NCBI GenBank assembly: GCA_964593885.1
Contig: CAZQKK010000002.1
Coordinates: forward strand, 11,997-75,996
Direction: 5' to 3'
DNA from: an uncultured Candidatus Saccharibacteria bacterium
Lineage (GTDB): Bacteria; Patescibacteriota; UBA1384; CAILIB01
DNA: 64,000 nt
Positions within the stretch are counted from its first letter, which is position 1, and every line of letters starts with the position of its first letter. Shown here piece by piece: positions 1 through 64,000 of this stretch. Below the pieces are notes generated by a model. It worked only from the letters and a program-made list of their open reading frames with translations, made no database searches and was not told where the DNA came from. The translations under genes were made by a program, and so were the position numbers.

Positions 1-370
1 CCCTTCGAGCGGCAACGGCAGCCATGAGCCCACCTGAGATTCCTCTAGGGAGGATACTGTCTGACTCACTGCTAATGGATGATGCGCCATCAAAGACTGC
101 GTAGCACCTGTGCTCAGGCATGAGGAGCACGATATCTTCACAGGGCTTTTCCGGGTTTCCCGGAGAGACGTACGAGAATGATTCAATGTGCATGTAACGT
201 AACCATATTCTGACCTGATTAGGTCGGGGTTACCTTACCTGAAAAACCTCTTTTGGTCAATCAAGAGAGCCCCTACTTTGAGGATGTTCACAAGTCACGT
301 AAAGTGTAACTAAGAAACAGCTAACACTACTCCTATGGGCTTACGCGATTGGCTAATGGTAGGAAAAATC

Positions 371-931
371 ATGAAGAAGGGGATTGATGTTGGGTTAGGA
401 AAGAAAACCGAGGCCCAGATGGCCCAGGAAATTGAGGGGATCTTTACTGGAGAGGCATCTAGCCTGATGCCGGTACCACTCAATAACATGATCAAGACGG
501 CCGCAAACATTCAGGAGAAAATTACCGCCATGCAGGCATCGCCGAGTAGTGGCGATGTTACCCACCTGAGAACCTACATGATGAGCTACTACGGCAACCT
601 GATGAATGGGGGCGACCCGGCACCAGAGGCACTAGAGGCGGCGGCGATCAAGCTGATGCCTGAGTACAAAGAGCTGGTTGCTGGCTACCCAGCCCTCCAC
701 CAGGCGCTAGCTGCCCTGGAGATGCAGATTGAACAGTGCACCTTTGGCTACCAAATGGCGGACGGCACGATCTACGCGCCAGATGTGAACTGGACCTCAG
801 AGCAGTGGGAGAGCATGCGCGAACAGTCAGTGGATCAAACGGCACGATGCTGGAAGGTGGAGGCGCCTGTTGCTCCTGTTGCCGAAGCGCCAGCCGCTGA
901 ACCAGCCACTCCAACAGAGCCTGCGGCCTAG
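371..931 (+). CDS. hypothetical protein with Ala/Pro-rich C-terminus
   Basis: ORF 335-931. An internal ATG at 371 is preceded by an AGGAAAAA Shine-Dalgarno-like motif. No recognisable domain. Confidence 0.5.
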   Translation: MKKGIDVGLGKKTEAQMAQEIEGIFTGEASSLMPVPLNNMIKTAANIQEKITAMQASPSSGDVTHLRTYMMSYYGNLMNGGDPAPEALEAAAIKLMPEYKELVAGYPALHQALAALEMQIEQCTFGYQMADGTIYAPDVNWTSEQWESMREQSVDQTARCWKVEAPVAPVAEAPAAEPATPTEPAA

Positions 932-1353
932 GCTCTCCGCGGCTCGCGTAGGATCAGGTACTTTTTTGGGTTGCGCGGGTTAACCTTGATTTGGATACTA
1001 TCGCCCACCTTAAAGTCCCTTGCTTGTTGGAGGGTGAATTCCAGGATTGCGGTGTAGCTTTTGCCGTCAGGACCAGTGTATGAAGTGGTGAAAACCTTGT
1101 TTTCCCTCCTGAAGAGAGGCCCTCTTGGGGCGATGGAGGTGATGACGGCAGTTGTCTCAAGTGAGCAGAGCAGGTAGCGGATGAGCAGGGGAATGCCAAA
1201 GAGTACAAAGTTGGCAAAGACTACGGTGTAGGCTACTGGCTGGGCTTGGAAGGGGGTGCCGGCGGCTTTAGCTTCGCTCTGAAAAAGCCAGACCAGGAGG
1301 AAGGAGAAGATGAAGAAAACCCAGAGAGATACGGTGTAGGTGCGAGGGTGCAT
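928..1353 (-). CDS. hypothetical membrane protein (2-3 N-terminal TM helices plus a C-terminal soluble domain)
   Basis: 141-aa ORF with hydrophobic N-terminal segments. It is compactly spaced with the downstream ABC-F gene. Confidence 0.5.
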   Translation of the reverse strand: MHPRTYTVSLWVFFIFSFLLVWLFQSEAKAAGTPFQAQPVAYTVVFANFVLFGIPLLIRYLLCSLETTAVITSIAPRGPLFRRENKVFTTSYTGPDGKSYTAILEFTLQQARDFKVGDSIQIKVNPRNPKKYLILREPRRA

Positions 1354-1369
1354 CGTAAGGTAACTATAC

Positions 1370-3013
1370 CTAGGCTTTGCCTACCTGGATAGTTCGACCG
1401 CCCATGCCCTCGGCAAAGTAGCTGTCGTGGGTAACGTAGATGATGGCGCCGGTGAATGCCTGGAGGGCTTCCTCAAGCTCTTCAATGGAGGGGAGATCGA
1501 GGTGGTTTGATGGCTCGTCCAAGATGAGGAGGTTGGGGTTGTTGGCAAGCATCTTTATCAGCTGCAGCCGTGCTTTCTGGCCACCTGAAAGCTGCCTTAC
1601 CGGAAGCTCTAGGTCATTCACGGGGTTGAAGAGGTAGGTTGCCAAAATGGAGCGAACCTCATCAATGGGGATGCTGATGCCGGCCTCGTGGTAGCACTGG
1701 CTCACCGCATCTCCCAGCTTCATGTCTAGGTAGGTACTACTTATCTCCTGCTCGTAGAAGCCAATCCTCAGCTTTGGGCTGGCTTTTATCTCGCCCTTCT
1801 TGAGGGTTTCAGGCTTCTTGCCAGCGGCAGCCGCCATGATGGTGCTAATGAGGGTAGACTTTCCGGCACCATTCCTGCCCCTAAACTGTAGCCTTTCGCC
1901 ATGCTTGATGGTGAAGTTGATCCGCTCTACCAGGTGGTGGGTGTAGCCCACGGCCACATCCTCAAGTTCCAAGAGCTGGAAGACGTGCGAGTCTGGCTTG
2001 GCCACCCGCACGGTGATGCCGCGCGCTTTGTACTTGTCATAGGATTCGGTTACCGTATCTGACAAACTCTCAACGGTGTCCTTATCAATCCAGAATGATG
2101 GCTTGGTGAGCGAGTCTTTCAGAGCGTCATGCTCTCCCTTCAGGCGTTCGTAGAGAATTTTGGGGCGATTATCGCTGGCGCCTCCCATCCGAGCCTTAGC
2201 CGTATTCATCTGGGTCTTCAGCACCTTCAGGCGCTTGAGGGTAGATTCGTACTGGCTAATCTGAGTTACGGTACTCGTACCGTTCTGCTTGATGTAGGAA
2301 TCGTAGTTTCCCGAGTACATGAAGAGCTGCTTGTCTCGCAGTTCCAGGACGCTGTCTACCTCACGCAGGACATCTCTGTCGTGGCTGATGATGAGGGCGG
2401 CGGTGTTGAGCTTCTTGAGCCACGAGAGGAACTGCGCCTTGCCGTGGTAGTCAAGGTGGTTGGTAGGCTCGTCAAGGAGGAGGAGGTCTGCCTGAGAGAA
2501 GCTAATCTTTACTAGCTCAACAAAGCGCTTCTGGCCACCGGAGAGGCTTCCCATGGGGCGATAGGCGGCGTCCAAGTCAATCTCAAATCCTTCAAGCATC
2601 TGGACGATTTCTTCCTCTACGGTGTAGTAGTTCCGGTCTGTGAAGGTTTGGAGCGCCTCGGTGAAGGTGTGGATTTTATCGAGGTCATCTCCCATCTGAT
2701 CCGGGTAGGTGTCCAGGACGTGCTTGAGGGTGTAGTAGTCGGGGATGTAGTCCAGGATGTAGTTGACGGGGGTGGTGGTGTCTACGTCGTGGTGCTCCTG
2801 GGCGGTGGCCACAATCCTCAGGCTCTTGGGGGTATCGATGGTGCCTACGTAGTCTGTATCGTCTCCCGTGAGGAGGTGGAAGAGGGTAGACTTGCCGGCG
2901 CCGTTCCGGCCGATGAGGGCAGTTTTCCGGTTTTCCTGCAGCATGAAGCTAGCTTCCTTGAGGAGAAGCTTTGAGCCCATGTACTTTTCGGAGATGGTGG
3001 CGGAGAGGAGCAT
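1370..3013 (-). CDS. ABC-F family ATPase (two ABC domains, no TM domain)
   Basis: Two Walker A motifs (GRNGAGKST twice), two LSGGQK signature motifs and two hhhhDEPTNHLD Walker B motifs. Length 547 aa. Confidence 0.9.
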   Translation of the reverse strand: MLLSATISEKYMGSKLLLKEASFMLQENRKTALIGRNGAGKSTLFHLLTGDDTDYVGTIDTPKSLRIVATAQEHHDVDTTTPVNYILDYIPDYYTLKHVLDTYPDQMGDDLDKIHTFTEALQTFTDRNYYTVEEEIVQMLEGFEIDLDAAYRPMGSLSGGQKRFVELVKISFSQADLLLLDEPTNHLDYHGKAQFLSWLKKLNTAALIISHDRDVLREVDSVLELRDKQLFMYSGNYDSYIKQNGTSTVTQISQYESTLKRLKVLKTQMNTAKARMGGASDNRPKILYERLKGEHDALKDSLTKPSFWIDKDTVESLSDTVTESYDKYKARGITVRVAKPDSHVFQLLELEDVAVGYTHHLVERINFTIKHGERLQFRGRNGAGKSTLISTIMAAAAGKKPETLKKGEIKASPKLRIGFYEQEISSTYLDMKLGDAVSQCYHEAGISIPIDEVRSILATYLFNPVNDLELPVRQLSGGQKARLQLIKMLANNPNLLILDEPSNHLDLPSIEELEEALQAFTGAIIYVTHDSYFAEGMGGRTIQVGKA

Positions 3014-3100
3014 TTGGCTACTATACCAGATTAGAAAGGGGTTGTCCTGTGTTGTTGGTGAAGTTTTTGCTAATCTATTCTTAACCGAACAAATTCTTAC

Positions 3101-3448
3101 ATGAAATCACTTCAAGATCTTCAGGATATGGTCGTTAAGCTTAGGGATGAGCGAGACTGGAAGCAATTCCATAACCCAAAGGACTTAGCCCTTACACTTA
3201 CCCTTGAAGCCACAGAAGTTTTGGAGCATTTTCAGTGGAAAACAAACGAAGAGTCTTTTGATCACATAAAAAAGAACAAACAAAAAGTTGCACACGAACT
3301 TGCTGACGTACTATATTCTGTTTTGCTCATGGCAAATGATTTTGATATTGATCTTGCAGAATCTTTCCTAGAGAAAATTGAAGAAATTTCAAAAAAGTAC
3401 CCTGTAGAGAAGTCAAGAGGAAATCATAAAAAATATACTGAGCTATGA
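3101..3448 (+). CDS. MazG-like nucleotide pyrophosphohydrolase (small all-alpha NTP-PPase)
   Basis: 115 aa with the EATEVLEHF and HELADVLY E-x-x-E/D helical motifs typical of the MazG/HisE superfamily. AT-rich relative to flanks. Its stop overlaps the next start (ATGA). Confidence 0.75.
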   Translation: MKSLQDLQDMVVKLRDERDWKQFHNPKDLALTLTLEATEVLEHFQWKTNEESFDHIKKNKQKVAHELADVLYSVLLMANDFDIDLAESFLEKIEEISKKYPVEKSRGNHKKYTEL

Positions 3449-5367
3449 TTGTTTATCAAGCTACAAAGCAATCTTTCCATCACGATATTCTCACTCACAG
3501 AATTGAGAAGATTGTTGCTAATGAGTTACTAAAAAAGACTGGAAAGCATGTGGGAGATGCAGAGGTGAGGTCATGGAAAGAATCGCTTGGCTACATGAGC
3601 AATGTGCTTTTGGATAACGATATTCCAAACGATGTTGGTATTGCCATTGAGTACCACATACCTCAAACCACCAAACGGATCGACTTTATTCTCACTGGTC
3701 AGAATGAGCATAATATTGACCATGCAATTCTTGTTGAGTTAAAGCAATGGTCGTCGGCAAAGCTGAGCGACCGAGATGGTGTGGTGTATACGTATGTTGG
3801 CGGAGGAGAGCGTGATATGAGCCACCCCTCATATCAGGCATGGTCATATGCTGCACTCCTTGAAGGATTTAATGAAACGGTTTACCAGGAAAACGTCCAG
3901 CTTAAGCCTTGTGCGTATTTGCACAACTATGAAGAGGATGAGGTTATCCGTAGTGATTTCTATCAAGAGTACCTAGATAAGGCACCGGCGTTTCTTGCTG
4001 GTGATGACGAGACAGAGAAGTTGAGAGATTTTATAAAAAGATACGTAAAGCGCGGGGATGTCTCGAATATTATGTATCGCATTGAGTGCGGTAGGATCCG
4101 CCCTTCAAAAGCTCTTGTGGATAGCCTTGTATCAATGCTTGATGGAAATGATGAGTTTGTCCTTGTTGATGATCAAAAGACAGTATTTGAGGAAGCAAGA
4201 TCACTAGTGCTTAATGCTTCAGATGATAATAAAAAAGTTCTCATTGTAGAGGGAGGGCCAGGAACAGGAAAAACACTTGTTGCTGTGAACCTTTTGGTAA
4301 AGGCCACAGCTGAAAACCTAGTTGCGCTTTATGTTACAAAAAACGCTGCGCCAAGAGCGGTCTATGAAAGCTTACTCACAAAGAGTCCCAGAAAAAGTGT
4401 ATACACATCTCTTTTCTCTGGCTCAGGTGCCTTTACCCAATCAAAGGAAAATGAGTTTGATGTCTTGATTGTTGATGAGGCGCACAGACTCAATGAAAAG
4501 TCTGGAATGTATAAGAACCTAGGTGAAAACCAGGTGAAAGAAATTATTACTGCTGCAAAATGTTCAATCTTCTTTATTGATGAAGATCAGCGTGTGACGT
4601 GGGGAGATATTGGAACAAAAGAAGAAATCATCAAATGGGCAAGGCAATGTGGAGCTGAGGTTGTCGAGAAAAACCTTTCATCACAGTTTAGGTGTAATGG
4701 TTCTGATGGTTACCTTGCATGGCTTGATGATGTTCTCCAAGTTAGAGAAACGGCAAACTACACTCTTGAAGAAGGTCAGTATGATTTTCAAGTTTTTTCA
4801 GACCCAAACGAACTTCGTAGAGCGATTCAACTTAATAATGTTGATAGAAATAAATCTCGTTTAGTTGCTGGCTACTGTTGGGAATGGGCAACTAAGTCTG
4901 GAAAAGCTGAATATGATGTCGTGTTGCCTGAGTATGATTTCAAAATGAAATGGAACCTTGCCAGTGACGGTAGTCTCTGGATAGTAGGAAAGAATTCAGT
5001 TAATGAAGTTGGCTGCATTCATACCTGCCAAGGTCTTGAGTTAGATTATGTAGGGGTGATTATTGGCGATGACTTTGTTGTGAGAGATGGTGAGGTTGTC
5101 ACAAATCCATCGGCTAGAGCACGTAGCGATAAATCACTTTCTGGATATGTGAAGGCCTCAAAGGATAGCCCAGAAGAATCATCTCAAAAAGCTGATCTTA
5201 TTATTAAGAATACCTACCGCACGCTCATGACGCGTGGGATGAAGGGTTGCTACGTTTACTGCACTGATAAAGAAACTGAAGATTACTTTAGAGAACGTCT
5301 CACACAGGTAGCTCATCTTTCTGGAAGCGAGATTGAAGGATTTGAAGATGAATTGGAGATTGCATAA
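3445..5367 (+). CDS. DUF2075 / Schlafen-group-3-like protein: N-terminal PD-(D/E)xK-like nuclease motif fused to SF1-type helicase ATPase
   Basis: N-terminus has IEYHIP...KRIDFIL...ILVELKQW (an E...D...ELK restriction-endonuclease-like signature). Walker A is GGPGTGKT. Walker B/DEAH-like is LIVDEAHRL. Motif VI-like is CIHTCQGLELDYVGVII. 640 aa, low GC. Confidence 0.8.
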   Translation: MIVYQATKQSFHHDILTHRIEKIVANELLKKTGKHVGDAEVRSWKESLGYMSNVLLDNDIPNDVGIAIEYHIPQTTKRIDFILTGQNEHNIDHAILVELKQWSSAKLSDRDGVVYTYVGGGERDMSHPSYQAWSYAALLEGFNETVYQENVQLKPCAYLHNYEEDEVIRSDFYQEYLDKAPAFLAGDDETEKLRDFIKRYVKRGDVSNIMYRIECGRIRPSKALVDSLVSMLDGNDEFVLVDDQKTVFEEARSLVLNASDDNKKVLIVEGGPGTGKTLVAVNLLVKATAENLVALYVTKNAAPRAVYESLLTKSPRKSVYTSLFSGSGAFTQSKENEFDVLIVDEAHRLNEKSGMYKNLGENQVKEIITAAKCSIFFIDEDQRVTWGDIGTKEEIIKWARQCGAEVVEKNLSSQFRCNGSDGYLAWLDDVLQVRETANYTLEEGQYDFQVFSDPNELRRAIQLNNVDRNKSRLVAGYCWEWATKSGKAEYDVVLPEYDFKMKWNLASDGSLWIVGKNSVNEVGCIHTCQGLELDYVGVIIGDDFVVRDGEVVTNPSARARSDKSLSGYVKASKDSPEESSQKADLIIKNTYRTLMTRGMKGCYVYCTDKETEDYFRERLTQVAHLSGSEIEGFEDELEIA

Positions 5368-5369
5368 CA

Positions 5370-5723
5370 ATGAATGCGAAACCATTACTCATAGCTGGTA
5401 GCGTCTCCCTTCTATCTGTAGCAGCTTTTGCCGCAGGTATGGAATCTCCAGAGGTTGCAGAAAGGTTGGGTAGTTCTCCGCAGATTACTTCAACAATTCC
5501 AGCTACTAACACACCAAAAGCGACTTCTGCTCCAACGCCTAAACCCACTGAGAGTAGCAAAGCTACTACATCAAATTGTGATTCGAACTACAGTCCCTGT
5601 ATTCCTAAGGTGAGTTATGACCTTGATTGTGGGGATATTGGAAAATTTGTGTACGTTATTGGTGTTGATGTACATGGATTTGACAGAGATGGGGATGGAG
5701 AAGGATGTGAGAGCTACAAATGA
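5370..5723 (+). CDS. secreted Excalibur (extracellular calcium-binding) domain protein
   Basis: N-terminal signal peptide, a Thr/Pro/Ser-rich linker, and a C-terminal DCGDIG...DRDGDGEGCE motif matching the Excalibur DxDxDGxxCE signature. Confidence 0.75.
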   Translation: MNAKPLLIAGSVSLLSVAAFAAGMESPEVAERLGSSPQITSTIPATNTPKATSAPTPKPTESSKATTSNCDSNYSPCIPKVSYDLDCGDIGKFVYVIGVDVHGFDRDGDGEGCESYK

Positions 5724-6049
5724 AATCCTTAAAATTCCAACCTCATCTAGCGCAGATGATTCGAGAGGGCAGAAAGACAACGACGTGGAGGCTCTTTGAT
5801 GACAAGGATCTCCAAGTTGGTGATGAGATTGAGTTGGTAGAAAAGGGTCAGAATGCGCCCTTCGCCCACACAACAATTACAAAGATGGTCTATAAGACAC
5901 TGGGCTCATTGCAAGATGAGGATTGGGTTGGGCATGAGAAATTTGCCTCAGAAGAAGAAATGTACGCAACATACCAAAATTACTACGGACCAAGTGTTGG
6001 TCCGGATATTGAAGTAAAGATTATCTGGTTTGGAACTATTGATTTGTGA
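5720..6049 (+). CDS. ASCH domain (PUA-like fold) protein
   Basis: 109 aa. The N-terminus KFQPHLAQMIREGRKTTTWRLFDD with a conserved GxKTxExR-type core is typical of ASCH. Start overlaps the previous stop (ATGA). Confidence 0.7.
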   Translation: MKSLKFQPHLAQMIREGRKTTTWRLFDDKDLQVGDEIELVEKGQNAPFAHTTITKMVYKTLGSLQDEDWVGHEKFASEEEMYATYQNYYGPSVGPDIEVKIIWFGTIDL

Positions 6050-6093
6050 GCAAGTCACTCAAGATTTTGCTACACTACCCATAACAACCCGTA

Positions 6094-6206
6094 ACCATCA
6101 AGAGAGGTAGTCAGGGCTCCAGAGCCCGCCAAAAGCTACCCAGCAACTGAGAACCGTCGTGTTCCGCAGTGCTAGAATCTGGTCCCGCCATGGGAAGATG
6201 TGGCCT
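6094..6206 (+). promoter_or_regulatory. SAM-I (S-box) riboswitch aptamer in the metK leader
   Basis: Contains AUCAAGAGAGG, then GGGCUCCAGAGCCCGCCAAAAGCUACCCAGCAACU, then CAGUGCUAGAAUCUGG. These closely match the conserved S-box core AUCAAGAGAGG...GGGACUGGCCCGAUGAAGCC...CAGCAACC...GGUGCUAAAUCCAGC. A GC-rich segment plus a T6 tract follows at 6255-6268, immediately before the metK ATG. Confidence 0.7.
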
Positions 6207-6270
6207 CGCGCAAACTAGAGCAACGGGCAAACACAGCGTACCTTGTGGGAAGAAAGGCGCGCTTTTTTGT

Positions 6271-7386
6271 ATGTCGCACACGAAAGTCTTTACCTCGGAA
6301 TCGGTCTGTTCCGGGCACCCTGACAAAATTTGTGATCAGGTGAGTGATGCTATCCTCGATGCAATTATCGCCCAAGATCCCTATGCAAGAGTGGCGGTGG
6401 AAACGGTGGTGGGGAAGAACCTCGTGGTGCTCGTGGGCGAGGTTACCGCAACCGCAACCGTAGACTACGAGGCAATTGCTCGCAGCGAGATACAGCGGCT
6501 TGGCTACACAGATCCGGCCCTTGGATTTTCGCACCAATCACCTATCACCGTTGCCATCCACTCGCAGTCTCCCGAGATTGCCAAAGGGGTTTCCAAGAAG
6601 GTGAAGGGGGCGGGAGACCAGGGGATGATGTTTGGCTACGCCTGCAACGAAACGCCAGAGCTGATGCCGTTCCCCATTAGCATCGCTCATGCGCTAACTA
6701 GAGCCATAGATGGGGTACGAGAGGACAAAACGATGCCGTACCTTCGCCCCGATGGGAAGAGTCAGGTAACCGTCTCGTACCATGATGGCAAGCCAGTTGG
6801 CGTTACCAAGGTTGTCTTGGCGGTACCTCACCACCCAGACACTACCCTCAAGCAGGTGGAGGCAGACCTCCTCAATCACGTGCTTACCCCGGTGCTTACC
6901 CGCTACGGCTTTGACGCAAAGGGCGTGAAACTCACGGTAAACGGCACCGGAGTGTGGCACCACGGCGGGCCAGCCTCGGATGCGGGGCTCACCGGAAGGA
7001 AGATTGTGGTTGACGGCTACGGAGGCTACGCCCGGGTGGGTGGGGGAGCCTTCAGCGGCAAAGACCCCTCAAAAGTAGACCGGTCCGGAGCCTACGCCGC
7101 TAGGTACATCGCCAAGAACATTGTGGCGGCGGGCCTGGCTACCCGTGCCGAGGTGGCGCTGGCGTACTGCATTGGGAAGCCTCAGCCGGTGATGAAAAAC
7201 GTGGAAACATTTGGGACCGCGGTTGCCTCGGATGCGGAGATTGCTGCGTTTGTGGAGGGACTCTTGGATTGCTCGGTGGAGGGGATTATCACCGGCCTGG
7301 ATTTGCGGAAACCGGTATTCCACCAGACTGCCGCCTACGGGCACTTTGGGCGGGAGGGGGTGAGTTGGGAGAGAGTTGCTGCTTAA
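6271..7386 (+). CDS. metK: S-adenosylmethionine synthetase
   Basis: MSHTKVFTSESVCSGHPDKICDQVSDAILDAI is the canonical bacterial MetK N-terminus. The hexapeptide GAGDQG and the C-terminal GGGAFSGKD P-loop are present. The tracked ORF start at 6169 lies inside the riboswitch, so the ATG at 6271 is preferred. Confidence 0.92.
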   Translation: MSHTKVFTSESVCSGHPDKICDQVSDAILDAIIAQDPYARVAVETVVGKNLVVLVGEVTATATVDYEAIARSEIQRLGYTDPALGFSHQSPITVAIHSQSPEIAKGVSKKVKGAGDQGMMFGYACNETPELMPFPISIAHALTRAIDGVREDKTMPYLRPDGKSQVTVSYHDGKPVGVTKVVLAVPHHPDTTLKQVEADLLNHVLTPVLTRYGFDAKGVKLTVNGTGVWHHGGPASDAGLTGRKIVVDGYGGYARVGGGAFSGKDPSKVDRSGAYAARYIAKNIVAAGLATRAEVALAYCIGKPQPVMKNVETFGTAVASDAEIAAFVEGLLDCSVEGIITGLDLRKPVFHQTAAYGHFGREGVSWERVAA

Positions 7387-7392
7387 GTACTC

Positions 7393-7421
7393 ATTGACAA
7401 ATAGGGGTATTTGTGCTAAAA
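7393..7421 (+). promoter_or_regulatory. sigma70-type promoter (TTGACA-17-TAAAAT)
   Basis: cattGACAaataggggtatttgtgcTAAAATcc gives a perfect -35 and a near-consensus -10 with a 17-nt spacer, about 40 nt upstream of the 7458 ORF. Confidence 0.6.
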
Positions 7422-7457
7422 TCCCAGCGTTCTCAAATCAGGTAGCGCTCATTGTGA

Positions 7458-7904
7458 GTGACCAAAGTTGAGGTGGCTAGCATGACAAGTTTAGTAGAAC
7501 CAATTGACGTCTCGTTGGTAAAAGACGACTTCCCCAACCTGAAGCTCGTAGAGCTTCCTGACTTTCCTGGGATCGTCTTCGTGAACTATGGTGAGGTTGT
7601 CACTTCGAAAGAGGTTACCAATACCATGATCACGATGAAGCTCCACTCTCCCGATTTGCCTGAGATGCTCATGCAGCAGGCCTTCGAGAGGAAGCCGCCG
7701 CTCCATGAACTGCCCGACTTCAACAGTGCTCCGGTTGTCCTCATTGCAAACCGAGTGCCAGGTCAGTATTGGTCGGTGAATGAGGAGTGGCTCAACATTG
7801 CTACTTGCGCTGAAGAGTTCCGCATTCACCTTTGGCTCGCTGACTCCGGCGATGAGTATGAGGGGAACTACTGGTTCCTGGCAGTGCCAAGTACAACTAG
7901 CTAG
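7458..7904 (+). CDS. hypothetical protein
   Basis: 148-aa ORF downstream of a strong promoter. No recognisable domain. An alternative start MTSLVEP lies at 7482. Confidence 0.5.
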   Translation: MTKVEVASMTSLVEPIDVSLVKDDFPNLKLVELPDFPGIVFVNYGEVVTSKEVTNTMITMKLHSPDLPEMLMQQAFERKPPLHELPDFNSAPVVLIANRVPGQYWSVNEEWLNIATCAEEFRIHLWLADSGDEYEGNYWFLAVPSTTS

Positions 7905-8075
7905 CTCCTCTCAGCAAATGTTTCGGCTCTCACCTTGTGTGAGGGCCATTTTTGTAGCTGTAATGGTTGACAAAAATGGATTTTTTCCCTACAGTCGCGG
8001 TACCTTTCGCCCCGCTCAATTGCCACTCGCACCGCCAACATTGCGGGGAGCGAAAGGTACTCGGTCATTAACATC

Positions 8076-8942
8076 ATGCCTAGTGAAACTATCGGAACAC
8101 ACAAGAAAACGTTTGCGGCGCATACCGCTCGTTTGCTTGCAAGTGAACCCTTCTCCACCGGAGTTGGGTCCCTGCTCATAGTACTTCCTTCCATCATCTT
8201 ACTAAGCCAGCGCTGTGCGCAGTGCCGAACAGCAAGTGTGGTGCAGGGACTGGTACTTCCTCTGGTGGGAATTGCATTTGGCTTGCTCATGCTTGCCAGT
8301 GCAGTTGCGCCAAAAGTGAGGTTGGTAATCTCGGTTGCAAATGCTTGTCTCGTACTAGCGGGCCTCATAAGCCCACTTGTGCTTGGCACCTTGCTCCTTG
8401 GGTACCACCCGTGCACGTACTGTATCATCGTCTGGTTTGGGGTTATCGCGCTTTTTGCGGGGATGCCTCTGGACGAAAGTCGTGCTAGCAAGCTGAGGTT
8501 GGTTTGGACCTGCTGCGCGGTTCTCACGCTCATTGTGTGGGGAGTGCCAGCTACTAACCTTGAGGCTAAGCGCCTCCTGATCGCGGCGGGACTCAGTACC
8601 ACCGCCACAGAGAACGGACCAACGGTTGGAAGTGTCGCTCCAATGGAGCCATCACTTCCTAGTACAGTAACGGTTGTCTTCTGGACGCAGTGCCCATGTC
8701 CACTGCCCCAGCTGCAAGAAGCGCTCAGAGCGCTCAACCAAAAAGGTGTCGTGCCGGTAATCATTACTACCGTGCGCGTTCCCGAAATGAAGGCTTGGGC
8801 TCCCCGGAGCTCGGTACTCATAGTTGATGACAGCGTCTTCCAGCAATGGGGGGTGGATCGTCACCAGACACACGTGGTGGTTAGGATTGAGGGTGGCATT
8901 GTCGTCACCAGCAACCCTGCCAGCCAGGTCAAAAGTAAATGA
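8076..8942 (+). CDS. VKOR/DsbB-like polytopic membrane thiol oxidoreductase with C-terminal thioredoxin-like soluble domain
   Basis: Four to five TM helices. A loop Cys pair CAQC sits after TM1 and a CTYC sits at the start of a TM helix, matching the VKOR active-site arrangement. The C-terminal domain carries a FWTQCPCP Cys motif. The exact start is uncertain. Confidence 0.55.
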   Translation: MPSETIGTHKKTFAAHTARLLASEPFSTGVGSLLIVLPSIILLSQRCAQCRTASVVQGLVLPLVGIAFGLLMLASAVAPKVRLVISVANACLVLAGLISPLVLGTLLLGYHPCTYCIIVWFGVIALFAGMPLDESRASKLRLVWTCCAVLTLIVWGVPATNLEAKRLLIAAGLSTTATENGPTVGSVAPMEPSLPSTVTVVFWTQCPCPLPQLQEALRALNQKGVVPVIITTVRVPEMKAWAPRSSVLIVDDSVFQQWGVDRHQTHVVVRIEGGIVVTSNPASQVKSK

Positions 8943-9544
8943 AACGGTTACCATACCTGAGAACTAGGTTGGGATTCACGATGGTTGAGGTCATCGTGGT
9001 AATTCTGATCATCGCCGTTCTCGCTGCTATCATCTTTCCTGTTGTCAGTTCCACTAGGGAACAGGCACGGAAAACAGACACCTCAGCAAGGCTCCACCAG
9101 GTTGCACAGGCCATTTCACTCTACCAAGATGAAAATGACCAGAGCTTGCCACCTCGGTTGAGTAGCCTGTCCTTGAAGCCTGAAATGCTTCGTTGCTCCA
9201 AGAGTGGGTATACGTTCTACTACCCGTTGAACTACTCCTTCCTCCAGCGCTACGGCAATCGCAAGGAAATTGCTCCCGAGTTTGAGCCAAGTCAGAACGC
9301 TGCTGTTAAGGCGATGTTCTGGCACACCTTCAACTGTGGGATGGCAAACAAGAACTGTGATGTCAAAACGCACGTGGTGGATGGGGTAAATTACACGTAC
9401 ACCATTCCACGCATGACGGAAGATACACCAAGTACCTACAAGGTGCTCGGCGTGAGGCTGGATGGGAGCGTTGGCGAATTCCCGGTCCTCGAAGACTGGG
9501 AGAAAAACCACCTTGAAGAGGGTGGCGTAGGGAAAGACAAATGA
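8939..9544 (+). CDS. type IV pilin-like protein (prepilin N-terminal methylation/cleavage motif)
   Basis: A basic leader is followed by G|FTMVEVIVVILIIAVLAAIIFPV: a class III signal peptide with Glu at +5 and a hydrophobic helix. The globular domain has 4 Cys. Start overlaps the previous stop. Confidence 0.8.
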   Translation: MKRLPYLRTRLGFTMVEVIVVILIIAVLAAIIFPVVSSTREQARKTDTSARLHQVAQAISLYQDENDQSLPPRLSSLSLKPEMLRCSKSGYTFYYPLNYSFLQRYGNRKEIAPEFEPSQNAAVKAMFWHTFNCGMANKNCDVKTHVVDGVNYTYTIPRMTEDTPSTYKVLGVRLDGSVGEFPVLEDWEKNHLEEGGVGKDK

Positions 9545-9978
9545 AACGAATACACATGTTAGCTCTGGGTTGCATTTTTACCCTTGCAACCCTTGCATTC
9601 GCAGATGACGGTTCGTGCTGGAAACGAGCACGACCTATCTGCCCCGACGGTGTCTCAGACGAGAATGGTGCTCGATGTGGCGCGAAGTCCGTCATTGTAG
9701 TCAGTCCTGACGCAGAGCGCGCGTTGGACAAGTTCTGCAGCGGCCACTCTCGCAACTGCAGCAATAGCGGTAAATCGTGCAACCAGCGATGGCTGATGGA
9801 CGCAATGTGGCGCAGGGTATCCTGCGTCAACCAGCAAACCGGCGCTAGCACCCCTCTTGGGTGGTGCTTAGACTACCAGATCAGCAACAAAGCCCTCAAC
9901 GAGGACTGCTCTGGAAATCCCTGCCGAAAGAGTGTGGTGGAAGCTGAACCAGCTGAGCCACCCGCTGGTACCCAGTAA
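9541..9978 (+). CDS. secreted cysteine-rich protein (about 10 Cys in mature part)
   Basis: Sec-type signal peptide MKRIHMLALGCIFTLATLAFA. The mature region has many Cys. Translationally coupled to the pilin gene. Confidence 0.6.
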   Translation: MKRIHMLALGCIFTLATLAFADDGSCWKRARPICPDGVSDENGARCGAKSVIVVSPDAERALDKFCSGHSRNCSNSGKSCNQRWLMDAMWRRVSCVNQQTGASTPLGWCLDYQISNKALNEDCSGNPCRKSVVEAEPAEPPAGTQ

Positions 9979-10025
9979 CCTCGAATCCTCCTGTATCAAC
10001 AGGGGGATTTTTTTGTGGGGGGTTT

Positions 10026-10685
10026 CTAGACCTCGCTGAAAAAAGCTTTACCACCCTCTAGTAGTTCCATTACCTCTCCAAACCCGGGGCATCGCTCATC
10101 TGTGGGGATTTCGCCCAACGTGCCCCAGAAGCACTCACCTAGGGCGGCTTCCTGGATGATTTCGCCGCTGTATTCAAGAGAAAACACGTGGGACTCCATG
10201 TGGTTGAGGAGTACGTCGCCCTCAAAGCTCCTAATAAAGATGGTACCGCGGTATTCTAGGTCTTCAGTGGCTGCCGTGATGCCGGTTTTCTCGTCAAGCT
10301 CCCTCACGGCTGCGGCGAAGATACTCTCGCCCAGGTGTACCTTGCCGTAGGGGAGGCTGACCTTCCCGAGGAATGGCTGCTTATTCCACCTGAAGAGCAC
10401 GTACTGCCCCTCGGCGTTTTTCACAGAAAGCATGGTGGTGACTTTGGGCTGCTCGCGTTTCTCGCCGGTGGAAGTACTCATCGTTCCGACAAACCGCCTA
10501 CCCTCGGTGCTGAGCGCGTAACCGCCATCAACCTTCTCCACGAGGCCTGCCGCCATGAGAGATTTCAGGTGGTAGGTGTGGAGGTTGCCGTCAACGTCGT
10601 CGGGCTGCAGCTCTGAGTACCTCAAATGAGCCGCCAGGGCGAGGCGACGAAGGATTTCACGTTGATTTAATGGAAGGTGTGACAT
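10026..10685 (-). CDS. winged-helix DNA-binding domain fused to NUDIX hydrolase domain (NrtR-like regulator/hydrolase)
   Basis: N-terminal wHTH-like region (REILRRLALAAHLRYSEL...LKSLMAAGLVEKV). C-terminal Nudix box GKVHLGESIFAAAVRELDEKTGI. Confidence 0.7.
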   Translation of the reverse strand: MSHLPLNQREILRRLALAAHLRYSELQPDDVDGNLHTYHLKSLMAAGLVEKVDGGYALSTEGRRFVGTMSTSTGEKREQPKVTTMLSVKNAEGQYVLFRWNKQPFLGKVSLPYGKVHLGESIFAAAVRELDEKTGITAATEDLEYRGTIFIRSFEGDVLLNHMESHVFSLEYSGEIIQEAALGECFWGTLGEIPTDERCPGFGEVMELLEGGKAFFSEV

Positions 10686-10785
10686 ACTCAGGCAAAACTG
10701 ACTCAGTAACCGCTGCTTAATGGTGATAACCCAATCTGGCTAGAGTGTACCAGAAGGGTCACCCCTTCACAAAAGGTAGAAGACG

Positions 10786-11115
10786 ATGGCTGAAACAGTG
10801 TTACGAAGCGCGGAACTTGCCGCAGAGATTTCCAAGGCACAGCAGGAGCTGGTAGCAATCCAGCGCACCTGCACTCACCCTTCCTGGGAGTTCTCCCGGG
10901 AGTGTCACATTGAGAGCGAGATGGCTCACGCGGTAGTCAGGTGTAAGACGTGCCGGAAGGAGGAAACGCGAGACTTCTTCCACAACTGCCCGGTCTGCCA
11001 GACGGCGCTAGAGCTTGCAGGCTGGAACGACGAGCACAGCCGGATGCACGCCTACTACCAGTTCACCTGCCCATCCTGCAAATTCACCACTACCCAGCGG
11101 GTGGTGGACTACTAA
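10786..11115 (+). CDS. zinc-ribbon protein (multiple CxxC pairs)
   Basis: 109 aa with the Cys pairs CKTCRK, CPVCQ and CPSCK. No other domain. Confidence 0.5.
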   Translation: MAETVLRSAELAAEISKAQQELVAIQRTCTHPSWEFSRECHIESEMAHAVVRCKTCRKEETRDFFHNCPVCQTALELAGWNDEHSRMHAYYQFTCPSCKFTTTQRVVDY

Positions 11116-11150
11116 TCCCAGAGCTACCCTTCGTGAGGGTGGCTTTTTTC

Positions 11151-11885
11151 TTACCTAACCATTTCTAAAAGGCTCTTCTCCAACCTAGTTGCCCCAAGCC
11201 AGTTGTTCTCAACGGTGAAGGTTTGGAATGTCTTGTCTAGGCCACTGATGATTGCCAGCCCCACAAGAATGAGGAGCACGGCGAGGCTTTTCCTAAACCA
11301 CCCATTTGGGTTGGCCGTCCAGGCGAGTTTCTTGGTGAGATTTCTTCCAGCAAGTGAAATCGCCAACAATGCTGAAGCGAGCCCCAGCGCATAGAAACAA
11401 ATGTAGATGAAACCGAGGGCGAAGTTTGAAGGTAGCACCGTTGCTAGCACCAACCCGTACACCGGGCTGCAGCTTGAGAACACTGGCCCCAGCGAGGCGC
11501 CGGTGAGTACCTGTCCAAGCACCCCCGTGCGGTGGGAGGCATTCTCAAGGAGCTTGTTGCTCTGGGATTCAAGGCCAAGCTTGAGGGCAATACTGGTCCA
11601 GAGGTTAGGGAAGAGCATGCTCAATCCAAGGATCAGGACGATACCCCCAGAGATGGTTAGCCAGACCTGCAGATCAACACCAATCAGCGAGGTTGAGGCC
11701 TTGAGGATGAGGGTGAAGACGGTAACTGATACGGCGAGGCTGAGCGCAATGACGTACGGTTTGCGCGGGTCTTCTCGCTCCCCGGGAGCTACCGAGGTGC
11801 CCACAATCACCGGCAAGAGCGGCAGGACGCAGGGTGCGAGGGAGGTGAGAACTCCAGCCAGGAACGAGGTTACCAGGAGCAACAT
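11151..11885 (-). CDS. ccdA: cytochrome c-type biogenesis / thiol-disulfide transporter CcdA (DsbD transmembrane domain family)
   Basis: Six TM helices with conserved Cys in TM1 (LAPCVLPLLP) and TM4 (FSSCSPVY). Confidence 0.8.
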   Translation of the reverse strand: MLLLVTSFLAGVLTSLAPCVLPLLPVIVGTSVAPGEREDPRKPYVIALSLAVSVTVFTLILKASTSLIGVDLQVWLTISGGIVLILGLSMLFPNLWTSIALKLGLESQSNKLLENASHRTGVLGQVLTGASLGPVFSSCSPVYGLVLATVLPSNFALGFIYICFYALGLASALLAISLAGRNLTKKLAWTANPNGWFRKSLAVLLILVGLAIISGLDKTFQTFTVENNWLGATRLEKSLLEMVR

Positions 11886-11900
11886 TGCGGTTGCTGGCGG

Positions 11901-12446
11901 CTAGTTAGTCTGGGTGGTGAGCTCGGCGTAGCTGGTGGAGCCGCTCCACTTCTTGATCAGGTTGCCACTTGCGTCCACCTGGACGAAGGTGTGCTGGTAG
12001 GTGACACCGTACTTTTTCTTGAGCTCGGTGGCGCTGTCGTAGTCAACTTTGAGGAGGGTGAGGCCGCCTGGTGGAGTGTTGGCATTGAAGGCAATGTTTG
12101 CCTCTTTGCAGGTTGGGCACCACGGGGCACTGAAGAAGAGGACAACGTCGCTGGTTGAGGCATTTGCTAGTTTTGCGGAGTCGTAGTCTGTAAAGATGCC
12201 GGCAGCCTTAGGGGAGGACTCAGTGGTAGCACTTGGGGTGGTAGTTGGGGAAGCGGTGGTGCTAGCAACCTTGGTATCTGTGGTTTTTTTGCTGGTAGCG
12301 ATAACGTAGCCGCCGCCAACGATAAGGAGGATGGCAATGGCGCCAAGGGTGATTTTTGAGTTCACAATTGCGTTTACGAGTAGAGCCCCAGTGTAGCAGA
12401 AAGACCGGCATTGGCGGTCGGTCGAAACCCTATACAAAAAACCCAC
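11901..12446 (-). CDS. membrane-anchored TlpA/ResA-like thioredoxin-fold thiol-disulfide oxidoreductase
   Basis: WCPTC active site, N-terminal TM anchor and a Thr/Ser-rich linker. The tracked GTG start at 12446 lies inside a terminator hairpin, so the true start is probably downstream (about 12380). Confidence 0.7.
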   Translation of the reverse strand: MGFLYRVSTDRQCRSFCYTGALLVNAIVNSKITLGAIAILLIVGGGYVIATSKKTTDTKVASTTASPTTTPSATTESSPKAAGIFTDYDSAKLANASTSDVVLFFSAPWCPTCKEANIAFNANTPPGGLTLLKVDYDSATELKKKYGVTYQHTFVQVDASGNLIKKWSGSTSYAELTTQTN

Positions 12447-12460
12447 CGGGATGGTGGGTC
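12434..12460 (-). terminator. rho-independent terminator (GACCCACC-loop-GGTGGGT + T6) for the 12459-13241 gene
   Basis: The minus-strand sequence gacccaccatcccggtgggttttttgt lies immediately after the stop codon. Confidence 0.65.
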
Positions 12461-13241
12461 AGGCAAACTGGAGAACGGGCTGCTGTGATACGGCTGGCCA
12501 AATCTCCTTACAGACTGCCACGACGGCGCACATCGCGATGATGTGGGCGAGTGCTTGCTCGGGCGTATCGGTGTTGTGGTCGGTGAGCTGGAAAGGTCCG
12601 GTGCGCGGTTTTTGCGCTCCGGCAATTGAGAGTTCGCTCCCAACCGGGTGCATCATCTGAAGGATGACCCCTTCTGATCCTTGCCATACGGTTCCGTACT
12701 GACCGGGCATCTCCCGATTGAGGTGCTCCTCCCAGTACGTCCTCACAACCTCGTTCACCGGCTCAAGTACCGCACCATGGCGCTTATCCAGCAGCTCCCA
12801 AACCGGTGGACTGAAAGAGGCTTGTATAATGTAGCCCCTACTTGGTAGCTCGCAGTTGAGGGCGAGCGCCGGTTTCGTGAGTGTTTGAAGGTGCGCAAGT
12901 GGCAGATGACCGTCATGAGCATCTTGGTAGGCGTGGTCGAAGACTCGACGGAGCTTACTGTAGCTCTTGAGGCAGTCGTCTATCTGATTAGGCTTCCAAT
13001 GGAGCGAAATCCAGTCAGGGTGAGCGTCGGGGCCGTTAGGCATCCAGAAGCAGTAGTTGCTGCCGGTGGATGAACCGCGGGCGAAGTCAACGTTTGACCA
13101 TTCGCTGAGGTGCTGGTTTCCCAGTTCCTCAACCATCGCTGCTGCGTACACTCGTGGTATACGTGTCAGGATGTTACATCGGCCAAACGGTGAGAGAAGA
13201 GAATGCATCAGCTTTGGCTGGCTGCAAGGAGATGATGTCAT
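12459..13241 (-). CDS. hypothetical cytoplasmic protein
   Basis: 260-aa ORF with no recognised motif. Terminated by a hairpin before the TlpA/CcdA operon. An alternative start MHSLLSPF lies further in. Confidence 0.5.
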   Translation of the reverse strand: MTSSPCSQPKLMHSLLSPFGRCNILTRIPRVYAAAMVEELGNQHLSEWSNVDFARGSSTGSNYCFWMPNGPDAHPDWISLHWKPNQIDDCLKSYSKLRRVFDHAYQDAHDGHLPLAHLQTLTKPALALNCELPSRGYIIQASFSPPVWELLDKRHGAVLEPVNEVVRTYWEEHLNREMPGQYGTVWQGSEGVILQMMHPVGSELSIAGAQKPRTGPFQLTDHNTDTPEQALAHIIAMCAVVAVCKEIWPAVSQQPVLQFA

Positions 13242-13356
13242 CGTGTACTACCCTCCTCACTCACGCTACCAAGTTGTTTTGGGGGCGTCTAGGTTGCACA
13301 CTATCCACCCCGTAACTCCTACCCACACGTGCCGTTTCGGGGTATAGTGCAACAGC

Positions 13357-14535
13357 ATGCAAATCCTTCGTACCATCACCCGTCGGCCTAGCCGTTCCAT
13401 CCTCACTGCCCTCGGCATTGCCATTGGTATCTTCGCCCTGGTAGTGGTTGGTGCACTTGCTGAGAGGGTGCAACAGATTGTCGGTGGAGGAGTCTCCTAC
13501 TACGGCACCAGGATTATCGTCCAGGATGCCGCAAACGATGGAAACTTCTTCAGGCTCACCAACCCCGTCAACCTAGACCGGCTTGAGCCGGTGCGCGCCC
13601 TAGATGGTGTTGAGGCCGCTTTCCCGGAAGTCACCATGCTCTACTCGGATGCTAAACGGGGCGAAAACTCCTTCGGTCAACCTCCCTTCATTATTGGGAG
13701 AGACCCAGAAGCTAACCAGAAAGACCCACAACCACTAAAAGTAAGGGCGGGACGAGGCCTCCAAAAAGGTGAGCGCTCAGTGGCGGTACTAGGGGAAGAC
13801 CTCCAGAAGCAGCTTGGCGCCAAGGTGGGCGAGAGCATCATCGCTAACGGTGCAACCTTCACCGTCATCGGGGTGTACGACAAGAACTTCACCATCAACG
13901 ACACCGCAGCCGTAGTTCCTCTCCTGGACGCTCAGCTCCTCACCCGCACTCCCATTACCAGCACCGGTGAGGTGAGCAAGCTTGGGGTAACTGAGGCTGC
14001 TTCCCAGATTGTGGTTTTCTCTAAACCAGGAGTTGATCCCCAGGTTCTCACCAAACAGATTACTGCAGGCGTTACTGGCGTGAAGGCGCTGGATCCTGAA
14101 TCGTTCAAGCGTCAGGTTGCTAACAGTACCCGCCTTTTCAATACCGTGGTTTTTGGCGCTGCCCTCATCGCCCTGCTCATTGGGAGCCTCTCTGTGGTGA
14201 ACACCATGGTCATGGCGGTGGCAGAGAGAACCCGCGAGATTGGGATTAGGAAGGCCATTGGTGCCACAGACGGCAGGATCCTTAGAGACTTCATTGGTGA
14301 AGCAGCGGTAATCGGTCTCCTTGGGGGACTACTGGGTATTTTCTTTGGTGAGCTCTTGGTGCTCTTCATCAACCGCTACACCGCCAGCAACGGCAGCGTC
14401 CTGTTCCAGGTGAGTCCGCGCTTACTCCTTGGCGCCTACTCATTCTCAGTGCTCCTTGCGGTAGTTGCTGGGCTCTGGCCGGCTTTCAAGGCCTCGCGCA
14501 TGCAGCCAATTGATGCCCTAAACCGGGAGCGCTAG
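13357..14535 (+). CDS. ABC transporter permease, FtsX/MacB-like (N-terminal TM, large extracytoplasmic domain, 3 C-terminal TMs)
   Basis: MacB-type topology. The C-terminal FtsX-like segment has a conserved RTREIGIRKAIGA motif. Confidence 0.85.
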   Translation: MQILRTITRRPSRSILTALGIAIGIFALVVVGALAERVQQIVGGGVSYYGTRIIVQDAANDGNFFRLTNPVNLDRLEPVRALDGVEAAFPEVTMLYSDAKRGENSFGQPPFIIGRDPEANQKDPQPLKVRAGRGLQKGERSVAVLGEDLQKQLGAKVGESIIANGATFTVIGVYDKNFTINDTAAVVPLLDAQLLTRTPITSTGEVSKLGVTEAASQIVVFSKPGVDPQVLTKQITAGVTGVKALDPESFKRQVANSTRLFNTVVFGAALIALLIGSLSVVNTMVMAVAERTREIGIRKAIGATDGRILRDFIGEAAVIGLLGGLLGIFFGELLVLFINRYTASNGSVLFQVSPRLLLGAYSFSVLLAVVAGLWPAFKASRMQPIDALNRER

Positions 14536-15230
14536 TGAAGAGTATCATCGCCCACAACCTGAAGAAGTACTACAACTCCGGCAAGCCAAATGAGGTGCGC
14601 GCCCTCCACAACGTCAGCTTAGAGGTAGGCGAAGGTGACTTGGTGGCAATTATCGGCCCATCTGGTTCCGGGAAATCCACCCTCATGCACATCTTGGGAA
14701 TCTTGGATCAGCCCCAGTCAGGCACCCTCACCGTGAGGGGAACTGAGGTTGCCAAGGTGCCTCGCAAAGCCCTCCCACGGATGCGCGCAAAAGAGATTGG
14801 CTTCATCTTCCAGGGCTTCAACCTCCTCCCAACCCAAACCGCCCTCGAGAACGTAACCGAGGCCGCCCACTACGGTGGCATGTCAGGACGAAAAGCTCGT
14901 GAGGCTGCCACCGAGGTACTTACCCAAGTAGGATTGGCTGACAGGCTGGATAACTTCCCCAACCAGCTCTCAGGTGGACAGCAGCAGCGCGTGGCAATTG
15001 CTCGGGCTCTGGTGAACAATCCGGCTATTATCCTTGGGGACGAACCCACCGGCGAGCTTGATAGTGGCAACGCCGACGCCATCATTGACCTCCTCATCAA
15101 GTTGAATAAAGAGCGAAAGCAAACCATCATCATCGTTACCCACAACCGCGAGATTGCCGAGCGGTGTCGCACCATTGTCACCATGCGCGATGGGGAAATT
15201 GCCAGTATCACCACCAAAAACCATGATTAA
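14535..15230 (+). CDS. ABC transporter ATP-binding protein (MacB/LolD-type)
   Basis: Walker [10 protein letters not shown], signature [15 protein letters not shown] and Walker [12 protein letters not shown]. Confidence 0.9.
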
Positions 15231-15966
15231 ACCAAAGCTCAGCACCGGAAACCGCGCGGGGGACTGGTTCCTCCTCGTCATCTTCCTCCTTGTTGCAGGC
15301 GTGGGAGTGCTCACCACCAGCTTCTTGGTGAAGTTTGATAGTGGCAAAACTAACCTCATTTCTACGGAGGTACCGGTGCAAACAGAAGCTCCTCGTAGTG
15401 TGGTAATCATGGGCGACAGCCTCGCCCAGGGGGTAGGTGCAACTGGTTCAGAAAACACCCTTGCCGCCCAGATTTTCACAGCTCGCTCCTCAAACCTACC
15501 TGGGGCAACTCTCTGGAACTTTGGCTTGGCGGGAGCTACCATCTCAAACGTTGTAACTGACCAACTCCAGAGGTTGAAAGAGGTGAAGCCTGTTGAAATC
15601 TACCTGGTCATTGGCGCAAACGACGTCACCAAACAGACCAACCCTGACGCTTTCGTAGAATCCTACCGCAGCGTCCTGTCAGCACTCACCAAAACCGGAG
15701 CGAAGGTAATTGTGGTGACCATCCCAAAACTTTCAGCTACTCCTGCAGTGCCTGAAGCTCAGAAAGCTGCAGCCGATGCACGCACCAAGCTGCTCAACGA
15801 GAAGATCCTTTTCGCTGTTAGAGAGTACCCAAACAGTGTGCGGGTAGTGGACGGGTATGGCTTCAGTGAGCGCGAACTGCAACCCGGATCAAACCTACTA
15901 TCAGACGATCAGTTTCACCCCAACAACGAGGGGTACGCAAAGTTTGCGGCAGAGATAGTCAAATAA
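15223..15966 (+). CDS. SGNH/GDSL-family hydrolase (lipase/esterase/acylhydrolase) with N-terminal TM anchor
   Basis: [14 protein letters not shown](L) block, GAND block, and a DQFHPN Asp/His catalytic pair. Start overlaps the ABC ATPase stop by 8 nt. Confidence 0.8.
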
Positions 15967-15990
15967 AAAAGCACCCGGAATGGGTGCTTG
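15964..15990 (-). terminator. hairpin terminator (AAGCACCC-GGAA-TGGGTGCTT) between convergent SGNH and glpX genes
   Basis: The minus strand reads stem then TTTTTTA. The plus strand has an A-run upstream, so it may be bidirectional. Confidence 0.6.
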
Positions 15991-15996
15991 GAATGC

Positions 15997-17142
15997 CTAG
16001 CGATTTGCGAGAACCAGGACTGGTGGCTCTCGGTGGAGCGTCTGCGTCACGTTGGTACTTCCCGTTCGAGATCGTCCTGTGTAGGAGACGGTCTCTATTT
16101 GGGTACCTGTCGTGTACCTCACCCCGCGACCAAAGCAGGCTTCGGTCACGGCAGTCATGCTGAAAAACGCATCGCCGGGGACGAGGTCATCCATGGTGTA
16201 GACCTTGGTGGGGTCAATCTTGCTGGCAATGAGCTCAGCCCGATCTTCCTCACCCTCAGCATCATTGCTGAACCACGGTCGCATCTCCATGTACCCATCG
16301 GCACACTTGAGGACGGCAGCGGCAATGACACCCTCGGGGCTCCCACCAATACCGGCGTAGATATCTACGTTATGGTAGTCTTCCTGGATTCGCACCGCCG
16401 AGGCAACATCACCTGATTGGATGGGATGGGGGAGTGCTCCGGCTTGCCGGATTGCTTCCATCACATACTCGTTACGTGGCCTCCCCGTGAGGAATTCCAC
16501 GGCCACCCTTCGCCCCAGCACTTCACGAGCAAAGGTGAGGAAGGTGGCAAGGTTTTGGTCTAGGAGTGGCACACCCTTCACGAGAGGCTTTCCTTCGAGC
16601 GCAAAGCATTTCGTAGAGTTGCAGAACTCCCACCAAGCTGTCGCCAGCTGGGAGGAGATCATGATCTTCTCGGCGTAACCTTCCGGTGCTCCCCAGAGGC
16701 CACTCTTGTGGTCTCCTTGTTGCCTAACCGACCCGGCCAAGACCGAGATTGCTCCCGGGGTATTGTCGGCGGCGGCGGAGGTGCCGTCTAGTGGGTCGGC
16801 TGCCAGCTCGATGTAGTACTCGCCACCACCAAGGTCGTAGCTTGGCTTGATCTCCATGCCGGGGAAGATGCCCGAGGCTCCGTCCTTCTTGCCTTCACCG
16901 ATTACGCAGGTAATGGGAACGGGGGTTACTTCGCGTAGTTTCTCCAGCTGGGTGCGTGTAGCTACATCGTCGAGGAGAAACTTGTCTCCACCTCCAATGC
17001 CCAGCAAGCACTGCATCGCACCATGCTGGGTTGCGGCTTGAAGCGCGCTTTGACCATATTTTTCAATGGTACCAATAGGAATCGTGTTCATGTTGTTATC
17101 GACCGCCTTCTCCCGAGAGAGAACGTGTATGGAGTGTAGCAA
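15997..17142 (-). CDS. glpX: fructose-1,6-bisphosphatase class II
   Basis: IGEGKKDG, AADPLDGT and GIGGSPEGVIAAAVLKC align to the GlpX conserved blocks. The true start is possibly the internal ATG at 17091 (MNTIPIG). Confidence 0.8.
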   Translation of the reverse strand: MLHSIHVLSREKAVDNNMNTIPIGTIEKYGQSALQAATQHGAMQCLLGIGGGDKFLLDDVATRTQLEKLREVTPVPITCVIGEGKKDGASGIFPGMEIKPSYDLGGGEYYIELAADPLDGTSAAADNTPGAISVLAGSVRQQGDHKSGLWGAPEGYAEKIMISSQLATAWWEFCNSTKCFALEGKPLVKGVPLLDQNLATFLTFAREVLGRRVAVEFLTGRPRNEYVMEAIRQAGALPHPIQSGDVASAVRIQEDYHNVDIYAGIGGSPEGVIAAAVLKCADGYMEMRPWFSNDAEGEEDRAELIASKIDPTKVYTMDDLVPGDAFFSMTAVTEACFGRGVRYTTGTQIETVSYTGRSRTGSTNVTQTLHREPPVLVLANR

Positions 17143-17178
17143 AAATGGCTCCTGAAGTCACCTAGCGCGTACTGCAAG

Positions 17179-17207
17179 TATAAGAAAACCCACCGGTGAG
17201 GGTGGGT
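17179..17207 (-). terminator. hairpin terminator for 17224-17601 gene
   Basis: Minus strand: aacccaccctcaccggtgggtt + ttttctt. Confidence 0.55.
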
Positions 17208-17223
17208 TGAAGAGGAGGTGGGG

Positions 17224-17601
17224 CTACGTTTTGCTGAGTTCTGCTTTCAGCTTGTCGTGCCTGTTCCCGATAACGGTGAAGATGACGATAACTACAATGA
17301 GCTGAGAGCTAAACGTGTCGAGGAGAAGTGTGAGCGAAGTAGCTCGTGCCATCCAGAGGTACGTTCCAACGAGGGCAAACGCTGTCCACCATGCGGCACT
17401 CCATGTCCACAGGTACCTACTTGACCCCCAGAGGAGGAAAAACAGCATGCCGTTTGTGGCAAGAACCAAGCCAAGTTGCATGCTTGCTACTTGATCCATG
17501 GGTTTGCTGAAGGTAGCTATCCCGTAGAAAACGGCACAGCACAGCGTAAAGATGAGAATGAGGACAAGAAAGGGAGATCTCAAGATTCTAACCTGCTGCA
17601 C
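17224..17601 (-). CDS. hypothetical membrane protein (4 TM)
   Basis: 125-aa hydrophobic ORF flanked by a terminator. Confidence 0.5.
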   Translation of the reverse strand: MQQVRILRSPFLVLILIFTLCCAVFYGIATFSKPMDQVASMQLGLVLATNGMLFFLLWGSSRYLWTWSAAWWTAFALVGTYLWMARATSLTLLLDTFSSQLIVVIVIFTVIGNRHDKLKAELSKT

Positions 17602-17684
17602 GAGTCATTTCTGACCCTCTGCAGCAACAGCTCCTTCTACCACAATTACCACAAAATAGCAAGATGTAGAGCCGTTTGTGAGTA

Positions 17685-17710
17685 TGAAAAAGCACCCGGG
17701 TGGGGTGCTT
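17685..17710 (-). terminator. hairpin terminator (AGCACCCGGGTGGGGTGCT) for 17719-17943 gene
   Basis: Minus strand: stem + ttttt. Confidence 0.55.
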
Positions 17711-17718
17711 GAGAAGCC

Positions 17719-17943
17719 TCACATTCGGAAGCCAAGGCCGGTGTAGAGCGTGATAGCTGCGATGATGAGGCAGAGGGCGGCTAGCCCAGAACAGATAGGG
17801 ATGGCGTAGTCCTTCGTGAAGCACGAATCGTCTGCTCTCGGGCCCTTGGCAGCGACGGCACGCTTCATGAGGAACGCGATGATGGTGAGGACAGCGGCTG
17901 CGATGGCGCAGTACTGTGAGTAAACCAACTGCTCGTGATTCAT
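17719..17943 (-). CDS. small membrane protein (2 TM)
   Basis: 74 aa with two hydrophobic helices and its own terminator. Confidence 0.5.
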   Translation of the reverse strand: MNHEQLVYSQYCAIAAAVLTIIAFLMKRAVAAKGPRADDSCFTKDYAIPICSGLAALCLIIAAITLYTGLGFRM

Positions 17944-18030
17944 GTTCTAACCTGCCCAGGAAGATACCAGATTGGGGTTGCGCTTTCAATATACGCTGAC
18001 GCGCCAGTGCTTTTGGCGTAGCATGGGGGT

Positions 18031-19119
18031 ATGGAACGAAGTACCCGTGTAGTTGCAATTGTCGTGGTGAGCCTCGGCCTCATTACCACACTTGTTGTTG
18101 CGGTGAAGGGGCGAAACAGCGATCCGGTTTCGGCTGAGGTTGCGCTAGCTACACCCACCCCCACGTTCACTCCAACCCCAAGTCCTTCGCCTACCCCACC
18201 GGTGAGCACCAAGTCCGCCACCCTCCTCTTTGGTGGCGATGTGATGCTGGGGCGAACGGTTGAGCAGCGAATGGATGCGCGCGGGGCAACCTGGCCTTTC
18301 AGTAGTATCGCCTCAACTATGAAGGCCTCAGACTACACGGTGGTAAACCTTGAATCACCATTCAAGGAAGATCACGCTACCACCCCTATCAACTCTCTCG
18401 TCTTGCGGGGTGATCCAAAAGGTATCGCTGGGCTCACGCTTGCTGGAATTGACCTGGTGAGCCTCGCCAACAATCACATCACCGACATGGGGAAGGTAGG
18501 TTTGGCTGAAACTGAGACTATCCTGGGTGACGCGAAGATCTCGCACACCGGAGCTGGGAGCAGCAAGGCCGCGGCAGAGGTACCTGTGATTGCCGATATC
18601 AAAGGGTTAAAGGTGGGGTTTATCAGTGCCGCCTATGGGGTGAACTTTGGTAGTCCCGGCGTCTACTACAACACGGCGACAGCTGCGTGGGTAACCGAGC
18701 AGGTTGCAGCGCTACGACAAAAGACGGATGCGGTTGTTTTCCTCTGCCACTGTGGTACTGAGTATGCGGCAGGCGCCAACGCCATGCAAAAGGAGGTCTC
18801 ACACGCCGCCATTGATGCAGGTGCTAGCCTCGTTATTGGCCACCACCCTCACGTACCTCAGCCGGTTGAGGCCTACAAGAACGGGTTGATTATCTACAGC
18901 CTTGGAAACTTGGTCTTCGATCAGCTCCAGAGTGGGAACCGTAACGTTTCGGCTCTTGCAGAAGTGAAGCTCACGGGTGCAAACGTGGTGAGCCTCAAGC
19001 TCGTGCCATACCAAATCTTTGAGTACGGGCAGCCTCGCCTCACCACCGATACGGCAGCTAAAGATGCCGTCTGGAAACTCTTCAACCTACCTGGTGGCGT
19101 CTGGTCACCTACAACGTAA
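18031..19119 (+). CDS. CapA/PgsA-family metallophosphatase (poly-gamma-glutamate capsule biosynthesis protein-like), membrane anchored with PT-rich linker
   Basis: N-terminal TM anchor and a TPTPTFTPTPSPSPTPP linker. LLFGGDVMLGR and GHHPHVPQP are characteristic CapA/PGA_cap blocks. Confidence 0.8.
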   Translation: MERSTRVVAIVVVSLGLITTLVVAVKGRNSDPVSAEVALATPTPTFTPTPSPSPTPPVSTKSATLLFGGDVMLGRTVEQRMDARGATWPFSSIASTMKASDYTVVNLESPFKEDHATTPINSLVLRGDPKGIAGLTLAGIDLVSLANNHITDMGKVGLAETETILGDAKISHTGAGSSKAAAEVPVIADIKGLKVGFISAAYGVNFGSPGVYYNTATAAWVTEQVAALRQKTDAVVFLCHCGTEYAAGANAMQKEVSHAAIDAGASLVIGHHPHVPQPVEAYKNGLIIYSLGNLVFDQLQSGNRNVSALAEVKLTGANVVSLKLVPYQIFEYGQPRLTTDTAAKDAVWKLFNLPGGVWSPTT

Positions 19120-19128
19120 CACCATCAC

Positions 19129-19302
19129 ATGCCCTCAAAAGCTGCAATTTGGATTGGTCTGACCATTGGTTCTTGGATGGGTGCCTACATCCCAACCTTC
19201 TTTGGCGCTGATATGCTCTCAGGCTGGTCTATTGTGTTCTCAGCTCTAGGAGCTTTTGCTGGAATGTACGTAGGCTACAAGCTCTCTGAAGGTTACTTTT
19301 AA
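19129..19302 (+). CDS. small two-TM membrane protein (57 aa), not in ORF track
   Basis: ATG lies 10 nt after the CapA stop. MPSKAAIWIGLTIGSWMGAYIPTFFGADMLSGWSIVFSALGAFAGMYVGYKLSEGYF, with a clean stop at 19300-19302. Confidence 0.5.
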   Translation: MPSKAAIWIGLTIGSWMGAYIPTFFGADMLSGWSIVFSALGAFAGMYVGYKLSEGYF

Positions 19303-19358
19303 CTATCTTTTGGGTTACCGCCTGAAGTACCATAGGAGTACTACTAGCTGTAACCTGC

Positions 19359-20039
19359 ATGCCAAAAACTATTATTGAACTGCGAGACGTCAGTAAGACG
19401 TACAAGCTGGGTGACGAGGTGGTGAATGCCCTCGATCACGTGGATTTTGAGGTTGAGGAGGGGGCTTTCATCGCAATCATGGGACCATCTGGCTCGGGTA
19501 AGTCTACCCTCGCCAACATTATTGGAGGATTAGACGCTCCAAGTGGTGGGAGTGTAATTGTTGATGGAGAAGATCTCTCCAAGGTGAGTGATGTCACACT
19601 CTCGGGCTACCGCAACAAGCACATTGGGTTCGTCTTCCAGTCATTCAACCTGCAGCCAAACTACACAGCGCTTGAGAACGTGATGCTCCCACTGGTTCTT
19701 GGAAAGATGGGAACTAAGGAGCGAAGCCAGCGCGCAGAAGCCTGTCTCAAGACAGTGGGACTAGAATCTCGGATGCGCCACGTGCCAACTCAGCTCTCTG
19801 GTGGGCAGCGTCAGCGTGTGGCAATTGCCAGGGCTCTCGCCAACAGCCCAAAGATTATCATCGCCGATGAGCCAACGGGGAACCTGGACTCGCAGAAAGG
19901 TGAGGAGATTATGGGAGTCCTCAAAGATCTCAACAAGCAGGGGATTACCCTCATCATCATCACCCACGATCCAAACGTCGCTAAGCACGCCCACCGGGTG
20001 CTCTCAATTACCGACGGCAAAATTCACGAACACCGATGA
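19359..20039 (+). CDS. ABC transporter ATP-binding protein (MacB-type)
   Basis: Walker [10 protein letters not shown], signature [15 protein letters not shown] and Walker B IIADEPTGNLD. Confidence 0.9.
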   Translation: MPKTIIELRDVSKTYKLGDEVVNALDHVDFEVEEGAFIAIMGPSGSGKSTLANIIGGLDAPSGGSVIVDGEDLSKVSDVTLSGYRNKHIGFVFQSFNLQPNYTALENVMLPLVLGKMGTKERSQRAEACLKTVGLESRMRHVPTQLSGGQRQRVAIARALANSPKIIIADEPTGNLDSQKGEEIMGVLKDLNKQGITLIIITHDPNVAKHAHRVLSITDGKIHEHR

Positions 20040-21454
20040 AACTCCTAGACTACTTCCGCTTCGGCCTCAAGAACATTTGGCGCCAGAAAGCCCGAACCAT
20101 TTTGACTATTTTCGCCATCATGATTGGTGCAACCTCGGTGGTTGCCATGCTTACCATTGTTGTAACTGCCAAGGCTTTGATTGTGGGGCAAATCCAGAGT
20201 GCAGGAGCCCTCACGCTCATTAGTATCTCGTCTAACACCGACATGCGAAGTGACGATCCTTTCAACACCTACGGGGGGAGCGATACCGGTGTGAAACTCC
20301 TAGATGAAACGGTGACCGAAATAAAGCAGATTCCCCACGTCAAATCGGCAGAGCCAATTTTGGGTGCTTGGCAGCTTCGCACCGCAAACATAGCTGGCAG
20401 CGAGAAGAAGGTTACCTTTGACCAGATTAGTGGAATCAACCCGGTACCTCAGAACGAGAAAGAGATGGCAGCGGGGAGAAACTTCACCAGTGCCGATACG
20501 AAGAGCGTGATTATTGGTGGAAGGTACCTTGAGAGCTTGGGGTACAAGGGTGATCCTTCAGGTATTATCGGCAAAACTCTGGTGTTCCAGGTAAAAGGGT
20601 ATACCGGCGAGGGGGCAGAGCCGCCAAAGCCAACCATGAGCGCGGATGGAAAGATGGGTGGGAATGATAAAGATAGCCAAGAGAAGGTGGTTACTCTTGA
20701 GGGAAAGGTGGTGGGGGTAATGGCATCATCGCTCTACGACAACCAGGTGTTCGTCCCAATGTCCTGGGCACGCCAGCTTCAGGTGAACAAGCGCTGGGAG
20801 TTCAAACAGGCGGCAAACCAAAATCAGAACCAAAACCAGAAGCAGGGACCAAGCCAGCCTTCTGGCGAGTTTGTTCTGGTTTCTGAGGATAACTTCCCGA
20901 GGATGGGGTACTCAGCTATCCAGGCCTACGCTGACGACACCACACAGGTTGCGGGTATCGCAGAAAAGGTGAAGGAGAAGAAGCTTGGAGCCGCAACGGC
21001 ACAGGAGATGATCGACCAAATCCAGAAGATGCTCAACCTCCTCGGGCTTGCACTCGGTGCTGTTGGCGCCATTTCGCTCAGTGTGGCAGCAATTGGGGTG
21101 ATCAACACCATGGTGATGGCTACGCTTGAGCGAACCCGCGAGATCGGCGTACTCCGCGCCTGTGGTGCAACCAGGTCTACGATTAGACGACTCTTCACCT
21201 TTGAGGCCTCGATGCTTGGGTTCTGGGGAGGGGTGTTTGGGGTGGGAGTAGCCTACGCGGTGGTGATGCTGGCGCGTATCTTTGGGACCAGTATCCTAGC
21301 TGAACAGGGATTGCAGGCTAGCCTCATTCAAATTCCAATCTGGCTTGCCCTCGCTACCATTGGGGTTACCACGGTGATTGGCACCCTCGCTGGCCTCCTG
21401 CCAGCCATCAGGGCTTCCAGGATGAACCCAGTAGAGGCGCTGCGGTACGAATAG
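20036..21454 (+). CDS. ABC transporter permease, FtsX/MacB-like with large extracytoplasmic domain containing NQ-repeat
   Basis: N-terminal TM, a roughly 300-aa external domain including NQNQNQNQKQG low complexity, and a C-terminal FtsX-like 3-TM segment with RTREIGVLRACGA. Confidence 0.85.
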   Translation: MKLLDYFRFGLKNIWRQKARTILTIFAIMIGATSVVAMLTIVVTAKALIVGQIQSAGALTLISISSNTDMRSDDPFNTYGGSDTGVKLLDETVTEIKQIPHVKSAEPILGAWQLRTANIAGSEKKVTFDQISGINPVPQNEKEMAAGRNFTSADTKSVIIGGRYLESLGYKGDPSGIIGKTLVFQVKGYTGEGAEPPKPTMSADGKMGGNDKDSQEKVVTLEGKVVGVMASSLYDNQVFVPMSWARQLQVNKRWEFKQAANQNQNQNQKQGPSQPSGEFVLVSEDNFPRMGYSAIQAYADDTTQVAGIAEKVKEKKLGAATAQEMIDQIQKMLNLLGLALGAVGAISLSVAAIGVINTMVMATLERTREIGVLRACGATRSTIRRLFTFEASMLGFWGGVFGVGVAYAVVMLARIFGTSILAEQGLQASLIQIPIWLALATIGVTTVIGTLAGLLPAIRASRMNPVEALRYE

Positions 21455-21751
21455 CTAGCTGGCGGGGAAGTTTTCTTGTAGTTTCGCCGCAAGCTCACGG
21501 GGCGAAGTGGTGTAGAACCGTAGCTCTTGGATTGAGATCCCACCTCTGACGGTGAGCTTGAGACAGGCTGGTTCACTGAGGTCGTACTTGATCCGGTGGA
21601 GGTTGGTGCCATTACCCTTAATGGACCTAATAAACCCGAGCGAAATCTTGCTCACCTCGGGGAGGGAGTTTGCTTTTTTCACAATACCCTCGGCCGCACT
21701 AATGAGGGTGCTGTGGGATGTACTGAACTTTCCGCCGCTGTAGCTACCCAT
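21455..21751 (-). CDS. hypothetical small protein (about 98 aa) coupled to GIY-YIG gene
   Basis: An internal ATG overlaps the GIY-YIG stop by 8 nt. The upstream part of the tracked 166-aa ORF is low-complexity and overlaps the GIY-YIG gene in another frame, so the shorter form is preferred. Confidence 0.4.
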   Translation of the reverse strand: MGSYSGGKFSTSHSTLISAAEGIVKKANSLPEVSKISLGFIRSIKGNGTNLHRIKYDLSEPACLKLTVRGGISIQELRFYTTSPRELAAKLQENFPAS

Positions 21752-21989
21752 TGGCGAGAGCTTGTTTTTGGGTGTGTGTGAGCTTCCGTAGGACGTACTC
21801 GCGCTGCTGGGCGCTCGACCTGTCAGGATGCGGTTCTTGGTAGGCCAGCTGTACTGGCCTGCGAGCTTTGGTGTAGGCTGCACCCTTTTGCGAGGTATTG
21901 TGTTCGGCAAGCCTTCGCTCCATGTCAGTGGTAACACCGGTGTAAAAGGTGCCATCTGAACAGCGGAGGAGGTAGACGATATAGTTCAC
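21744..21989 (-). CDS. GIY-YIG nuclease domain protein (stand-alone, UPF0213-like)
   Basis: NYIVYLLRCSDGTFYTGVTTDMERRLAEHN is the canonical GIY-YIG motif with conserved Arg/Glu/His. GTG start abuts the esterase stop. Confidence 0.8.
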   Translation of the reverse strand: MNYIVYLLRCSDGTFYTGVTTDMERRLAEHNTSQKGAAYTKARRPVQLAYQEPHPDRSSAQQREYVLRKLTHTQKQALANG

Positions 21990-22910
21990 CTAGAGGGCAG
22001 CGTCTAGGAGACTGAGAGCTTGCTTGGGTAGCCCAAGGCTGGACATGTGGAAGGCGCCGTGTCCGCCGTTAAGATCAGTAACCGTACCAACTACATTAGC
22101 ACCATGTGAGGTAAGGAAGGTTGAGGTTTCGGCCATTCCGGGGCAGCCGTCTCGGTCTGGGTTATCATCCTTACCACCACAGGCGAGCACCCAAGGGATG
22201 TTCTTGAAGGCAGCGGTGATCTCGGCGTCTGTGGGAGTCTTCGAAGCGAGAGGAAAGTCTGACTGGTACTTTCCTGCATTTGAGATGACCGCGTCAAACA
22301 CCGGGGCTCCTTTCAGGTGGTCTTGGAAAATGACCGCGTAGGTGTTGGCACTCCCACGTGAGAAGCCGTGGAGGATTACCGTATCGCCAGATTTGTAGCC
22401 TTGCTGATTGAGGAAGGCTCTAGCCTGCATCACCACATCTGAAGGCTGGTAGTAGTTGGTGGTTTTTTCGCCACCACCATCCCACCAGTTGAACTCAGCG
22501 AGGGCAAAATCTCCTGACAGGTGGTTTTTCCACGCAACGTAGCCATCATCTGCGGTGGTGCCGTGACCAGGGAGCGAGATGATGATCTTCTTGGTGGTTT
22601 TGTTGTTCTGCCCAGCTGGTGCACCGTAGATGAAATAGGTTTTGCTATCGGCGCTGGTTACCTTTGTAGGGCTTGTGAGGGTATTAGCAGAGTCAGCGGC
22701 TTTGGTTGGCGTAGGAGTTGGACTTGGAGTAGGTGTTGGTGTGGGCGAAGGAGAAGCCTTGGCGGAAGGTGTTGAAGTAGCGGTTGGGGTGGGGGTGACT
22801 TCAGAAACTGCTTTTGGTGATCTCACCAGGAAGTAGGCTGCCGTTGCGAGAACTGCAACAATTGCAACGGCAATAGCGGCGGCACGGAGGGGTTGCGGGT
22901 GTGGTTCCAT
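21990..22910 (-). CDS. alpha/beta-hydrolase fold esterase (PHB depolymerase/feruloyl esterase-like) with N-terminal anchor and PT-rich linker
   Basis: N-terminal TM, a PTPTPTPSPTPTPT linker and a GFSRG nucleophile elbow (GxSxG). Confidence 0.7.
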   Translation of the reverse strand: MEPHPQPLRAAAIAVAIVAVLATAAYFLVRSPKAVSEVTPTPTATSTPSAKASPSPTPTPTPSPTPTPTKAADSANTLTSPTKVTSADSKTYFIYGAPAGQNNKTTKKIIISLPGHGTTADDGYVAWKNHLSGDFALAEFNWWDGGGEKTTNYYQPSDVVMQARAFLNQQGYKSGDTVILHGFSRGSANTYAVIFQDHLKGAPVFDAVISNAGKYQSDFPLASKTPTDAEITAAFKNIPWVLACGGKDDNPDRDGCPGMAETSTFLTSHGANVVGTVTDLNGGHGAFHMSSLGLPKQALSLLDAAL

Positions 22911-23005
22911 GGGTGTGTTGGTACTGATAAGTCTATTCTATGCCCGAACATTGTCTGTCACAACTGTTACTTGTGGCATCTCTAGAGAAAACCTAGACTA
23001 AACGT

Positions 23006-23539
23006 ATGCAGTATGTAGCCCTCCTTCGCGGTATCAATGTTGGTGGCAACGCAAAGGTCTCCATGGCGCTCTTGAAGCAAACCTTTGAGAGGGTTGGCTT
23101 TACCGATGTCAAAACCTACATCAACTCAGGGAATGTCATCTTTTCATCTCCTGAAAGTGCTGCAAGTGAAATGTGTGAAACTATTGAATCAGCCATCGCT
23201 TCAGATTTTGGTTTCAAGGTACCTGTGGTTGTGAGGAGCGTTACTTCGCTCCAAGAGATTGTCACTAAAACTCCAGAAACGTGGCAGAACAACAGTGAGA
23301 TGAAAACCGATGTGATGTTCCTCTGGGAGGCAGTTGATGCACCGGCAGTCTTGGAACAGCTGAGAATATCTCCTGGTATGGATGAGGTGGTGTACCTGCC
23401 TGGTGCCGTGGTTTGGCGGGTGAACCGAGAACACCAGAGTAAGAGCGGGATGCTGGATATTGTAGGAACCAAGCTTTACAAACAGATGACGGTGAGGAAC
23501 ATCAATACGGTGAGGAAGCTTGTTGAGCTGATGGCGTAG
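23006..23539 (+). CDS. DUF1697 family protein
   Basis: MQYVALLRGINVGGNAKVSMALLKQTF is the hallmark DUF1697 N-terminus. Confidence 0.7.
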   Translation: MQYVALLRGINVGGNAKVSMALLKQTFERVGFTDVKTYINSGNVIFSSPESAASEMCETIESAIASDFGFKVPVVVRSVTSLQEIVTKTPETWQNNSEMKTDVMFLWEAVDAPAVLEQLRISPGMDEVVYLPGAVVWRVNREHQSKSGMLDIVGTKLYKQMTVRNINTVRKLVELMA

Positions 23540-23578
23540 CACCTACCTTTTTGAGGTGGTTTCTGCTATAAGGAACCC

Positions 23579-24451
23579 ATGGCTTTCACAGGAGGACCTT
23601 TACTTATTGCAGAACCATGGTGCCTCACTCTGAAAGGAGAGTGGCAAGCATGGCAGGAAACATTACCGGGAGACATTTCCCGGGTACACAGCATGGCGCC
23701 CATGCTCGCTACGGCGAGTGAAGCGCTACAGCACTGGAACACGCCAGATAACGTGCAGTTCAGGGCAATTGTCTTTGAGTGCATGCGCGCGTTCAGCTTC
23801 GACAACTATGAAGAAGCAATACTCGCCACCGACGGCACCCACTGGCCGATCTGGGAGATTGGCATGGATACCTGGCTTGGGAAGCGGATGGCATCAACCA
23901 TCTTTGCTCTCCGACAGGTTAGGAAAATGCTCACTGCCGGGAAACTAGTACAGCCTCTCGAAGAAGATGAAGTAGCCGCAGAGGTGCTCACCCTAGAGCA
24001 GGGAGTGCGAGATGACTACGCCAGCTTGCTTGGAGAAGACTACCGCGATAGCCGCAACCTTCCCACACTGCTCAATGGCATCATTGAGGTGTGCGAAGCT
24101 TCCATGCTTCCCTGCAGTGTGAAGTACATGCACCTGCTCCTCGGTCAGGTGAGGCAGCACAGCAAGTGGGGCAAATCAACGCTTGAGGATCATGCGTACG
24201 TACCAGCGGGTACCTTCGCCAAGCTTTTCCACCCGCTCAACCTTGAGCGTTGGGATAGGGGTGAGGAAGGCTTTGACCTCGCCGATAGATTTATCTACGG
24301 CGTGGTAGAGCGAACCCTTGAGGGCGCTGGAAAGCACCTCGTGGAGTGCCACAGGGTTGTGTCGGAAATGGCTGATGACGACTATCCCTTCTGCTCAGCA
24401 GTTGTGGTGAGGGAAGCACTTGCTGAAGTGCTCTCTCCCAAGTTCAGATGA
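23579..24451 (+). CDS. hypothetical protein
   Basis: 290-aa ORF with no recognisable domain, followed by a strong terminator. Confidence 0.5.
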   Translation: MAFTGGPLLIAEPWCLTLKGEWQAWQETLPGDISRVHSMAPMLATASEALQHWNTPDNVQFRAIVFECMRAFSFDNYEEAILATDGTHWPIWEIGMDTWLGKRMASTIFALRQVRKMLTAGKLVQPLEEDEVAAEVLTLEQGVRDDYASLLGEDYRDSRNLPTLLNGIIEVCEASMLPCSVKYMHLLLGQVRQHSKWGKSTLEDHAYVPAGTFAKLFHPLNLERWDRGEEGFDLADRFIYGVVERTLEGAGKHLVECHRVVSEMADDDYPFCSAVVVREALAEVLSPKFR

Positions 24452-24457
24452 TTCTCA

Positions 24458-24486
24458 AACCACCTTCACCGAGGGTGGTTTTTTCT
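24458..24486 (+). terminator. rho-independent terminator (AACCACCTTCACCGAGGGTGGTT + TTTTCT)
   Basis: Perfect 8-bp stem and a T-run. The T-run overlaps the stop of the convergent heliorhodopsin gene. Confidence 0.7.
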
Positions 24487-25241
24487 TACGGCCTCAATGT
24501 GCCGGCGAATACCTGCCAAGCCAAGAGTGACTTCGCTACTAAGCTCAAGATGATGTACGCGCGCTCACCGTAGAGGTAGTCCTTCCACTTGCCAACCTTC
24601 TTGTACTGGAGCCACATGTTGATAGCGAAGGTGTTAAAGAAGATGAAGATTGAGACAAAGATCCAGTAGACAAAGGTAGGGGCACTACTGCCGTTAGCCG
24701 ATCCTGTCCAGAGGTAGAGGGCAACCACCACCCATGGAAGGGCACCGAGAATGCAGCCAATCCAGTACGAGAGCCAGTCGGTGGTCTTGGTGGTCTGGTT
24801 GTGTACCTCCATCACGAGACCCATGAGGTTCATACCTGCGGTGAGGCCAAATATCATGATAAGGCTGCTCACATCGTAGATGCCTACCAGGAGCGAGATA
24901 GCCACCATCATCACACTTGCCGACAGGGAGTACTCAAACCAGCGCGCCTTGTTCATCCCTTTTGCAAGGTTTGCCTCGTAGGTTTTGCGGTAAGTTGTTG
25001 CAATCACCAGGTGGAAGATTGCTGACAAGCAGAAGAAACCTGCAATGAGGGTTGGGAGTGACAGGTTGAAGGCAGCTGCTGTAGCGGGCTCAAGCGTCTG
25101 GCTACTCGGGTTGAACTTCAGGAAGCTGTTGGTGAGGGGGAGCGAAAAACTCTTACTGAGGGCAATGACTGCCAAGCCTTGGAGGGCGTGGAGCAAGCTC
25201 ATCACCAAGTTGAAGTTCTTGAGTTTAGTAAACTTATCCAT
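24486..25241 (-). CDS. heliorhodopsin (7-TM retinal-binding protein with inverted topology)
   Basis: 251 aa. Blocks RWFEYSLSASVMMVAISLL, IFGLTAG and YLYGERAYIILSLVAKSLLAWQVFAGTLRP align closely to the reference heliorhodopsin 48C12 (RWVEYSLSSSVMIVLIAQI...YLRGERAYIVLSLVAKSALAWQIFSGTLIP). The Schiff-base Lys (SLVAKS) is present in TM7. Confidence 0.85.
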   Translation of the reverse strand: MDKFTKLKNFNLVMSLLHALQGLAVIALSKSFSLPLTNSFLKFNPSSQTLEPATAAAFNLSLPTLIAGFFCLSAIFHLVIATTYRKTYEANLAKGMNKARWFEYSLSASVMMVAISLLVGIYDVSSLIMIFGLTAGMNLMGLVMEVHNQTTKTTDWLSYWIGCILGALPWVVVALYLWTGSANGSSAPTFVYWIFVSIFIFFNTFAINMWLQYKKVGKWKDYLYGERAYIILSLVAKSLLAWQVFAGTLRP

Positions 25242-25308
25242 CTGGTTTGTTATGGGTTGCTACATCTAGTCTATGCTGACCGCCCAAGAATATCTATACT
25301 TTGGCGTA

Positions 25309-26300
25309 TGAAGCGTCGCAGCTACCTCCGCGTCATCCTGCCAGTTGTCGGCATAGTGAGTCTCCTTGTAGTTGGCTTTGTGGCAGGGAGGTACCTACCC
25401 ACAAACCTAGTTACACAGAGTGGCCTTACCTGCCAGCGTGAAGCGGGGTATGATCTGATCAATCCTCTCCTCTTTTGTGATCCTGTAGCTGAGGCTGATG
25501 CAAAGCGTTTTGCGAAGCTGAGTACAGAACTCTCAACCTACATTTCAGAGCAGGTTGAGAAGAAAGATGTTGATCAAGTTTCAGTCTTTGTGAGAGATAT
25601 TACCCAACGTGAGGAGTTTGGGATTGGCTCTGATCAGAAGTACTTTCCGGCAAGTCTCGGTAAGCTTCCGGTAATGGTTGCGGTGTACAAGCAAGCAGAG
25701 CGTGATCCTGCATTCCTCAATAGTATCGCCAAGGTAGAACCGACAGACTACAACACTGGGGTTGAGATCCTTCCTTCTGATCCTGTTGCCCCAGGCAGCT
25801 CACATACCGTCAAAACACTCCTTGAAAGTATGATTAAACAGTCGGACAATAACGCTTTCTACGCGCTTGCAAGGGTGATTAGCGAAGATGATTACTATGG
25901 TCTCTTCAGTACCCTAAAGCTACCGTTATCAGATGACAGGAATGCACTAGCTGACATTATTTCGTCACGTGAAGTTTTCAACTACTTCAGGGTGCTCTAC
26001 AATGCCACGTACCTTGAGCGAAGGTTTTCAAAGGAGGCTCTCAGTATGCTCACCGAAACCAACTACAAGCAGGGTCTTGTCGCAACCATACCTGGTGAGG
26101 TGAAGGTATCTCACAAGTTTGCCGTCCATACCCTCAAGCAGGATGAGAAGCTGGTTCAACGTCAGCTCCACGACTGCGGTATCGTGTATAAAGGGGACCA
26201 CCCCTACTTCATATGTGTCATGACGAAGAGTAGTGGGGAGCTTACAGCTGCCGAGGGGGTGATCCAAGAAATTTCTAAGCGGGTATATGAGCAAATCTAG
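25309..26300 (+). CDS. class A beta-lactamase-fold serine hydrolase (membrane anchored)
   Basis: N-terminal TM, an S-x-x-K element (PASLGK) and an SDN loop (SDNNAFYAL). Tracked start 25179 overlaps the divergent heliorhodopsin gene, so the ATG at 25309 is preferred. Confidence 0.65.
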
Positions 26301-26907
26301 TTCGCACCAGGTTACTATCCACAAAGACCTACCTGTCTACAGGTTTCCAAGACCCTCTGATTTTGAGGCCTGGCTTGCTGCCAATTCCGAAAATCCTCAG
26401 GCAATTTGGCTGCAGTTTGCAAAAAAGGTATCCTCGCACACTACCATTACCTACATTGAGGCACGTGATGTAGCCCTCTGTTTTGGTTGGATAGATAGCG
26501 TCATCAACGCGTATGATGCCGATTTCTACCTCACCAAGTTTACCCAGCGTCGCAAGAAGAGCATCTGGTCTCAGGTGAACGTGGGGGTGGTTGGGAGACT
26601 CATCTCAGAAGGGAAAATGAGGCCGCGAGGATTACAGGAAGTGGAGGCAGCCAAAGCTGATGGGAGGTGGGAACAAGCGTATGCACCCCAATCAAGTGCT
26701 GCTATTCCAGATGACCTCCAAACAGCAATTGATGCATCGCCGAAAGCGAAAGCATTCTTTGAGACGCTCACTGGTGCTTCACGCTACGCCCTGTTCTTCA
26801 GAATGAACCACCTCAAAGACCCAGTTAAGCGGGAAGAGAAGATCTCACAGTTTGTTGTAATGCTCGAAAGGGGAGAAGCTCCCCACCTCATAGCTCCTAA
26901 AAAGTAG
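26287..26907 (+). CDS. YdeI/OmpD-associated family protein (DUF1801-related)
   Basis: WLAANSENPQAIWLQFAKK...ARDVALCFGWIDS resembles the YdeI bacteriocin-protection family. Overlaps the upstream stop by 14 nt. Confidence 0.6.
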   Translation: MSKSSSHQVTIHKDLPVYRFPRPSDFEAWLAANSENPQAIWLQFAKKVSSHTTITYIEARDVALCFGWIDSVINAYDADFYLTKFTQRRKKSIWSQVNVGVVGRLISEGKMRPRGLQEVEAAKADGRWEQAYAPQSSAAIPDDLQTAIDASPKAKAFFETLTGASRYALFFRMNHLKDPVKREEKISQFVVMLERGEAPHLIAPKK

Positions 26908-26977
26908 CAACAAGAGCCAAAAATGGCTAGAGTGAGGTTACGTCCACGAAACATGGACATGAGTAGGAAGTGACAGA

Positions 26978-28285
26978 TTGACAAAAGATAGACCGGCAGT
27001 AACAATTCCCATCCCCTACGTGGGGGTGGTTCGGGTGGGAGAAGTCCTGCCCATCATTGATAGTAGACCATTCCAAAACTTGGACATGCGCAAGCAGCTC
27101 GGCTTCATGCACATGATCTTTCGTGGCGCAGGCTACAGCCGCTACATCCACTCTATGGTGGTGTACTGGCTAACCTGCAGGCGGATGCAACGTTTGGTTG
27201 AGTGGGGTAGCTGCACCTTGCAAGACAAGATCAACGTAGAGGTAGCATCGCTCCTCCACGACATTGGGCACGGCCCAGGTTCGCACCTGACCGACCCACT
27301 GGTGGCTGAAGACCATGAAGAGCGAGGGTACCTGATTGCCGTGGGTCTCCGCAGAGAGATTGAGGAGTGTGGGGCAGAGTTTGAGGTGGTTATGGCCATC
27401 CTCAGACGAGAAGACCCACTCCATGTGATCATCTACGACACTCCGCTTGGAACTGACAAGCTGGCATACCTCTGGATTGATTCCGAGGTCACCGGCATTG
27501 GCGGGATGCCACCACGGGCGGCGTTCTTGGATAACGTCTACTACCAGGTAGCACCTTACGGCAAGGGTATGCTCCTCGTAGACCCCAAGGTGGGCACTCA
27601 GGTGAAGAACCTGATTAACCACTACATCAAGATGTATGCCGATGGGTACTACAAGAAGGCCTCGGCGGTGTACGAGAGGGGTTTCCAGCAGAACATCGCT
27701 ATCCTTTTGGGGATAGAGGGTGGAGAAGCTCACTTCACGATTGAAGATCTCGTGAGACTTTCAGATGATGGCTTGGTTGAGCGCATGCTCACCAGTTCCC
27801 ACGATCAGGTAAGGGCAAACACCGAGCGCCTCATTGAGCGCGGACACCCGCGCTCTGCGGTAGTGATGGTGGCAGGATCTTCGGAGGGTTTCTTCGCTCC
27901 TGATGGCAAGCCTATGGCGTGTCGGACGGTGGAAGAAGCGTACTTCGAGGAGCGAAAGATCGCAAAGCCTGGCTTCCTAGCCTTGCTTGAGCGAGAGCTT
28001 GCTCCTGAGCTTGGTTTGGTGCCCGGAGACCTCGTGATCACCCCGCCACTCCTCAAGCGGCGGTTCCTGCCGCCTAACGTGTACATGGCCACTAACAAGG
28101 GACCCATGCACATCAGGGAGTACTGGCCCGACCAGTACCGAGCTTGGGAAGCTGAGGCAACGAGCTACCTCAAGTTCCACATCTGCGTGGTACCCAGCGA
28201 GCGAGCCAGGGTTTCCGCCATGGCTGACCAGGTGGTGGAGCACTTCCAGCGCGTGGTTGGCGAGCTGCTCCCAACATTCCACTAG
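26978..28285 (+). CDS. HD-domain dNTP triphosphohydrolase-like protein (dGTPase/SAMHD1 family)
   Basis: HSMVVYWL...LLHDIGHGPGSH matches the dGTPase HD motif (LLHDIGHPPFGH). 435 aa. Confidence 0.75.
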   Translation: MTKDRPAVTIPIPYVGVVRVGEVLPIIDSRPFQNLDMRKQLGFMHMIFRGAGYSRYIHSMVVYWLTCRRMQRLVEWGSCTLQDKINVEVASLLHDIGHGPGSHLTDPLVAEDHEERGYLIAVGLRREIEECGAEFEVVMAILRREDPLHVIIYDTPLGTDKLAYLWIDSEVTGIGGMPPRAAFLDNVYYQVAPYGKGMLLVDPKVGTQVKNLINHYIKMYADGYYKKASAVYERGFQQNIAILLGIEGGEAHFTIEDLVRLSDDGLVERMLTSSHDQVRANTERLIERGHPRSAVVMVAGSSEGFFAPDGKPMACRTVEEAYFEERKIAKPGFLALLERELAPELGLVPGDLVITPPLLKRRFLPPNVYMATNKGPMHIREYWPDQYRAWEAEATSYLKFHICVVPSERARVSAMADQVVEHFQRVVGELLPTFH

Positions 28286-28314
28286 CCTTCCTCAATCGAG
28301 GGAGGTTTTTTTTA
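28286..28314 (+). terminator. rho-independent terminator (CCTTCCTC-AATC-GAGGGAGG + T8)
   Basis: Hairpin plus a long T tract between convergent genes. Confidence 0.7.
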
Positions 28315-29637
28315 TTTAGTTTTTCTGAAAGCAACCCTGAAGAGCATGCTGAGTCGTCTTCGGTTTCGGGGCACTACCAGGAACCCAAGCATTGCTAAGG
28401 TGAGACCACTCCCAATAAGGAAACCAGGACTCTCAGCGGCACCATCGCGCCAGAAACCTTTCACATCGTTTACAAACTTCTGAATAATCTCAGGGATGGG
28501 TGCGAGTTGGTCTGGGGAAGGGGTTGGAGTTCCAACTGTGGGAGTAGGCTTGGTAGCTGGTTGCTGCTTCGCTTCGCGGGCTGCGTTGGTTGGCTCTGGA
28601 ATACCGCTTGGAGTAGGAGTTAGCTGTGGCGTACTAGTTGGTTTGGGAGTGGTTTTGGTGCTGCCATTGGTGAGACCTCCTCCCGTACTTGGTGGGGCGA
28701 AGAAAGCTGCCGCCGCTTCTTTAAATGCGGCTTTGGAAGCTTCAGTTGTGTGGATTCTCCAATCCCTCTCGCGTTTCCGGTTAAACCACGTGAAGCCAGA
28801 GATTTGAGGGAAGTTTTTAAATCCGGCAAACATGTCTCGGATCCACTGAGGCTTACTCCCACCTTCCTCAGCGCAACCAACCTCCATAATTTGGATTGGT
28901 TTACTACTGATTGCCACCTGGGCATCGTAGGAGTACCTGAAGACCTGCTCAAAACTTTGCCAGGTTCCACCACTGTTGGTTCCCCAGTTGTAGCCATCCA
29001 TCCCCATGTAGGTAACGTAGGCATCGCCTGGGTAGAGCTCGGCATAGCTGTAGCGCTGGGGACCTCCAGGAGCCTGGACGTTTGGTGCCCAAACCCAGGC
29101 GACGCTCGTGGCGTTCTCCTCGTTGAAGATGTCCACAATCCGGCGGTAACCGTTGATGTAGTCTACATTTGTTCGCCCCTTCTCACCGTTAATCGCCCAG
29201 GGACTCCACCAGCCATCCATCTCAGGAGCGATGGCAATCTGGACGGGGTAGCCAACTGACTTGGTGTCACGGGCAAACTGCCTGATGTAGGTGTCGTAGG
29301 TGCCTGAAGCGATGTCACCAAAGGCAATCCCTACTCCTGCCATCCATGGTTGCCAGGTTATTTCCAGCTTTTTTCCTAAGCTCTTAATGAGCGAAGCTCC
29401 AGCAAACGGAAAGTTCTGATCCCAGTCAACGTACCACTTGTGCTGGGTGAACCTGATATCCAGGCTAGCCTCGTAAGCTGCCAGGGTTACCCCTTCGCCG
29501 AGGTCTGACTGAAGCTGCCAGGCACCGAGAATGAAAGGTGAGCCGTCATTAACGGCGGCACTGCTCTCACGAGGAAAGCTGGTGAGAGCACCTGCGCACG
29601 CGGCAAAGGTGAGGCAAATTGCGATGAGTTTTCGCAT
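28312..29637 (-). CDS. secreted glycoside hydrolase, GH26-like (beta-mannanase/endoglucanase clan GH-A) with PT-rich linker and C-terminal TM anchor
   Basis: Signal peptide MRKLIAICLTFAACAGA (ATG at 29637). A (beta/alpha)8-type QIAIAPEMDGWWSPW block resembles the GH26 catalytic acid region. C-terminal TTPKPTSTPQLTPTP linker, then PGF-LIGSGLTLAMLGFLVV-PRNRRR. Confidence 0.55.
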   Translation of the reverse strand: MRKLIAICLTFAACAGALTSFPRESSAAVNDGSPFILGAWQLQSDLGEGVTLAAYEASLDIRFTQHKWYVDWDQNFPFAGASLIKSLGKKLEITWQPWMAGVGIAFGDIASGTYDTYIRQFARDTKSVGYPVQIAIAPEMDGWWSPWAINGEKGRTNVDYINGYRRIVDIFNEENATSVAWVWAPNVQAPGGPQRYSYAELYPGDAYVTYMGMDGYNWGTNSGGTWQSFEQVFRYSYDAQVAISSKPIQIMEVGCAEEGGSKPQWIRDMFAGFKNFPQISGFTWFNRKRERDWRIHTTEASKAAFKEAAAAFFAPPSTGGGLTNGSTKTTPKPTSTPQLTPTPSGIPEPTNAAREAKQQPATKPTPTVGTPTPSPDQLAPIPEIIQKFVNDVKGFWRDGAAESPGFLIGSGLTLAMLGFLVVPRNRRRLSMLFRVAFRKTK

Positions 29638-29738
29638 GGTCTTTCTAGTATACGCTACCCAGCTCACAGGACTAAACTGGTTGCCAAAAAGGGTTTCTTC
29701 TGCTACTCTGCAGCCAACTGCTAGGGCAGAGGTTATAC

Positions 29739-30425
29739 ATGATAAAGCAATTGACAATTCACACGGTGCCTCTCTCATTGGGAGTAGCATCGGAATGTAT
29801 CAACGGGCTCTTCGCCAAATGGGGAGTGAGCCGGAGCATCCAGGATAGGATGTTGACCGTACAGCGGGGGGAGCGCGTAATCTACACCAGTGATGGTGAT
29901 GAGGAAACGCGTTCTCGGGGAGGCGCAGAATACCACTACCTGCGGCAGTTTATGTTTGGTGATGCGCTCTCAATTACCTTCAACATTGCTGGTGAACCCC
30001 ACCATGAGCAAGAGGTTTCTTCCATCGTCTTTGAGGCATTTGGTGTGACTCACCATTGCTTGGGAGATCAAACCGTCGAGAAGCGTCTCGCACTGGAAGC
30101 AATCGTGGGTTACGCCATCGATCTCCTTGACGCCCTTATTCAGATTAGTAAGATCGTATCAACGGTTCCGTTTGGTGCCGATGTTATCTGGGCAATTCCG
30201 GTGATCTTCACTTCTGAAGATCCCGAGTTTGGCCAGGTTGAGGCTGAGTACATTGATCTCTTCTGGCTCATGCACGTGCTCAAGGGCGCGAAAAAGGGTA
30301 CGACGGCTCAACTCCAGGGTCTCAAGCCCGTGACCATCGCTGCCCAGACGCTCGGCTCTGTGCTAGGTAATGCGCGGTTTCGGATGAGTGCTGGATCACA
30401 GGTGATGGGATGTCCTACCCGGTAG
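29739..30425 (+). CDS. hypothetical protein
   Basis: 228-aa ORF with no recognisable domain. Terminator follows. Confidence 0.5.
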   Translation: MIKQLTIHTVPLSLGVASECINGLFAKWGVSRSIQDRMLTVQRGERVIYTSDGDEETRSRGGAEYHYLRQFMFGDALSITFNIAGEPHHEQEVSSIVFEAFGVTHHCLGDQTVEKRLALEAIVGYAIDLLDALIQISKIVSTVPFGADVIWAIPVIFTSEDPEFGQVEAEYIDLFWLMHVLKGAKKGTTAQLQGLKPVTIAAQTLGSVLGNARFRMSAGSQVMGCPTR

Positions 30426-30450
30426 TAATTGCTACCGGGTTTTTTATTTT
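30421..30450 (+). terminator. rho-independent terminator (GGTAGTAATTGCTACC + GGGTTTTTTATTTT)
   Basis: Perfect 6-bp stem/4-nt loop overlapping the stop codon, followed by a T-run. Confidence 0.65.
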
Positions 30451-30468
30451 CCGAGAACTGTAGCAGCT

Positions 30469-31254
30469 TTAGCGAGGTGTCAGGCTAATGAATGGGTTCC
30501 CGGTAGTTGCCTGTGGTAGCTTACCGTCCCACTTCTCAATGGCGCGGAGCTGCAGGAGGTCAGGGGAGAGAACTTCGCGTTGGAGGCGGAGCGAGTCTGC
30601 TTCGGCACGGGCGGTTGTGACACGCTGCTCGGCCTCAATCTTGATTCTCTCAAGATCTTGGCGGGCTTTGAGGGCAGACTGTTCGGCAACCTGCTTGGCT
30701 TCAACAGCCTTCTCAAACTCACCAGAGAACCTGAAGTCGGTGATTGAAACATCGTCTACTGTAATGTACTTGCTGCTCAGGCGGGTTTTCAGGAGCTCGG
30801 AAACAGCAGATTTCATCTCGGATCGCTTCGTAATCAGCTCTTCGGCGGTGAACTGGGCAGTTGCGCTCTTCACGCTCTCTTGAATGGCAGGGTCCACAAT
30901 TCTTGCTTGCCAGTCTGTCCCTACCTCTTGGTAGAGCTTGTTGATGCTCTTGGCATCTAGCTGGAAGTTGAGGGCAATTTTAGTGGTCACAGACTGGAGA
31001 TCCTTACTAGCAGAATCAGAGCTGGCCTCCATTTTTCTAATTCGGGTACTGAAGATGTAGAGCCTGTCTACAAGAGGCGCAACGAAGTGAATGCCGGGTG
31101 CGAGAGTTTCGCCCTGCACTTTTCCAAGACGGGTGATTACTCCTTGCTCACCGGCGTCAATAATTTTGAACGACGAAACCACCAGAATGAAGAGGACTAA
31201 GACACCTACCATATAGAGGGTCTTTTTGACCGCAAGAGTTGCAAGTTGCTGCAT
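30469..31254 (-). CDS. SPFH/band-7 (prohibitin-like) membrane protein
   Basis: N-terminal TM, an SPFH core and a long coiled-coil (AEQRVTTARAEADSLRLQREV). Confidence 0.8.
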   Translation of the reverse strand: MQQLATLAVKKTLYMVGVLVLFILVVSSFKIIDAGEQGVITRLGKVQGETLAPGIHFVAPLVDRLYIFSTRIRKMEASSDSASKDLQSVTTKIALNFQLDAKSINKLYQEVGTDWQARIVDPAIQESVKSATAQFTAEELITKRSEMKSAVSELLKTRLSSKYITVDDVSITDFRFSGEFEKAVEAKQVAEQSALKARQDLERIKIEAEQRVTTARAEADSLRLQREVLSPDLLQLRAIEKWDGKLPQATTGNPFISLTPR

Positions 31255-31329
31255 GGATTGGTAATTAGCTGCTACTACCGTAAGTATACTGCATTGCAGG
31301 AAGCTGCCAAGCAGGGCTACACTGGGTAT

Positions 31330-32067
31330 ATGCGCGTACCGCTTTTCATTAAGATTATCGTTCCAATCATTCTCCTCTTCCTTGTGCTAGGTCTAGGCTT
31401 TGTCGGCTGGGCAAAGCAGGTGTACGAAGCTGAAGAAGAGCCACTAGCTCTAGCTCGTGCCAATGAGCAGGTGGTTATCACCGATACTGCTCAGTACATC
31501 TGGATTAAACCGGCTACGGTAACCAGTAATGCGCTCATCTTCTACCCTGGAGCGAAAGTTGATCCCCATGCCTACCTCTGGAAACTGAGCGATATTTCGA
31601 TCAGGAACAACCTCCAGATTTTCATCACAAAGCCACGTCTCAACATGGCAATCTTTGGCATTAGGCAGGCTGACATTGTGAGGAAAGACTTCCCAGAGGT
31701 AAGTAAGTGGTACGTTGGAGGTCACTCACTTGGAGGGGCTATGGCGTGCTTTTACGCAAAGCAGAATCCCGAGCTTGCTGGAGTTATGCTCTTTGGAAGC
31801 TACTGCAGCACCGACCTCAGTGATCACGAGGGGAAGTTCCTCAGTATCACCGGTGGAAGGGATAACCTGACCTCAAGCGATACGGTAAATGAGAATCGTA
31901 GCCACCTCCCGGCATCTGCTTCAATGCGAGAAATTCCTGGTATGAACCACGCACAAGTGGGAGACTACGGCCCACAAGATGGTGATACCCCTGCTTCAAT
32001 TAGCGACGAAGAGGTAAAAGAGGCTCTGAGTGGTCTCACTCTCCAGTTCTTTGTTGGCGTAAAGTAG
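31330..32067 (+). CDS. alpha/beta hydrolase with N-terminal TM anchor
   Basis: GHSLGGAMA nucleophile elbow. Start chosen at the ATG before the TM helix (MRVPLFIKIIVPIILLFLVLGL). Confidence 0.7.
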   Translation: MRVPLFIKIIVPIILLFLVLGLGFVGWAKQVYEAEEEPLALARANEQVVITDTAQYIWIKPATVTSNALIFYPGAKVDPHAYLWKLSDISIRNNLQIFITKPRLNMAIFGIRQADIVRKDFPEVSKWYVGGHSLGGAMACFYAKQNPELAGVMLFGSYCSTDLSDHEGKFLSITGGRDNLTSSDTVNENRSHLPASASMREIPGMNHAQVGDYGPQDGDTPASISDEEVKEALSGLTLQFFVGVK

Positions 32068-32505
32068 CTACTCCGGCTGAGGTGACCTAGCAGCCCAGTA
32101 CGCGTGGGCGTCATTGTAAGCAACCGTAATGAGCTTTTGGAGAAGTGAGAGATCAACATCCTCAAGCCTTTTGACGTAGAGACAGCCTACACCAGATTTT
32201 GTCTTACCTAGCTTTGCTACTTCTTTGGCATGATTTCTTGCTCCAAGTCCTAGGTAGAGCGAAAGAGCCTGCTTGCGGGCTGAGAAGCCAACGAGTGGGG
32301 CGTCTCCCTCTCTGCCAGATTCGTACTTGTAGTGGTAGGCGCCAAATCCCACAATTGCTGTTCCCCACATTGTGGCTTGCTTACCTGTAGCTTCGCCCAT
32401 CATCTTCAAGAGAACCTTACAGTCTTCCTGTTGCGCTTCTGGGAGCGAATTGATGTAGTCTTCTACACTTCGAGTTGTTGCCTGGGTATTGTTTGGCTTG
32501 GTCAT
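32068..32505 (-). CDS. DUF1801 (YdhG-like) domain protein
   Basis: VEDYINSLPEAQQEDCKVLLKMM...GFSARKQALSLYL is the typical DUF1801 pattern. Confidence 0.65.
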   Translation of the reverse strand: MTKPNNTQATTRSVEDYINSLPEAQQEDCKVLLKMMGEATGKQATMWGTAIVGFGAYHYKYESGREGDAPLVGFSARKQALSLYLGLGARNHAKEVAKLGKTKSGVGCLYVKRLEDVDLSLLQKLITVAYNDAHAYWAARSPQPE

Positions 32506-32557
32506 GAGGTAATACTACTAAGAAATTCATGCAGAAAAAACTACCCGGGTAGGGTAG

Positions 32558-32935
32558 CTAGGATCTTGAGTACGCTGCGCGACGAGTGGCCCCTAGTTCT
32601 GCATAGACATCGTTGACGATACCGTCATCACGGTTTGTGCGTGCTGTCTCGATCACTATTTTCATTGCATCTGCGAGAGCTCCTTCACGGGATGCAGCTA
32701 CAGCAAACCCGGTAATGCCACTCTTTGGGCAGATGGCCTCAATATTGACGAGTTCCCAAGCAGATGCGTTTTCAACGAGCCAGGCATGGACGTGATCTGA
32801 GTACTTCTTCAGACGTGCCTTACCTACTACTCTTGCCAAGCCTTCGCGCCAGGTATTCTGGTTTGGAGTGGTGATGACTACGAGAACGTAGTCATACTTG
32901 GAAAATGCTTTCTTCACTTCTTCTAAATGTTCCAT
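32558..32935 (-). CDS. hypothetical protein
   Basis: 126 aa from the internal ATG (MEHLEEV). The upstream tracked extension is implausible. No confident domain. Confidence 0.45.
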   Translation of the reverse strand: MEHLEEVKKAFSKYDYVLVVITTPNQNTWREGLARVVGKARLKKYSDHVHAWLVENASAWELVNIEAICPKSGITGFAVAASREGALADAMKIVIETARTNRDDGIVNDVYAELGATRRAAYSRS

Positions 32936-33133
32936 AGTCACCTCAACACTAACGTGCCACCATCCTAGCGGGAAATATATCGTAGAGGAATGGGAGGTAG
33001 AGATAATTGACAAACCAGATAAGATACTCTATAGTAAATGGCATCTTACACCGCAGCTCTGTCTGCAGTTCTCCGCTCTCAGCATCATTACACCAGTATG
33101 ATCCTCGGGACGGGATCATAACTGGATTTTTGC

Positions 33134-34585
33134 ATGTCACAAACCGATATTCAGCCAGTCGCTGGCTTTGATGAGCTTGGTCTTATTCCGTCACTCCACG
33201 GAATGCTCCACAAACTCAACTTTGTTACCCCAACCCCAATTCAGGGGAAGGCTATTCCTATTGCCCTCACCGGACAGGATGTAGTTGGTATTGCTCAGAC
33301 AGGAACCGGTAAAACCCTCGCGTTTGCCCTTCCTATCCTCAATAACCTCCTCACCACTCAGTCTCGTGCACTCATCTTGGTTCCTACCAGAGAGCTTGCT
33401 ATCCAGGTAGAGGACAACATTAGGGACCTCCTCAAGCACCTCGTGCCACAGCTCAGGACAACCTGTCTCATTGGTGGTGCTCCAATCTACCGTCAACGTC
33501 AGGAGCTCTCACGTAAGCCTCAGATCATCGTTGCTACCCCAGGGCGTCTCAATGACCACCTCGGTCAGCGCAACGTTGAGCTTTCACAGGTTAAGTTCCT
33601 CGTGCTAGACGAGGCAGACCGAATGCTCGATATGGGCTTCGCTCCACAGATTGCTCAAATTGGTCAGCACCTCCCAGAGGCTCGTCAGACCATGCTGTTC
33701 TCAGCAACCATGTCTTCTGAGGTTGCTCAGATTGCAAGCGCCTACCTCAAGAACCCAATCAGGGTTGAGGTTGCTCGCTCAGGAACTAGCGCCGCACAGG
33801 TTGCCCAGGAAATCTGCTTCATCCCAGTTCCTGGAAAGTATTCAGTCCTCCAACACCTCCTCAAAGAAGAGACGGGCACGGTAATTGTATTTAGCCGTAC
33901 CAAGCACGGTGCAGCAAAGCTCACCCGTCAGCTCAACCTCGATGGCGTTAAGGCTGCAGAGATTCACGCAAACCGTTCACTCGGTCAGCGTCGACACGCC
34001 CTCGATGGCTTCAAAGATGGAAGGTACCGCGTTCTTGTGGCAACCGACATTGCTGCCCGTGGAATTGATGTCCAAGATATCGCATTGGTACTCAACTACG
34101 ATCTCCCAGACAGTGCTGAAGACTACATCCACCGTATCGGCCGTACTGGTCGCGCTGGAAAGAGTGGTAAGGCTGTTTCACTCGCAGCTCCAGACCAGCT
34201 CAGGCAGGTTGAGGCCATTGAGCGTCTCATGCAGAAAGAGCTCCCTCTCGCCCCTTACTCAGACCCACGTCCTCACAATGCCCGCGCAGGAGCCTACAGC
34301 CGTCAGGCACGTCCTCACCGCACCGGTGGCTACAGCTCTTCTAGGGGCGGTTACCAAGGTGGCCAGCGTCAGCAGTCAGGTGGCTCTTCGTACAGCAGCC
34401 AAGGTTCAAGCCAGGGCGGGCGAAGTTCATACGGTGATCGCGGGAACGATAGGCGCGATGACCGTCGTTCAAGCGACAGCTCAAACTCAGGTAGGCCTCG
34501 TTCAGGTGGTTTCTCCGGTGGCTCAAGCCACGGGAGGCCGATGAAGAACCAGAACCGAAAACTCTCTTTCGGAAAGTTTTCCTAA
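33134..34585 (+). CDS. DEAD-box ATP-dependent RNA helicase with long C-terminal RGG/SY low-complexity tail
   Basis: Q-motif, AQTGTGKT, PTRELA, DEAD (VLDEADRML), SAT and HRIGRTGR motifs. About 110-aa Gly/Ser/Arg/Tyr-rich tail. Confidence 0.9.
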   Translation: MSQTDIQPVAGFDELGLIPSLHGMLHKLNFVTPTPIQGKAIPIALTGQDVVGIAQTGTGKTLAFALPILNNLLTTQSRALILVPTRELAIQVEDNIRDLLKHLVPQLRTTCLIGGAPIYRQRQELSRKPQIIVATPGRLNDHLGQRNVELSQVKFLVLDEADRMLDMGFAPQIAQIGQHLPEARQTMLFSATMSSEVAQIASAYLKNPIRVEVARSGTSAAQVAQEICFIPVPGKYSVLQHLLKEETGTVIVFSRTKHGAAKLTRQLNLDGVKAAEIHANRSLGQRRHALDGFKDGRYRVLVATDIAARGIDVQDIALVLNYDLPDSAEDYIHRIGRTGRAGKSGKAVSLAAPDQLRQVEAIERLMQKELPLAPYSDPRPHNARAGAYSRQARPHRTGGYSSSRGGYQGGQRQQSGGSSYSSQGSSQGGRSSYGDRGNDRRDDRRSSDSSNSGRPRSGGFSGGSSHGRPMKNQNRKLSFGKFS

Positions 34586-34644
34586 CGGTTGCCGTTACCC
34601 TTAAAACAGCCTAGTATGGGGACACCTCGTCCCCATACTTTTTT

Positions 34645-34869
34645 ATGTACCCACTTGCTCTGTTTGTCGCGGCTATCTTCATCTTCATGCCATCACCAGC
34701 GGGTGCCTACCTTGATCCAGGAACCGGCAGCTACATTACCCAGGTACTCGTGGCAAGTTTCCTTGGCGGGTTGTATGCCCTCAAGCTCTCATGGTCTCGG
34801 ATCAAGCTCTTTTTCACCAGCAAGTCTTCAGCAAGGTCAGCTCGGGGGGAGCAACCTGATAAGCAATGA
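34645..34869 (+). CDS. small membrane protein (2 TM), possible
   Basis: 74-aa hydrophobic ORF whose stop overlaps the next gene start. Confidence 0.4.
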   Translation: MYPLALFVAAIFIFMPSPAGAYLDPGTGSYITQVLVASFLGGLYALKLSWSRIKLFFTSKSSARSARGEQPDKQ

Positions 34870-36251
34870 GCGAAGCACGAGCTGCGCGAGACACAGCGTC
34901 ATTTAAGGATCCAGCTGGCAGTGTGTTTACGCGTGCTGGTAAGTTGTACCGCCAGGTAAACAAGGTAGGAGCCAAAGACTACCGCAAGTTTATGGACTCT
35001 GGTCTCTACCAAGAGTTAGTTGATGCTCGACTCCTCATTTCGCATACCGAAGCACCTCTCAGCGCCGCACTCAATCCTGGTAGCGCCTACGCCGTTCTCC
35101 AGCCTGAAAACCTACCTTTCATCAGCTACCCCTACGAGCTTAGCTTCACTCAACTGAAGCGAGCCGCCCTCCTCACCCTTGAGGTTGAGGAAAGGTCTCT
35201 CACACACGGCATGACGCTCAAAGACGCATCCGCGTATAACGTCCAGTTCTTGGGACAGAAACCAGTTTTCATTGATACCCTCTCCTTTACCAACTACGAG
35301 GAGGGAGCTCCTTGGGCTGCCTACCGTCAGTTCTGCCAGCACTTCCTTGCACCCCTCGTCCTCATTTCCACCACCGACATCAGGCTCAGCTACCTCCAAC
35401 GTCACTACCTCGATGGTATTCCTCTCGATCTTGCCGCAAAGCTCCTCCCACAGAGTGCCCGCTGGAGCCTTGGGGTTGCCACTCACCTCATCTTCCACTC
35501 ACGGCAGCAGGTGAGGTTTGCGGGAAGTAGGGACGAGAGAACAAGTTCGCTCAAGCTTTCGCTCCATGGGCGAAAAGCACTCCTCGATTCACTCAGGTCA
35601 ACCATTGAGAAACTCAAGCTACCTAAACAGGAAACTGAGTGGGCTGGCTACTACGACGACACCAACTACACCTCGGCATCGTTTAAAGCCAAGCACGAGC
35701 AGGTGAGACGACTCGTTCGCGAGGTGAAGCCCGTGATGGTCTGGGATCTCGGTGCAAACACCGGTGAGTTCAGTAAGACGGCGGTTGAGGCTGGGGCAAC
35801 TCACGTTATCGCCTTTGATATCGATCCTCAAGCTGTGGATAGCCTAGCCCAAGACAAGAACGCTGAAGGAATTATTCCGCTCGTCATGGATCTCCTGAAC
35901 CCAAGTAGCAACCAAGGATGGGCGCAGCTAGAACGTAAGGGACTCAGGGAACGCGGTCCAGCTGACCTCCTCATGGCACTTGCTTTGGTGCACCACCTGG
36001 CAATTGGGGCTAATGTGCCGCTGGCTGATCTCGCCCAGAGCTTTTCAGAGCTTGGGAACAACCTCCTCATTGAGTTTGTGCCAAAAGAGGACTCACAGGT
36101 GAAGCGGTTGCTCACCACCCGCCCAGATATCTTCCCCAACTACACCCGTGATGGGTTTGAAGCTGCCTTCAAGCCTTTCTGGGAGGTAATCTCGTGTGAG
36201 AAGGTTCCCGATAGCAAGCGCTACCTCTACCTGTTCAAGAAGATCTCGTGA
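34866..36251 (+). CDS. two-domain protein with C-terminal class I SAM-dependent methyltransferase
   Basis: VWDLGANTGEFS (motif I GxGxG-like) and AFDIDPQAV (motif II acidic) in the C-terminal half. The N-terminal half is unknown. Confidence 0.65.
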   Translation: MSEARAARDTASFKDPAGSVFTRAGKLYRQVNKVGAKDYRKFMDSGLYQELVDARLLISHTEAPLSAALNPGSAYAVLQPENLPFISYPYELSFTQLKRAALLTLEVEERSLTHGMTLKDASAYNVQFLGQKPVFIDTLSFTNYEEGAPWAAYRQFCQHFLAPLVLISTTDIRLSYLQRHYLDGIPLDLAAKLLPQSARWSLGVATHLIFHSRQQVRFAGSRDERTSSLKLSLHGRKALLDSLRSTIEKLKLPKQETEWAGYYDDTNYTSASFKAKHEQVRRLVREVKPVMVWDLGANTGEFSKTAVEAGATHVIAFDIDPQAVDSLAQDKNAEGIIPLVMDLLNPSSNQGWAQLERKGLRERGPADLLMALALVHHLAIGANVPLADLAQSFSELGNNLLIEFVPKEDSQVKRLLTTRPDIFPNYTRDGFEAAFKPFWEVISCEKVPDSKRYLYLFKKIS

Positions 36252-37810
36252 TGAAGGTTGTCGCTACCATTTGGCGTTGGCCCCTTCACGTCCTCTTCTT
36301 TGGAATGTACCCCGTCCTTTTCCTCTTTGGTAGAAACCAGCGTGAGCTTGAGTTTGGGGTTGTCGTACTCCCAATCCTACTCATTTGGTTGGCAGGATTT
36401 ACCTTGGTGAGCGTGCTATCGCTCCTGACGCGGAGTTGGCTTCGTGCCAGTCTCCTCGCAAGCGCGTTCATCGTCATCTTCTTCACCTACCCCCACCTCT
36501 ACGATGTTTTTGGGTACGGAAAAATTGAGCTCCTCGGGGCTACACTTACCACCAGTAAGGTTACAAATGCTATAGCGGTTCTTGTGACGATCTTTGCTAC
36601 CGCCTGGGTAATGCGGAGCAGGGTTTCGCTCCCTTCACTCACACGGGTTGCTAATACAACGGCCTGCATCTTGGTGGTACTCAGCCTCGTGACGGTGGTG
36701 ACTAACCGCGCAAGTGGAAACGAATCAGGGAGGTTTAGTAGAGAAGAGGTGGGGGATGTGAAGGGGACTACCACAGAAAAGAGTCCGGATATCTACTACT
36801 TCATCTTTGATCGCTACGCCAACGAGGCTTCACTCACCGAGTATGGCTTTGACAACACCCCATTCCTCAGCTCACTTACTGGAGAAGGCTTTGAGGTGGT
36901 TCATCACTCACCTGGTAACTACCCCAACACTACCGAGTCACTGGCATCGTCCCTGAACATGAAGTACCTGGATGAGCTAGCTGGACGGGTGGGAGTAGAG
37001 AGTAGCTCCATTACCCCAATGAGGCAGAGTATTAAAGACAACGCCGTCAGTGAGTTTCTCAGGGGGCGGGGCTACGATTTCTACAACGTTGGCTCGTGGT
37101 GGGAGGGGACGCGTACCAATGATTTTGCCAAGAAGAGCTATGTGGCCGAGCAAAGGAGCCTTGGGCTGAATGAATTTTCTACCAACCTGTTCTTGAAGGA
37201 TACGCTCCTTGGGAAAATGGCAGCTAGGTTCTTTCCTGAAACCTACACTGGGCACGCCGATAGGTTTGAGTACCAGCTCAGTGCGGTGAGGGAAGTTGCT
37301 GCAAAGCCAGAGGCTACCTACACCTTCGCCCACTTCCTGATGCCACACGACCCGTACGTCTTCAACGCAGATTGCACCCCTCGGTCTCCTGAAAAGGTGG
37401 GCGAGAGTACCTACCAGCAAAACTACCTCGATCAGCTGCAGTGTGCCAATACCAAGATCCTCGATCTCATGAGGGACATAAAAGCTGCTTCGGCTACCCC
37501 ACCTTTGATTGTCCTCCAGTCAGACGAGGGTCCTCACCCCATCCTTTCGCCAAGAACCACCTCAAGCTGGCTTGACCTGCCAGACAGATCGTACCGTGAG
37601 AAGCTGCGAATCTTAAACGCAACCTTCGCGCCGGATGGGTTTCATCTCCCTGAGGGGACAACCCCAGTGAATACTTTCAGGTACGTTTTTAACCACTACT
37701 TTGGGACAAGCTTTGAGATTCTCCCAAACAAATCTTTCGTCTTTGAGCGAGAGGAGCGACCCTACAAATTCATCGAGGTTACCGACAAAGTTACCTTCCC
37801 TAATGACTAG
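36248..37810 (+). CDS. polytopic membrane protein with C-terminal sulfatase/alkaline-phosphatase-superfamily domain (LtaS / phosphotransferase-like)
   Basis: About 5 N-terminal TM helices. The extracytoplasmic domain has FLMPHDPYVF and DEGPHP blocks typical of the sulfatase fold. Start overlaps the previous stop (ATGA). Confidence 0.65.
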   Translation: MMKVVATIWRWPLHVLFFGMYPVLFLFGRNQRELEFGVVVLPILLIWLAGFTLVSVLSLLTRSWLRASLLASAFIVIFFTYPHLYDVFGYGKIELLGATLTTSKVTNAIAVLVTIFATAWVMRSRVSLPSLTRVANTTACILVVLSLVTVVTNRASGNESGRFSREEVGDVKGTTTEKSPDIYYFIFDRYANEASLTEYGFDNTPFLSSLTGEGFEVVHHSPGNYPNTTESLASSLNMKYLDELAGRVGVESSSITPMRQSIKDNAVSEFLRGRGYDFYNVGSWWEGTRTNDFAKKSYVAEQRSLGLNEFSTNLFLKDTLLGKMAARFFPETYTGHADRFEYQLSAVREVAAKPEATYTFAHFLMPHDPYVFNADCTPRSPEKVGESTYQQNYLDQLQCANTKILDLMRDIKAASATPPLIVLQSDEGPHPILSPRTTSSWLDLPDRSYREKLRILNATFAPDGFHLPEGTTPVNTFRYVFNHYFGTSFEILPNKSFVFEREERPYKFIEVTDKVTFPND

Positions 37811-37827
37811 TGGTATGCTGGATCCAC

Positions 37828-38883
37828 ATGAAAAGGAAAATCGAGAAGTGTAAGGTCTGTGGTTCGTGGAGCTGGACTGATGTCTACCCAGAAGTCCTGG
37901 GGTTTAGGATTGACCGAAAGTTTGCAATCCACCGCTGTGCTGACTGCCGCACCGTAGCAACTTCGCACCCACTTACGGGAAAAGAGCTTGCAAGCTACTA
38001 CGATAGCCAGCCAGTGGCTAGTAACGGCAAGAGTGAAGACGAGTGGGTAGAGGACTACCTGCGCAACCGTGAGGACTACTGGTACAAACTTGGCTACTAC
38101 AACCGCCTCGCCGAGATTAGGCGTATTTTCCCAAAAGCGAAGAAGATCCTGGACATTGGGTGTGATGCTGGGTTCTTCCTAGACTTCCTGAGGGAGCACG
38201 GCTACGAAACATTTGGTCTCGAGGTTTCGGAGCGCTGTCATGCTATTGCTACCAAGAAGCTCAAACTCAACGTCAAGAAAGCTCAAGTGAGCGAACTTGC
38301 TAAAGGTGAGCTTCCACCCATTGATGTGGTAACGATGTACGACGTGCTTGAGCACACCGAAGATCCACGCAGTGACCTCGTTGCCATAAAGGAAATCATG
38401 GAGTATGACGGCAAGATTATCATCAACCTCCCCAACCTCGATAGCTTCATTTCGCGCGTAACCGGTGCACAGTGGAATAAGCTCATCCCACCAAGCCACA
38501 CCTTCTTCTTTACCGCAAAGACACTCAGACACCTCGTGGAAGAAGTTGACTACGATTTTGTCAGCGTGAGCACCAACAACGGCACGGCCAGTGAGCTGGC
38601 CTCAGAGCTTGGAACCTCACTTTGGAGGTTGCTCGGCTTTATCTTCACACCCATTGCTGATGCCTACGCTTGCAAAGACCTGCCATTTGGTGAACACAAG
38701 AGCATCCTAGTGGCGATGGTAAAACTTACCAAAAAGCTCTGTGGTTACCTTGGTTTCCTGGTTGTGCCTCTCATGCCTTTCCTCACCCTCTTCAAGAAAG
38801 GGGAGGGCCTTCACCTGATCGCCGAGAAAGAACAGTACTACACCTCTGGGATCCATCTAAATGGGCCCCTCAAATTTACCTAG
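37828..38883 (+). CDS. class I SAM-dependent methyltransferase with N-terminal zinc ribbon
   Basis: CKVCGSW...CADCRT zinc ribbon. ILDIGCDAGFFL (motif I) and MYDVLEH (motif III-like). The ATG at 37828 is preferred over the tracked GTG at 37810. Confidence 0.7.
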   Translation: MKRKIEKCKVCGSWSWTDVYPEVLGFRIDRKFAIHRCADCRTVATSHPLTGKELASYYDSQPVASNGKSEDEWVEDYLRNREDYWYKLGYYNRLAEIRRIFPKAKKILDIGCDAGFFLDFLREHGYETFGLEVSERCHAIATKKLKLNVKKAQVSELAKGELPPIDVVTMYDVLEHTEDPRSDLVAIKEIMEYDGKIIINLPNLDSFISRVTGAQWNKLIPPSHTFFFTAKTLRHLVEEVDYDFVSVSTNNGTASELASELGTSLWRLLGFIFTPIADAYACKDLPFGEHKSILVAMVKLTKKLCGYLGFLVVPLMPFLTLFKKGEGLHLIAEKEQYYTSGIHLNGPLKFT

Positions 38884-39501
38884 GAATCGTGGAGCTGGCT
38901 TGAGAACGGCAATATCTAACCACGCTTTGTAGGAAGCAGCTATTTCACGCATCGTGTATGAGGTTTTGAGGTTAGGGTACTTCTCAAAGTCTTCAATACC
39001 TAGGCCATCTGCGGCGATACCAAAACTCCTGCAGAGGTAGAGCGCACGCGGGAGATGGAACTTCTGGGTAACCAGGATGGCATCGGTAACCCCAAAAATC
39101 TCCTTGGCTCGGTAGCAGCTATCGTAGGTACTAAACCCGGCGTAGTCCAGCACTATCTGATCAGGGGTAGCACCAGCGGCGATGGCATTCTTTTTCATGG
39201 CTGAGACTTCGTCGTAGTCAACACTGCCGTTATCACCTGTCATCAGGAGCTTCTCAACCTTCCCAGACTGGAGGAGCGATACACCGGTGAGCACCCTGTC
39301 GAGCAAGATTGGGCTCAGGCTGCCATCGCGTCTTACTGCAGCTCCAAAAATGATCGCTACCCTGTGGTCGGGGATGGTTTCTGTGGTGTAGGTGAAGGCC
39401 GCCTCGGTTTCACGCATGATGTAGACCACTCCTGCTACATGGCTGAGGAAGAGCGTGACGAGGATTGCTGTGGTGATTGCCGCAGGTTTGAGGTAGCGCA
39501 T
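38857..39501 (-). CDS. DUF218 (SanA/ElyC/YdcF) family envelope protein
   Basis: N-terminal TM then AIIFGAAVRRDGSLSPILLDRV...LLMTGDNGSVDYDEVSAMK, the hallmark DUF218 core. Confidence 0.75.
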   Translation of the reverse strand: MRYLKPAAITTAILVTLFLSHVAGVVYIMRETEAAFTYTTETIPDHRVAIIFGAAVRRDGSLSPILLDRVLTGVSLLQSGKVEKLLMTGDNGSVDYDEVSAMKKNAIAAGATPDQIVLDYAGFSTYDSCYRAKEIFGVTDAILVTQKFHLPRALYLCRSFGIAADGLGIEDFEKYPNLKTSYTMREIAASYKAWLDIAVLKPAPRFLGKFEGPI

Positions 39502-39569
39502 GTGGTCATTCTAGCAGTACGTCTGGAGGTGTCTACTAACAAAAAACCTCCTTGTAGGAGGTTGAGAAT

Positions 39570-40184
39570 TTAGCTGCTCACCAGGCCGATGCCGTAGCTG
39601 AGCCTCCAGACGTCTCGTTTCTCCACCGTTACCTTGGTGAAGAACAGGAGGAGCTGGACGTCACCAACGAATGGCTTATCCGGTGGTTTGTTGATGGTGA
39701 ACTGGATTATCTGGGTTTTCTCGAGAGGAAAACCATCCATGAACTTCCGGTCAAGCTTCTGGTTAGTGTCAATTCTCTCCAAGGCGTCTTCGTAGAGCTT
39801 CTTTGCCTCTGAGAGGCTGATGGTAGCCGCCTTGGCGGTTCCACCTGGCTCAAAGAGTGGCTTAAAACCATCTCTGCTTGCCCTAGCAAATGACGCAACG
39901 CCGTAGAGGAAGTTCCGCGTGGTGGCGTAGTCGTCGGTTGCCTCAGCGGGGAGGACAACAGGCTTAACCATCAGGAAACTATTGTAGGCGGCCGTGTAGA
40001 CGAGGTGTCGAGCAGCAGCACTCAGGTCTTTCTCGCTGGCAAGTTTGTCAAACTCAGCCTGGAACGAGGTAGGTGGTGCTGGGGTTTCTTGGGCGAAGCT
40101 CACGCTCGCCAGAAGTGATAGACAGAGGCACAGGAGAATGGCTCCGAAGCTCCAGAATTGGCGAATACTCAAAGTAGCTTTCAC
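39570..40184 (-). CDS. secreted hypothetical protein
   Basis: Signal peptide followed by a 180-aa domain of unknown function. Confidence 0.5.
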   Translation of the reverse strand: MKATLSIRQFWSFGAILLCLCLSLLASVSFAQETPAPPTSFQAEFDKLASEKDLSAAARHLVYTAAYNSFLMVKPVVLPAEATDDYATTRNFLYGVASFARASRDGFKPLFEPGGTAKAATISLSEAKKLYEDALERIDTNQKLDRKFMDGFPLEKTQIIQFTINKPPDKPFVGDVQLLLFFTKVTVEKRDVWRLSYGIGLVSS

Positions 40185-40222
40185 GCGCGTAAGCTACCAG
40201 AAAACGTATGAAAATGCCAGGC

Positions 40223-40993
40223 TTAGGCTTCGCCCCAGCCCAGCTCAATGGCGGCGAGTGATGATGTGTAGCCGGAGATGAGGCAGAAGAAGTCGGTTAT
40301 GTCACCGTTCCAGTAGCTCCCAATGTTGTGTCGGTAGAGGAAGAGAACAAGTGCCACCGCTAGGAACCCGAGGGAGAGGAAGTAGAGCTTTAGTGATTTT
40401 GCTGAGGTACCTCCACTTGAGCGTGAGGCAATCATTACCAGTGACATCAGGGCACAGGCAATCACCGGGTAGACAATGGTGAAGAACCTGACAATAGGAT
40501 CTGAGGTAAACCTGAGAGATGGAATAATGAAGAAGACAAATACGAGGATGAAACCAAGCGTCGCAACACCCACAGACTGAAAGACAATTCTCCTGGTGAG
40601 GGTAGGACCTAGGAGCTCTAGGATGGCAACGCACGCTACACCAACCGAGATAGTGTAGAGGGTGAAGAATACATCAGCACTTGAGGGGAAGGGAGTGGAG
40701 ATACCCTTCACGATGCCAGAGTACGCCCAGATGTAGAGAGCAATAGCAAACGAGAGTGACCCCAGCGAGAAGAGCCAGAGTGCCTTTCCTTGAGCTCCGC
40801 TGATGTAGCGTCTCTTGTGGGCGATAAACCCAAGGAGGGCACTTGCCACAAATACTGATGCATACCCGGCGTTAAACCACGAGTTAACTACCTCATGCTT
40901 TGTTCCACTTGCGTACAGCGTTAACTGCCAGAGAAGGAGCAGTCCAGTGAGGACTGACATGAGTATTCTCAGGGTGTGAGCGACGCGGTGCAT
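40223..40993 (-). CDS. polytopic membrane protein (about 7 TM), possible sensory/transport module
   Basis: 256 aa with 7 hydrophobic segments. Divergently oriented to the histidine kinase gene. Confidence 0.5.
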   Translation of the reverse strand: MHRVAHTLRILMSVLTGLLLLWQLTLYASGTKHEVVNSWFNAGYASVFVASALLGFIAHKRRYISGAQGKALWLFSLGSLSFAIALYIWAYSGIVKGISTPFPSSADVFFTLYTISVGVACVAILELLGPTLTRRIVFQSVGVATLGFILVFVFFIIPSLRFTSDPIVRFFTIVYPVIACALMSLVMIASRSSGGTSAKSLKLYFLSLGFLAVALVLFLYRHNIGSYWNGDITDFFCLISGYTSSLAAIELGWGEA

Positions 40994-41031
40994 GGTATGA
41001 GGAGGGTACTTTCAAGTAGACTGTATATACT

Positions 41032-42513
41032 ATGGGTCTCTTCACCATCTTTCGCAAGCCACAACCCGAGGCCAGTCCTTCAGCCCTTGCTGTTGAGCGG
41101 GTAATTGGGTTCCTTTTCTCGTGTTTCGTCAACCAGGAACCGGTGAGAGAGCCGCTCCATAGGTTCCTCGAGCTGCAAGCAGGAGCAAACACCGCAGATA
41201 GGCTCCTGGAGTACCTCAACCTCTACACCACAGTTGAACGGGTGCTCGTCAGCCAGCAGCCACCAGTGGTGGAGCGAAACTACACTCGGGAAGAGATTAG
41301 ACACGAGATTATCACAAGATTTTCGCCAGAGCAGCTACCCCCAACTTTCGCCGTCATTTTTCTCACTCCAAAAGGGCAGTACCGCTACTTGGGAGAGCTT
41401 GCGGTAACCACCTACAGTAACTACCTCACCCACGCCTTTGGGGTGGCAAAGCTGAGGTTGATGATTGACGCCCATCCCCTCAACCACCCGATGCGAAGCC
41501 TCAAAGTGTCTGATAGTGGCCAGCTAGACTGGACGGTGGCGGGGAAGTTTTTGGACGAGCTACCTGAAGAGCAGGTGGTGGAGGCACTTTCAGAAACTAT
41601 CACGAAACTCCACGATGAGCTGGTTACCCACTTTGGTGAGCACACCGCTGATGACCTGGTAGGCAAGCTCTACCTTCCAATCAAGCACTCCTACGACTTT
41701 GATGTGGTAAACCGCATGCTTGCTCTTCTCCCTGCCACGGTGCTAGAAGATGAGAGGCTCACCTTCCTCAGTAGGGAAGAGCTTGAGAAACGGCTGACAG
41801 ATGCCCGTAATGCCGAGAGATCACGTGAGGAGTTCTTCTCCATTGCCTCACACGAGCTGAGGACTCCACTTACCGCTATTAGGGGGTACTCAGAGCTCCT
41901 AGAGCAGATGTACGTGCCAACGGTGAACGACCCCCAGTTCACCAAGTTTGTCCTTGCCATCCACGACAGTAGCAAACGGCTGATTGAGATTGTGAATGAC
42001 TTCCTCAACATGTCCAGCCTCGAGCAGGGGAAGATTTCCTTTGATAACCAGCCGCTCGTGCTCACCAACCTTCTCAACGAGGTGAGCGATGACGTAGCTT
42101 CGGTTGCCTCGCAGCGTGGAATTACCTTAACCCGGGACTACGTTGATTCGCCCTACGAGGTTACCGCAGATGCCAACCGCCTCAAGCAGGTACTCATTAA
42201 CCTCCTGGGCAATGCCATCAAGTTCAGTGATGAGGGAGCAGTTTCCATTGGTATTCGTTTGCTGCCATCGGACATTGAAATCACCATCACCGATACAGGC
42301 AAAGGCATTAGCCCAGAAAACCAGCACCTCCTCTTCAGGAAGTTCCAGCAGGCAGGGGACAGCATCCTCACCCGCGATGCTTCTAGGGGTACCGGCCTTG
42401 GCCTCTACATCTCCAAGCTGATCATGGAGGGTTTGCATGGGAGCATTTACCTGAAAGAATCAGTGGTGGGTGAGGGGAGTACTTTCGCCCTCTCGCTGCC
42501 TAGAACGAAGTAA
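41032..42513 (+). CDS. sensor histidine kinase (cytoplasmic; HisKA + HATPase_c)
   Basis: H-box SHELRTPLTAIRGY, N-box LLGNAIKFS, and G-boxes DTGKGI and GTGLGL. No TM segments in the 230-aa N-terminal region. Confidence 0.85.
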   Translation: MGLFTIFRKPQPEASPSALAVERVIGFLFSCFVNQEPVREPLHRFLELQAGANTADRLLEYLNLYTTVERVLVSQQPPVVERNYTREEIRHEIITRFSPEQLPPTFAVIFLTPKGQYRYLGELAVTTYSNYLTHAFGVAKLRLMIDAHPLNHPMRSLKVSDSGQLDWTVAGKFLDELPEEQVVEALSETITKLHDELVTHFGEHTADDLVGKLYLPIKHSYDFDVVNRMLALLPATVLEDERLTFLSREELEKRLTDARNAERSREEFFSIASHELRTPLTAIRGYSELLEQMYVPTVNDPQFTKFVLAIHDSSKRLIEIVNDFLNMSSLEQGKISFDNQPLVLTNLLNEVSDDVASVASQRGITLTRDYVDSPYEVTADANRLKQVLINLLGNAIKFSDEGAVSIGIRLLPSDIEITITDTGKGISPENQHLLFRKFQQAGDSILTRDASRGTGLGLYISKLIMEGLHGSIYLKESVVGEGSTFALSLPRTK

Positions 42514-42522
42514 CACCTACCT

Positions 42523-42927
42523 ATGGCTACCATTCTCCTCGTAGAAGATGATGCAACCCTCGCTGACATGTACCAGCTGATGCTCCAGATGAAGGGGCAC
42601 ACGGTGCTGGTATCTCACAACGGACAGGATGCCATTGTCCAGGCAAAAGCTTCAAAGCCAGATGCCATCCTCTTAGACATGATGATGCCGGTGCTCAACG
42701 GCATTGAGACCCTGAAGCAAATGAAGGCACTACCTGAGCTCAACGATATTCCCGTAGCGATGCTCAGCAACCTCGCCGACGACCAGCAAGCTGAGATTGC
42801 GATGCTCACTGGAGCAACCAAGTACGTCATCAAGAGCAACTGCACTGCAGATAGCCTGCATGATCTGGTTTTTGGTATGCTACAGAAGAAGGTTCCTCAC
42901 ACCGCCCCAAATCAACCACCGGCCTAA
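42523..42927 (+). CDS. single-domain response regulator (CheY-like receiver only)
   Basis: DD acidic pocket, phospho-acceptor Asp in LLDMMMP and conserved Lys in YVIKS. No output domain. Confidence 0.85.
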   Translation: MATILLVEDDATLADMYQLMLQMKGHTVLVSHNGQDAIVQAKASKPDAILLDMMMPVLNGIETLKQMKALPELNDIPVAMLSNLADDQQAEIAMLTGATKYVIKSNCTADSLHDLVFGMLQKKVPHTAPNQPPA

Positions 42928-42938
42928 ATCTTTGCTCC

Positions 42939-45900
42939 CCATGCCTGAAAAAGACGCCACACACGTTGTTGCTACTGATTGGAATGCCAAAATGGTGAAT
43001 TGGTTCACCAAGAATACCTACGTAGCCCTCCTCCTCTTCATCGGTCTCATCCTTGCAGGTACCGGAGCACTTCTTTCACTTAGGCGAGAAGGCTTTCCTT
43101 CACCGGACATTAACGTTGCGGTAATTACCACTGTCTACCGAGGTGCCAGTCCAACAGCGGTTGAGCAGCAGATTGTGAAGCCTATTGAGGCGGCAATCTC
43201 GGGTGTGGCAGGAGTCTCCGAGGTTACCTCGCAGGCTGCCAACAGTTTTGGCACGGTAAGTGTTAGCTTCAAAGCTGGCACAGACTTCGCCTCGGGCCTC
43301 TCCGAGTTGAGGACTGAGGTGCAGAGCTTAGTTTTACCAAGTGATGCTGACCAACCTGAAATCATCGTCCCAAGTTTTGGTGGTAACATTTCCTACTACG
43401 CTGTAGCTGGCGAAGGCGAGCCTGCGGCCTTGAGATCAATTGGTGATGAGATTAGGAAAGACCTCGAGGCAGTTTCCGGGGTGAAGAGCTTCAAGCTCCT
43501 CTCGGGGGTTAAGGACACCCTTACCATTGCGTGGAAAGGTTCAGAGCTTGCCAAGTTTGGGCTAACCCCACAAGACATCCAGAATTCCCTCCAGGCAAAC
43601 AACCTCACCATTCCAGCTGGCACCCTCCCAATTCAAGGTGTAGATACCAGTGTTGTAACCTCAGCAAACCTTACCAGCGCCAACCAGGTTAGCGAGATGA
43701 CGGTAAAGCTGGTGAATGGCAAGGCTATCAAGGTGAGCGATGTTGCTACGGTAACCCCAGGCTACGACTACGATTCGCTCATGAACAGCGTTGGTTTTAA
43801 AGGGGTTGATGATGCTAGCGGGAGCCTCGTCAAGAAATCTGCTCTCATCTACGCACTTGAGTACGAGGACGATGTTGATGTCTTGAGAACCAACGCTAAG
43901 GTTGAGGAAGTTCTCTCCTCAAACCGTGAAAAGCTTGCCGCAGGAAACCACCTCGTTACCCTGAGCGATGTTGCAGAAGCCACCCGTGACCAGATCACGG
44001 AGATTGAAGAGGGTGCGATTGGTGGCGCCATAGGTGATGGTCCTTTCAAGAACCTCGGCTACATCCTTGGTGGTATCTGGTTGATCATGCTAGCGATGCT
44101 CCTGCTGGTGAGCTGGAGGGCAGCCCTCATTTCTACCCTTGCCATTCCGCTTTCGCTCCTCTTCACTTTCCTTTCGCTTCAGATCCTTGGGGTTACCCTC
44201 AACACCCTGACGCTCTTTTCGATGGTTCTGGTTCTCGGTCTCATCGTAGACCCCGCCATTGTGGTGCTTGAGGCTATTCAACGTGAACTTGACCTTGGGA
44301 AGCGTGGGAGAGATGCGGTTACGGCGGCAATGAACACCATTGGTACCGGCGTCTTTGTGGCAGTACTCACCAGCATCATTGTCTTCGTGCCATTTGGTGT
44401 CGTATCAGGGATCTTCGGCGAAATCATCAAGTACATTCCACTCACCATTATCCCAGCCCTCCTAGCCTCGTACTTCATTCCGGTGTTCTTTCTCACCTGG
44501 GCAGCTCAGCGCTGGCTGAGGCCTTCACGCCTTGCCAGAGACGATGAAGCCATTGGTAACCTTTGGAAGCTGGCACAGTGGTTCATCAAAACTAACACCT
44601 CCATCCTTAAGCGCCCAGTGCTCCAGGTGGTGATTATCGTTGCGGCAGTAGTGCTCCCACTTGGGGTGACAGGCTACCTCTTCGCTACCAAGGGAGTAGT
44701 TCCGGTGCAGTTCTCAGCTCCGGTTGATGCAGACTCAATGACCGTAAGGCTAGACTACCCTGGAAACTTCACAGAAGGACAGAAGCAAGAGGTTATCGCC
44801 AAGGTGGAAGAGGTGCTCCTGGGAGAAAAGACCATCCAGCGCTACTTCCCATTCAGCCAAGATGGAGTGATGACTATCTCAGCGTGGTTCCTACCTCGTT
44901 CGCTCCGAGATACCGACAGTCCAGCCATTGTGGAAAGGGTCAACGAGAAGTTCAAGAAGATTGAGAACCCAGACAAACGTATCTTCGTGACTGCTGGTGC
45001 CGACAGCGTTGGTACCCCACAAAATCAGTACCCGGTTGCGGTGAACATCTTTGACGACTCACTTGAAGACCTTAAGGCAGCTGCAATCAAGACAGGTGAG
45101 ATTCTGCGCGAGCAGCCAAACGTAACCCGGGTTGAAGATGGCTTTACGGGACGAAACAACAGCCAGCTTGAGGTGGTACTCAACCGTGAGAAGCTCAACT
45201 CTCTTGGCCTTCCAGCTATTGCTGTTGCTCAAACCCTAGCCGGGGTGATTGGCGAGTCTGAGGTGAGCAAGTTTGAAAGGGAAGTTGACGGAGACGTCAG
45301 AACCGTTGAGGTACTCCTCACCAATGCCTCAAAGCCTACCGATAAGGCAGCGGTGGCTGGAACGGTACTCTTGGCCACCCCTCAAGGAGTGGTGAAGGTT
45401 TCAGATGTTGCAACGGTTCAGGAAGTGAATGGCTTTGCGGGCATTCAGCGTCTCAACGGCAGCAGGTTTGTTACCGTACAGGCAAAGGTGGTAGACGAGC
45501 TCAAAGATGCAGCAGCTCCCCAGCAGGCAGTAAAGGATTTCTGGACGAAGGATAAACTTGCGGAATTCAACCTGAGAGAAGATGCCCTCGAGAGCCGGGG
45601 AAGCGGGGATGAGTTCATTAAGAGCTTCCAAGATCTCTTCATCGCCCTTGGGGTTGCCATTCTCCTTCTCTACGTTACCCTCGTTATCTTCCTGAAGAGC
45701 TTCAGTCAGCCTTTCATCATCCTCTTTGCAGTTCCGCTCACCTTCCTAGGAGTCTTCCCTGCACTCACCTTGGTGGGAGGACAATTTGGCTTCCTTGAGA
45801 TCCTTGGAATTATTACCCTCTCGGGGATTGTGGTAAACGTAGGTATCTTCCTGATTGACCTCGCCAACCAGAAACGTGCCGAAGGTATGGATTACAAACA

Positions 45901-46150
45901 AGCCATTGCTGAGGCAAGTGGAATTAGGTTCAGACCAATCATCCTCACAAAGCTGACGACACTTGGAGGACTACTGCCGCTCATCCTGCTCAGCCCATTC
46001 TGGCAGAGCTTGGCAACCGTGGTTACGGCAGGCGTCCTTGTAAGTGGCTTCCTTTCGCTCTTCACCACGCCAATTCTCTACAGCTGGTTTGTGGGAGGTA
46101 AGCTCAGGGTGGTAAAGGGAATTCAGGCTCGGCGTGCGGTAAGGCGCTAG
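42939..46150 (+). CDS. RND superfamily efflux transporter (AcrB/HAE-type, 12 TM with two large external loops)
   Basis: About 1070 aa with the typical RND repeat architecture and length. The ATG at 42939 is preferred because the tracked start overlaps the response regulator. No adjacent membrane fusion protein or outer membrane factor gene. Confidence 0.85.
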
Positions 46151-46281
46151 CGTGAAGTACGTCTTTCTTGCTTTTATACTGGTTGTGCTTGGGGGAGTTG
46201 CGGTGTATGCCGCAACTTCACCTGAGGATGGGAGCGAAAAGCGAGCGGCTTCGGTAATCCAGTACAGCCCTTCTCCCAGTC

Positions 46282-46749
46282 CTACTTTTCAGTAGCACCT
46301 GCAAGGCTGATGACAGCCTCGTACTCCTCTTTGGTGACAGGTTGCACCGAGAGCCTCATACCCCGTTTTACCACCAGCATGCTTGAGGTAGAGGGGTTTT
46401 CGCGTAGCTCTTGCAGCGTAACCATGCGCTTGAATGTAGAGGCGTAGTGAATATCAACTAAGAACCAGACTGGCTTTTCTGGTGTAGCACGTGGCTCAAA
46501 GTACTCGCCCTTTTCATCAAACTGGGTTGGGTCTGCGTAAGGAGTACTCCCAACGGTTGCGGTACCCACAACTCCTGCCGGGGTGATACTTGAGTGGTAG
46601 AAGAGAATAGTATCGCCGACCTGCATATGGTCTCGCATGTAGTTGCGAGCTTGGTAGTTTCGCACCCCTGTCCAAGGCTCCACACCTTTCTGTTTGAGGT
46701 CTGCTAGGGAGAACTCCGAAGGTTCACTTTTCATGAGCCAGTATCGCAT
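46282..46749 (-). CDS. EVE domain (PUA-like) protein
   Basis: MRYWLMKSEPSEFSLADL...GVRNYQARNYMRDHMQVGDTILFYHS is the canonical EVE N-terminus. Confidence 0.8.
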   Translation of the reverse strand: MRYWLMKSEPSEFSLADLKQKGVEPWTGVRNYQARNYMRDHMQVGDTILFYHSSITPAGVVGTATVGSTPYADPTQFDEKGEYFEPRATPEKPVWFLVDIHYASTFKRMVTLQELRENPSTSSMLVVKRGMRLSVQPVTKEEYEAVISLAGATEK

Positions 46750-46817
46750 AGGTAGGTGTGAGTAGTAGGTAGTGCTATACTAGCAGAAGACGTTAAGTAA
46801 CAAAAAGTAAGTACCCC

Positions 46818-47381
46818 ATGGAAGATCAAATCAAGCTGGTAGTGCTGCTCGGTACCGTGAGAGCAGAGAGACTCAGTGAGCGAGCTCTCAAGTTTGTGCA
46901 ACGTGAAATGGGCGAAAAGTACCCCCAGGTCTCGCTGCAGGTGTTTGACGTCAGAAACCTCTCCATGCCAATGGATGATGATGGACCAGATATCGGCGAT
47001 GCAAACCCGGAGTACAAGCAAGCGGTGCAAGGTATGGATGCCCTCCTCGTAGTTTCGCCAGAGTACAACCACAGTTTCCCGGGAACCCTCAAGCGAGCCC
47101 TAGACATGCTCAACATTTCAGACTGCCTTCATAAGGCGGTGGGGGTGGTTGGGGTGTCTAACGGGATGTTTGGCGGGGGAAGGATGGCAGAGTCACTCTT
47201 GCCGGTTTTCCGTACCCTAGGTCTGGTCTCAATTAAGCCTGATCACTACTTTCCCAAAGCCCAGGAAGCCCTCACCGAGGATGGTGTAGCACTCCAGCCA
47301 ATCTCAGTGGAGAGCTTCGCGAGGTTCATGGATGAGCTACTCTGGATGGCAAACGTGTTGCGAGAGGGTCGAAGAAAATAA
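46818..47381 (+). CDS. NADPH-dependent FMN reductase family protein
   Basis: LLGTVRAERLS...LLVVSPEYNHSFPGTLKRALD matches NADPH-dependent FMN reductase blocks. Confidence 0.8.
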   Translation: MEDQIKLVVLLGTVRAERLSERALKFVQREMGEKYPQVSLQVFDVRNLSMPMDDDGPDIGDANPEYKQAVQGMDALLVVSPEYNHSFPGTLKRALDMLNISDCLHKAVGVVGVSNGMFGGGRMAESLLPVFRTLGLVSIKPDHYFPKAQEALTEDGVALQPISVESFARFMDELLWMANVLREGRRK

Positions 47382-47406
47382 AAAAACCACCCGGGTGGGG
47401 TGGTTA
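47378..47406 (-). terminator. hairpin terminator (AACCACCCGGGTGGGGTGGTT) flanked by A-run/T-run, likely bidirectional
   Basis: The minus strand gives stem + TTTTTTTATTTT. It sits between convergent genes. Confidence 0.65.
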
Positions 47407-47994
47407 GAGAGATCGTTCTCCGGGTCTGTAGATGGTAGCGAGGCACTGGAGTTGCTTTGAGGAGTCCTTTCCAATGAGGAGGATCTCTTCGTTGAAAGGA
47501 GTCCCGCTCTCAAGGAAGCACTCGAGAGGAATGTAGACTTTTTCACCATCTCTAGAGGTAGCTAGGACGTAGATAGTCTGCTCCTTGCCGTTACGCGTGG
47601 CTAGTAGGCGTGAAACTAGTTCAGCTTTATGTAGCCATGCTTTCTGGGGTTGGAATACTTCGGGCAATACAATTATTTCTGCGAGTAGTGTCAGGAAAAA
47701 TAGTATAAGGATGATGGTGGCCATAAGATAGCTCATCCCAAAATATTTCCAGACCTCTGCTGAGATCGTCATGAAGACGGCAAAGATGAGTATGGCTGTG
47801 CTAACCATGAAGATTTGGTGTGTGCACACTACCATCCGCCCCACTGGGTCCTCTCGGAACTCCACACTTGGAATGTAGACCCTAGGATCCACCTTTGTTT
47901 CCTGACTAGTATTCTGTTCTGTCAAATACGTTTCCGATACCGTGCGTACTACGCACGTTGCCGGCAGAGTACCAAAAAACAGCCAAAAAGGCAA
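47404..47994 (-). CDS. hypothetical membrane protein (2-3 TM) with C-terminal soluble domain
   Basis: 196-aa ORF with no recognised motif. Confidence 0.5.
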   Translation of the reverse strand: MPFWLFFGTLPATCVVRTVSETYLTEQNTSQETKVDPRVYIPSVEFREDPVGRMVVCTHQIFMVSTAILIFAVFMTISAEVWKYFGMSYLMATIILILFFLTLLAEIIVLPEVFQPQKAWLHKAELVSRLLATRNGKEQTIYVLATSRDGEKVYIPLECFLESGTPFNEEILLIGKDSSKQLQCLATIYRPGERSL

Positions 47995-48016
47995 TGAGAT
48001 TAACCCTGTTGTAAGC

Positions 48017-49207
48017 TTACGCCCTACCCTCTAGGTAGTGCCTGACCATCATGGCGGCGGTAGCTCCTTCGCCTACAGCTGCTGCAACCTGCATGGTGGC
48101 GCCGGCACGGCAGTCTCCGGCGGCAAACACACCAGGAATGGTGGTTTGGAGGGTCTTGTCTGTCTCAATGAAACCAGCCTTGTTTCTGGTGATGGTTTCA
48201 GGAAGCCAGCTGGTTTGGGGGGTGAGGCCAACAAAAACAAAAACACCTTCGCCACTTACGGTTGTAATTTCACCAGTATCGCGGTGCTCCATCCGGATGC
48301 CGGTAACGCGGTCATCCTCAGAGGTGATTTCTAGGGTTTTCTGGTTGAAGTAGCTGGTAACCTTATTGCCAATCTTCTTGAGTTTTGCCTGGAGGGTTTG
48401 GCTAGCGCTGAAGATTGGCTCAAAGCTCACAATGTGGACGTGTGAGGCAAACTGGGTGAGGAAGAGAGATTCTTGGAGTGCCGAGTTTCCTCCTCCAATC
48501 ACGATAACTTCCTTGCCACGGTAGAAAGGTCCGTCGCAGGTGGCACAGTTGTGAACACCTCTCCCGCTAAACTCAGCTTCCCCAGGAACGTTGAGCTGAC
48601 GGTACTTGGTCCCAAGGGCGAGGATTACAGACTTTGCCCTAACTTCGCCACTGCTCGTGGTGATGCCAATGTAGCCTGGAGTTTCCTGGTGGATGGTGGT
48701 TACCTCTTCACCAGCCTTAATATCGGTACCAAACTTCATCGCTTGGTTTCCCATGTGCTGCATGAGCTCAAACCCAGAGATGGGTTCCTCAAAGCCAGGG
48801 TAGTTCTCAATGGCCGAGGTAATAATCGCTTGTCCGCCAACTCCAACCTTGTCAAAGACAACCGTTTTGAGCTGCTCTCGTGAGCAGTAGATGGCGGCAG
48901 TGAGTCCCGCTGGACCAGCTCCAATGATGGCAACATCGCAGGTTTTGGCATCAGTAGGAGCATCCTGGTCTCCAAGGGCGGCGGTGAGAACCTCGGTGCT
49001 TGGACAGATGAGTACTTCACCGTTAGCTAGAATGACTACAGGAATCTCATCGCTCCCGCCTGCGCTTACTGAGGCTTCTGAGAGGTGCTTCTCGCTAGCA
49101 TCAACGTTAACAAACTTGTAATCAAGGTGCTGAGACGAGAGGTAGTCGGTAACCCTCGTGCAGTCTGGGCACCATCGCGCCCCGTAGACGATGATGGGAT
49201 CAGCCAT
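48017..49207 (-). CDS. trxB: thioredoxin-disulfide reductase with N-terminal glutaredoxin/NrdH-like CPDC domain fusion
   Basis: N-terminal 85 aa: IIVYGARWCPDCTRVTDYL. Then a FAD-binding GAGPAGLTAA motif, the redox-active CATCDG and NADPH-binding GGGNSA, as in TrxR. Confidence 0.85.
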   Translation of the reverse strand: MADPIIVYGARWCPDCTRVTDYLSSQHLDYKFVNVDASEKHLSEASVSAGGSDEIPVVILANGEVLICPSTEVLTAALGDQDAPTDAKTCDVAIIGAGPAGLTAAIYCSREQLKTVVFDKVGVGGQAIITSAIENYPGFEEPISGFELMQHMGNQAMKFGTDIKAGEEVTTIHQETPGYIGITTSSGEVRAKSVILALGTKYRQLNVPGEAEFSGRGVHNCATCDGPFYRGKEVIVIGGGNSALQESLFLTQFASHVHIVSFEPIFSASQTLQAKLKKIGNKVTSYFNQKTLEITSEDDRVTGIRMEHRDTGEITTVSGEGVFVFVGLTPQTSWLPETITRNKAGFIETDKTLQTTIPGVFAAGDCRAGATMQVAAAVGEGATAAMMVRHYLEGRA

Positions 49208-49216
49208 GGTGTGAAC

Positions 49217-49861
49217 TTAGGCTTCTGGATTTGCTTCCTTGGCAGCTTTGAGAGCTCTTTTCTTTGCTTTCTTTTTCGCACCCGCATAGCCGAGTGCTGC
49301 TGGGCTTAGGCTCACCAAAATGATGAAAGCGATGACGGGGAGAATGAACTTATCGATGTTTGGGATGGTCCTACCCAGGAAGAACCCAAGGGACAGCATA
49401 CCGGCAATCCAGCCAATGCCTCCCATGGTGTTGTAGAGTGCAAAGGTTTTGTAATTCATCTTTGAGACGCCTGCTAGCATTGGGGCGAAGCTACGCACGA
49501 CGGGCGTAAACCTTGCGAGAATAATGGTTTTGACCCCGTGCTCCTCATAGAATGCCTCAGCCTTTTTGAGCTGCTCAAGGTTGAAGAACTTTCGTTTGGG
49601 ATCAGGCGTGAATAGTTTTGGCCCCAGCTTGTAGCCAATTCTGTAGCCAACAGCATCTCCACTAACTGCGGCGATAATACCCACAACAATCAAGATGGGT
49701 AGGCTGAGCTTACCTTGGGAGGCAAACAGTCCGAGGGTGAAGAGGAGTGAGTCACCAGGGAGGAAGAAGCCAATGAGGAGGCCGCTCTCAGCAAAGATGA
49801 TGGCAAAGAACGCCACGTAGGCGAGGGTGAGACCGAGGGTGAGGAGCCAGTTTTCAATCAT
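49217..49861 (-). CDS. DedA/SNARE-associated family membrane protein
   Basis: FFLPGDSLLF...AFYEEHGVKTIILARFTPVVRSFAPMLAG are the typical DedA blocks. Confidence 0.8.
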   Translation of the reverse strand: MIENWLLTLGLTLAYVAFFAIIFAESGLLIGFFLPGDSLLFTLGLFASQGKLSLPILIVVGIIAAVSGDAVGYRIGYKLGPKLFTPDPKRKFFNLEQLKKAEAFYEEHGVKTIILARFTPVVRSFAPMLAGVSKMNYKTFALYNTMGGIGWIAGMLSLGFFLGRTIPNIDKFILPVIAFIILVSLSPAALGYAGAKKKAKKRALKAAKEANPEA

Positions 49862-49869
49862 GGAGGTGG

Positions 49870-51039
49870 TTACTTAGTGCGAATGCAGCCCTCGGCCTGT
49901 GCTGCTGCAGCAACGGCTGCGGCAATGCGTGGGACAACTTGTTTATCGAGTGGGTTTGGAAGGATGAGATCAGGTGTAGGAGTTGGGACAGCCTGCGCAA
50001 GTGCCGTAACGGCAGCATTGAGCATTCCCTGGGTGATCTTGGTTGCGCCAGCGTCGAGAGCTCCTCTAAAGATACCAGGGAAGGCGAGAACGTTATTCAC
50101 CTGGTTAGGGAAATCTGATCTGCCTGTAGCCACAATAGCAGCTCCCGCGGCTTTCGCCTCGTCTGGCATGATTTCAGGCACTGGGTTAGCGAGCGCGAAG
50201 ATGACCGGGTTTGCAGCCATCTTTCCCATAAGGCTTGCTGGGAGGGCGCCGGCCTTTGAGAGGCCAATGAATATCTGTGCACCTTCAAGGGCTGCTTCAA
50301 GTGAGCCAGTGAGGTGGCGCGGGTTGGTTCGTCCCAACAGCTGCTGCTTTTCTGGGTTGAGATCGCTCCGGTCTGGCCCGATGATTCCCTTGCTGTCTAC
50401 TACGGTGATGTCTACACCAGGAGCAGTAGCAAGGATCATGTCGGTAACAGCGGTGCCGCCGGCGCCAGCCCCGTTCACCACAATTTTGGTTTCAGCAAGG
50501 TTGAGGTTGAGCGCGCGCATGGCGTTAAGGAGGCCTGCAACTACCACCACGGCGGTACCGTGTTGGTCGTCGTGCATGACCGGGATGCCAAGGTCTTGGA
50601 GAGCAGCTTCAACAGCGAAACAGCGAGGGGCGCTAATATCCTCAAGGTTGATGCCGCCAAAGCTAGGAGCGAGACGGGTAACGGTATCAATAATTTCTTG
50701 GGTGTCCTGGGTGTCTAGTACAAGCGGGATGGCGTCAATACCAGCAAACTCCTTGAAGAGCAGCGCCTTTCCGGCCATAACAGGTTGAGCAGCTAAAGCA
50801 CCAATGTTTCCAAGTCCCAAGACGGCAGAACCATCTGAAACGATGGCAACAGTGTTGGAACGCCAAGTGAGATCCCAGGAGAGGTGGGGGTTTTCGGCAA
50901 TGGCACTGGAGACGGCTCCCACACCTGGAGAGTAGAAGGTGGCAAGATCGTCTTTGGTGGTAACAGAGGCCTTTGCCTTCATCTCAATCTTTCCCTTGAG
51001 TTTGCGGTGTTCTTCTAGTGAGGCAGCGGCGTAATCCAT
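49870..51039 (-). CDS. NAD(P)-dependent malic enzyme (short form)
   Basis: LATFYSPGVGAVSSAI, the GxGxxG NAD-binding motif VVNGAGAGGTAV, and a length of 389 aa. Confidence 0.85.
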   Translation of the reverse strand: MDYAAASLEEHRKLKGKIEMKAKASVTTKDDLATFYSPGVGAVSSAIAENPHLSWDLTWRSNTVAIVSDGSAVLGLGNIGALAAQPVMAGKALLFKEFAGIDAIPLVLDTQDTQEIIDTVTRLAPSFGGINLEDISAPRCFAVEAALQDLGIPVMHDDQHGTAVVVVAGLLNAMRALNLNLAETKIVVNGAGAGGTAVTDMILATAPGVDITVVDSKGIIGPDRSDLNPEKQQLLGRTNPRHLTGSLEAALEGAQIFIGLSKAGALPASLMGKMAANPVIFALANPVPEIMPDEAKAAGAAIVATGRSDFPNQVNNVLAFPGIFRGALDAGATKITQGMLNAAVTALAQAVPTPTPDLILPNPLDKQVVPRIAAAVAAAAQAEGCIRTK

Positions 51040-51078
51040 GGTGCATGCAGGCGTTAGTGGTGCTCAAATGAGTATACC

Positions 51079-51108
51079 AAAAAAGACCGCCGGAGCGGTC
51101 TCTTTTGC
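51079..51108 (-). terminator. hairpin terminator (AGACCGC-CGGA-GCGGTCT) with flanking A/T runs
   Basis: The minus strand gives stem + TTTTTTGG, downstream of the RRM protein gene. Confidence 0.65.
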
Positions 51109-51119
51109 AGTGAGGTAGG

Positions 51120-51716
51120 TTAGTACCTGCTGTTGTAGCTATTGCCACCGCCGAAACGGTCGCCGCCACGGTCGTCACGACTTCCGCCGCGATCATCGCG
51201 TGAACGTGGCTGCTGTGGGCGAGCTACGTTAACGGTGATTGTGCGTCCATCGATTTCCTTCTCGTGGAACATCTCGATAGCTGCCTGAGCTTCTTCATCT
51301 GTGCCCATCTCTACAAAACCAATACCACGGGACTTGCCCATGTCATTGAGAGGGATTTTGACAGACATAACGGTTCCGGCCTGGCTGAAAGCCTCACGGA
51401 GACCATCTTCAGTTGTTGACCATGCGAGGCTACCAACGAAGAGCTTCTTGTTGTTGACTGCGCCTGCGGCTGGAGCCTGACCGGCTTCATTTACGCGGAG
51501 AACGCGGCCATCAACTTCAGCGTTGTTGAACATCTGAATAGCGGCCTGAGCCTCTTCATCAGTGCTCATTTCAATAAAACCAAAACCACGGGACTTGCCC
51601 ATGTCATTCATCGGGATCTGTGACGAAGTAACTGTACCAGCCTTGCTAAATGCTTCTTGAAGTGAAGCTTCTGTTGTTCCCCAAGAGAGGTTTCCAACGT
51701 AGAGTTTGTTTCCCAT
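51120..51716 (-). CDS. RNA-binding protein with two tandem RRM domains and C-terminal RGG/RDD tail
   Basis: RNP2 (LYVGNLSW / LFVGSLAW) and RNP1 (KSRGFGFIEM / KSRGIGFVEM) each occur twice. The two RRMs are about 65% identical to each other. The tail is RDDRGGSRDDRGGDRFGGG. Confidence 0.85.
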   Translation of the reverse strand: MGNKLYVGNLSWGTTEASLQEAFSKAGTVTSSQIPMNDMGKSRGFGFIEMSTDEEAQAAIQMFNNAEVDGRVLRVNEAGQAPAAGAVNNKKLFVGSLAWSTTEDGLREAFSQAGTVMSVKIPLNDMGKSRGIGFVEMGTDEEAQAAIEMFHEKEIDGRTITVNVARPQQPRSRDDRGGSRDDRGGDRFGGGNSYNSRY

Positions 51717-51830
51717 GTAACGATACTTTCTAAAAATAATATATCCGAGTACGAACGACCGTCTTCAGATAAACTGAGGACACCGACTGGTTGCTTTGAT
51801 AGTAGCGTAAACCAGGAAAATTGCAATAGC

Positions 51831-52298
51831 CTAAGCTGTTAATCGCTTGATTTCAGCCACAACTACCGCGCCATGGTTGAGGGGGTTTACGTTTGAGAAT
51901 GCCATCGCCACCTTGCCTTCAGGGCTTATGATGTAGGTGCTCCTGTCCATCCCAAAGTACTTCTTCCCAAACATCGACTTCTCTACCCACACCTGGAATG
52001 CCTCGGCAACCTGGTGGTTAGGGTCTGAGAGGAGGGGGAACCCGAGGGAGTGGTTGGCGATGAACTTCTGGTGTGACTTTGTGCTATCTTTACTCACCCC
52101 AAACACCTGAGCGCCAAGTGCTTTCAATTCCTCGGCTGAATCTCTGAATGAGCACGCCTGGATGGTGCAGCCTGGAGTTTCATCGCGAGGATAGAAGTAC
52201 AAAACTGTCCAAGTACCGAGGAAGTTGGCTTCGGTAGTGGTTTCACCATCCTGGTTTATCGCAGAAAAGTGGGGGGTTGGAGAACCTACTGCAAGCAT
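51831..52298 (-). CDS. bcp: peroxiredoxin, Bcp type
   Basis: FYPRDETPGCTIQACSF contains the peroxidatic Cys motif PxxxTxxC. Confidence 0.85.
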   Translation of the reverse strand: MLAVGSPTPHFSAINQDGETTTEANFLGTWTVLYFYPRDETPGCTIQACSFRDSAEELKALGAQVFGVSKDSTKSHQKFIANHSLGFPLLSDPNHQVAEAFQVWVEKSMFGKKYFGMDRSTYIISPEGKVAMAFSNVNPLNHGAVVVAEIKRLTA

Positions 52299-52364
52299 CG
52301 GGGCGAAGTTAGTGACTCAGATGTTAGGGTACACCAGCAGCCTTCCTCCTGCTAGTATGGCTAC

Positions 52365-52811
52365 ATGCAGCCTACGGTAACGATTACCCGCCTAGACCCA
52401 GACCTTCCGTTACCGCGCTACCACACAGAGAAATCCGTGGGGTTAGATTTAGCGGTTCGAGCTAGCATGAGCATTCCTGCCCATGAAATTGCCAGGGTAC
52501 CCCTTGGGGTGCTCATCGAGCCGCCGGCTGGGTATTGGACAATGCTCGTGCCACGTAGCTCGCTCCACAAGAAAGGGCTCATACCTGCAAACGGGGTTGG
52601 TATCATCGACCCAGACTACTGTGGTGAAAGCGACGAGTACCAGGCGCTCCTCTACAACGCAACCAATTACCTGGTTAATTTGGAGAAAGGGGAGCGAATC
52701 ATGCAGGTTGTCTTCCTCCCAGTTCAGCAACCAACCGTAGTTGAAGGAAGCTTACCTACTAACAATCACCAAACCCGGGGCGGGCTTGGCAGCACAGGAA
52801 CCCACGCATGA
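52365..52811 (+). CDS. dut: dUTP diphosphatase
   Basis: Motif blocks AGLDL, RSS and GVGIIDPDYCGE are typical of trimeric dUTPase. Confidence 0.85.
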   Translation: MQPTVTITRLDPDLPLPRYHTEKSVGLDLAVRASMSIPAHEIARVPLGVLIEPPAGYWTMLVPRSSLHKKGLIPANGVGIIDPDYCGESDEYQALLYNATNYLVNLEKGERIMQVVFLPVQQPTVVEGSLPTNNHQTRGGLGSTGTHA

Positions 52812-54016
52812 CCTACCAACCATCTCCAGAAATCCTCAAGAAGTATGCAGATCTCCTGGTAAAGTACGCCCTCAATAGCGGCGAAGGGGTGAAGCAGGGT
52901 GAAGTAGTTCAGGTAATGGTGCCTGAGTGTGCTAAGCCCATGTACGTCCCGCTACGCACCAGCTTGCTTGAGGCAGGAGCCATTCCACTCATGCAGTACC
53001 TCCCTGATGACGTGGACATGGCAGGTTACTTTAACCAAGCAACCGAGGACCAGCTGACGTTCTTCATGGAGAAGTACTACCGTGGCATTGTTGACCAAGT
53101 AGACCACAGCATCAACATCTTAGCCGAGGCAAACAAGCACGAGCTTGAGACGGTTGAGCCTCAGAAGCTCATCTCACGCTCCGTGGCGATGAAGCCCTAC
53201 CGAGACTGGCGCGAAGCCAAGGAGAACGATGGGATGTTCACCTGGACGCTCGCCCTCTACGGTACTCCAGCCATGGCAGCAGAGGTTGGGATGACTGAAG
53301 AAGAGTACTGGGCCCAGATTATCTCAGCCTGCTACCTGGACGATCCAGATCCCGTGGCAAAGTGGCGCGAGGTGAGCGAGAGCCTAGAGGATACCCGAGG
53401 CTGGCTCAACTCACTGGAGATCCAGAAGGTGCACGTAGAAGCTGAGGACATTGACCTCTGGGTGCAGCTTGGCAGCGATAGGCACTGGCTTGGGGGAAGT
53501 GGTAGGAACATTCCAAGCTTTGAGCTCTTCATCTCGCCAGACTGGCGTGGCACTGAGGGAACTATTAGCTTCAACCAGCCTCTCTACTACATGGGTAAGC
53601 TGATTGAGGGAGTGAAGCTCAAGTTTGAAAAAGGGGTGGTAGTTGAGTCATCGGCAACCAGGAACGAAGCTCTCCTGAAAGAGATGATTGCAGCGCCCAA
53701 CGCTGATAAGGTTGGCGAATTCTCTCTCACCGATGGCAGACTCTCGCACATTACCAAGCTCATGGGCGAAACGCTCTACGATGAAAACCGGGGAGGCGAG
53801 CAGGGGAATACCCACGTTGCCTTGGGCAACGCCTACAAAGATTCCTTTACCGGGAATATTTCAAAACTTACTGAGGATGAGTGGGCTTCACGCGGATTCA
53901 ACGCTTCGGTGATTCACACAGATATTATCAGTACTTCACAACGGAAAGTTACCGCTTACCTAGCTGATGGGAGCGAAGTAGTAATCTACGAGAACGGTAA
54001 ATTCACCCACCGCTAG
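52808..54016 (+). CDS. aminopeptidase, M29 family (AmpS/PepS-like)
   Basis: The N-terminal ILKKYADLLVKYALNSGEGVKQGEVVQV and overall length match thermophilic metalloprotease M29. Confidence 0.75.
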   Translation: MTYQPSPEILKKYADLLVKYALNSGEGVKQGEVVQVMVPECAKPMYVPLRTSLLEAGAIPLMQYLPDDVDMAGYFNQATEDQLTFFMEKYYRGIVDQVDHSINILAEANKHELETVEPQKLISRSVAMKPYRDWREAKENDGMFTWTLALYGTPAMAAEVGMTEEEYWAQIISACYLDDPDPVAKWREVSESLEDTRGWLNSLEIQKVHVEAEDIDLWVQLGSDRHWLGGSGRNIPSFELFISPDWRGTEGTISFNQPLYYMGKLIEGVKLKFEKGVVVESSATRNEALLKEMIAAPNADKVGEFSLTDGRLSHITKLMGETLYDENRGGEQGNTHVALGNAYKDSFTGNISKLTEDEWASRGFNASVIHTDIISTSQRKVTAYLADGSEVVIYENGKFTHR

Positions 54017-54092
54017 AGCCTCAGGTAATTGCTTTTTTGGTGAAGATTCGATAAAAATCAGGTGACTCTTTTACTTGGCGTAGAAGGGGTGA

Positions 54093-54785
54093 ATGCTCAT
54101 GATCACGGTCACTTTTGTTGTCTTTGCTATCTTCTGGGCGCTCCTTCTACTCCAAGTTGGAGGAGTGTTTAGCTTGCGTCAGCTACCGTTGGGACTTCGG
54201 TCAGTTCGCTACCTACAAACGCGTCCTCACCACGCCGATACCCACCACTGGTCCTACCAGCAGCTGTCTTGGGCTGTTGGGTTATGCTTTGGCACCTTCA
54301 ACGCACACCTTGGTCCTTCAACTCGTTTCTCTAGGGATCTCAAAAAGATCTTTAGGAAGCGTGAAGGGTGTCCTACGGGTAAGTACCATAACCTTCCTGA
54401 GGTAGTGGTTTACTACCAGGAGAGTTCATCCTCTGCCTGGCAGCGTACCGCGCTCCTGCGCTTTACCAACCACCCTAGACACCCTACCTACGGGGTAGAG
54501 GCTGTCTACTGGATTGCCCATGTCATCTACTCTAGTGGTGAATCGCTGATGGTAACCAGTCACGGTGATGTGATCACCGTTTCTGAACTTGGCGAAAGAG
54601 CCGGTGCACTCCTTGGGGTGAACCTCTGGAAAGGAGCTTCAGTAACTGAAAGGTGTAACGGCATCCTTGGGGATGTTCTCGCTCTTACTGGAAACCAAAC
54701 GGCGGTTCAATTCTGCCAGAGGCTTCTCGTTGAGGGTACCGACAATAAGGGCGGGAGGGGTCTCCAGCTTAACCTCAATTACTAG
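54093..54785 (+). CDS. hypothetical protein with N-terminal TM anchor
   Basis: 230-aa ORF followed by a terminator. Confidence 0.45.
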   Translation: MLMITVTFVVFAIFWALLLLQVGGVFSLRQLPLGLRSVRYLQTRPHHADTHHWSYQQLSWAVGLCFGTFNAHLGPSTRFSRDLKKIFRKREGCPTGKYHNLPEVVVYYQESSSSAWQRTALLRFTNHPRHPTYGVEAVYWIAHVIYSSGESLMVTSHGDVITVSELGERAGALLGVNLWKGASVTERCNGILGDVLALTGNQTAVQFCQRLLVEGTDNKGGRGLQLNLNY

Positions 54786-54812
54786 CCACCCAACCGGGTG
54801 GTTTTTTATTTC
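54786..54812 (+). terminator. rho-independent terminator (CCACCCAACCGGGTGG + T7)
   Basis: Hairpin plus a T-run immediately after the stop. Confidence 0.7.
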
Positions 54813-54896
54813 TCGTGTTCTGTGGTGGATATTGACATTTTTCAGGTTTAATGCTACATTTCCCCCGCCAGCAAATAGAACAGCTGGTACAAAAAA

Positions 54897-55916
54897 ATGC
54901 AAAGAAACATGACAGGACTTTTACAGCTTGCCTTGCTGCTCACGGGAGTGACAGCACAGGCCCAGACTGTTCAACTATGGAAGCTACCCAATGCAAACCT
55001 AGGAGGCACTAGTATGTTTGCCTCGCCAACTGCCAAGAAAATGGCAGGATCGGTGTATGACAATGGTGTGGCAATGATCTTTATCATTCAAGGGTCTACG
55101 CTCCAGCTGGTTCCAGCTCCGTTAGCCCAAACGCCAGGAAACGCTCCTCTCAGCCCGAGGGATGTGACGGAAGCGGGAGATGTGCTCCTCGCCAATAGTG
55201 CTGATTGCGCAATACGCGACCTAACTGGTTTCGTGACATGGCTGCCTTCAGCGGGCTCAAACTACTACACCTACTCTTGTTACTTTGGGAGTAGTGGTGG
55301 GTCTGTGCTCATTGGCAGAGATGACGGCAACTTTCCGGGCCAGAGTTCGGCGGGGCTTCTTGATCCCAATGGCTTCACTCCATTCCAGCAGCTCAGCAAT
55401 ATTGCAGGGTATGAAGTTCCCGCAGGGACTTCTGAGGCGGGGTACAACGTTGGGAGAGTCTACTATCCTCCCTACGGCAGTACCACAAATTGGTTTGGCA
55501 AAGAGTCAGGTGAGCGGCACGAGCTTCCATCGGTTGCTGGTGGCGTTGGTTTCAGAACTGAAGCATACGCAATCTCAGGTGATGGCCGCTGGGCAGCCGG
55601 AGACTTCACGCAGTTCCCAGGGTTAGTGAGTAGGGGTCCGGTGCTCTGGGATACGCTGCAAAACAAGATTGTTTTCTTCATAACAGCAAATCAGGTTGGA
55701 GAGCCCGGGATTACTGACTGGAATGTGATGGGGGTCGATAACAAGGGGCGTATAGCACTTACAACAAGCAGCCTCGGAGGGTTGTACAACAGCACCGCAA
55801 GGACGTTCCGGAAGCCTAACGTCCCAGGAACGTACCGGGTTGCAGGTGTGAGTGATACTGGCAGGCTCTTTGGTCTTACATCCATTGACGGCCAGCTCTA
55901 CGCCTGGCGAGAATAG
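54897..55916 (+). CDS. secreted hypothetical protein
   Basis: Signal peptide MQRNMTGLLQLALLLTGVTAQA. Gly/Ser-rich domain of unknown function, possibly a beta-propeller. Confidence 0.5.
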   Translation: MQRNMTGLLQLALLLTGVTAQAQTVQLWKLPNANLGGTSMFASPTAKKMAGSVYDNGVAMIFIIQGSTLQLVPAPLAQTPGNAPLSPRDVTEAGDVLLANSADCAIRDLTGFVTWLPSAGSNYYTYSCYFGSSGGSVLIGRDDGNFPGQSSAGLLDPNGFTPFQQLSNIAGYEVPAGTSEAGYNVGRVYYPPYGSTTNWFGKESGERHELPSVAGGVGFRTEAYAISGDGRWAAGDFTQFPGLVSRGPVLWDTLQNKIVFFITANQVGEPGITDWNVMGVDNKGRIALTTSSLGGLYNSTARTFRKPNVPGTYRVAGVSDTGRLFGLTSIDGQLYAWRE

Positions 55917-55932
55917 GTAGACACACGTATGA

Positions 55933-55962
55933 GTCCTCTCTTAGTTGAGAGGGCTTTTTTAT
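55933..55962 (+). terminator. rho-independent terminator (CCTCTC-TTAGTT-GAGAGG + GCTTTTTTA)
   Basis: Hairpin plus a T-run between convergent genes. Confidence 0.7.
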
Positions 55963-55981
55963 TGCGAGTTTCTTACTTCGG

Positions 55982-56800
55982 TTAGCTCAACCAGACGTAG
56001 AGCAGGAGTGCTGCCCCAAGTGCAAACCTGTAGTAGGCGAAAATAGCGAGGGAAGACTTCTGGAGGTAGCCAATCAAGAACCTGAGGGAGAAGTAGCCAA
56101 CAATACCTGCTGCAAGTGCTCCAACCACGTAGAAGGCTGCAAGATCAGCGGTGATCGTAAGTTCTGAAGCCGCCGTAGCGAGACGCTTGAGGGTGGCAGC
56201 GGCAATGATAGGCACGGAGAGTAAGAAGCTGTAGCGGGCTGCAGTTGCTCGCGAAAGCCCACTGAAAAGTCCGGTTGAGATGGTTGCACCAGAACGTGAA
56301 ACTCCAGGAACGAAGGCGAGAATCTGGGAGAAACCTACCAAGTAGGCTTGGCGAGACGATAGTTCGCCATTACTGTTTTTAGCTCCCACCTTCTCTGCCC
56401 TGAGCATCACAGCGCCGAAAACAATCAACATGCTCCCTATAACGGTGAGGCTCCTGAAATCTGAGGCTATCTTGTCTTCAAGCAAGAGTCCTGCAACTCC
56501 CACAACTGCAGTGATGAGCAAGATCTGCCAAGGGAGCTTTTCTTCGGCCGTAAAGGCTTTCCTTGAGGGGAGGCGAAGCTTCCCAAAGATGCTGAGTAAA
56601 TCTTTCCAGTAGAAGGCAATGAGGGCAGTGGTTGTCCCAATGTTCGTGAACATGTCAAACGAGAGACCAAAGTTCTTGGGGTCTAGTCCTAGGAAGTGTT
56701 GGGCGATAACCAGGTGTCCGGTGGATGAGATGGGGAGGAACTCGGTGAAGCCTTGAATGGCTCCTAGAAACGTTGCTTGGAGGAGTGAGATGGTAGTCAT
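55982..56800 (-). CDS. uppP: undecaprenyl-diphosphate phosphatase
   Basis: LQATFLGAIQGFTEFLPISSTGHL is the canonical UppP/BacA N-terminal motif. 8 TM. Confidence 0.9.
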   Translation of the reverse strand: MTTISLLQATFLGAIQGFTEFLPISSTGHLVIAQHFLGLDPKNFGLSFDMFTNIGTTTALIAFYWKDLLSIFGKLRLPSRKAFTAEEKLPWQILLITAVVGVAGLLLEDKIASDFRSLTVIGSMLIVFGAVMLRAEKVGAKNSNGELSSRQAYLVGFSQILAFVPGVSRSGATISTGLFSGLSRATAARYSFLLSVPIIAAATLKRLATAASELTITADLAAFYVVGALAAGIVGYFSLRFLIGYLQKSSLAIFAYYRFALGAALLLYVWLS

Positions 56801-56804
56801 GCAA

Positions 56805-57908
56805 CTAGTCTAGCAGTTCCGGGTGTGCCAGCACACGCTTCACATCCTCGAGGTTTCTGATGCTCGAGAGCTGCTGTCTGACGTGCTTGGCACCAGGGAA
56901 ATCTCTGGTGTACTCCAGGAGGTGCTTCCTAATTCTAACAAACCCGCGCTCACCAAAGAGGCCTGCAAGGTAGTCTGCGTGCTCGAGGGCCGCGGTGTGA
57001 CGTTCTTCAAGGGTGCTCTCTCGCCCCAAGAAGACCCACGGGTTGCCAATAGCCTTCCTTCCAATGAGGAAGCCGTCGGTGCCGGCAGCTTCCATTTTGG
57101 TGATACCGTCTTCAAGTGACTGCACGTCACCATTCCCCAGGACAAGGATGCCTGCATCCTTAATGATTTTGGCGCCACGAGCGATGGCTTCCCAGTCTGC
57201 AAAGCCGCTGTAGAGCTGCTTGAGGGTTCTCCCGTGGAGGGTAATGGCAACTGGGTTAACCGTGATCAGTTCTCTTACCCAGTCTTCAACGGTGATACTA
57301 TCGTAGCCAATACGGGTTTTGACACTGACGGGGATTTGTCGACGTTCTAGCTTCGCCCCAGCTTCACTTTCAATTGAGGCAATTCGCTCCTCAATGAGGG
57401 GGATGAGTCGCTCGTGGATACCGAGGAGTTCTAGGCTCTCGCCCCCAACCCACCTATCTATTCCCTCACGCGCAGCCAGGACAATCTGTTTGGCGCGCTC
57501 CGGGTCTCTAATGAGGGCTGCACCCGCTCCTCTTTCGGTGACATTCTTGGCTGGGCAACCCATGTTGATATCTACCCCATCAAAGCCAAGGGCTGCCGCA
57601 ATGGCGGCTCCTTGAATGAAGGCATTAGGGTCTGAGCCAAAGAGCTGAGCCACTACGGGACGCTCAAGTGGACTGTAGGCGAAGTCATCCAGGAGCCTAT
57701 CGGCACCAGCGCGTAAGCCTTCTACCGCGGTGAACTCGGTGAAGGTAATTGCGGGGTGGCCAATCCTTGCGGTGATTGCTCTACAGGCTGCGTCGGTAAC
57801 CCCGTCCATTGGAGCAAGCCCAATAATAGGGGTTTGGAGGTGATCCCAAAAACCCTTAGGTGCTGAAGGTGGGGTGAACTGAGAGTGCTGCATACGAGGC
57901 AAGCGCAT
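56805..57908 (-). CDS. dus: tRNA-dihydrouridine synthase
   Basis: GLAPMDGVTDAACRAI, the TIM-barrel FMN-binding blocks and the Cys in MGCPAKNV. Confidence 0.85.
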   Translation of the reverse strand: MRLPRMQHSQFTPPSAPKGFWDHLQTPIIGLAPMDGVTDAACRAITARIGHPAITFTEFTAVEGLRAGADRLLDDFAYSPLERPVVAQLFGSDPNAFIQGAAIAAALGFDGVDINMGCPAKNVTERGAGAALIRDPERAKQIVLAAREGIDRWVGGESLELLGIHERLIPLIEERIASIESEAGAKLERRQIPVSVKTRIGYDSITVEDWVRELITVNPVAITLHGRTLKQLYSGFADWEAIARGAKIIKDAGILVLGNGDVQSLEDGITKMEAAGTDGFLIGRKAIGNPWVFLGRESTLEERHTAALEHADYLAGLFGERGFVRIRKHLLEYTRDFPGAKHVRQQLSSIRNLEDVKRVLAHPELLD

Positions 57909-58319
57909 GCTACACTAATCTTACTAATCCTTCTAGCGTGTCACATGGCTTCCACACCTGAAGAATCATTCAAAGATTTCAAACACCCAGATGACGCCAG
58001 CTTCGATAAGCTGGTTGCTGCTATAGATCGTGCCTACCATCGCCCCTTCCGGATGGCAATGAGGAGCTTTCTTCACGGCATGATGACGGCTCTTGGAGCT
58101 ACGGTTGGTGCTGGTCTCGTCTTCCTCCTCCTCTTCTACATCTTGAGGAGCGTTGACTTTGGACCATACGCCGAGAAGTTTCAGAACCTGATCATTCCAG
58201 AGTCAATTAGGAAGCAGCTTGATCCAGAGGCGTACCAAAGCAGTGCTTCTCAGCAGAGCCAAGCAGTACAGCAGGCGCTGGATACGTACATTAAGCAGCA
58301 GTCGGCAAACAGTAAGTAG
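57885..58319 (+). CDS. hypothetical membrane protein
   Basis: 144-aa ORF. The true start may be the internal ATG at 57945. One central TM helix. Confidence 0.45.
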   Translation: MLHTRQAHATLILLILLACHMASTPEESFKDFKHPDDASFDKLVAAIDRAYHRPFRMAMRSFLHGMMTALGATVGAGLVFLLLFYILRSVDFGPYAEKFQNLIIPESIRKQLDPEAYQSSASQQSQAVQQALDTYIKQQSANSK

Positions 58320-58324
58320 GCTGC

Positions 58325-59290
58325 ATGATTGATTTTGCCAAGCTCCACGCGCAGGTTAGACACCACCATAAGAAGGCTCGCCACGCCTTTCACACCACCC
58401 ACAGGCACGCTAAGCGGTTGCTCAAGAAGCACAGGTTGCCTCTGGAAGAACTGAGGCAACACTCAGTTAAAACTGTGGCTGCAGCTGCCATAGTTTCTGG
58501 AGTTTTCTCAGGCCCTGCTTTTGCTTTTACCAACCAACCTGAACAGCTCAAAGATACCAAGGCCATCCAGCAAGAGGTAATTGCAGACCAGGCGGCGAGC
58601 ATCGGTGCGGTAATTGAAACCACCACCGATACCCCAGCCGGCCCTGATGCAAGCCTCGCCAATAAGGCAGGTCTCTTCACCAAGCAAATCACCAGGATCT
58701 CTCCTACCCCAAACAGCATGCTCACCGGAGAACAGGAGCAGCAGGTTGAACAGCTCATCCTGGACAACTACGGTATCCCAGCAAAGGCTGAGCTTGAGGG
58801 GATTAGGCTCAACACCACGTACGGTGTGATGGCGGGCGAACAGCACCTGCCGCTCTACCCAGGCGACACCCTCGAGAACCACGGTTCAGACCCTACCAAG
58901 CACCTCACGGGGATGGTGCCAGGGCTGCCATCGTGGGGCTACTTCGCTAAGGATAAAGCCTCGGTGACGCAGAAAGATATTGAAAGGGAGCGATACTACA
59001 TTGCCGCCCAGACCTTTTTGGCTCCCGGTTGGAACCAGAACGTCCAGAAGTACTACCAGTGGTTCAAGTACCGAAAAATGATTGTGGTGAACCCTGAAAC
59101 TGGGCAAGCCTGTGTAGTAGTGATAGGTGATGCCGGCCCAAGTCCTTTCCTCAAGCGAAGCTTTGGAGGCTCCAACGAGGTAATGATGCACGTAGGCCTC
59201 GGCCTCAAGCGCAAGGGAGCCGTGTATGCACTCTTCGTTGACGATCCAAACGACACCATACCCCTAGGACCTGTAGGAGGAACACCATGA
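58325..59290 (+). CDS. secreted/anchored protein with His/Lys/Arg-rich N-terminal tail and possible C-terminal double-psi beta-barrel (RlpA/3D-like) domain
   Basis: N-terminal HAQVRHHHKKARHAFHTTHRHAKRLLKKHR before a TM segment. The C-terminal KMIVVNPETGQACVVVIGDAGPSP...GGSNEVMMHVGLGL resembles the DPBB xVxDRGP pattern. Confidence 0.45.
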   Translation: MIDFAKLHAQVRHHHKKARHAFHTTHRHAKRLLKKHRLPLEELRQHSVKTVAAAAIVSGVFSGPAFAFTNQPEQLKDTKAIQQEVIADQAASIGAVIETTTDTPAGPDASLANKAGLFTKQITRISPTPNSMLTGEQEQQVEQLILDNYGIPAKAELEGIRLNTTYGVMAGEQHLPLYPGDTLENHGSDPTKHLTGMVPGLPSWGYFAKDKASVTQKDIERERYYIAAQTFLAPGWNQNVQKYYQWFKYRKMIVVNPETGQACVVVIGDAGPSPFLKRSFGGSNEVMMHVGLGLKRKGAVYALFVDDPNDTIPLGPVGGTP

Positions 59291-59613
59291 GCATGTTCTA
59301 CGACCACCTCGTTGCCTGGCCAGTGGTGAACGCAAAGCTCTCTGAATTTGACCTCACCAGTGGTGAGAGAGATGAGCTTTTGAGGCTCCTAGATGAAACT
59401 ATTCACTTTGAGGTTATGCGCCACCTCTTTGAGGTGCTCCCACTCCACGTTCACGAGAGCTTCGTTCTCCAGGTAAAGGAGGCGCCTCACCGCCCTGAGA
59501 GGCTCACCTTCATCAGGCAGTACCACCCAACAGCCGAGGATACCATTAGAATGGTGGCTGAGAGATCAACATCTCGGTTCCTCGATACCATCCACGCCAG
59601 CATGCTACACTAG
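59287..59613 (+). CDS. hypothetical protein
   Basis: 108-aa ORF translationally coupled to its neighbours. Confidence 0.45.
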   Translation: MSMFYDHLVAWPVVNAKLSEFDLTSGERDELLRLLDETIHFEVMRHLFEVLPLHVHESFVLQVKEAPHRPERLTFIRQYHPTAEDTIRMVAERSTSRFLDTIHASMLH

Positions 59614-59617
59614 GAAT

Positions 59618-60148
59618 ATGGAACAGCCTGGCACTACCCCCTACACCGACGCCGAGTACATCGCCTTCAGACCCGTAATGGACTGGTGGGTGGTTGGTGT
59701 GTTCATCCTCGTGATTACCGTTTTGATTGCGGGCATCCCGCTCATCCTCTGGACAGCTTCGGTTGGTCCAGTGGCAAGTGCTGCCACTGTGCTTGCGATG
59801 GTCTTGGGGAGCATCTACTACATCGATATTGCTTTCTACAGCTACTACGTCCTGGATAGGGAGCAGCTTGTGGTAACCAGTCACATCAGGCAGCTCTTCT
59901 TCCCGTACCGCACCATGGTTTCCTTGAAGCCAGGGGGCTTGCACGGTCTCCTCTCAATCGGGCCTAAGAAGCGTTTTGCGCTTTCACGGAAAAATGTCAT
60001 TATCAAACTTGCGAAAGGTCCATGGAAGAGCATTTCGGTGAGTCCGAAAGACCGGGAACTTTTCATTCAAACTATCTTGGAGCGAATTGATGGAGAGCGT
60101 TCAAAGCGAGCCTCTCGAACAAAGGGTGGGGCGCCCAAACATTCGTAA
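59618..60148 (+). CDS. membrane protein with bacterial PH (bPH_2/YdbS-like) domain
   Basis: Two TM helices followed by a roughly 90-aa domain with the YVLDREQLVV...KLAKGP pattern typical of bPH_2. Confidence 0.55.
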   Translation: MEQPGTTPYTDAEYIAFRPVMDWWVVGVFILVITVLIAGIPLILWTASVGPVASAATVLAMVLGSIYYIDIAFYSYYVLDREQLVVTSHIRQLFFPYRTMVSLKPGGLHGLLSIGPKKRFALSRKNVIIKLAKGPWKSISVSPKDRELFIQTILERIDGERSKRASRTKGGAPKHS

Positions 60149-60165
60149 GTAACGCAGGAGGTCAG

Positions 60166-60816
60166 ATGAAATTTGCTATCGCAGGAATGATTGCATTTTG
60201 TGTGTTGCTCATTGGCGGTGCTGTCTTTTTTGCAACTCGTCCTGAAGCTCCTCAGGTGAGAACCATCCCTATGAGCGAACAGTACACCAAGCGGGTTGAG
60301 GAAGGTTCATGGGTGAAGGGTGCAGCCAACGCTACAGTCACCATCACCGAGTACGCTGACTACCAGTGTCCAGGGTGTGCTGGGATGGCACCTATCATCA
60401 CTGAGGTGCTCTCAAAGACTGACTTCGTGAAGCTTGAGTACCGTAACTACCCACTCACCCAGCACAACAAGGCTCGCCTTGCAGCGCGTGCCGCTGAGGC
60501 TGCAGGGAGACAGGGAAAGTACTGGGACATGCACGGGGTACTGTTTGCAAACCAGTCTAGCTGGGAGAACCTTTCACTTGCAGTCTTTAGGGATACCGTA
60601 AAGGATTACGCTAAGAACCTCGGACTCAACGCTGAGCAGTTTGTGGCAGACCTTGATGATAAGACCATTGATGATCAGGTCAACAAGGATATTACCGAGG
60701 GAAACAAAGTGCCGGTAACCGGAACCCCAACCATTTCAATCAATGGCAAGAAGCTTGAGACACTCCCAAAGAGTGCTGATGAATTCATTTCGCTACTCCA
60801 GGCTGCAAAACAGTAG
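60166..60816 (+). CDS. DsbA-like thioredoxin-fold thiol-disulfide oxidoreductase (membrane anchored)
   Basis: N-terminal TM plus a YQCPGCAG CxxC active site in a thioredoxin-like domain. Confidence 0.8.
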   Translation: MKFAIAGMIAFCVLLIGGAVFFATRPEAPQVRTIPMSEQYTKRVEEGSWVKGAANATVTITEYADYQCPGCAGMAPIITEVLSKTDFVKLEYRNYPLTQHNKARLAARAAEAAGRQGKYWDMHGVLFANQSSWENLSLAVFRDTVKDYAKNLGLNAEQFVADLDDKTIDDQVNKDITEGNKVPVTGTPTISINGKKLETLPKSADEFISLLQAAKQ

Positions 60817-60818
60817 TA

Positions 60819-62012
60819 GTGGAGTACCTTTCAGGAGAATCACTTCCGGAACTCACCGTTTCGCAGGCCCTCGCGGTCTGTAATCGGTGCTTTGAAGGCC
60901 TCGAGCTTCTCGTTGAGGGAGAGGTGAGCGGCTACGGGGTGAGCCAGGGGAAGTGGGTTTTCTTTGACCTCAAGGACACCACGGTTGAGGCTAAGGTGAG
61001 GTGCTTTACCACCGTCCACCAGCTCTCGGTGCAGCTTGAGGACGGGATGCGGGTACTCATGAAGGCTAGGCCAAACATCCACGCCAAAACAGGGAACTTT
61101 AGTTTCATCCCTTCCTACATTGAGCCGCGGGGAGAGGGAAGCCTCAAGCGCGCCTTTGAGCTCCTCAAGAAGAAGCTTGAAGCAGAGGGGTTGTTTGATG
61201 TTTATCGCAAGCGCCAAATTCCTGCCATTCCCCAGCACGTTGGCATCCTCTCATCAGAGGGAGCTGCTGGTTTTGGGGACTTCATGAGGATAGCTAAGGA
61301 TAGGCTCCCAGGGGTGACGTACACCTTGGCGAATGTAGCGGTCCAGGGGGTGAATGCTGAGGCAGAGCTAGTGGCTGGCCTAGACTACCTTAACAGCTAC
61401 GTTGAGCCTGAGGTTATCGTGATTATCAGGGGAGGGGGTAGCCTAGAGGATCTCCAAGCTTTCAATAGTGAGCACCTCGCCCGGGCGATTATAAGATCCA
61501 AAGCTCCGGTGATAGTTGGAGTTGGTCATGAGCGAGACGTGAGCATCGCAGATTTTGTGGCTGACGTGAGGGCATCAACTCCAAGCAACGCTGCCGAGAG
61601 GGTGGTGCCAACTAGGGAAAGTATCCAGACAAAGGTGGTGTACGTGGTGAGTAGCATGGAGCGATCAACCCTGTCGCACCTCCAGCGTTTGCGCAACCTG
61701 ATCACCCAGCAGCTCTCGCGTGAGAGCGAGAGTATCTTGAGGTTCACCTATGGCGTGAGAGCTCAGGTTACCCAGCAGCTAGCCTTAGGTAAGCAGACCA
61801 TTACCTACCACCTCCAGACTCTCAGGAGCCAGGTGCACTCACGTCTCGTGACGGTGGAGGCACTGGCACCAACCAATGTGCTCTCTCGTGGCTACAGTGT
61901 CACTACAGTGGCTGGGAAGGTGGTGCGAAAGGTAGGCGATGCACCAGCAGGGAGCAACCTCACCACCCACGTTTCAGATGGAACTATAACCTCACTAGTA
62001 ACTAAGGAGTAG
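60819..62012 (+). CDS. xseA: exodeoxyribonuclease VII large subunit
   Basis: N-terminal OB-fold (VEGEVSGYGVSQGKWVFFDLKD) and the catalytic domain GGGS (IRGGGSLEDL). GTG start just after the dsbA-like stop. Followed by xseB. Confidence 0.85.
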   Translation: MEYLSGESLPELTVSQALAVCNRCFEGLELLVEGEVSGYGVSQGKWVFFDLKDTTVEAKVRCFTTVHQLSVQLEDGMRVLMKARPNIHAKTGNFSFIPSYIEPRGEGSLKRAFELLKKKLEAEGLFDVYRKRQIPAIPQHVGILSSEGAAGFGDFMRIAKDRLPGVTYTLANVAVQGVNAEAELVAGLDYLNSYVEPEVIVIIRGGGSLEDLQAFNSEHLARAIIRSKAPVIVGVGHERDVSIADFVADVRASTPSNAAERVVPTRESIQTKVVYVVSSMERSTLSHLQRLRNLITQQLSRESESILRFTYGVRAQVTQQLALGKQTITYHLQTLRSQVHSRLVTVEALAPTNVLSRGYSVTTVAGKVVRKVGDAPAGSNLTTHVSDGTITSLVTKE

Positions 62013-62014
62013 CC

Positions 62015-62230
62015 ATGCCAACAAAACCACAAGCTGGTGAAGGAAGTAGCCTCTCAGCAAAACTTTCACGCCTTGCCGAACTTGAAACCTTTTTTCAGCA
62101 ACCAGACCTCAACCTTGATGAGGCGCTTGAGAAGCACCGGGAGGCAGTGAAGCTGGGTACCGAAATCCTCACCTACCTTGAAACAGCCGAGAGCGAACTG
62201 AAGAAGGTAAAGCTTCCCACAGCTGAGTAG
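62015..62230 (+). CDS. xseB: exodeoxyribonuclease VII small subunit
   Basis: 71-aa helical protein (LSRLAELETFFQQPDLNLDEALEKHREAVKL) immediately downstream of xseA. Confidence 0.8.
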   Translation: MPTKPQAGEGSSLSAKLSRLAELETFFQQPDLNLDEALEKHREAVKLGTEILTYLETAESELKKVKLPTAE

Positions 62231-62450
62231 GACAGGTAGGGGGTTAGAGGCTTGAGAAAACCCCTGCTTTCTGGTATTTTGCCCTTACCTTACGCCGAGT
62301 GTACGCAGACATACTGCGTGCATCGAGGGGAAAAGTGTAAGAAATTGCCTCTAGAAGCTAATAAACAAAAACTTCTTTTTCAAAGCTATTGCACCAGGTT
62401 AGTAACTCTACTATCCTCATCCTCGTAACAAGTCGTAACCTCTCCTGCGT

Positions 62451-62612
62451 ATGAATGCTCGCGCCATCGATAGCCTGGACCTTCAGTTCTCAGAGCGTGA
62501 CAACACGGCTGATGCCCTCTTCGAAGAAGAGACCACAGCAGTTGCCACAGAAGACAGTACCGAACTTGAGCTGATGGACCCTGAGCTTATCGGGTACGAT
62601 CCCTTCTTCTAG
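62451..62612 (+). CDS. small acidic protein (53 aa), not in ORF track
   Basis: MNARAIDSLDLQFSERDNTADALFEEETTAVATEDSTELELMDPELIGYDPFF. A candidate promoter TTGCAC-17-TATCCT sits at 62389-62417 and a terminator at 62642-62676. Confidence 0.45.
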   Translation: MNARAIDSLDLQFSERDNTADALFEEETTAVATEDSTELELMDPELIGYDPFF

Positions 62613-62641
62613 CGACGCCCGGTCAATCCCAGACCATACAA

Positions 62642-62676
62642 AAACGCCCCCTCCACCTGGACAGGGCGTTTTTTCG
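62642..62676 (+). terminator. rho-independent terminator (AACGCCC-loop-GGGCGTT + T6)
   Basis: Hairpin with a T-run after the small acidic ORF. Confidence 0.6.
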
Positions 62677-62692
62677 ACCCTACAATGAAAAC

Positions 62693-63154
62693 ATGCGAAT
62701 CACCCTTGGTGCTGACCACCGTGGTTTTGAACTAAAAAATCTTCTCACTTCAGAGGTGGGGAGGCTTGGACACGTCGCGGTAGATCAGGGAGCGAAGGAG
62801 CTCATCCCAGGTGATGACTACACTCCCTACGCTGACGCCGTGGTACTTGCGGTGAAGCGGGGCGAAGCAGATCTTGGGGTACTCATCTGCGGGAGCGGTG
62901 AAGGAATGGCTATGGAGGCAAACCGCTTCATAGGCATTAGAGCAGCCGTTGTCTGGCGTCCCGAGGTTGCTACTACCTCAAGGCAGCACAACAACGCCAA
63001 TATTCTGGTACTCCCAGCTGACTACCTTGATGCTGAGACAGCAAAAGCATGCCTGGAGAAGTTTGTAGCAACGCCTTTCTCAAGGGAGGAGCGACACCAG
63101 CGCCGAATCCTCGCCATGGATGCGCCTCACCAACCACAACCAATCAACGTCTGA
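62693..63154 (+). CDS. rpiB: ribose-5-phosphate isomerase B
   Basis: MRITLGADHRGFELK...ICGSGEGMAMEANRF are the canonical RpiB/LacAB blocks. Confidence 0.85.
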   Translation: MRITLGADHRGFELKNLLTSEVGRLGHVAVDQGAKELIPGDDYTPYADAVVLAVKRGEADLGVLICGSGEGMAMEANRFIGIRAAVVWRPEVATTSRQHNNANILVLPADYLDAETAKACLEKFVATPFSREERHQRRILAMDAPHQPQPINV

Positions 63155-63157
63155 AAG

Positions 63158-63814
63158 ATGTCACCTGAAATTATTCCTGCAATTCTTGCCCATAGTTTTG
63201 AAGAGTACACCACGCGGTTGAGCTTGGTGGAAGCTAGTAACGCAACATGGGTACACGTGGATATTATGGATGGGCAGTTTGTTCCAAACATTACCGTGAT
63301 GCCCCACGAGATTATGAGCATCGGCACAAGGCTGAAGCTTGAAGCCCACCTCATGACACAAGCTCCTGAAAGGTACTTCTCAGACCTCACGGTAGCCGGC
63401 TGTGCACGGGTACTCCTGCATAGGGAAGCTTACTCAGACCTAGCGGCCTGCGCTAAGGCGCTCAAACAGGCAAAAGACTACTTTGGTGAGGTTGGTCTCG
63501 TCCTCAACCCAGGTACCGCACTTGAGCCATACGAGGGGCTTGAGCTCAACTCAATTCAGGTGATGGGAGCAGAGCCAGGACACTCGGGTCAGATGCTCTT
63601 AGATAGTACCTTTGACCGTCTGCGTGAGCTTTCCTCACAGCGCCTACCAGGTGTAACCCTTGCAGTAGACTGCGGGGTAAGCGAAGATACCATTGCACCA
63701 CTCAAAGAAGCGGGGGCAAAACGGTTTGTTATCGCAACTCACCTATTTGTGAATAACGCCGTGAGTCAAAATTTTACCTACTTTAGTCAGTTAGTAACAG
63801 GAGGGGCAGCATGA
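63158..63814 (+). CDS. rpe: ribulose-phosphate 3-epimerase
   Basis: IIPAILAHSFEEY...HVDIMDGQFVPNIT...EAHLM are the typical Rpe motifs. Confidence 0.85.
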   Translation: MSPEIIPAILAHSFEEYTTRLSLVEASNATWVHVDIMDGQFVPNITVMPHEIMSIGTRLKLEAHLMTQAPERYFSDLTVAGCARVLLHREAYSDLAACAKALKQAKDYFGEVGLVLNPGTALEPYEGLELNSIQVMGAEPGHSGQMLLDSTFDRLRELSSQRLPGVTLAVDCGVSEDTIAPLKEAGAKRFVIATHLFVNNAVSQNFTYFSQLVTGGAA

Positions 63815-64000
63815 GAAAAGTACGAATTGGTATCAACGGCTTCGGACGTATTGGCCGAAACGCACTCAAGGTAGCATTCGCCCACAGAGAGCACTGTGAA
63901 GTGGTAGGTATCAACGATCTCACCGATACCAAGACACTCGCTCACCTCCTTCGCCACGACACCGCTTACGGCACCTACGATAAAGAAATCTCTTTTGATG
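63811..64000 (+). CDS. gap: glyceraldehyde-3-phosphate dehydrogenase (5' partial, continues beyond window)
   Basis: MRKVRIGINGFGRIGRNALK NAD-binding N-terminus. Start overlaps the rpe stop (ATGA). Truncated by the window edge. Confidence 0.85.
   Translation, partial: MRKVRIGINGFGRIGRNALKVAFAHREHCEVVGINDLTDTKTLAHLLRHDTAYGTYDKEISFD

Follow-up and report, generated by a model that had tools for sequence, protein, structure and literature searches.

A conserved pyrophosphatase and nuclease-helicase gene pair in an acquired island of a candidate-phyla-radiation genome suggests a two-gene variant of the Nhi anti-phage enzyme

Nuclease-helicases with an N-terminal PD-(D/E)xK domain and a C-terminal SF1B helicase overlapping DUF2075/PF09848 include Nhi of Staphylococcus epidermidis (SERP2475; Bari et al. 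2022) and the Nhi-like protein of Millman et al. (2022), and proteins of this architecture were found to protect against phage as single genes (10.1101/776245; 10.1101/2022.05.11.491447). The PF09848 family has been treated as an Abi pfam (PMC10121019). AbiO, an abortive-infection protein of Lactococcus, likewise joins a REase-like N-terminal domain to a Schlafen-type SF1B helicase (PMC13064643), and both AbiO and one Nhi homologue are toxic on overexpression (10.1101/776245; PMC13064643). Related by their helicase are (i) PDC-S41, a PADLOC candidate of about 650 aa with DUF2075, listed as a single-gene candidate; and (ii) the eukaryotic group III Schlafens (SLFN11, SLFN5, SLFN13, and SLFN14), in which a helicase of the same Pfam family accompanies a Schlafen-core N-terminal RNase domain. 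Gabija (GajA nuclease and GajB helicase) and Hachiman (HamA and HamB) also combine nuclease with helicase, though with other folds (OLD/TOPRIM, UvrD, DUF1837, SF2) and on separate proteins. Here, we describe a locus in a 64-kb stretch of DNA from a Saccharimonadia-like candidate-phyla-radiation (CPR) genome (the window) that shares the Nhi architecture and differs from these single-gene systems in that a gene for a DCTPP1-like enzyme lies immediately upstream. We interpret the locus, with a probability of roughly 60%, as an acquired island whose conserved two-gene operon core is an anti-phage or anti-mobile-element (MGE) module and whose other two genes are passengers. The defence function is proposed by analogy, from homologue precedent and genomic context, and the substrates and any physical complex of the pair are likewise presumptive.

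The island comprises four forward-strand ORFs (3101-3448, 3445-5367, 5370-5723, and 5720-6049), joined by ATGA overlaps at 3445 and 5720 and separated once by a 2-nt gap at 5368-5369, coordinates and junctions that agree with the original prediction. The AT-richness noticed at that time was borne out by calculation, as the GC content of 3101-6049 was 0.413 compared with 0.526 for the window, a deviation of about 4.8 SD among same-size windows (SD 0.024). This region is the GC minimum of the window and the only place where a 1-kb stretch falls below 0.47; the segment 3241-3300, first put at about 33% GC, was computed at 31.7%. Codon usage deviates in the same manner, with GC3 values of 0.33, 0.36, 0.29, and 0.45 for the four genes in order, compared with 0.74 and 0.65 for the flanking ABC-F and metK genes and a background of 0.592 ± 0.056 (56 ORFs). 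The flanks belong to the native host backbone on the left, where the ABC-F ATPase gene (1370-3013, reverse strand; Pfam ABC_tran) is 82% identical in nucleotides and 88% in amino acids to its orthologue in a relative, L088 (GCA_965609665.1), and to a metK region on the right (6090-7386, forward strand) that is syntenic with the same relative at 75% nucleotide identity. The right flank consists of a leader (6090-6244) and the metK gene, which encodes the S-AdoMet synthetase N, M, and C domains (Pfam) and probably starts at about 6271. The leader is SAM-I/IV riboswitch-like (RF01725, 29 bits, below the gathering threshold of 41.1; E = 0.006), and Rfam at gathering thresholds gave no match anywhere in the window. 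In L088, metK adjoins ABC-F with 414 bp between them and no island, and this empty site has 152 bp where the window has 3048 bp. As the two flanking genes adjoin each other in this close relative, the island is an insertion; and because its composition and codon bias deviate and the L088 site is empty, the approximately 3-kb island is horizontally acquired, as had been proposed, and sits in the divergent ABC-F/metK intergenic region.

The borders of the island were examined for direct repeats. A 25-nt imperfect repeat, AAGTTTTTGCTAATCTATTCTTAAC in its left copy (3061-3085), recurs at 6061-6085 with 19 of 25 positions identical and a spacing of exactly 3000 bp. The L088 site holds a single copy, and homology to L088 resumes at the right copy, the blastn alignment starting at window position 6062. 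This candidate flanking repeat lies exactly at both junctions; chance repeats of similar quality are common in the region, and the rough probability that one of them would fall at both junctions is about 0.01. No integrase or transposase was found among the four island ORFs and no tRNA in the 64-kb window. A promoter/terminator scan performed no better on this DNA than on shuffled sequence. An exact-sequence contig look-up with the DUF2075 and ABC-F proteins returned no match, and the same with a neighbouring 141-aa protein matched a 2-kb Logan contig that ends short of the island.

The second and largest ORF encodes a 640-aa protein in which a nuclease and an SF1 helicase had been predicted to reside together. 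Its C-terminal part (4231-5367), an SF1B helicase domain of the DUF2075/Schlafen group-3 type followed by a low-confidence acidic tail, matched PF09848 (DUF2075, now SLFN-g3_helicase) at 358 bits (E = 7e-107), with invariant Walker A and B motifs and structural matches to RecD2, Dda, Upf1, and Dna2, and with SLFN11 among the top. The N-terminal part (residues 1-262; 3445-4230) is a predicted NERD-like domain of restriction-endonuclease fold. The PD-(D/E)xK-like motif first reported there did not reach significance by sequence search, which gave only sub-threshold NERD matches (E = 0.02); the assignment is nonetheless retained, since the invariant residues D80 and E98-x-K100 and the REase fold support these weak matches. 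On residue conservation and fold, the protein is thus a putative PD-(D/E)xK nuclease and SF1B Schlafen-type helicase in a single polypeptide.

The first ORF (3101-3448) encodes a MazG-like protein of 115 aa, an all-alpha NTP pyrophosphatase of the DCTPP1/RS21-C6 type, as judged by a match to PF12643 (62.7 bits, cutoff 27; E = 4e-17) and by PDB matches to 4qgp (3e-18) and to mouse and human DCTPP1, mammalian dCTP pyrophosphatase 1 (5e-18). With the PF09848 match and the PF04266 match of the fourth ORF (E = 1e-9), this upholds the MazG-like, DUF2075, and ASCH domain calls. Residues E36, E39, E66, D69, W20, and W46 were found to be invariant among 78 partner proteins and to align with the identical residues E63, E66, E95, D98, W47, and W73 of DCTPP1; thus, the ExxE...ExxD metal-binding tetrad is intact, and the pocket residues W20, W46, and H24 are conserved. 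The likeness to DCTPP1 includes the tetrad, both pocket tryptophans, and a C-terminal KY..L tail; it differs in that identity reaches only about 32 to 35% at most and in that the gene shares an operon with a nuclease-helicase, a setting in which DCTPP1 has not been described. Gene 1 is therefore predicted to encode an active nucleoside-triphosphate pyrophosphatase of this type, and the type suggests (modified) dCTP-type substrates at least as much as bulk nucleotide depletion. Across both proteins, the catalytic residues of all three predicted activities (pyrophosphatase, nuclease, and helicase) are intact.

The pair was compared with known systems using the HMMs of PADLOC-DB v2.0.0 (2023), searched model by model. 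The Nhi model matched the nuclease-helicase at only 50 bits, aligning residues 236-418 to profile positions 179-331 of 470, and similarity to it could not be detected in the nuclease domain; the AbiO match was likewise partial at 50 bits, and partial coverage by the Nhi/AbiO models was also found in six other clade members. For PDC-S41, model PDLC05014 gave the window protein 62 bits in three fragments versus 954 bits over positions 1-652 for a true member (L001), which indicates that the window protein belongs to a family paralogous to PDC-S41. That true member stands in tandem with the pair, and in a haloarchaeal homologue the PDC-S41 match reaches into the N-terminal domain. Membership in PDC-S41, Nhi, and AbiO was rejected on score and coverage. 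No PADLOC model hit the MazG partner, no Schlafen-core RNase domain was found in the window protein, and no homology to Gabija or Hachiman was detected beyond the P-loop. Neither AbiO nor Nhi, each a single gene, is described with a MazG partner, whereas the clade examined here has one that is conserved and co-diverging. As no PADLOC model matches in full and no description of a MazG-like/DUF2075 pair was found in the open-access literature, the earlier statement that the combination is not a named system holds. The shared domain order, the patchy distribution suggestive of horizontal transfer, the plasmid copies, and the defence-gene neighbours are as for Nhi, and the pair resembles a two-gene variant of this enzyme.

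Recurrence of the MazG-DUF2075 pairing, which the original prediction had left to a gene-neighbourhood search, was found in 78 of 80 related loci from CPR bacteria, Bacteroidota, Beta/Gammaproteobacteria, Nitrospira, and Desulfatiglandales; in 72 the MazG-like gene lies directly upstream of the DUF2075 gene, with gaps mostly of -4 to +28 nt. The two genes co-diverge (Mantel r = 0.64, reached by 0 of 2000 permutations). The clade has at least 586 members among 185,579 species representatives, and its distribution across phyla is patchy at 55-64% identity, with most copies chromosomal and others on plasmids and megaplasmids. More distant pairs include a haloarchaeal plasmid (47% identity), a Priestia plasmid where the pair lies beside a Type I R-M system (39%), and L092 (31%). 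In Bacillus, 74 records had the MazG-like gene and 69 a DUF2075 match (B. cereus-group megaplasmids), with adjacency taken from coordinates in about two dozen records and one locus (L177) annotated; these megaplasmids keep the MazG partner, while the nuclease appears GIY-YIG-like instead. A few close relatives (on a Methanosphaera plasmid, a Hymenobacter plasmid, and L067) have no MazG gene, and in L033 it was not seen within about 600 bp upstream; the partner is therefore not strictly essential. These exceptions, together with the ability of Nhi and Millman's Nhi-like protein to act alone (10.1101/776245; 10.1101/2022.05.11.491447), would agree with a self-sufficient nuclease-helicase beside which the MazG-like gene is an independent, house-cleaning hitch-hiker. 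We consider this unlikely, as the linkage holds in nearly all loci, mostly through overlapping or near-abutting stop and start codons, the genes co-diverge, and the partner is kept across 31-64% identity even where the nuclease module appears to have been swapped. The conservation of the partner gene argues that the clade normally works as a pair.

The other two island genes behave differently. ORF3 (5370-5723, 117 aa) has a signal/anchor-like N-terminus, a Thr/Pro/Ser-rich linker, and a Cys-rich module of about 48 aa that resembles the calcium-binding Excalibur domain, and it is predicted to be extracytoplasmic. The Excalibur call made for it was upheld in part: the Pfam match is sub-threshold (PF05901, 16 bits versus 22; 13 residues at profile positions 24-36) and precomputed annotations list Excalibur for 0 of 30 homologues, but the calcium loop D105-R-D-G-D-G-E-G-C113-E conforms to the DRDGDGxGCE motif and C70, C77, C87, and C113 are invariant in 12 aligned homologues. 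The 30 homologues have the four cysteines and the motif in common, and fusions to G5 or SNase domains occur among them. The fourth gene (5720-6049) encodes a stand-alone ASCH-domain protein of 109 aa (PF04266, 39.5 bits, cutoff 21.2); as an orthologue of YqfB (N4-acetylcytidine amidohydrolase) it was rejected (NF003443, 17 bits versus a cutoff of 93). A system in which all four proteins act together had been envisaged, and the genes are indeed co-directional, tightly packed, and similarly AT-rich, and ASCH, a PUA-like fold, could read modified bases. The neighbourhood data largely refute this reading, which we hold to be highly improbable: ORF3 and ASCH occur in 0 of the 80 loci related to the pair, 0 of 80 ASCH loci carry MazG, DUF2075, or ORF3, an ORF3 homologue that was inspected has unrelated surroundings, and ORF3 would reside outside the cytoplasm. 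Clustering the neighbours of the 80 pair loci gave no third conserved gene. The assertion that ASCH recurs in defence contexts also finds no support for this subfamily, since its homologues in 80 metagenome loci sit amid housekeeping genes with no conserved partner. ORF3 and ASCH are thus co-located passengers without a conserved link to the pair.

The defence-like setting suspected for the MazG and DUF2075 genes was recovered in other genomes. Restriction, HNH, Fic, or toxin genes are frequent nearby, and immediate neighbours include HNH (7), Type II REase (5), SoFic (4), PDC-S13 (4), Vsr, WYL, Panacea, and GmrSD; on the Hymenobacter plasmid the copy is surrounded by an R-M island, and the gene has a lower GC content than the sequence on either side in 43 of 75 loci. 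The island in this window is flanked by no further gene recognisable as defensive. Zeta toxin, Fic, and Panacea antitoxin genes near the pair in other loci, the copies on plasmids and megaplasmids, the toxicity of overexpressed AbiO and Nhi homologue (10.1101/776245; PMC13064643), and a coupled small-upstream/large-downstream layout like that of toxin-antitoxin operons could also indicate a plasmid-addiction-like module, in which the pyrophosphatase neutralises or regulates a toxic nuclease-helicase and mobile DNA is stabilised rather than phage primarily opposed. This we judge improbable, as most copies are chromosomal and the catalytic site of the small protein is wholly intact, unlike that expected of a binding antitoxin; addiction and defence by abortive infection can, however, coexist in one module.

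Mammalian DCTPP1 serves in house-cleaning, Dna2 is an example of an SF1B helicase-nuclease with a role in repair, and some homologues carry a LexA-like S24 domain, a domain linked to the SOS response. A module for DNA repair and nucleotide-pool sanitation, which removes damaged or modified dNTPs and processes lesions or stalled forks outside any phage conflict, would account for these features; it is very unlikely given the patchy cross-phylum spread at 55-64% identity, the atypical GC and plasmid carriage, the restriction, HNH, and Fic neighbours, and the absence of the pair from the closest relative of this genome. Some phages use dCTP pyrophosphatases in their hypermodification pathways (PMC12838424, PMC13326640), and the pair is present in one phage record (Microcystis phage Mwe-JY31) and on one IMG/VR contig. 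A counter-defence or hypermodification helper on the MGE or phage side, clearing canonical dCTP as in T4-like phages, was therefore considered. There is very little likelihood of this, as a close copy occurs in only 1 of 50,697 phage records and no modification enzymes were found alongside the pair in the neighbour analysis of related loci. In IMG/VR, a single-sequence scan found no relative and a profile scan only relatives of up to 31% identity, and a phage origin of the pair was set aside on this ground.

If the pair is an anti-phage or anti-MGE module, the helicase would load on replication or recombination intermediates of foreign DNA, which the fused nuclease would then cut, as shown for Nhi. 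The pyrophosphatase, whose translation is coupled to that of its partner, may (i) remove dCTP/dUTP-type precursors, non-canonical or modified, from which phages make restriction-resistant DNA; (ii) alternatively, lower the local dNTP supply; or (iii) also gate the nuclease-helicase. For the last, Gabija may offer an analogy, its nuclease being gated by nucleotide levels (table in PMC11232893). A bolder and rather doubtful extension would be an undescribed two-component immune system of bacteria and archaea, in which a DCTPP1-type enzyme destroys or senses pyrimidine dNTPs, modified or canonical, on which phages depend, as obligate partner of a Schlafen-type nuclease-helicase with an interchangeable nuclease (PD-(D/E)xK or GIY-YIG), and in which some members are wired to RecA/SOS through the LexA-like S24 domain. 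Single-gene phage defence is an accepted role of nuclease-helicases of the Nhi/AbiO/DUF2075 type, and a large clade that keeps a catalytically intact DCTPP1-like enzyme immediately upstream provides a testable hypothesis linking dNTP-pool chemistry, possibly that of hypermodified phage nucleotides, to nuclease-helicase immunity. Human homologues exist for each of the two components (DCTPP1 and the SLFN11-type helicase), and a two-component immune role, if true, would show that surveillance of the nucleotide pool is coupled to Schlafen-like restriction already in prokaryotes. The window itself illustrates clearly the insertion of a defence-type cassette between two housekeeping genes of a CPR genome. 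CPR hosts and their phages are unculturable; members of the pair were also found in culturable hosts, including Pseudomonas (P. palleroniana, L074), Luteimonas, Variovorax, and Bacillus thuringiensis (megaplasmid, L177).

The four ORFs at 3101-6049, between ABC-F (left, − strand) and metK (right), were examined as a proposed AT-rich, horizontally acquired anti-phage cassette. ORF coordinates matched the original prediction, with all four genes on the + strand and joined by ATGA stop/start overlaps at 3445 and 5720 and by a 2-nt gap at 5368-5369. Pfam supported the assigned domains of three genes: (i) the MazG-like gene (3101-3448; 115 aa; PF12643, E = 4e-17); (ii) the DUF2075 gene (3445-5367; 640 aa; PF09848, presently named SLFN-g3_helicase, E = 7e-107); and (iii) the ASCH gene (5720-6049; 109 aa; PF04266, E = 1e-9). 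The exception was ORF3 (5370-5723; 117 aa), whose predicted Excalibur domain scored 16 bits vs a Pfam threshold of 22. The AT-richness was confirmed by composition: the island had a GC content of 0.413 vs 0.526 for the whole window, about 4.8 SD low among same-size windows (SD 0.024), and was the GC minimum of the window and its sole 1-kb stretch below 0.47. The GC3 values of the MazG-like, DUF2075, ORF3, and ASCH genes were 0.33, 0.36, 0.29, and 0.45, respectively, compared with 0.74 for ABC-F, 0.65 for metK, and 0.592 ± 0.056 for 56 background ORFs.

Horizontal acquisition was supported by this deviation together with an empty site in a relative (L088, GCA_965609665.1; ABC-F 88% identical), where metK and ABC-F are divergent neighbours 414 bp apart. 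By blastn, window positions 1371-3013 aligned with ABC-F of L088 at 82% nucleotide identity and positions 6062-7371 with its metK leader and gene at 75% identity; between these flanks, 152 bp of L088 were replaced by 3048 bp in the window. Homologues of the island proteins were detected neither in the examined regions of L088 and two further relatives nor elsewhere in the window. The ~3-kb block between ABC-F and metK is, then, an insertion. Each island junction has a copy of an imperfect 25-nt direct repeat, at 3061-3085 and at 6061-6085 (19 of 25 positions identical; the copies exactly 3000 bp apart), and L088 carries one copy. Chance repeats of similar quality are frequent in this region (p about 0.01 by rough estimate for one at both junctions), so the arrangement is suggestive of site-specific insertion. 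No integrase was found among the ORFs of the island, and neither tRNA genes nor Rfam families at gathering score were found in the 64-kb window. Because the closest named relatives of the flanking ABC-F protein are from Saccharimonadia/Patescibacteria, the host, judged from the relatives of this one protein, is probably a CPR bacterium of comparatively high GC content.

When one genome per GTDB species was scanned, the 640-aa protein had at least 586 relatives. The best 80, at 55-64% identity, span Patescibacteria, Bacteroidota, Beta-/Gammaproteobacteria, Zetaproteobacteria, Nitrospira, and Desulfatiglandales, a spread that is itself a sign of horizontal transfer. The suggestion that the MazG-like/DUF2075 pairing recurs elsewhere was borne out when the neighbourhoods of these 80 were compared: a MazG-like homologue was present at 78 loci and lay directly upstream on the same strand at 72, with an intergenic gap of −4 to +53 nt in 61 of the 63 loci where both genes were resolved by ORF calling. 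The distance matrices of the two proteins were correlated across the 72 adjacent pairs (Mantel r = 0.64; none of 2000 permutations as high), and thus the two genes are inherited and transferred as one unit; a MazG-like gene that is an independent hitch-hiker is less consistent with this co-divergence. Clustering of all neighbouring ORFs at the 80 loci revealed no third conserved gene, and homologues of ORF3 and ASCH were found at none of them.

ORF3 is nonetheless a real, conserved gene. Its protein has a hydrophobic N-terminus followed by a linker rich in Thr, Pro, and Ser and, at the C-terminus, a ~48-aa module in which four cysteines are invariant and the loop DRDGDGxGCE is present. This module, Excalibur-like at the motif level, is common to ~30 small proteins, some fused to G5 or SNase domains, and the context of one ORF3 homologue was unrelated to the pair. 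The ASCH protein has a bona fide ASCH domain but is not a YqfB orthologue. The 80 closest metagenomic ASCH loci (median GC 44%, housekeeping genes present) had no conserved neighbour and lacked the MazG-like, DUF2075, and ORF3 genes. The proposed four-gene combination was therefore not upheld, and a single system formed by all four genes is less consistent with these data. ORF3 and ASCH share the low GC of the island; they were probably brought in together with it or else came from donors of a similar kind. No functional tie of either to the pair was found.

The best solved relatives of the MazG-like protein were an archaeal pyrophosphatase (4qgp, 3e-18) and mammalian DCTPP1/RS21-C6 (5e-18). 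In the alignment, E36, E39, E66, and D69 correspond to the metal ligands E63, E66, E95, and D98 of DCTPP1, and W20, H24, and W46 to its pocket; a C-terminal K-Y-x-x-L tail is common to both. As these ligand, pocket, and tail residues are invariant or nearly so in 78 partners, the protein looks like an active DCTPP1-type enzyme and not a degenerate scaffold. The full-length AlphaFold model of the 640-aa protein was confident (pLDDT 85.4, pTM 0.82), with moderate confidence for the N-terminal domain; the C-terminal two-thirds match the SF1B helicases RecD2, SLFN11, IGHMBP2, Dna2, Dda, and Upf1. Invariant across 113 homologues were E69, D80, E98-L-K100, and Q101, along with Walker A (GGPGTGK, 270-276), Walker B (D344-E345), and several helicase motifs. 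By sequence, the N-terminal domain gave NERD matches in 10 of 34 members, all sub-threshold. When this domain was used as the query of an exhaustive HMMER search, 946 cluster representatives were found (E ≤ 1e-10), the matches beginning at or near the protein N-terminus save in obviously truncated entries, and the full-length proteins were of about 620-650 aa or about 790-810 aa. The longer form, 7 of the best 120 matches (~6%), has a C-terminal LexA/UmuD-like Peptidase_S24 domain; the fused homologues are P0002, P0006, P0016, P0038, P0054, P0105, and P0107, and the form is also found at loci L033 (612-3044) and L087 (2311-4683). A GxSM...K pattern consistent with a catalytic dyad is readable in these sequences, which hints that these proteins may be regulated through self-cleavage triggered by RecA/SOS and that ssDNA/RecA-type signals may matter in part of the family. 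At L087 the MazG-like gene is still upstream, and at L033 none was present in the ~600 bp examined upstream.

Culturable carriers of the pair include Pseudomonas palleroniana LMG 23076 (L074) and Luteimonas sp. R10 (L048). The pairing is also kept on a Halalkalicoccus plasmid (47% identity) and on a Priestia plasmid (39% identity), the latter adjoining Type I R-M genes. Some close relatives, in the DNA examined, showed no MazG-like gene: those on a Methanosphaera plasmid, one Hymenobacter plasmid copy, and the homologous locus L067. On B. cereus-group megaplasmids, a MazG-like gene (50% identical) is followed by a 560-aa DUF2075 protein with a helicase 31% identical. This arrangement is found on B. 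thuringiensis pBTKNU07-01 (L177, 4047-6206) and ~70 other such megaplasmids. In L177, the one annotated example and the basis of the assignment, the DUF2075 N-terminus is GIY-YIG-like at 21.9 bits, just below the Pfam cutoff of 22.6, with additional PADLOC PDC-S14 matches. This looks like a swap of nuclease module, GIY-YIG-like for PD-(D/E)xK, with the MazG-like partner kept. HNH and zeta-toxin genes are located upstream of the L177 pair. On a Streptomyces plasmid (L084, 2698-5776; ~29% identity), a DUF3883 protein precedes DUF2075 in place of MazG, matching the DUF3427-DUF3883/DUF2075 association known for modification-dependent restriction enzymes (PMC6765204).

Defence assignments were made with PADLOC-DB v2.0.0 HMMs, with neighbour matches taken at E ≤ 1e-10. 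The immediate outside neighbours of the pair were variable across the 80 loci and often matched defence or candidate-defence models (raw counts: HNH 7, Type II REase 5, SoFic 4, PDC-S13 4; also PDC-S04, PDC-S24, Vsr, WYL, and others), while Pfam identified HNH_2, Fic, Bro-N, Vsr, Panacea, WYL, and GmrSD. At 43 of 75 loci, the GC content of the DUF2075 gene fell below that of its flanks by more than 3 points. None of the PADLOC models matched the MazG partners, and no description of the pair was found in open-access full text. The protein architecture is the same as that of three known defence proteins: Nhi, which acts as a single gene by experiment, nicking and unwinding phage replication intermediates, with escape via phage SSB (10.1101/776245; PMC12904381); the Nhi-like protein of Millman (10.1101/2022.05.11.491447); and AbiO (PMC13064643). 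PF09848 is also in use as an 'Abi' marker (PMC10121019). Membership in Nhi or AbiO was rejected, as the PADLOC models cover only ~180 helicase residues at ~50 bits, as was membership in PDC-S41 (62 bits vs 954 for a true member). That true member is a paralogous DUF2075 gene in tandem right after the pair at L001 (7878-9848); a second, 34%-identical DUF2075 gene is likewise in tandem at L179 (8098-9987), on the Hymenobacter plasmid whose copy lacks MazG and is enclosed by an R-M island.

Overall, we consider it somewhat probable (about 0.6) that the island encodes a defence-type module of two genes and that this module is a new variation on the Nhi-like nuclease-helicase theme. If the pair works as Nhi does, foreign replication or recombination intermediates would be engaged by the helicase and cut by the fused nuclease. 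The DCTPP1-like partner might destroy the modified pyrimidine dNTPs by which phages evade nucleases, might deplete dCTP-type nucleotides, or might gate the nuclease-helicase in the way that nucleotide levels gate Gabija. An addiction module or a repair module would be less consistent with the data taken together. The dCTP-pyrophosphatase papers met in the literature search concern phage-side hypermodification pathways, and the pair occurs at 42% (MazG-like) and 31% (DUF2075) identity on an IMG/VR contig (L092, GVMAG-S-1041346-124, 4258-6485); a phage-side function for the pair is also less consistent with the data. When weighed against conservation, co-divergence, module swapping, and neighbourhood, all five alternatives fit worse than the defence-type module. 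The L092 contig is binned as a giant-virus MAG; bacterial DNA binned wrongly or a genuine acquisition by a virus could each account for this. Among 50,697 phage records, just one has a close copy of the pair (48% and 57% identity): Microcystis phage Mwe-JY31 (L085, PP438423.1, 4657-6863), a phage by record label, whose 22-kb record has every gene annotated as hypothetical.

Immediately right of the right repeat, the metK leader (6090-6244, +) matched the SAM-I/IV riboswitch model at 29 bits vs a gathering score of 41.1 (E = 0.006); it is also conserved in L088 and is possibly a SAM riboswitch of divergent, CPR type. Beyond metK, L088 has a zeta-toxin/AAA_33 gene and small ORFs (6691-7356), so the surroundings of metK may vary within this lineage. 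Further along the window, the ORF list includes one at 8939-9544 (+) with a type-IV-pilin-like prepilin N-terminus (MKRLPYLRTRLGFTMVEVIVVILIIAVLAAIIFPV...).

Follow-up and report, generated by a model that had tools for sequence, protein, structure and literature searches.

A widespread gene pair joining a MazG-like pyrophosphohydrolase to a nuclease-helicase distantly related to Nhi, probably a mobile phage-defence module

Positions 3101–5367 of the window (the whole 64 000 nt stretch of DNA that was analysed) hold a mobile two-gene module, the most likely role of which, in our judgement and with moderate confidence, is to defend the cell against phages or other invading DNA. The larger gene encodes a nuclease-helicase that is nearly always accompanied by a small nucleotide-degrading enzyme and is, therefore, probably one half of an undescribed two-gene phage-defence module. 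A preliminary description of this DNA had singled out the nuclease-helicase, a feature that is less novel than it appeared because the architecture has been published (Bari et al., bioRxiv 10.1101/776245; Millman et al., bioRxiv 10.1101/2022.05.11.491447). What is novel is the partner gene, on which that description is silent. The genes and the region that contains them are as follows.

3101–3448, forward strand: MazG-like (DCTPP1/RS21-C6-type all-alpha) NTP pyrophosphohydrolase gene, 115 aa, the partner gene
3445–5367, forward strand: nuclease-helicase gene, an ORF with an ATG start, 640 aa
5370–5723, forward strand: gene for a small secreted protein with an Excalibur-like tail (Pfam match)
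5720–6049, forward strand: gene for an ASCH-domain protein (Pfam match)
3000–6100, no strand: low-GC islet of approximately 3 kb (approximately 33–47 % GC compared to approximately 54 % around it)

The islet consists of these four co-oriented and tightly packed genes. The N-terminal residues M1, Y4, K8 and F11 do not vary among the homologs, which supports the start codon at 3445. The TGA stop of the MazG-like gene overlaps this ATG (ATGA). Searches around the islet revealed no repeats, integrase or tRNA, and one for its boundaries (direct or inverted repeats, promoters, terminators) yielded nothing convincing. The genes for the small secreted protein and the ASCH-domain protein, for which tblastn found no match in any of 80 loci carrying the nuclease-helicase gene, are not conserved together with the module and are probably incidental cargo of the islet. 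In the window, housekeeping genes (ABC-F and metK) flank the module, which is outside any defence island, and this was counted against a role in defence. The closest named MetK to that of the window is from Ca. Saccharimonadales (66 %), a weak indication of the source organism.

Within the nuclease-helicase the following features were located.

3445–4149, forward strand: N-terminal nuclease domain (aa 1–235), predicted PD-(D/E)xK
3649–3744, forward strand: predicted catalytic residues E69 (3649–3651), D80 (3682–3684) and E98-L-K100 (3736–3744)
3835–3849, forward strand: Q131-x3-Y135 (in HPSYQAWSYA), a QxxxY motif located on the helix that follows the ExK strand
4231–5268, forward strand: DUF2075/SLFN-g3 SF1B helicase-ATPase domain (aa 263–608), PF09848
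4252–4275, forward strand: Walker A motif GGPGTGKT (aa 270–277), with K276 as the Walker A lysine
4474–4485, forward strand: DEAH (aa 344–347), within LIVDEAHRL (aa 341–349)
5020–5052, forward strand: motif V (IHTCQGLE), with TCQGLELDYV at aa 527–536
5215–5238, forward strand: motif VI (YRTLMTRG, aa 591–598)

The ORF and all of the motifs quoted in the preliminary description are present, including IEYHIP (aa 68–73), RIDFIL (aa 78–83) and LVELKQW (aa 96–102), and the assignment of the N-terminus to the PD-(D/E)xK type was borne out. However, the E..D..ExK spacing, which had been regarded as typical of these nucleases, is on its own no evidence because the bare spacing occurs in 89 % of composition-matched shuffles, falling to 0.08 % when the hydrophobic context of beta-strands is included. 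The motif is considered to be real because the residues are conserved, the predicted fold agrees and the protein is homologous to Nhi with the catalytic residues aligned. E69, D80, E98 and K100 are invariant among 25 close homologs and, in a set of 60 homologs extending down to 30 % identity, they are found in 59, 60, 59 and 59, respectively, with Q131 in 58 and Y135 in all 60. The QxxxY motif we take to be that of the RecB-family/HsdR-type nucleases. The fold of this region, which the preliminary description had proposed as a check, is predicted to be of the nuclease type, with the alpha-beta-beta-beta-alpha-beta core of the PD-(D/E)xK superfamily in the order alpha (aa 38–54), beta (65–71), beta (78–86), beta (92–100), alpha (128–142) and beta (152–159). 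D80 is on the 78–86 strand and E98-x-K100 closes the 92–100 strand, as is the case for the equivalent residues in the superfamily.

The sole Pfam signal in the N-terminal domain is a match to NERD (PF08378) that covers the catalytic core (aa 69–143) and lies below the gathering threshold (15.9 bits vs a cutoff of 22.1, E 0.02), and the domain can at most be called NERD-like. A Foldseek search of the PDB with the N-terminal model gave no significant match, and the Schlafen core PF04326 (AlbA_2) had no Pfam match in the protein; in a structure comparison the N-terminal fold fits PD-(D/E)xK nucleases better than SLFN11/12. Judged from sequence and predicted structure, the N-terminus is a PD-(D/E)xK (restriction-endonuclease-like) domain that is predicted to act as a metal-dependent nuclease.

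That the C-terminal part is an SF1 helicase was also correctly recognised earlier. It matches the full length (1–354) of the PF09848 model (formerly DUF2075, now 'SLFN-g3_helicase') with E=7e-107 and 358 bits against a cutoff of 24, and the SF1 motifs I, II, V and VI are intact, GKT, DEAH, QGxE and TR being invariant among homologs. One motif had been misnamed, as TCQGLELDYV, thought to resemble motif VI, is by the SF1 consensus presumably motif V (QGxE), and YRTLMTRG presumably motif VI. The top Foldseek matches of the full-length model were SLFN11 (first, E 1.8e-11), RecD2, IGHMBP2, Dna2, SLFN14, Dda and Upf1, and its structural neighbours are thus SF1B helicases. The AF2 model of the full-length protein is of no more than moderate quality (pLDDT 75, pTM 0.54), and no conclusion is therefore drawn on the geometry between the domains. 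The suggested link to Schlafen ATPases holds for the helicase, given the Pfam name and the first-ranked structural match, but not for the nuclease domain. Group III Schlafens (SLFN11, SLFN5 and SLFN14) have their helicase/ATPase domain in the same Pfam family and can be likened to the predicted window protein as nuclease and helicase immunity proteins that respond to ssDNA, though their core (AlbA_2) RNase domain is absent from it. Human SLFN11, with its ssDNA-sensing helicase domain, could be compared with this clade as a bacterial counterpart.

Among characterised proteins, the same layout, an N-terminal PD-(D/E)xK nuclease and a DUF2075 SF1 helicase in one polypeptide, is found in Nhi (SERP2475) of Staphylococcus epidermidis, in which mutation of either the nuclease or the helicase abolishes defence and the first 230 aa act as an exonuclease/nickase (Bari et al., bioRxiv 10.1101/776245). 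Comparison using hhalign (93.8 % probability, E 1.8e-7) was collinear over aa 20–597 with the E/D/ExK and helicase motifs aligned, E69/D80/E98/K100 corresponding to E63/D72/E85/K87 of Nhi. However, the two proteins share only approximately 17 % identity and BLASTP aligns no more than 100 aa (the linker and Walker A). The window protein is approximately 130 aa longer, with insertions in both domains, and lacks the glyoxalase-like domain at the C-terminus of Nhi. The PADLOC Nhi HMM covers 153 of its 470 positions (E 3.7e-14, aa 236–418), and the confinement of the matches to the PADLOC Nhi and AbiO models to aa 235–419 was counted against a defence role. On sequence, the window protein is probably best regarded as a distant superfamily relative of Nhi rather than a family member. 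Nhi-like from Bacillus cereus FSL H8-0482, for which defence was verified experimentally (Millman et al., bioRxiv 10.1101/2022.05.11.491447), has the same two-domain layout and aligns over 270 columns within the first 399 of its 611 aa (hhalign, 88.5 % probability, E 2.7e-6, 23 % identity); its N-terminal motifs FEYEI, RRPDILL, IVIECK and QTSLY are recognisably similar, and FEYEI, RRPDILL and IECK align with the catalytic residues of the window protein. Two carriers of the window family, H. jeotgali B3 and Polynucleobacter sp. VK13, belong to the Millman dataset but do not appear in its Table S17 of Nhi-like proteins. Neither of the defined families, Nhi or Nhi-like, appears to include the window clade. 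Two further candidates were rejected as unrelated, namely DARNA (an SSB/ssDNA-activated RNase), which is a HEPN protein, and Tiamat/TmtA on the Polynucleobacter contig of one locus (L010), which is an Hsp90/DUF3684/DUF3883 protein.

The product of 3101–3448 matches Pfam PF12643 (62.7 bits vs a cutoff of 27) and its nearest solved relatives are DCTPP1/RS21-C6 (E 5e-18) and 4qgp. It has in common with DCTPP1/RS21-C6 the ERDWxQFH stretch and the ExxE...ExxD metal ligands, and E36, E39, E42, E66 and D69 together with RDWxQFH are 99–100 % conserved in 77 MazG-like sequences. By these sequence features it belongs to the MazG-like/DCTPP1 all-alpha NTP pyrophosphohydrolases. In contrast to DCTPP1/RS21-C6, it is encoded on a mobile module, where it is the obligate partner of a nuclease-helicase. 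Of the 80 nuclease-helicase loci, which represent many phyla, 78 had a MazG-like homolog, in 71 of them immediately upstream, and the gene is also upstream on a haloarchaeal plasmid, on a Priestia plasmid (39 % identity) and in Microcystis phage Mwe-JY31, which has the complete pair. A third conserved gene was sought at the 80 loci and none was found, the biggest flanking cluster occurring in nine. The two genes show weak co-divergence (Spearman 0.27), a value that is uninformative because the identity range is narrow. The MazG-like gene is a conserved partner of the nuclease-helicase gene, to which it is probably translationally coupled. A description of a pairing of a MazG-like gene with DUF2075, Nhi or Schlafen was not found in open-access papers and bioRxiv. 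MazG-like enzymes were proposed earlier as NTP-targeting effectors of predicted defence systems and, to our knowledge, no prediction of a MazG-type enzyme as a defence component has been validated.

The constancy of this pairing bears on the earlier likening of the layout to one-protein immunity enzymes, which stands as far as the distant homology to Nhi and Nhi-like goes but fails in that the protein is not a one-protein unit. Nhi acts alone and Nhi-like was cloned and works as a single gene, whereas the window family is paired and is, thus, probably not a single-gene system. If the shared domain architecture is given most weight, the window protein could still be a stand-alone enzyme like Nhi itself with the MazG-like gene an incidental neighbour, but retention of that gene in archaea and a phage, its conserved catalytic residues and the lack of any other neighbour in more than 9/80 loci make this highly improbable. 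The tight coupling, with the ATGA overlap and a small gene followed by a large one, and the mobility of the module would also suit a selfish toxin–antitoxin-like addiction or abortive-infection module in which MazG restrains a toxic nuclease-helicase, for example by hydrolysing an activating nucleotide, and MazG of E. coli is tied to MazEF via nucleotide hydrolysis. In the same direction, cells ceased to grow when one Nhi homolog from S. aureus was expressed (Bari et al., bioRxiv 10.1101/776245). However, the fully conserved MazG active site fits a nucleotide-pool enzyme as well as it does a regulator, and this quite unlikely reading overlaps with defence rather than excluding it.

The N-terminal domain alone makes up 1782 clusters at 50 % identity and relatives were found in at least 586 species genomes, spanning CPR/Patescibacteria, in which the clade is common, Bacteroidota, Pseudomonadota, archaea and a cyanophage. 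The module has spread horizontally: its distribution is patchy, it occurs on plasmids, its flanks differ between genomes and, across loci, its GC content is lower than that of the flanks by a median of 5 points. Recurrent neighbours are HNH-HIT, HNH_2, Fic/RhuM, SoFic, C5 methylase, Type I and Type IV restriction genes and a Polbeta/HEPN pair, a listing that is descriptive and made without a background comparison. Nhi, like the window family, spreads horizontally and is found near defence genes (Bari et al., bioRxiv 10.1101/776245). The nuclease-helicase proteins share 55–65 % identity across phyla and 47–49 % with those of archaea, a conservation that is unusually high for a defence gene and was counted against that role.

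This conservation would fit an accessory module for DNA repair and nucleotide-pool sanitation that serves the host genome, in which MazG would clear damaged or non-canonical dNTPs while the nuclease-helicase acts on DNA damage or stalled forks in the manner of Dna2 and AddAB. DCTPP1-type enzymes are classically house-cleaning pyrophosphatases; MutT, NUDIX and ExoX genes adjoin the module in some loci, and some relatives carry at their C-terminus a LexA-like S24 domain, a sensor of DNA damage. Dna2, which is among the top structural matches, and the AddAB/RecB-type fusions combine an N-terminal PD-(D/E)xK nuclease with an SF1B helicase as the window protein does, and RecB-family nucleases likewise have QxxxY after ExK. 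However, there is no detectable sequence homology to Dna2/AddAB beyond the helicase motifs and the window protein is without an iron-sulfur cluster motif. Moreover, Dna2/AddAB belong to core replication and repair, whereas the window family is mobile and patchy, with plasmid and phage copies, a low-GC islet and variable flanks rich in R-M, HNH, Fic and SoFic genes, and its closest characterised homologs are defence proteins. A repair module is, hence, considered unlikely.

The complete pair in phage Mwe-JY31 raises the question of whether the module serves phages or mobile elements themselves, in host takeover or element replication, the chromosomal copies being remnants, much as in phage T4 a dCTPase and nucleases destroy cytosine-containing host DNA. 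The MazG-like protein matches the phage pyrophosphatase family phrog_3301, the ASCH protein of the window also matches a PHROG family and Bro-N genes are neighbours in five loci. Against this, relatives were found in only 4 of 50 697 phage records, an IMG/VR scan sensitive to close relatives only revealed none, the DUF2075 protein matched no real PHROG family and most copies are chromosomal with no phage genes adjoining, leaving such a function very unlikely.

If the module is indeed defensive, the nuclease-helicase would, by analogy with Nhi, load via its helicase on replication intermediates of the invader that are single-stranded or forked and translocate or unwind at the expense of ATP while the tethered nuclease nicks or degrades the DNA, so that accumulation of phage DNA is stopped. 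The DCTPP1-like partner, predicted to be active and probably translated in a coupled manner from the same transcript, would act on the nucleotide pool, the favoured substrate being dCTP or non-canonical/modified dNTPs, and hydrolysis of dNTPs could either starve replication of the invader or prevent formation of modified, nuclease-resistant DNA. Though the single-polypeptide layout is already established as anti-phage immunity and in this respect confirmatory, a large and very widely spread clade outside Nhi/Nhi-like and tied to such a pyrophosphohydrolase is new. One compact module would then couple degradation of DNA to depletion or sanitation of nucleotides.

A more elaborate version, to which we give little credence, is a two-layer defence in which the partner destroys the modified or non-canonical dNTPs of the phage (e.g. 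5-substituted dCTPs), forcing synthesis of ordinary DNA that the nuclease-helicase degrades, with the S24 domain of some relatives adding RecA/ssDNA-triggered activation. If true, the host would thereby counter DNA hypermodification. The hints, none of them decisive, are that DCTPP1 prefers 5-modified dCTP and that the module is occasionally linked to McrB-N/DUF3578, DUF3427, Type IV restriction and C5 methylase genes.

The open reading frame at 3445..5367 on the forward strand and its 640 aa product are as given in the preliminary description, and every motif quoted there was found in its place in the translation, namely IEY (68-70), RIDF (78-81) and ELK (98-100) on the nuclease side and Walker A GGPGTGKT (270-277), DEAH (344-347) and TCQGLELDYV (527-536) on the helicase side. 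The last of these had been called motif VI-like. By the SF1 consensus, IHTCQGLE, which carries QGxE, corresponds to motif V, whereas motif VI is represented by YRTLMTRG (591-598). Residues 263-608 match the whole length of Pfam family PF09848 (E = 7e-107), once named DUF2075 and now 'Schlafen group 3, DNA/RNA helicase domain', and Pfam gave no match above threshold in the first ~260 aa. The gene is one of a pair that, with two unrelated small genes, makes up a 3-kb islet whose GC content is 33-47 %, against ~54 % for the genome, and which is flanked by the housekeeping genes metK and an ABC-F gene:

3101-3448, +, MazG-like all-alpha NTP pyrophosphohydrolase gene (PF12643; 115 aa), directly upstream of the nuclease-helicase gene
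3445..5367, +, nuclease-helicase ORF (640 aa)
5370-5723, +, small secreted protein with an Excalibur-like Ca-binding tail
5720-6049, +, ASCH-domain gene (PUA-like fold; weak similarity to N4-acetylcytidine amidohydrolase; matches phrog_32075)

The last two genes overlap by 4 nt.

The N-terminal region had been read as a PD-(D/E)xK nuclease from its E...D...ELK spacing. However, the bare E...D...ExK spacing turns up in 89 % of shuffled sequences with the protein's composition and hence is by itself no proof of a nuclease; with hydrophobic strand context, the figure falls to 0.08 %. In an alignment of 25 relatives at 60-65 % identity, E69, D80, E98, K100, Q101 and W102 are invariant, and among 60 relatives down to 30 % identity D80 and Y135 are present in all, E69, E98 and K100 in 59 each and Q131 in 58. 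AlphaFold2 modelled aa 1-262 with very high confidence (pLDDT 94.8, pTM 0.91), placing a helix before three consecutive strands that bear E69, D80 and E98-x-K100, and after these another helix and strand four; as modelled, this is the order of the PD-(D/E)xK core. The sole Pfam signal for the isolated domain, a sub-threshold NERD match, falls exactly on the catalytic core. Together with the alignment to known defence proteins described next, these findings bear out the nuclease assignment.

An N-terminal nuclease joined to DUF2075 has already been published as anti-phage immunity (bioRxiv 10.1101/776245; bioRxiv 10.1101/2022.05.11.491447), and the interpretation is therefore less novel than supposed. 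Nhi of Staphylococcus epidermidis has nuclease activity within its first 230 aa and a bidirectional helicase, full-length Nhi is autoinhibited, nuclease or helicase mutants lose defence, and phage escape maps to a phage SSB (bioRxiv 10.1101/776245). Nhi-like of Bacillus cereus was named for the domain organisation it shares with Nhi, without sequence identity (bioRxiv 10.1101/2022.05.11.491447). Using the sequences from the supplements of these papers, profile-profile comparison aligned aa 20-597 of the window protein with aa 16-483 of Nhi, collinear and end-to-end (93.8 % probability, E 1.8e-7), pairing E69/D80/E98/K100 with Nhi E63/D72/E85/K87, and the triad was also aligned with Nhi-like (88.5 % probability, E 2.7e-6). 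However, the BLASTP alignment with Nhi is restricted to the linker and Walker A, matches to the PADLOC Nhi and AbiO models are confined to aa 235-419, and the match to PDC-S41 is confined to the C-terminal half. Two carriers of the window family, H. jeotgali B3 and Polynucleobacter sp. VK13, belong to the dataset of Millman et al., and neither is present in its Nhi-like family table. Hence, judged by sequence comparison, the window protein appears to be a distant member of the Nhi/Nhi-like superfamily, built to the same plan and lying outside both defined families.

The likeness to one-protein immunity enzymes noted in the preliminary description is thus right in its core and incomplete, as the conserved MazG-like partner, whose stop codon overlaps the nuclease-helicase start (ATGA), was overlooked. 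In 80 genomic loci with full-length nuclease-helicase relatives (55-64 % identity; Patescibacteria, Bacteroidota, Beta- and Gammaproteobacteria, Nitrospira, Desulfatiglandales and others), a MazG-like homolog is present in 78; in 71 it is the adjacent upstream gene in the same orientation, separated by -1 to +37 bp. Intact pairs also occur on plasmids of a haloarchaeon and of Priestia, the helicase of the latter being just 39 % identical. A literally single-gene Nhi is highly improbable for this family. No third conserved gene was found in the flanks of the 80 loci (largest flanking cluster 9/80), nor were counterparts of the window ASCH and small secreted genes. On a Streptomyces plasmid, a relative only 29 % identical (L086:3698-6776) has a DUF3883 gene upstream in place of MazG, indicating that the MazG pairing marks a subclade; this locus agrees with a DUF2075/DUF3883/DUF3427 linkage described among modification-dependent restriction enzymes (PMC6765204).

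The nearest solved relatives of the MazG-like protein are dCTP pyrophosphatase 1/RS21-C6 (E 5e-18) and an archaeal pyrophosphatase. Its metal-binding residues E36, E39, E42, E66 and D69 and a DCTPP1-like RDWxQFH stretch are 99-100 % conserved (n=77 sequences), and so it is predicted to be an enzyme rather than a degenerate scaffold. Unlike Nhi and Nhi-like, the window family includes this conserved DCTPP1-like partner, which sets the module apart as a variant of the published architecture. In the full-text literature (open-access papers and bioRxiv), we found no MazG with DUF2075, no Nhi with MazG and, in any relevant sense, no DUF2075 with a pyrophosphatase; MazG appears there as a predicted defence domain and, rarely, in PUA-HAD systems as an effector predicted to target NTPs, and nothing beyond these. 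With its conserved partner, the module is a candidate two-gene system of MazG and an Nhi-type nuclease-helicase, and this candidate is widespread, notably in Patescibacteria.

We consider it probable, on balance, that this is a mobile two-gene defence module, a reading supported by the identities of both enzymes, their intact active sites, the distant homology to validated defence proteins, the conserved pairing and horizontal spread. By analogy with Nhi, the helicase would engage the invader's replication intermediates, single-stranded or forked, for degradation by the nuclease tethered to it. From its family chemistry, the MazG partner would hydrolyse dNTPs, most likely dCTP or non-canonical analogues, starving invader replication or preventing modified-DNA synthesis. 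The same two enzymes could instead form an accessory module for repair or pool sanitation, which we regard as unlikely, and the tight pairing could be that of a TA-like module, which is quite unlikely.

Across loci, module GC follows that of the host (r = 0.84) with a median 5 points lower, and is >3 points below it in 43/69. Relatives were found in 110 plasmid records vs 4 of 50,697 phage records, and a scan of IMG/VR for close relatives gave none; a role for a phage or element is very unlikely. One intact pair is in the small, 22-kb record of the cyanophage Microcystis phage Mwe-JY31 (L085:4657-6863; 48 % identity for MazG-like, 57 % for the nuclease-helicase), in which all genes are annotated hypothetical. 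Neither flanking repeats nor an integrase was found around the islet in the window. Recurrent yet variable neighbours include HNH-HIT fusions, HNH_2, RhuM/Fic, SoFic, Bro-N, C5 cytosine methylases, ExoX-like exonucleases, Type I and Type IV restriction genes, a Polbeta-NTase/HEPN pair and a second DUF2075 paralog; on this descriptive listing, the surroundings resemble those of defence islands and mobile elements, the window copy itself lying among housekeeping genes.

Seven of the 120 closest relatives listed (about 6 %; P0002, P0006, P0016, P0038, P0054, P0105 and P0107; locus L088:2008-4371) carry a C-terminal LexA/UmuD-like Peptidase_S24 domain, and in the four aligned (P0002, P0016, P0038 and P0107) a self-cleavage site (LKAAAG, SVPCG) can be recognised, as can the serine motif GxSMxP. 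A MazG-like gene also adjoins such a fusion, being kept upstream of P0016, the one checked. These motifs suggest control by RecA-ssDNA filaments, with processing triggered by RecA/ssDNA, in these variants, which would echo the autoinhibition of full-length Nhi.

Tandem pairs of different DUF2075 paralogs (L081:7001-10987, on a Hymenobacter plasmid, and L088:2008-6372), an HNH_2 gene that directly follows the module in about 9/80 loci and an HNH-HIT fusion that recurs in another 9 may be further modular combinations. On the Priestia aryabhattai plasmid (L084:5548-8866), a DUF3578 gene, for a McrB-N-like modified-cytosine reader, overlaps the MazG-like start to give a three-gene operon, DUF3578-MazG-DUF2075, which has Type I R-M, MutT and an ABC-three-component system on its flanks. 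In the window, an obvious Shine-Dalgarno sequence is absent before the MazG-like start (3060-3110) and the islet is AT-rich, which may reflect origin in a lineage not using such sequences, e.g. Bacteroidota, the source of many of the closest relatives. MetK of the window is 66 % identical to its nearest named counterpart, from Ca. Saccharimonadales, so that the host is probably a Patescibacteria/Saccharimonadales-like organism. Downstream of metK (8939-9544 and 7901-8942) lie a protein with a prepilin-type N-terminal methylation motif and long overlapping ORFs on both strands.

Follow-up and report, generated by a model that had tools for sequence, protein, structure and literature searches.

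To our knowledge, only a few bacterial membrane enzyme families make disulfides de novo, namely DsbB, VKOR and, as a recent addition, MauE. In Bacillus subtilis, the competence pseudopilin ComGC depends on BdbCD for its disulfide, and client-dedicated Dsb pairs are represented by DsbL/DsbI with AssT in uropathogenic E. coli and by BdbA/BdbB in the SP-beta sublancin operon. In VKOR-thioredoxin fusions (PF07884; Synechococcus VKOR, PDB 3KP9/4NV5; the cyanobacterial L011-L016), five transmembrane (TM) helices are joined to an extracytoplasmic thioredoxin-like domain and, as in the Chroococcidiopsis protein, a loop Cys pair, the TM4 CxxC and the thioredoxin pair make up a three-pair relay. The VKOR signature itself consists of a CxxC where TM4 ends on the extracytoplasmic side (Cys132/Cys135, human numbering) and of Cys43/Cys51 in a long TM1-TM2 cap loop, followed by a conserved Ser/Thr (Ser57) (PMC4555120). 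According to a recent proposal, MauE generates disulfides as a general system and uses CXC as its active site (bioRxiv 10.64898/2026.03.05.709764).

In the 64-kb stretch of DNA analysed here (the window), we read an operon on the plus strand (7967-10016) as a self-contained oxidative-folding cassette with a Cys-rich client, an interpretation to which we assign a probability of roughly 0.55. It encodes a 288-aa membrane thiol-disulfide oxidoreductase with five TM helices and a C-terminal thioredoxin-fold domain (8076..8942), a 201-aa prepilin-type protein (8939..9544) and a 145-aa Sec-secreted Cys-rich protein (9541..9978), joined by 4-nt ATGA overlaps indicative of translational coupling. The original prediction had placed three coupled genes at these positions, and its ORF coordinates proved exact. 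The three genes are real and under purifying selection, with dN/dS values against a 73 % orthologue of 0.30 for the enzyme, 0.16 for the pilin and 0.20 for the Cys-rich protein. Across relatives, the enzyme gene was immediately followed by the prepilin gene in 11/11 lineages, and in all nine lineages whose contig extends far enough the third gene encodes a protein that has a signal peptide and repeats the 10-Cys pattern, while the flanks of the cassette otherwise differed between distant lineages. Since the trio recurs in 11 independent lineages and shows these dN/dS values, the arrangement is not a product of chance, and a conserved, co-transcribed module of enzyme, pilin and Cys-rich genes is supported. 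The cassette is a rare, unannotated three-gene operon: the enzyme family, which is covered by no Pfam or NCBIfam model, numbers 28 cluster representatives in a set of 1.84 billion proteins. Relatives originate from a MAG labelled Patescibacteria and from groundwater, in a 0.1 µm fraction.

The operon has its own conserved promoter and terminator, with a promoter-like TTGACA-17-TACAGT site at 7967..7995 (10/12 matches in a consensus scan) and an intrinsic-terminator-like hairpin with a T-run at 9983..10016, in which a 12-pair stem is followed by TTTTTGTGGGG. The original prediction had instead taken a strong TTGACA-17-TAAAAT promoter and a hypothetical ORF as the lead-in of the cluster. Both exist, the ORF (orfA, 7458-7904, plus strand) exactly where it had been placed and the promoter at 7394-7422 (11/12 matches, with TG), but this promoter drives the unrelated orfA. 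Between orfA and the operon lie a terminator-like hairpin (7925-7947) with a T-run and then the second promoter-like site. At the 73 % orthologous locus L017, orfA is missing and the operon promoter is kept almost base for base, directly after metK, which sets orfA and the 7394-7422 promoter outside the module.

We next turn to the enzyme, for which an AF2 model (pLDDT 89) placed helices at residues 26-43, 55-77, 82-108, 114-128 and 135-156. A Cys pair, C47-A-Q-C50 (CAQC; 8214..8225), lies in the TM1-TM2 outer loop of about 10 residues, and a CxxC with a Trp at +4, C113-T-Y-C116-I-I-V-W120 (8412..8435, with CTYC at 8412-8423), caps TM4 on its outer side, where helix 114-128 begins; the TM3-TM4 loop measures about 5 residues. 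In the family alignment of 29 members, the only invariant residues were the six Cys and W120, with C47 present in 93 % of members, and most members have a Pro before C113. The predicted polytopic protein with CAQC and CTYC motifs was thus borne out, as was the conservation of its Cys positions among homologues, with both pairs predicted on the outer face. Mean K+R counts of 2.9 at the N-terminus and 2.4 in the TM4-5 loop, compared with 0.75 and 0.36 in the Cys-bearing loops, favour an N-in, C-out topology. In this orientation all Cys would face outward, so no electrons would arrive from the cytoplasm via a Cys relay. We propose C113/C116 as the putative quinone-facing centre.

The C-terminal soluble domain with a Cys motif, also part of the original prediction, turned out to be a genuine thioredoxin fold. 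Residues ~190-288 (8643..8939) were modelled with a pLDDT above 90 over most of their length, and Foldseek against the PDB returned TlpA/ResA/CcmG-type proteins (8t4c FetE, E 4.9e-3; 3gl3 DsbE; 3k8n CcmG; 2h19 ResA) with probabilities of 0.99-1.0 and E values from 5e-3 to 6e-2; the window enzyme gave no Pfam thioredoxin match. Counting against the oxidative-folding reading, these nearest structural neighbours (ResA, CcmG, TlpA-like) act as reductants in their own pathways. The active-site motif of the window enzyme, C206-P-C208 (8691..8699), is a CxC in place of the thioredoxin CxxC, with both Cys invariant in the family. The motif takes the form C-x-C-P in six close members, whose cis-Pro loop also bears a conserved His, and C-x-x-C in 23 distant ones, which keep the canonical C-P-x-C with a cis-Pro loop. 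The cis-Pro itself is present in 27/29 members; the window enzyme has Q-T-H, with Thr in its place, a loss that likewise speaks against the favoured reading.

How this enzyme relates to VKOR is a separate question. The window enzyme had no Pfam, NCBIfam or PDB sequence match, and no Pfam VKOR (PF07884) match even at E <= 1. The distant family member P0031, which sits in the same type of three-gene cassette, reached 26.8 bits (E 6.4e-6, model positions 6-130 of 134) against a gathering score of 27.5 bits, and its best PDB match was VKOR-like, the CxxC motifs of the two being aligned. With P0031 left out of the family HMM, its TM domain scored 35.4 bits, a value reached by 0/1000 block and 0/1000 residue shuffles. 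Across the family, Pfam VKOR was touched at E <= 1 by 3/29 members, Pfam DsbB, MauE and DsbD_TM by 0/29, and there was one marginal match each to NCBIfam DsbB (E 0.12) and DoxX_2 (E 0.12). Aligning the family to the VKOR profile with hhalign gave a full-length, co-linear match with three Cys pairs in register, at a score of 23.9 that 35/150 block-shuffled controls also reached (reversed profile, 22.2). The VKOR profile was small and missed P0031 too, so that this comparison has little power. Foldseek matched the enzyme in its thioredoxin domain only; for the membrane domain it returned neither VKOR nor DsbB.

Taken feature by feature, the TM4-end CxxC of VKOR is present, whereas the window enzyme does not match the VKOR family model and its TM1-TM2 Cys pair is not set in a long cap loop with Ser57; no conserved Ser/Thr column follows this pair in the 29 members. 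In VKOR, the cap loop is about 35 residues long and contains Cx6-7C along with the signature Ser, compared with a CxxC in the short loop here. The layout of a VKOR-thioredoxin fusion is found, with helix 135-156 leading into a thioredoxin fold over residues 198-288 with CxC (CxxC in 23 members), and the five TM helices, extracytoplasmic domain and three Cys pairs correspond to those of the fusions. Distinct from them are the invariant Trp at CxxC+4, the TlpA/ResA-like thioredoxin domain (with C-x-C-P in the window clade) and the constant placement of the gene within an operon for a pilin and a Cys-rich protein. Not one of the 29 members matched DsbD/CcdA (PF02683), a family marked by six or more TM helices with single Cys inside TM1 and TM4. 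In its membrane part the enzyme shows CxxC motifs, not the CXC expected for MauE (PF07291)/DoxX. Hence, of the VKOR/DsbB-like arrangement initially proposed, the layout stands but sequence similarity of the window enzyme does not, with P0031 as the one bridge; kinship to VKOR is only indirect, and homology is presumed. Of the findings that would have refuted the original prediction, a lack of VKOR/DsbB similarity applies to the window enzyme itself; unconserved Cys positions and a missing prepilin consensus do not.

The second gene product belongs to the type IV pilins or pseudopilins, with a short basic leader, Gly at -1, a hydrophobic alpha-1 and Glu at +5. Its cleavage motif, MKRLPYLRTRLG|FTMVE (leader 8939-8974; G|FTMVE 8972-8989), is kept at 11/11 orthologous positions, as had been anticipated, and the protein scored above the cutoffs of Pfam N_methyl PF07963 (23.9 versus 21.2 bits) and TIGR02532 (24.7 versus 16.3 bits). 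The N-terminal helices of GspG (E 7.7e-11) and ComGC matched residues 12-68, and the PDB gave pilin alpha-1 matches as well. The globular domain of about 130 aa, ending L-D-G-S/H-V ... E-D-W-E, matched nothing. The class III signal peptide, Glu5 and alpha-1 helix are those of GspG/ComGC pseudopilins and DUF1559 proteins (PF07596); for DUF1559, alpha-1 matched the first 30-40 positions in relatives. The window pilin is far shorter than DUF1559 proteins, and it has a novel globular domain and no adjacent assembly genes in the window. No prepilin peptidase or PilB/PilC-type gene was found in the 64 kb (48 ORFs of at least 130 aa and 3 shorter ones near the operon), and relatives have machinery genes within about 3 kb, a T2SSE gene in L005 and a T2SSF gene in L007. 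The assignment as a prepilin-type pilin therefore holds, but the predicted four Cys are three (C86, C133, C140), which are common to window-clade pilins. Between orthologues, pilin Cys vary from 0 to 4, with none in L019, two in L008 and three at other positions in L010.

The third protein, predicted to have a signal peptide and about 10 Cys, has both: a Sec-type signal peptide (9541-9603, AFA|DD) with one Cys, and a mature part with 10 Cys, all of them conserved (alignments A3, A8, A10). The Cys lie 7-19 residues from each other, none of them in CxC or CxxC clusters, and the protein had no Pfam, NCBIfam or PDB match. Its signal peptide being Sec and not prepilin, the suggestion that it is a minor pilin falls away, and that of a tip adhesin stays hypothetical. 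The view of a disulfide-containing pilin as the focus of the cluster likewise gives way, because pilin Cys are not conserved and one orthologue has none, which leaves the Cys-rich protein as the conserved candidate client. We consider it most likely that this protein is the private client of the enzyme. The dedicated oxidative-folding module of the original prediction is partly supported.

In the mechanism we favour, the enzyme would be inserted N-in and C-out with five TM helices, presenting its three Cys pairs on the outer face. The thioredoxin domain would draw electrons from the Cys of the co-encoded Sec-secreted protein, whose 10 Cys could form five disulfides, with the pilin Cx6C pair as a possible second target in the window clade. 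By analogy with the relay logic of bacterial VKOR-thioredoxin fusions, electrons may then pass from the thioredoxin domain via C47/C50 and C113/C116 to a lipid-soluble acceptor, presumably a quinone. Counting against a quinone acceptor, Patescibacteria-type and 0.1 µm-filtrate organisms usually lack quinone synthesis. The folded Cys-rich protein probably associates with the co-translated prepilin-type protein, which would be processed by a peptidase encoded elsewhere and either join a type IV filament or stay membrane-anchored as a pseudopilin.

The thioredoxin domain could also point to the opposite chemistry, with a general DsbA-like oxidase making the disulfides and the cassette enzyme shuffling or reducing wrong ones with quinol electrons. 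The best structural matches are indeed reductases (ResA, CcmG, DsbE, FetE), CxC motifs are effective disulfide-isomerase mimics, a five-disulfide protein plausibly needs proofreading, and other disulfide genes are at hand: a DsbA-like protein in the window (60166-60816) and a canonical VKOR in L019, 4.5 kb from the cassette. We nevertheless regard such a reductase or isomerase as unlikely, given that CcdA/DsbD pathways take cytoplasmic electrons via intramembrane Cys whereas the Cys of the cassette enzyme all lie on the outer face, that no member matches DsbD_TM, and that the window already encodes a CcdA and thioredoxin-like pair (11151-12446; CcdA 11151-11885, Pfam match 5e-14). Moreover, a membrane relay of two pairs with a helix-cap CxxC as its end point corresponds to the oxidase design of DsbB and VKOR. 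The same coexistence with a DsbA-like protein and a canonical VKOR speaks for a dedicated enzyme and against a housekeeping generator that would replace DsbB/VKOR in the lineage and have incidental neighbours. A general membrane oxidase could be expected to look like this, with a DsbA-like domain of its own attached, but strict three-gene synteny across distant lineages with differing flanks, and the extreme rarity of the family, make this role very improbable.

That the pilin is the main client and the Cys-rich protein an accessory, as in BdbCD-ComGC or MdbA/VKOR with actinobacterial pilins, appears improbable. In every lineage the pilin gene lies right next to the enzyme gene, window-clade pilins share their three Cys, and DsbA-like/VKOR folding of type IV pilins has been proposed for CPR bacteria (PMC6744442); yet it is the 10-Cys pattern of the third protein, and not the pilin Cys, that is kept. 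Most remote of all seems a role in metal handling, in which the outward CxxC pairs and CxC-P plus His would bind Cu or Zn like Sco/SenC to load or detoxify metal for the Cys-rich protein. The active site of the six closest members, together with the lost cis-Pro of the window enzyme, fits this idea, and Sco proteins are thioredoxin folds using Cys2His, but the 23 distant members have a redox C-P-x-C and cis-Pro and no His, the client has its Cys spaced like those of a disulfide-knotted domain rather than a metal cluster, and no metal-transport genes are linked.

A more far-reaching variant, which we hold to be doubtful, is that the enzyme, with its two helix-cap CxxC centres and tethered thioredoxin domain, founds an unrecognised disulfide-generating family. 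Beside DsbB, VKOR and MauE, this family would be no more than a very distant offshoot of VKOR, and the enzyme would serve as private foldase for a five-disulfide protein docking on a type IV pilin-like subunit. These bacteria being ultra-small and probably quinone-auxotrophic, the acceptor would then be non-standard or host-derived, and one clade would have remodelled its thioredoxin domain to C-x-C-P plus His, without cis-Pro in the window enzyme.

Set beside the other known systems, the proposed oxidative-folding cassette shares with DsbB/BdbC (PF02600) the helix bundle, P-C-x-x-C at a helix cap, a second outward Cys pair and the link to a type IV pseudopilin. Both also have a functionally important residue at +4, Arg48 in E. 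coli DsbB and Trp in the cassette enzyme. In DsbB, however, TM1 and TM2 flank the quinone-reactive CxxC, a long TM3-TM4 loop carries the second pair, and no thioredoxin domain is fused. MauE/MauD likewise combine a membrane protein with a thioredoxin-like partner, CXC chemistry and one disulfide-rich client (historically, the methylamine dehydrogenase small subunit), whereas the cassette enzyme has its CxC in the soluble thioredoxin domain and two CxxC in the membrane part, with both functions in one polypeptide. Client-dedicated Dsb pairs also place a specialised oxidoreductase beside its disulfide client with a general system in the genome, but are separate, canonical DsbA/DsbB homologues with unrelated clients. 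MdbA/VKOR of Actinomyces and Corynebacterium and the MdbA-like/VKOR pairs of CPR bacteria (PMC6744442) are the same kind of monoderm oxidative-folding machine proposed for pilus proteins; they serve sortase pili or general type IV pilins through a canonical VKOR and a separate DsbA-like protein, and the description of the MdbA-like and VKOR pairs contains no conserved three-gene cassette (PMC6744442).

The cassette would thus add a rare design to the de novo disulfide generators, and with enzyme and probable client co-encoded, their pairing is directly testable. The natural switch from CxxC to CxC-P in a thioredoxin fold that has lost its cis-Pro offers a ready-made active-site tuning experiment. 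The cassette is found in lineages that carry the label Patescibacteria or come from 0.1 µm filtrates, in which surface filaments and adhesins mediate host attachment; with quinone synthesis usually missing, client and electron acceptor could both inform on the cell-surface biology of episymbionts. In public gene calls, the leader peptide of the pilin is cut off and all three genes are labelled 'hypothetical'.

Gene 1, which encodes a membrane protein (8076-8942, 288 aa), a prepilin-type gene (8939-9544, 201 aa) and a gene for a Cys-rich protein with a signal peptide (9541-9978, 145 aa) lie on the forward strand and are joined by ATGA overlaps, confirming the coupling claimed in the original prediction; a 12-pair hairpin with a T-run (9983-10016) is found 3' of the last gene. 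The promoter-like site at 7394-7422, which had been assigned to the trio, is real, but it drives the next gene, orfA (7458-7904, forward strand), an ORF of 148 aa without a family match, whereas the trio has its own site, TTGACA-17-TACAGT, at 7967-7995. A terminator-like hairpin (7925-7947) separates orfA from this second site. At L017, an orthologous locus whose proteins are 73-83% identical to their counterparts in the window, the operon directly follows metK, orfA is absent and the 7967-7995 promoter is kept almost base for base, which points to a transcription unit spanning 7967-10016 and to orfA as a probable lineage-specific insertion. Given this absence, the intervening hairpin and the second promoter, orfA and the 7394-7422 site were rejected as parts of the module. 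The orfA promoter resembles that of the operon as if copied from it, suggesting an insertion that duplicated the promoter, and a better orfA start may be the ATG at 7482, preceded by GAGGTG.

Comparison with L017 yielded dN/dS values of 0.30 for gene 1, 0.16 for the pilin gene and 0.20 for the Cys-rich protein gene. A reverse-strand ORF antisense to gene 1 (7901-8821, 306 aa) was dismissed as a shadow ORF, because the forward-strand product is the conserved one. We also considered a horizontally acquired island; the GC content of the operon (0.51-0.56) matches its surroundings. Public gene calls place the pilin start 14 codons late (187 aa, MVEV...; 8939-8980 in the window, 10861-10903 in L017), which drops the prepilin leader and cleavage site, while the longer ORF with its ATGA overlap is kept in the orthologue.

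The gene 1 family is rare and unannotated. Three members came out of a word-indexed search of 5.8 billion proteins, and an exhaustive search of 1.84 billion cluster representatives with a HMMER profile gave 28 matches at E <= 1e-3, all 207-315 aa long and nearly all matched over most of their length (one, P0034, is a fragment truncated at the N-terminus). The window protein could not be assigned to a family directly, with no matching model in Pfam or NCBIfam and no PDB sequence match for either the full or the TM-only profile. Genomic context was available for eleven lineages (the window; L017/L018; L001/L002/L004; L005/L006; L021; L019; L007; L008; L020; L010; L009). In all eleven, a prepilin-type gene lies immediately downstream of the enzyme gene, mostly overlapping it, and encodes a class III signal peptide, in which the leader is short and basic, residue -1 is G or A and residue +5 is Glu, so that the predicted cleavage consensus is borne out in the alignment. 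Where the contig continues (9/9 lineages), the product of the third gene has a signal peptide and the same pattern of ten Cys; in L009, this gene is interrupted by the contig end. Because the genes on either side vary from lineage to lineage, the three genes themselves form the unit, and scanning a metagenome with the Cys-rich protein returned one more locus, again within the cassette. The sources of relatives include a MAG labelled Patescibacteria and a 0.1 um groundwater fraction, and the L010 contig carries planctomycete-type cytochrome genes.

A T2SSE ATPase in L005 and a T2SSF platform protein in L007 are encoded within ~3 kb of the cassette. No pilus machinery was detected among the window ORFs scanned (48 of at least 130 aa and three shorter ones near the operon), and the only gene with a prepilin motif in the 64 kb is that of the cassette itself. 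The Pam-type CPR pilus proved unrelated, and full-text literature searches returned no description of a cassette of this kind.

The pilin leader MKRLPYLRTRLG, followed by FTMVE, is present, and the N-terminal helix is typical: it aligns with GspG (E 7.7e-11), with ComGC and with the alpha-1 helices of pilins of solved structure, and the helices of relatives additionally align with the opening 30-40 positions of DUF1559. The globular domain (~130 aa, ending L-D-G-S/H-V ... E-D-W-E) matched nothing. Its cysteines, expected to number four and central to the earlier emphasis on a disulfide-containing pilin, count three in the window clade (C86, C133 and C140), zero in L019 and two in L008, and occupy other positions in L010. 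The third protein, predicted to hold about ten Cys, has eleven; apart from one in the signal peptide, all lie in the mature part, and these ten are kept everywhere, spaced 4-19 residues apart. Conservation at its N-terminus includes the segment DDGSCWKPxRPxCPxGVS. It matched nothing in Pfam, NCBIfam or PDB. Its proposed role as a minor pilin was discarded, as was a reading as a lipoprotein, because the signal-peptide Cys is not conserved, a signal-peptidase I site (AFA|DD) is, and there is no prepilin motif. Set against the variable pilin cysteines, this conservation suggests that the enzyme's conserved client is most plausibly the Cys-rich protein, with five disulfides, and that the Cx6C pair of the pilin is most plausibly a clade-specific extra. 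The tight translational coupling suggests that the two proteins act together; one option would be a filament-tip or membrane-anchored complex.

The CAQC (residues 47-50) and CTYC (113-116) motifs named in the original prediction are present in the gene 1 protein, and the Cys motif expected in its C-terminal domain is a CPC (206-208). In the 29-sequence alignment, C50, C113, C116, W120, C206 and C208 are the only invariant residues, and C47 occurs in 93% of sequences, in line with the expected conservation among homologues. The first pair is a C-x-x-C in the TM1-TM2 loop of ~10 residues, and the second, (P)-C-x-x-C-x-x-(F/V/I)-W, caps the outer end of TM4. The third is a thioredoxin active site, which in 23 distant members has the canonical C-x-x-C (often C-P-x-C) and a cis-Pro loop reading G-x-P. 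The window protein (C-P-C at 8691-8699) belongs to the six closest members, which instead carry C-x-C-P and, directly following the cis-Pro position, a His. The loop reads L/Q-P-H in four of these and G-x-P in the remaining family; the window protein (residues 264-266, nt 8865-8873) and its nearest relative have lost the cis-Pro and read Q-T-H.

An AlphaFold2 model built on this alignment (pLDDT 89, pTM 0.73) predicts five TM helices (26-43, 55-77, 82-108, 114-128, 135-156), a linker helix and an alpha/beta domain (198-288); an earlier model from three sequences reached a pLDDT of 53, and its fold matches were discarded. Foldseek assigned the C-terminal domain to the thioredoxin fold of the TlpA/ResA/CcmG/DsbE type (8t4c, 3gl3, 3k8n and 2h19; probability 0.99-1.0, E 5e-3 to 6e-2) and found no match for the TM domain. 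Lys and Arg are dense in the N-terminus and the TM4-TM5 loop and sparse in the two Cys-bearing loops, which argues for an N-in, C-out topology that would place all three Cys pairs and the thioredoxin domain outside the cytoplasm.

This architecture, with five TM helices, a loop pair, a CxxC at TM4 and a C-terminal thioredoxin domain, is that of bacterial VKOR-Trx fusions, for which one from a Chroococcidiopsis plasmid served as comparison. The VKOR/DsbB-like claim is supported by this architecture and by a transitive link through P0031, a distant family member, but direct evidence is weak, and the window protein itself matched neither Pfam VKOR nor Pfam DsbB. P0031 is encoded in the same three-gene cassette, and against a TM-HMM of the family from which it was left out, its TM domain reaches 35.4 bits, a value attained by 0/1000 block shuffles and 0/1000 residue shuffles. 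It aligns to positions 6-130 of the 134 in Pfam VKOR (E 6.4e-6, 26.8 bits, just below the threshold of 27.5), and its best PDB match, a VKOR-like protein, aligns at the CxxC. Across the family, 3/29 members touch Pfam VKOR at E <= 1 and none touches the Pfam models for DsbB, MauE or DsbD_TM, so assignment of the TM domain to DsbB, MauE/DoxX or DsbD/CcdA was rejected. When P0031 and the TM-only profile were used as queries in word-indexed homologue searches, no bridging protein annotated as VKOR came up.

Direct profile comparison did not strengthen the case. An hhalign alignment to ten VKOR sequences (cyanobacterial fusions, human VKORC1, fugu VKORL, a Synechococcus fragment and the canonical L019 VKOR) was full-length and co-linear with the three Cys pairs in register, but its score of 23.9 was matched by 35/150 block-shuffled controls and nearly reached by the reversed profile, and is not counted; the test has little power, as the small VKOR profile also misses P0031. 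Overall, comparisons with human VKORC1 alone, one cyanobacterial VKOR-Trx and the ten-sequence alignment were co-linear but scored no better than block-shuffled or reversed controls. The VKOR signature of Cys43, Cys51, Ser57, Cys132 and Cys135 (PMC4555120) is kept only in part: the loop pair of gene 1 is a CxxC in a very short loop, and there is no conserved Ser column. On the tests run, the protein is not classifiable as a VKOR family member; we put the probability that it is a very divergent offshoot of the VKOR superfamily at about 0.65, and read it as likely to work like a VKOR-Trx fusion.

With all six cysteines on the outer face, as predicted, there would be no Cys relay from a cytoplasmic thioredoxin as in DsbD/CcdA, so that the exchange partner for electrons would be either a cofactor soluble in the membrane or a further exoplasmic protein. 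Best supported is a scheme of the VKOR/DsbB type, in which electrons would pass from client thiols to C206/C208 of the thioredoxin domain, on to C47/C50, then to C113/C116 and finally to quinone. In DsbB and human VKOR, Arg48 and Tyr139, respectively, face the quinone from the position that the invariant Trp at CxxC+4 occupies here. The ResA/CcmG-like fold, the CxC motif and the presence of a separate DsbA suggest an isomerase or reductase, and metal binding is possible in the C-x-C-P clade with its additional His. However, both are disfavoured by the membrane relay of two outward pairs, by the canonical redox motif kept in most family members and by the Cys spacing of the client. The enzyme appears dedicated rather than housekeeping, because the window also encodes a DsbA-like protein and a CcdA/thioredoxin-like pair, and L019 a canonical VKOR.

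A specialized Dsb-type enzyme encoded beside its client is a known idea, as in MauE/MauD with methylamine dehydrogenase, DsbL/DsbI with AssT, BdbA/BdbB with sublancin and BdbCD with ComGC. Three elements are new: an enzyme family marked by a short CxxC loop, an invariant Trp and a thioredoxin variant with CxC-P; a family of 10-Cys proteins; and the strict association of both with a prepilin-type gene. MdbA/VKOR serving pilins has been proposed for CPR bacteria (PMC6744442).

Further redox genes were noted. The DsbA-like protein (60166-60816, forward strand; Thioredoxin_4 E 5e-27, DSBA E 7e-16) probably serves the organism as its general extracytoplasmic thiol oxidase, and no membrane partner for it was found in the window. 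A CcdA/DsbD_TM protein and a membrane-anchored thioredoxin-like protein (11151-12446, reverse strand), a reducing pathway, lie just downstream of the cassette; the pair was rejected as part of the module, as the two genes sit beside the cassette in the window and L017 alone and not in L001, L005, L007, L010, L019 or L021. Likewise, a wHTH-Nudix protein just downstream (10026-10685, reverse strand) adjoins the cassette in these two lineages only. At 48017-49207 (reverse strand), a glutaredoxin domain is fused to a thioredoxin-reductase-like pyridine-nucleotide disulfide oxidoreductase. The canonical VKOR of L019 (136 aa, single-domain, PF07884) and a sortase (641-1051 and 1948-2592) lie 3-5 kb from its cassette.

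Upstream of metK, a low-GC stretch (3445-5700; 0.40 versus 0.55) contains a Schlafen-group-3 helicase (3445-5367), and the same site in L017 (2937-8517) holds a SLFN_AlbA_2 protein and an AlwI-type restriction-modification pair; it looks like a variable defence island. A full-length heliorhodopsin gene (24486-25241, reverse strand; PF18761, E 8e-99) fits the envelope assumed for the cassette host, as heliorhodopsins have been reported from monoderm bacteria. Finally, a protein with two eukaryote-type RRM_1 domains (51120-51716, reverse strand; E 1e-40) and an AcrB-type RND transporter (42797-46150, forward strand; 1117 aa) are unusual if the host genome is really very reduced.
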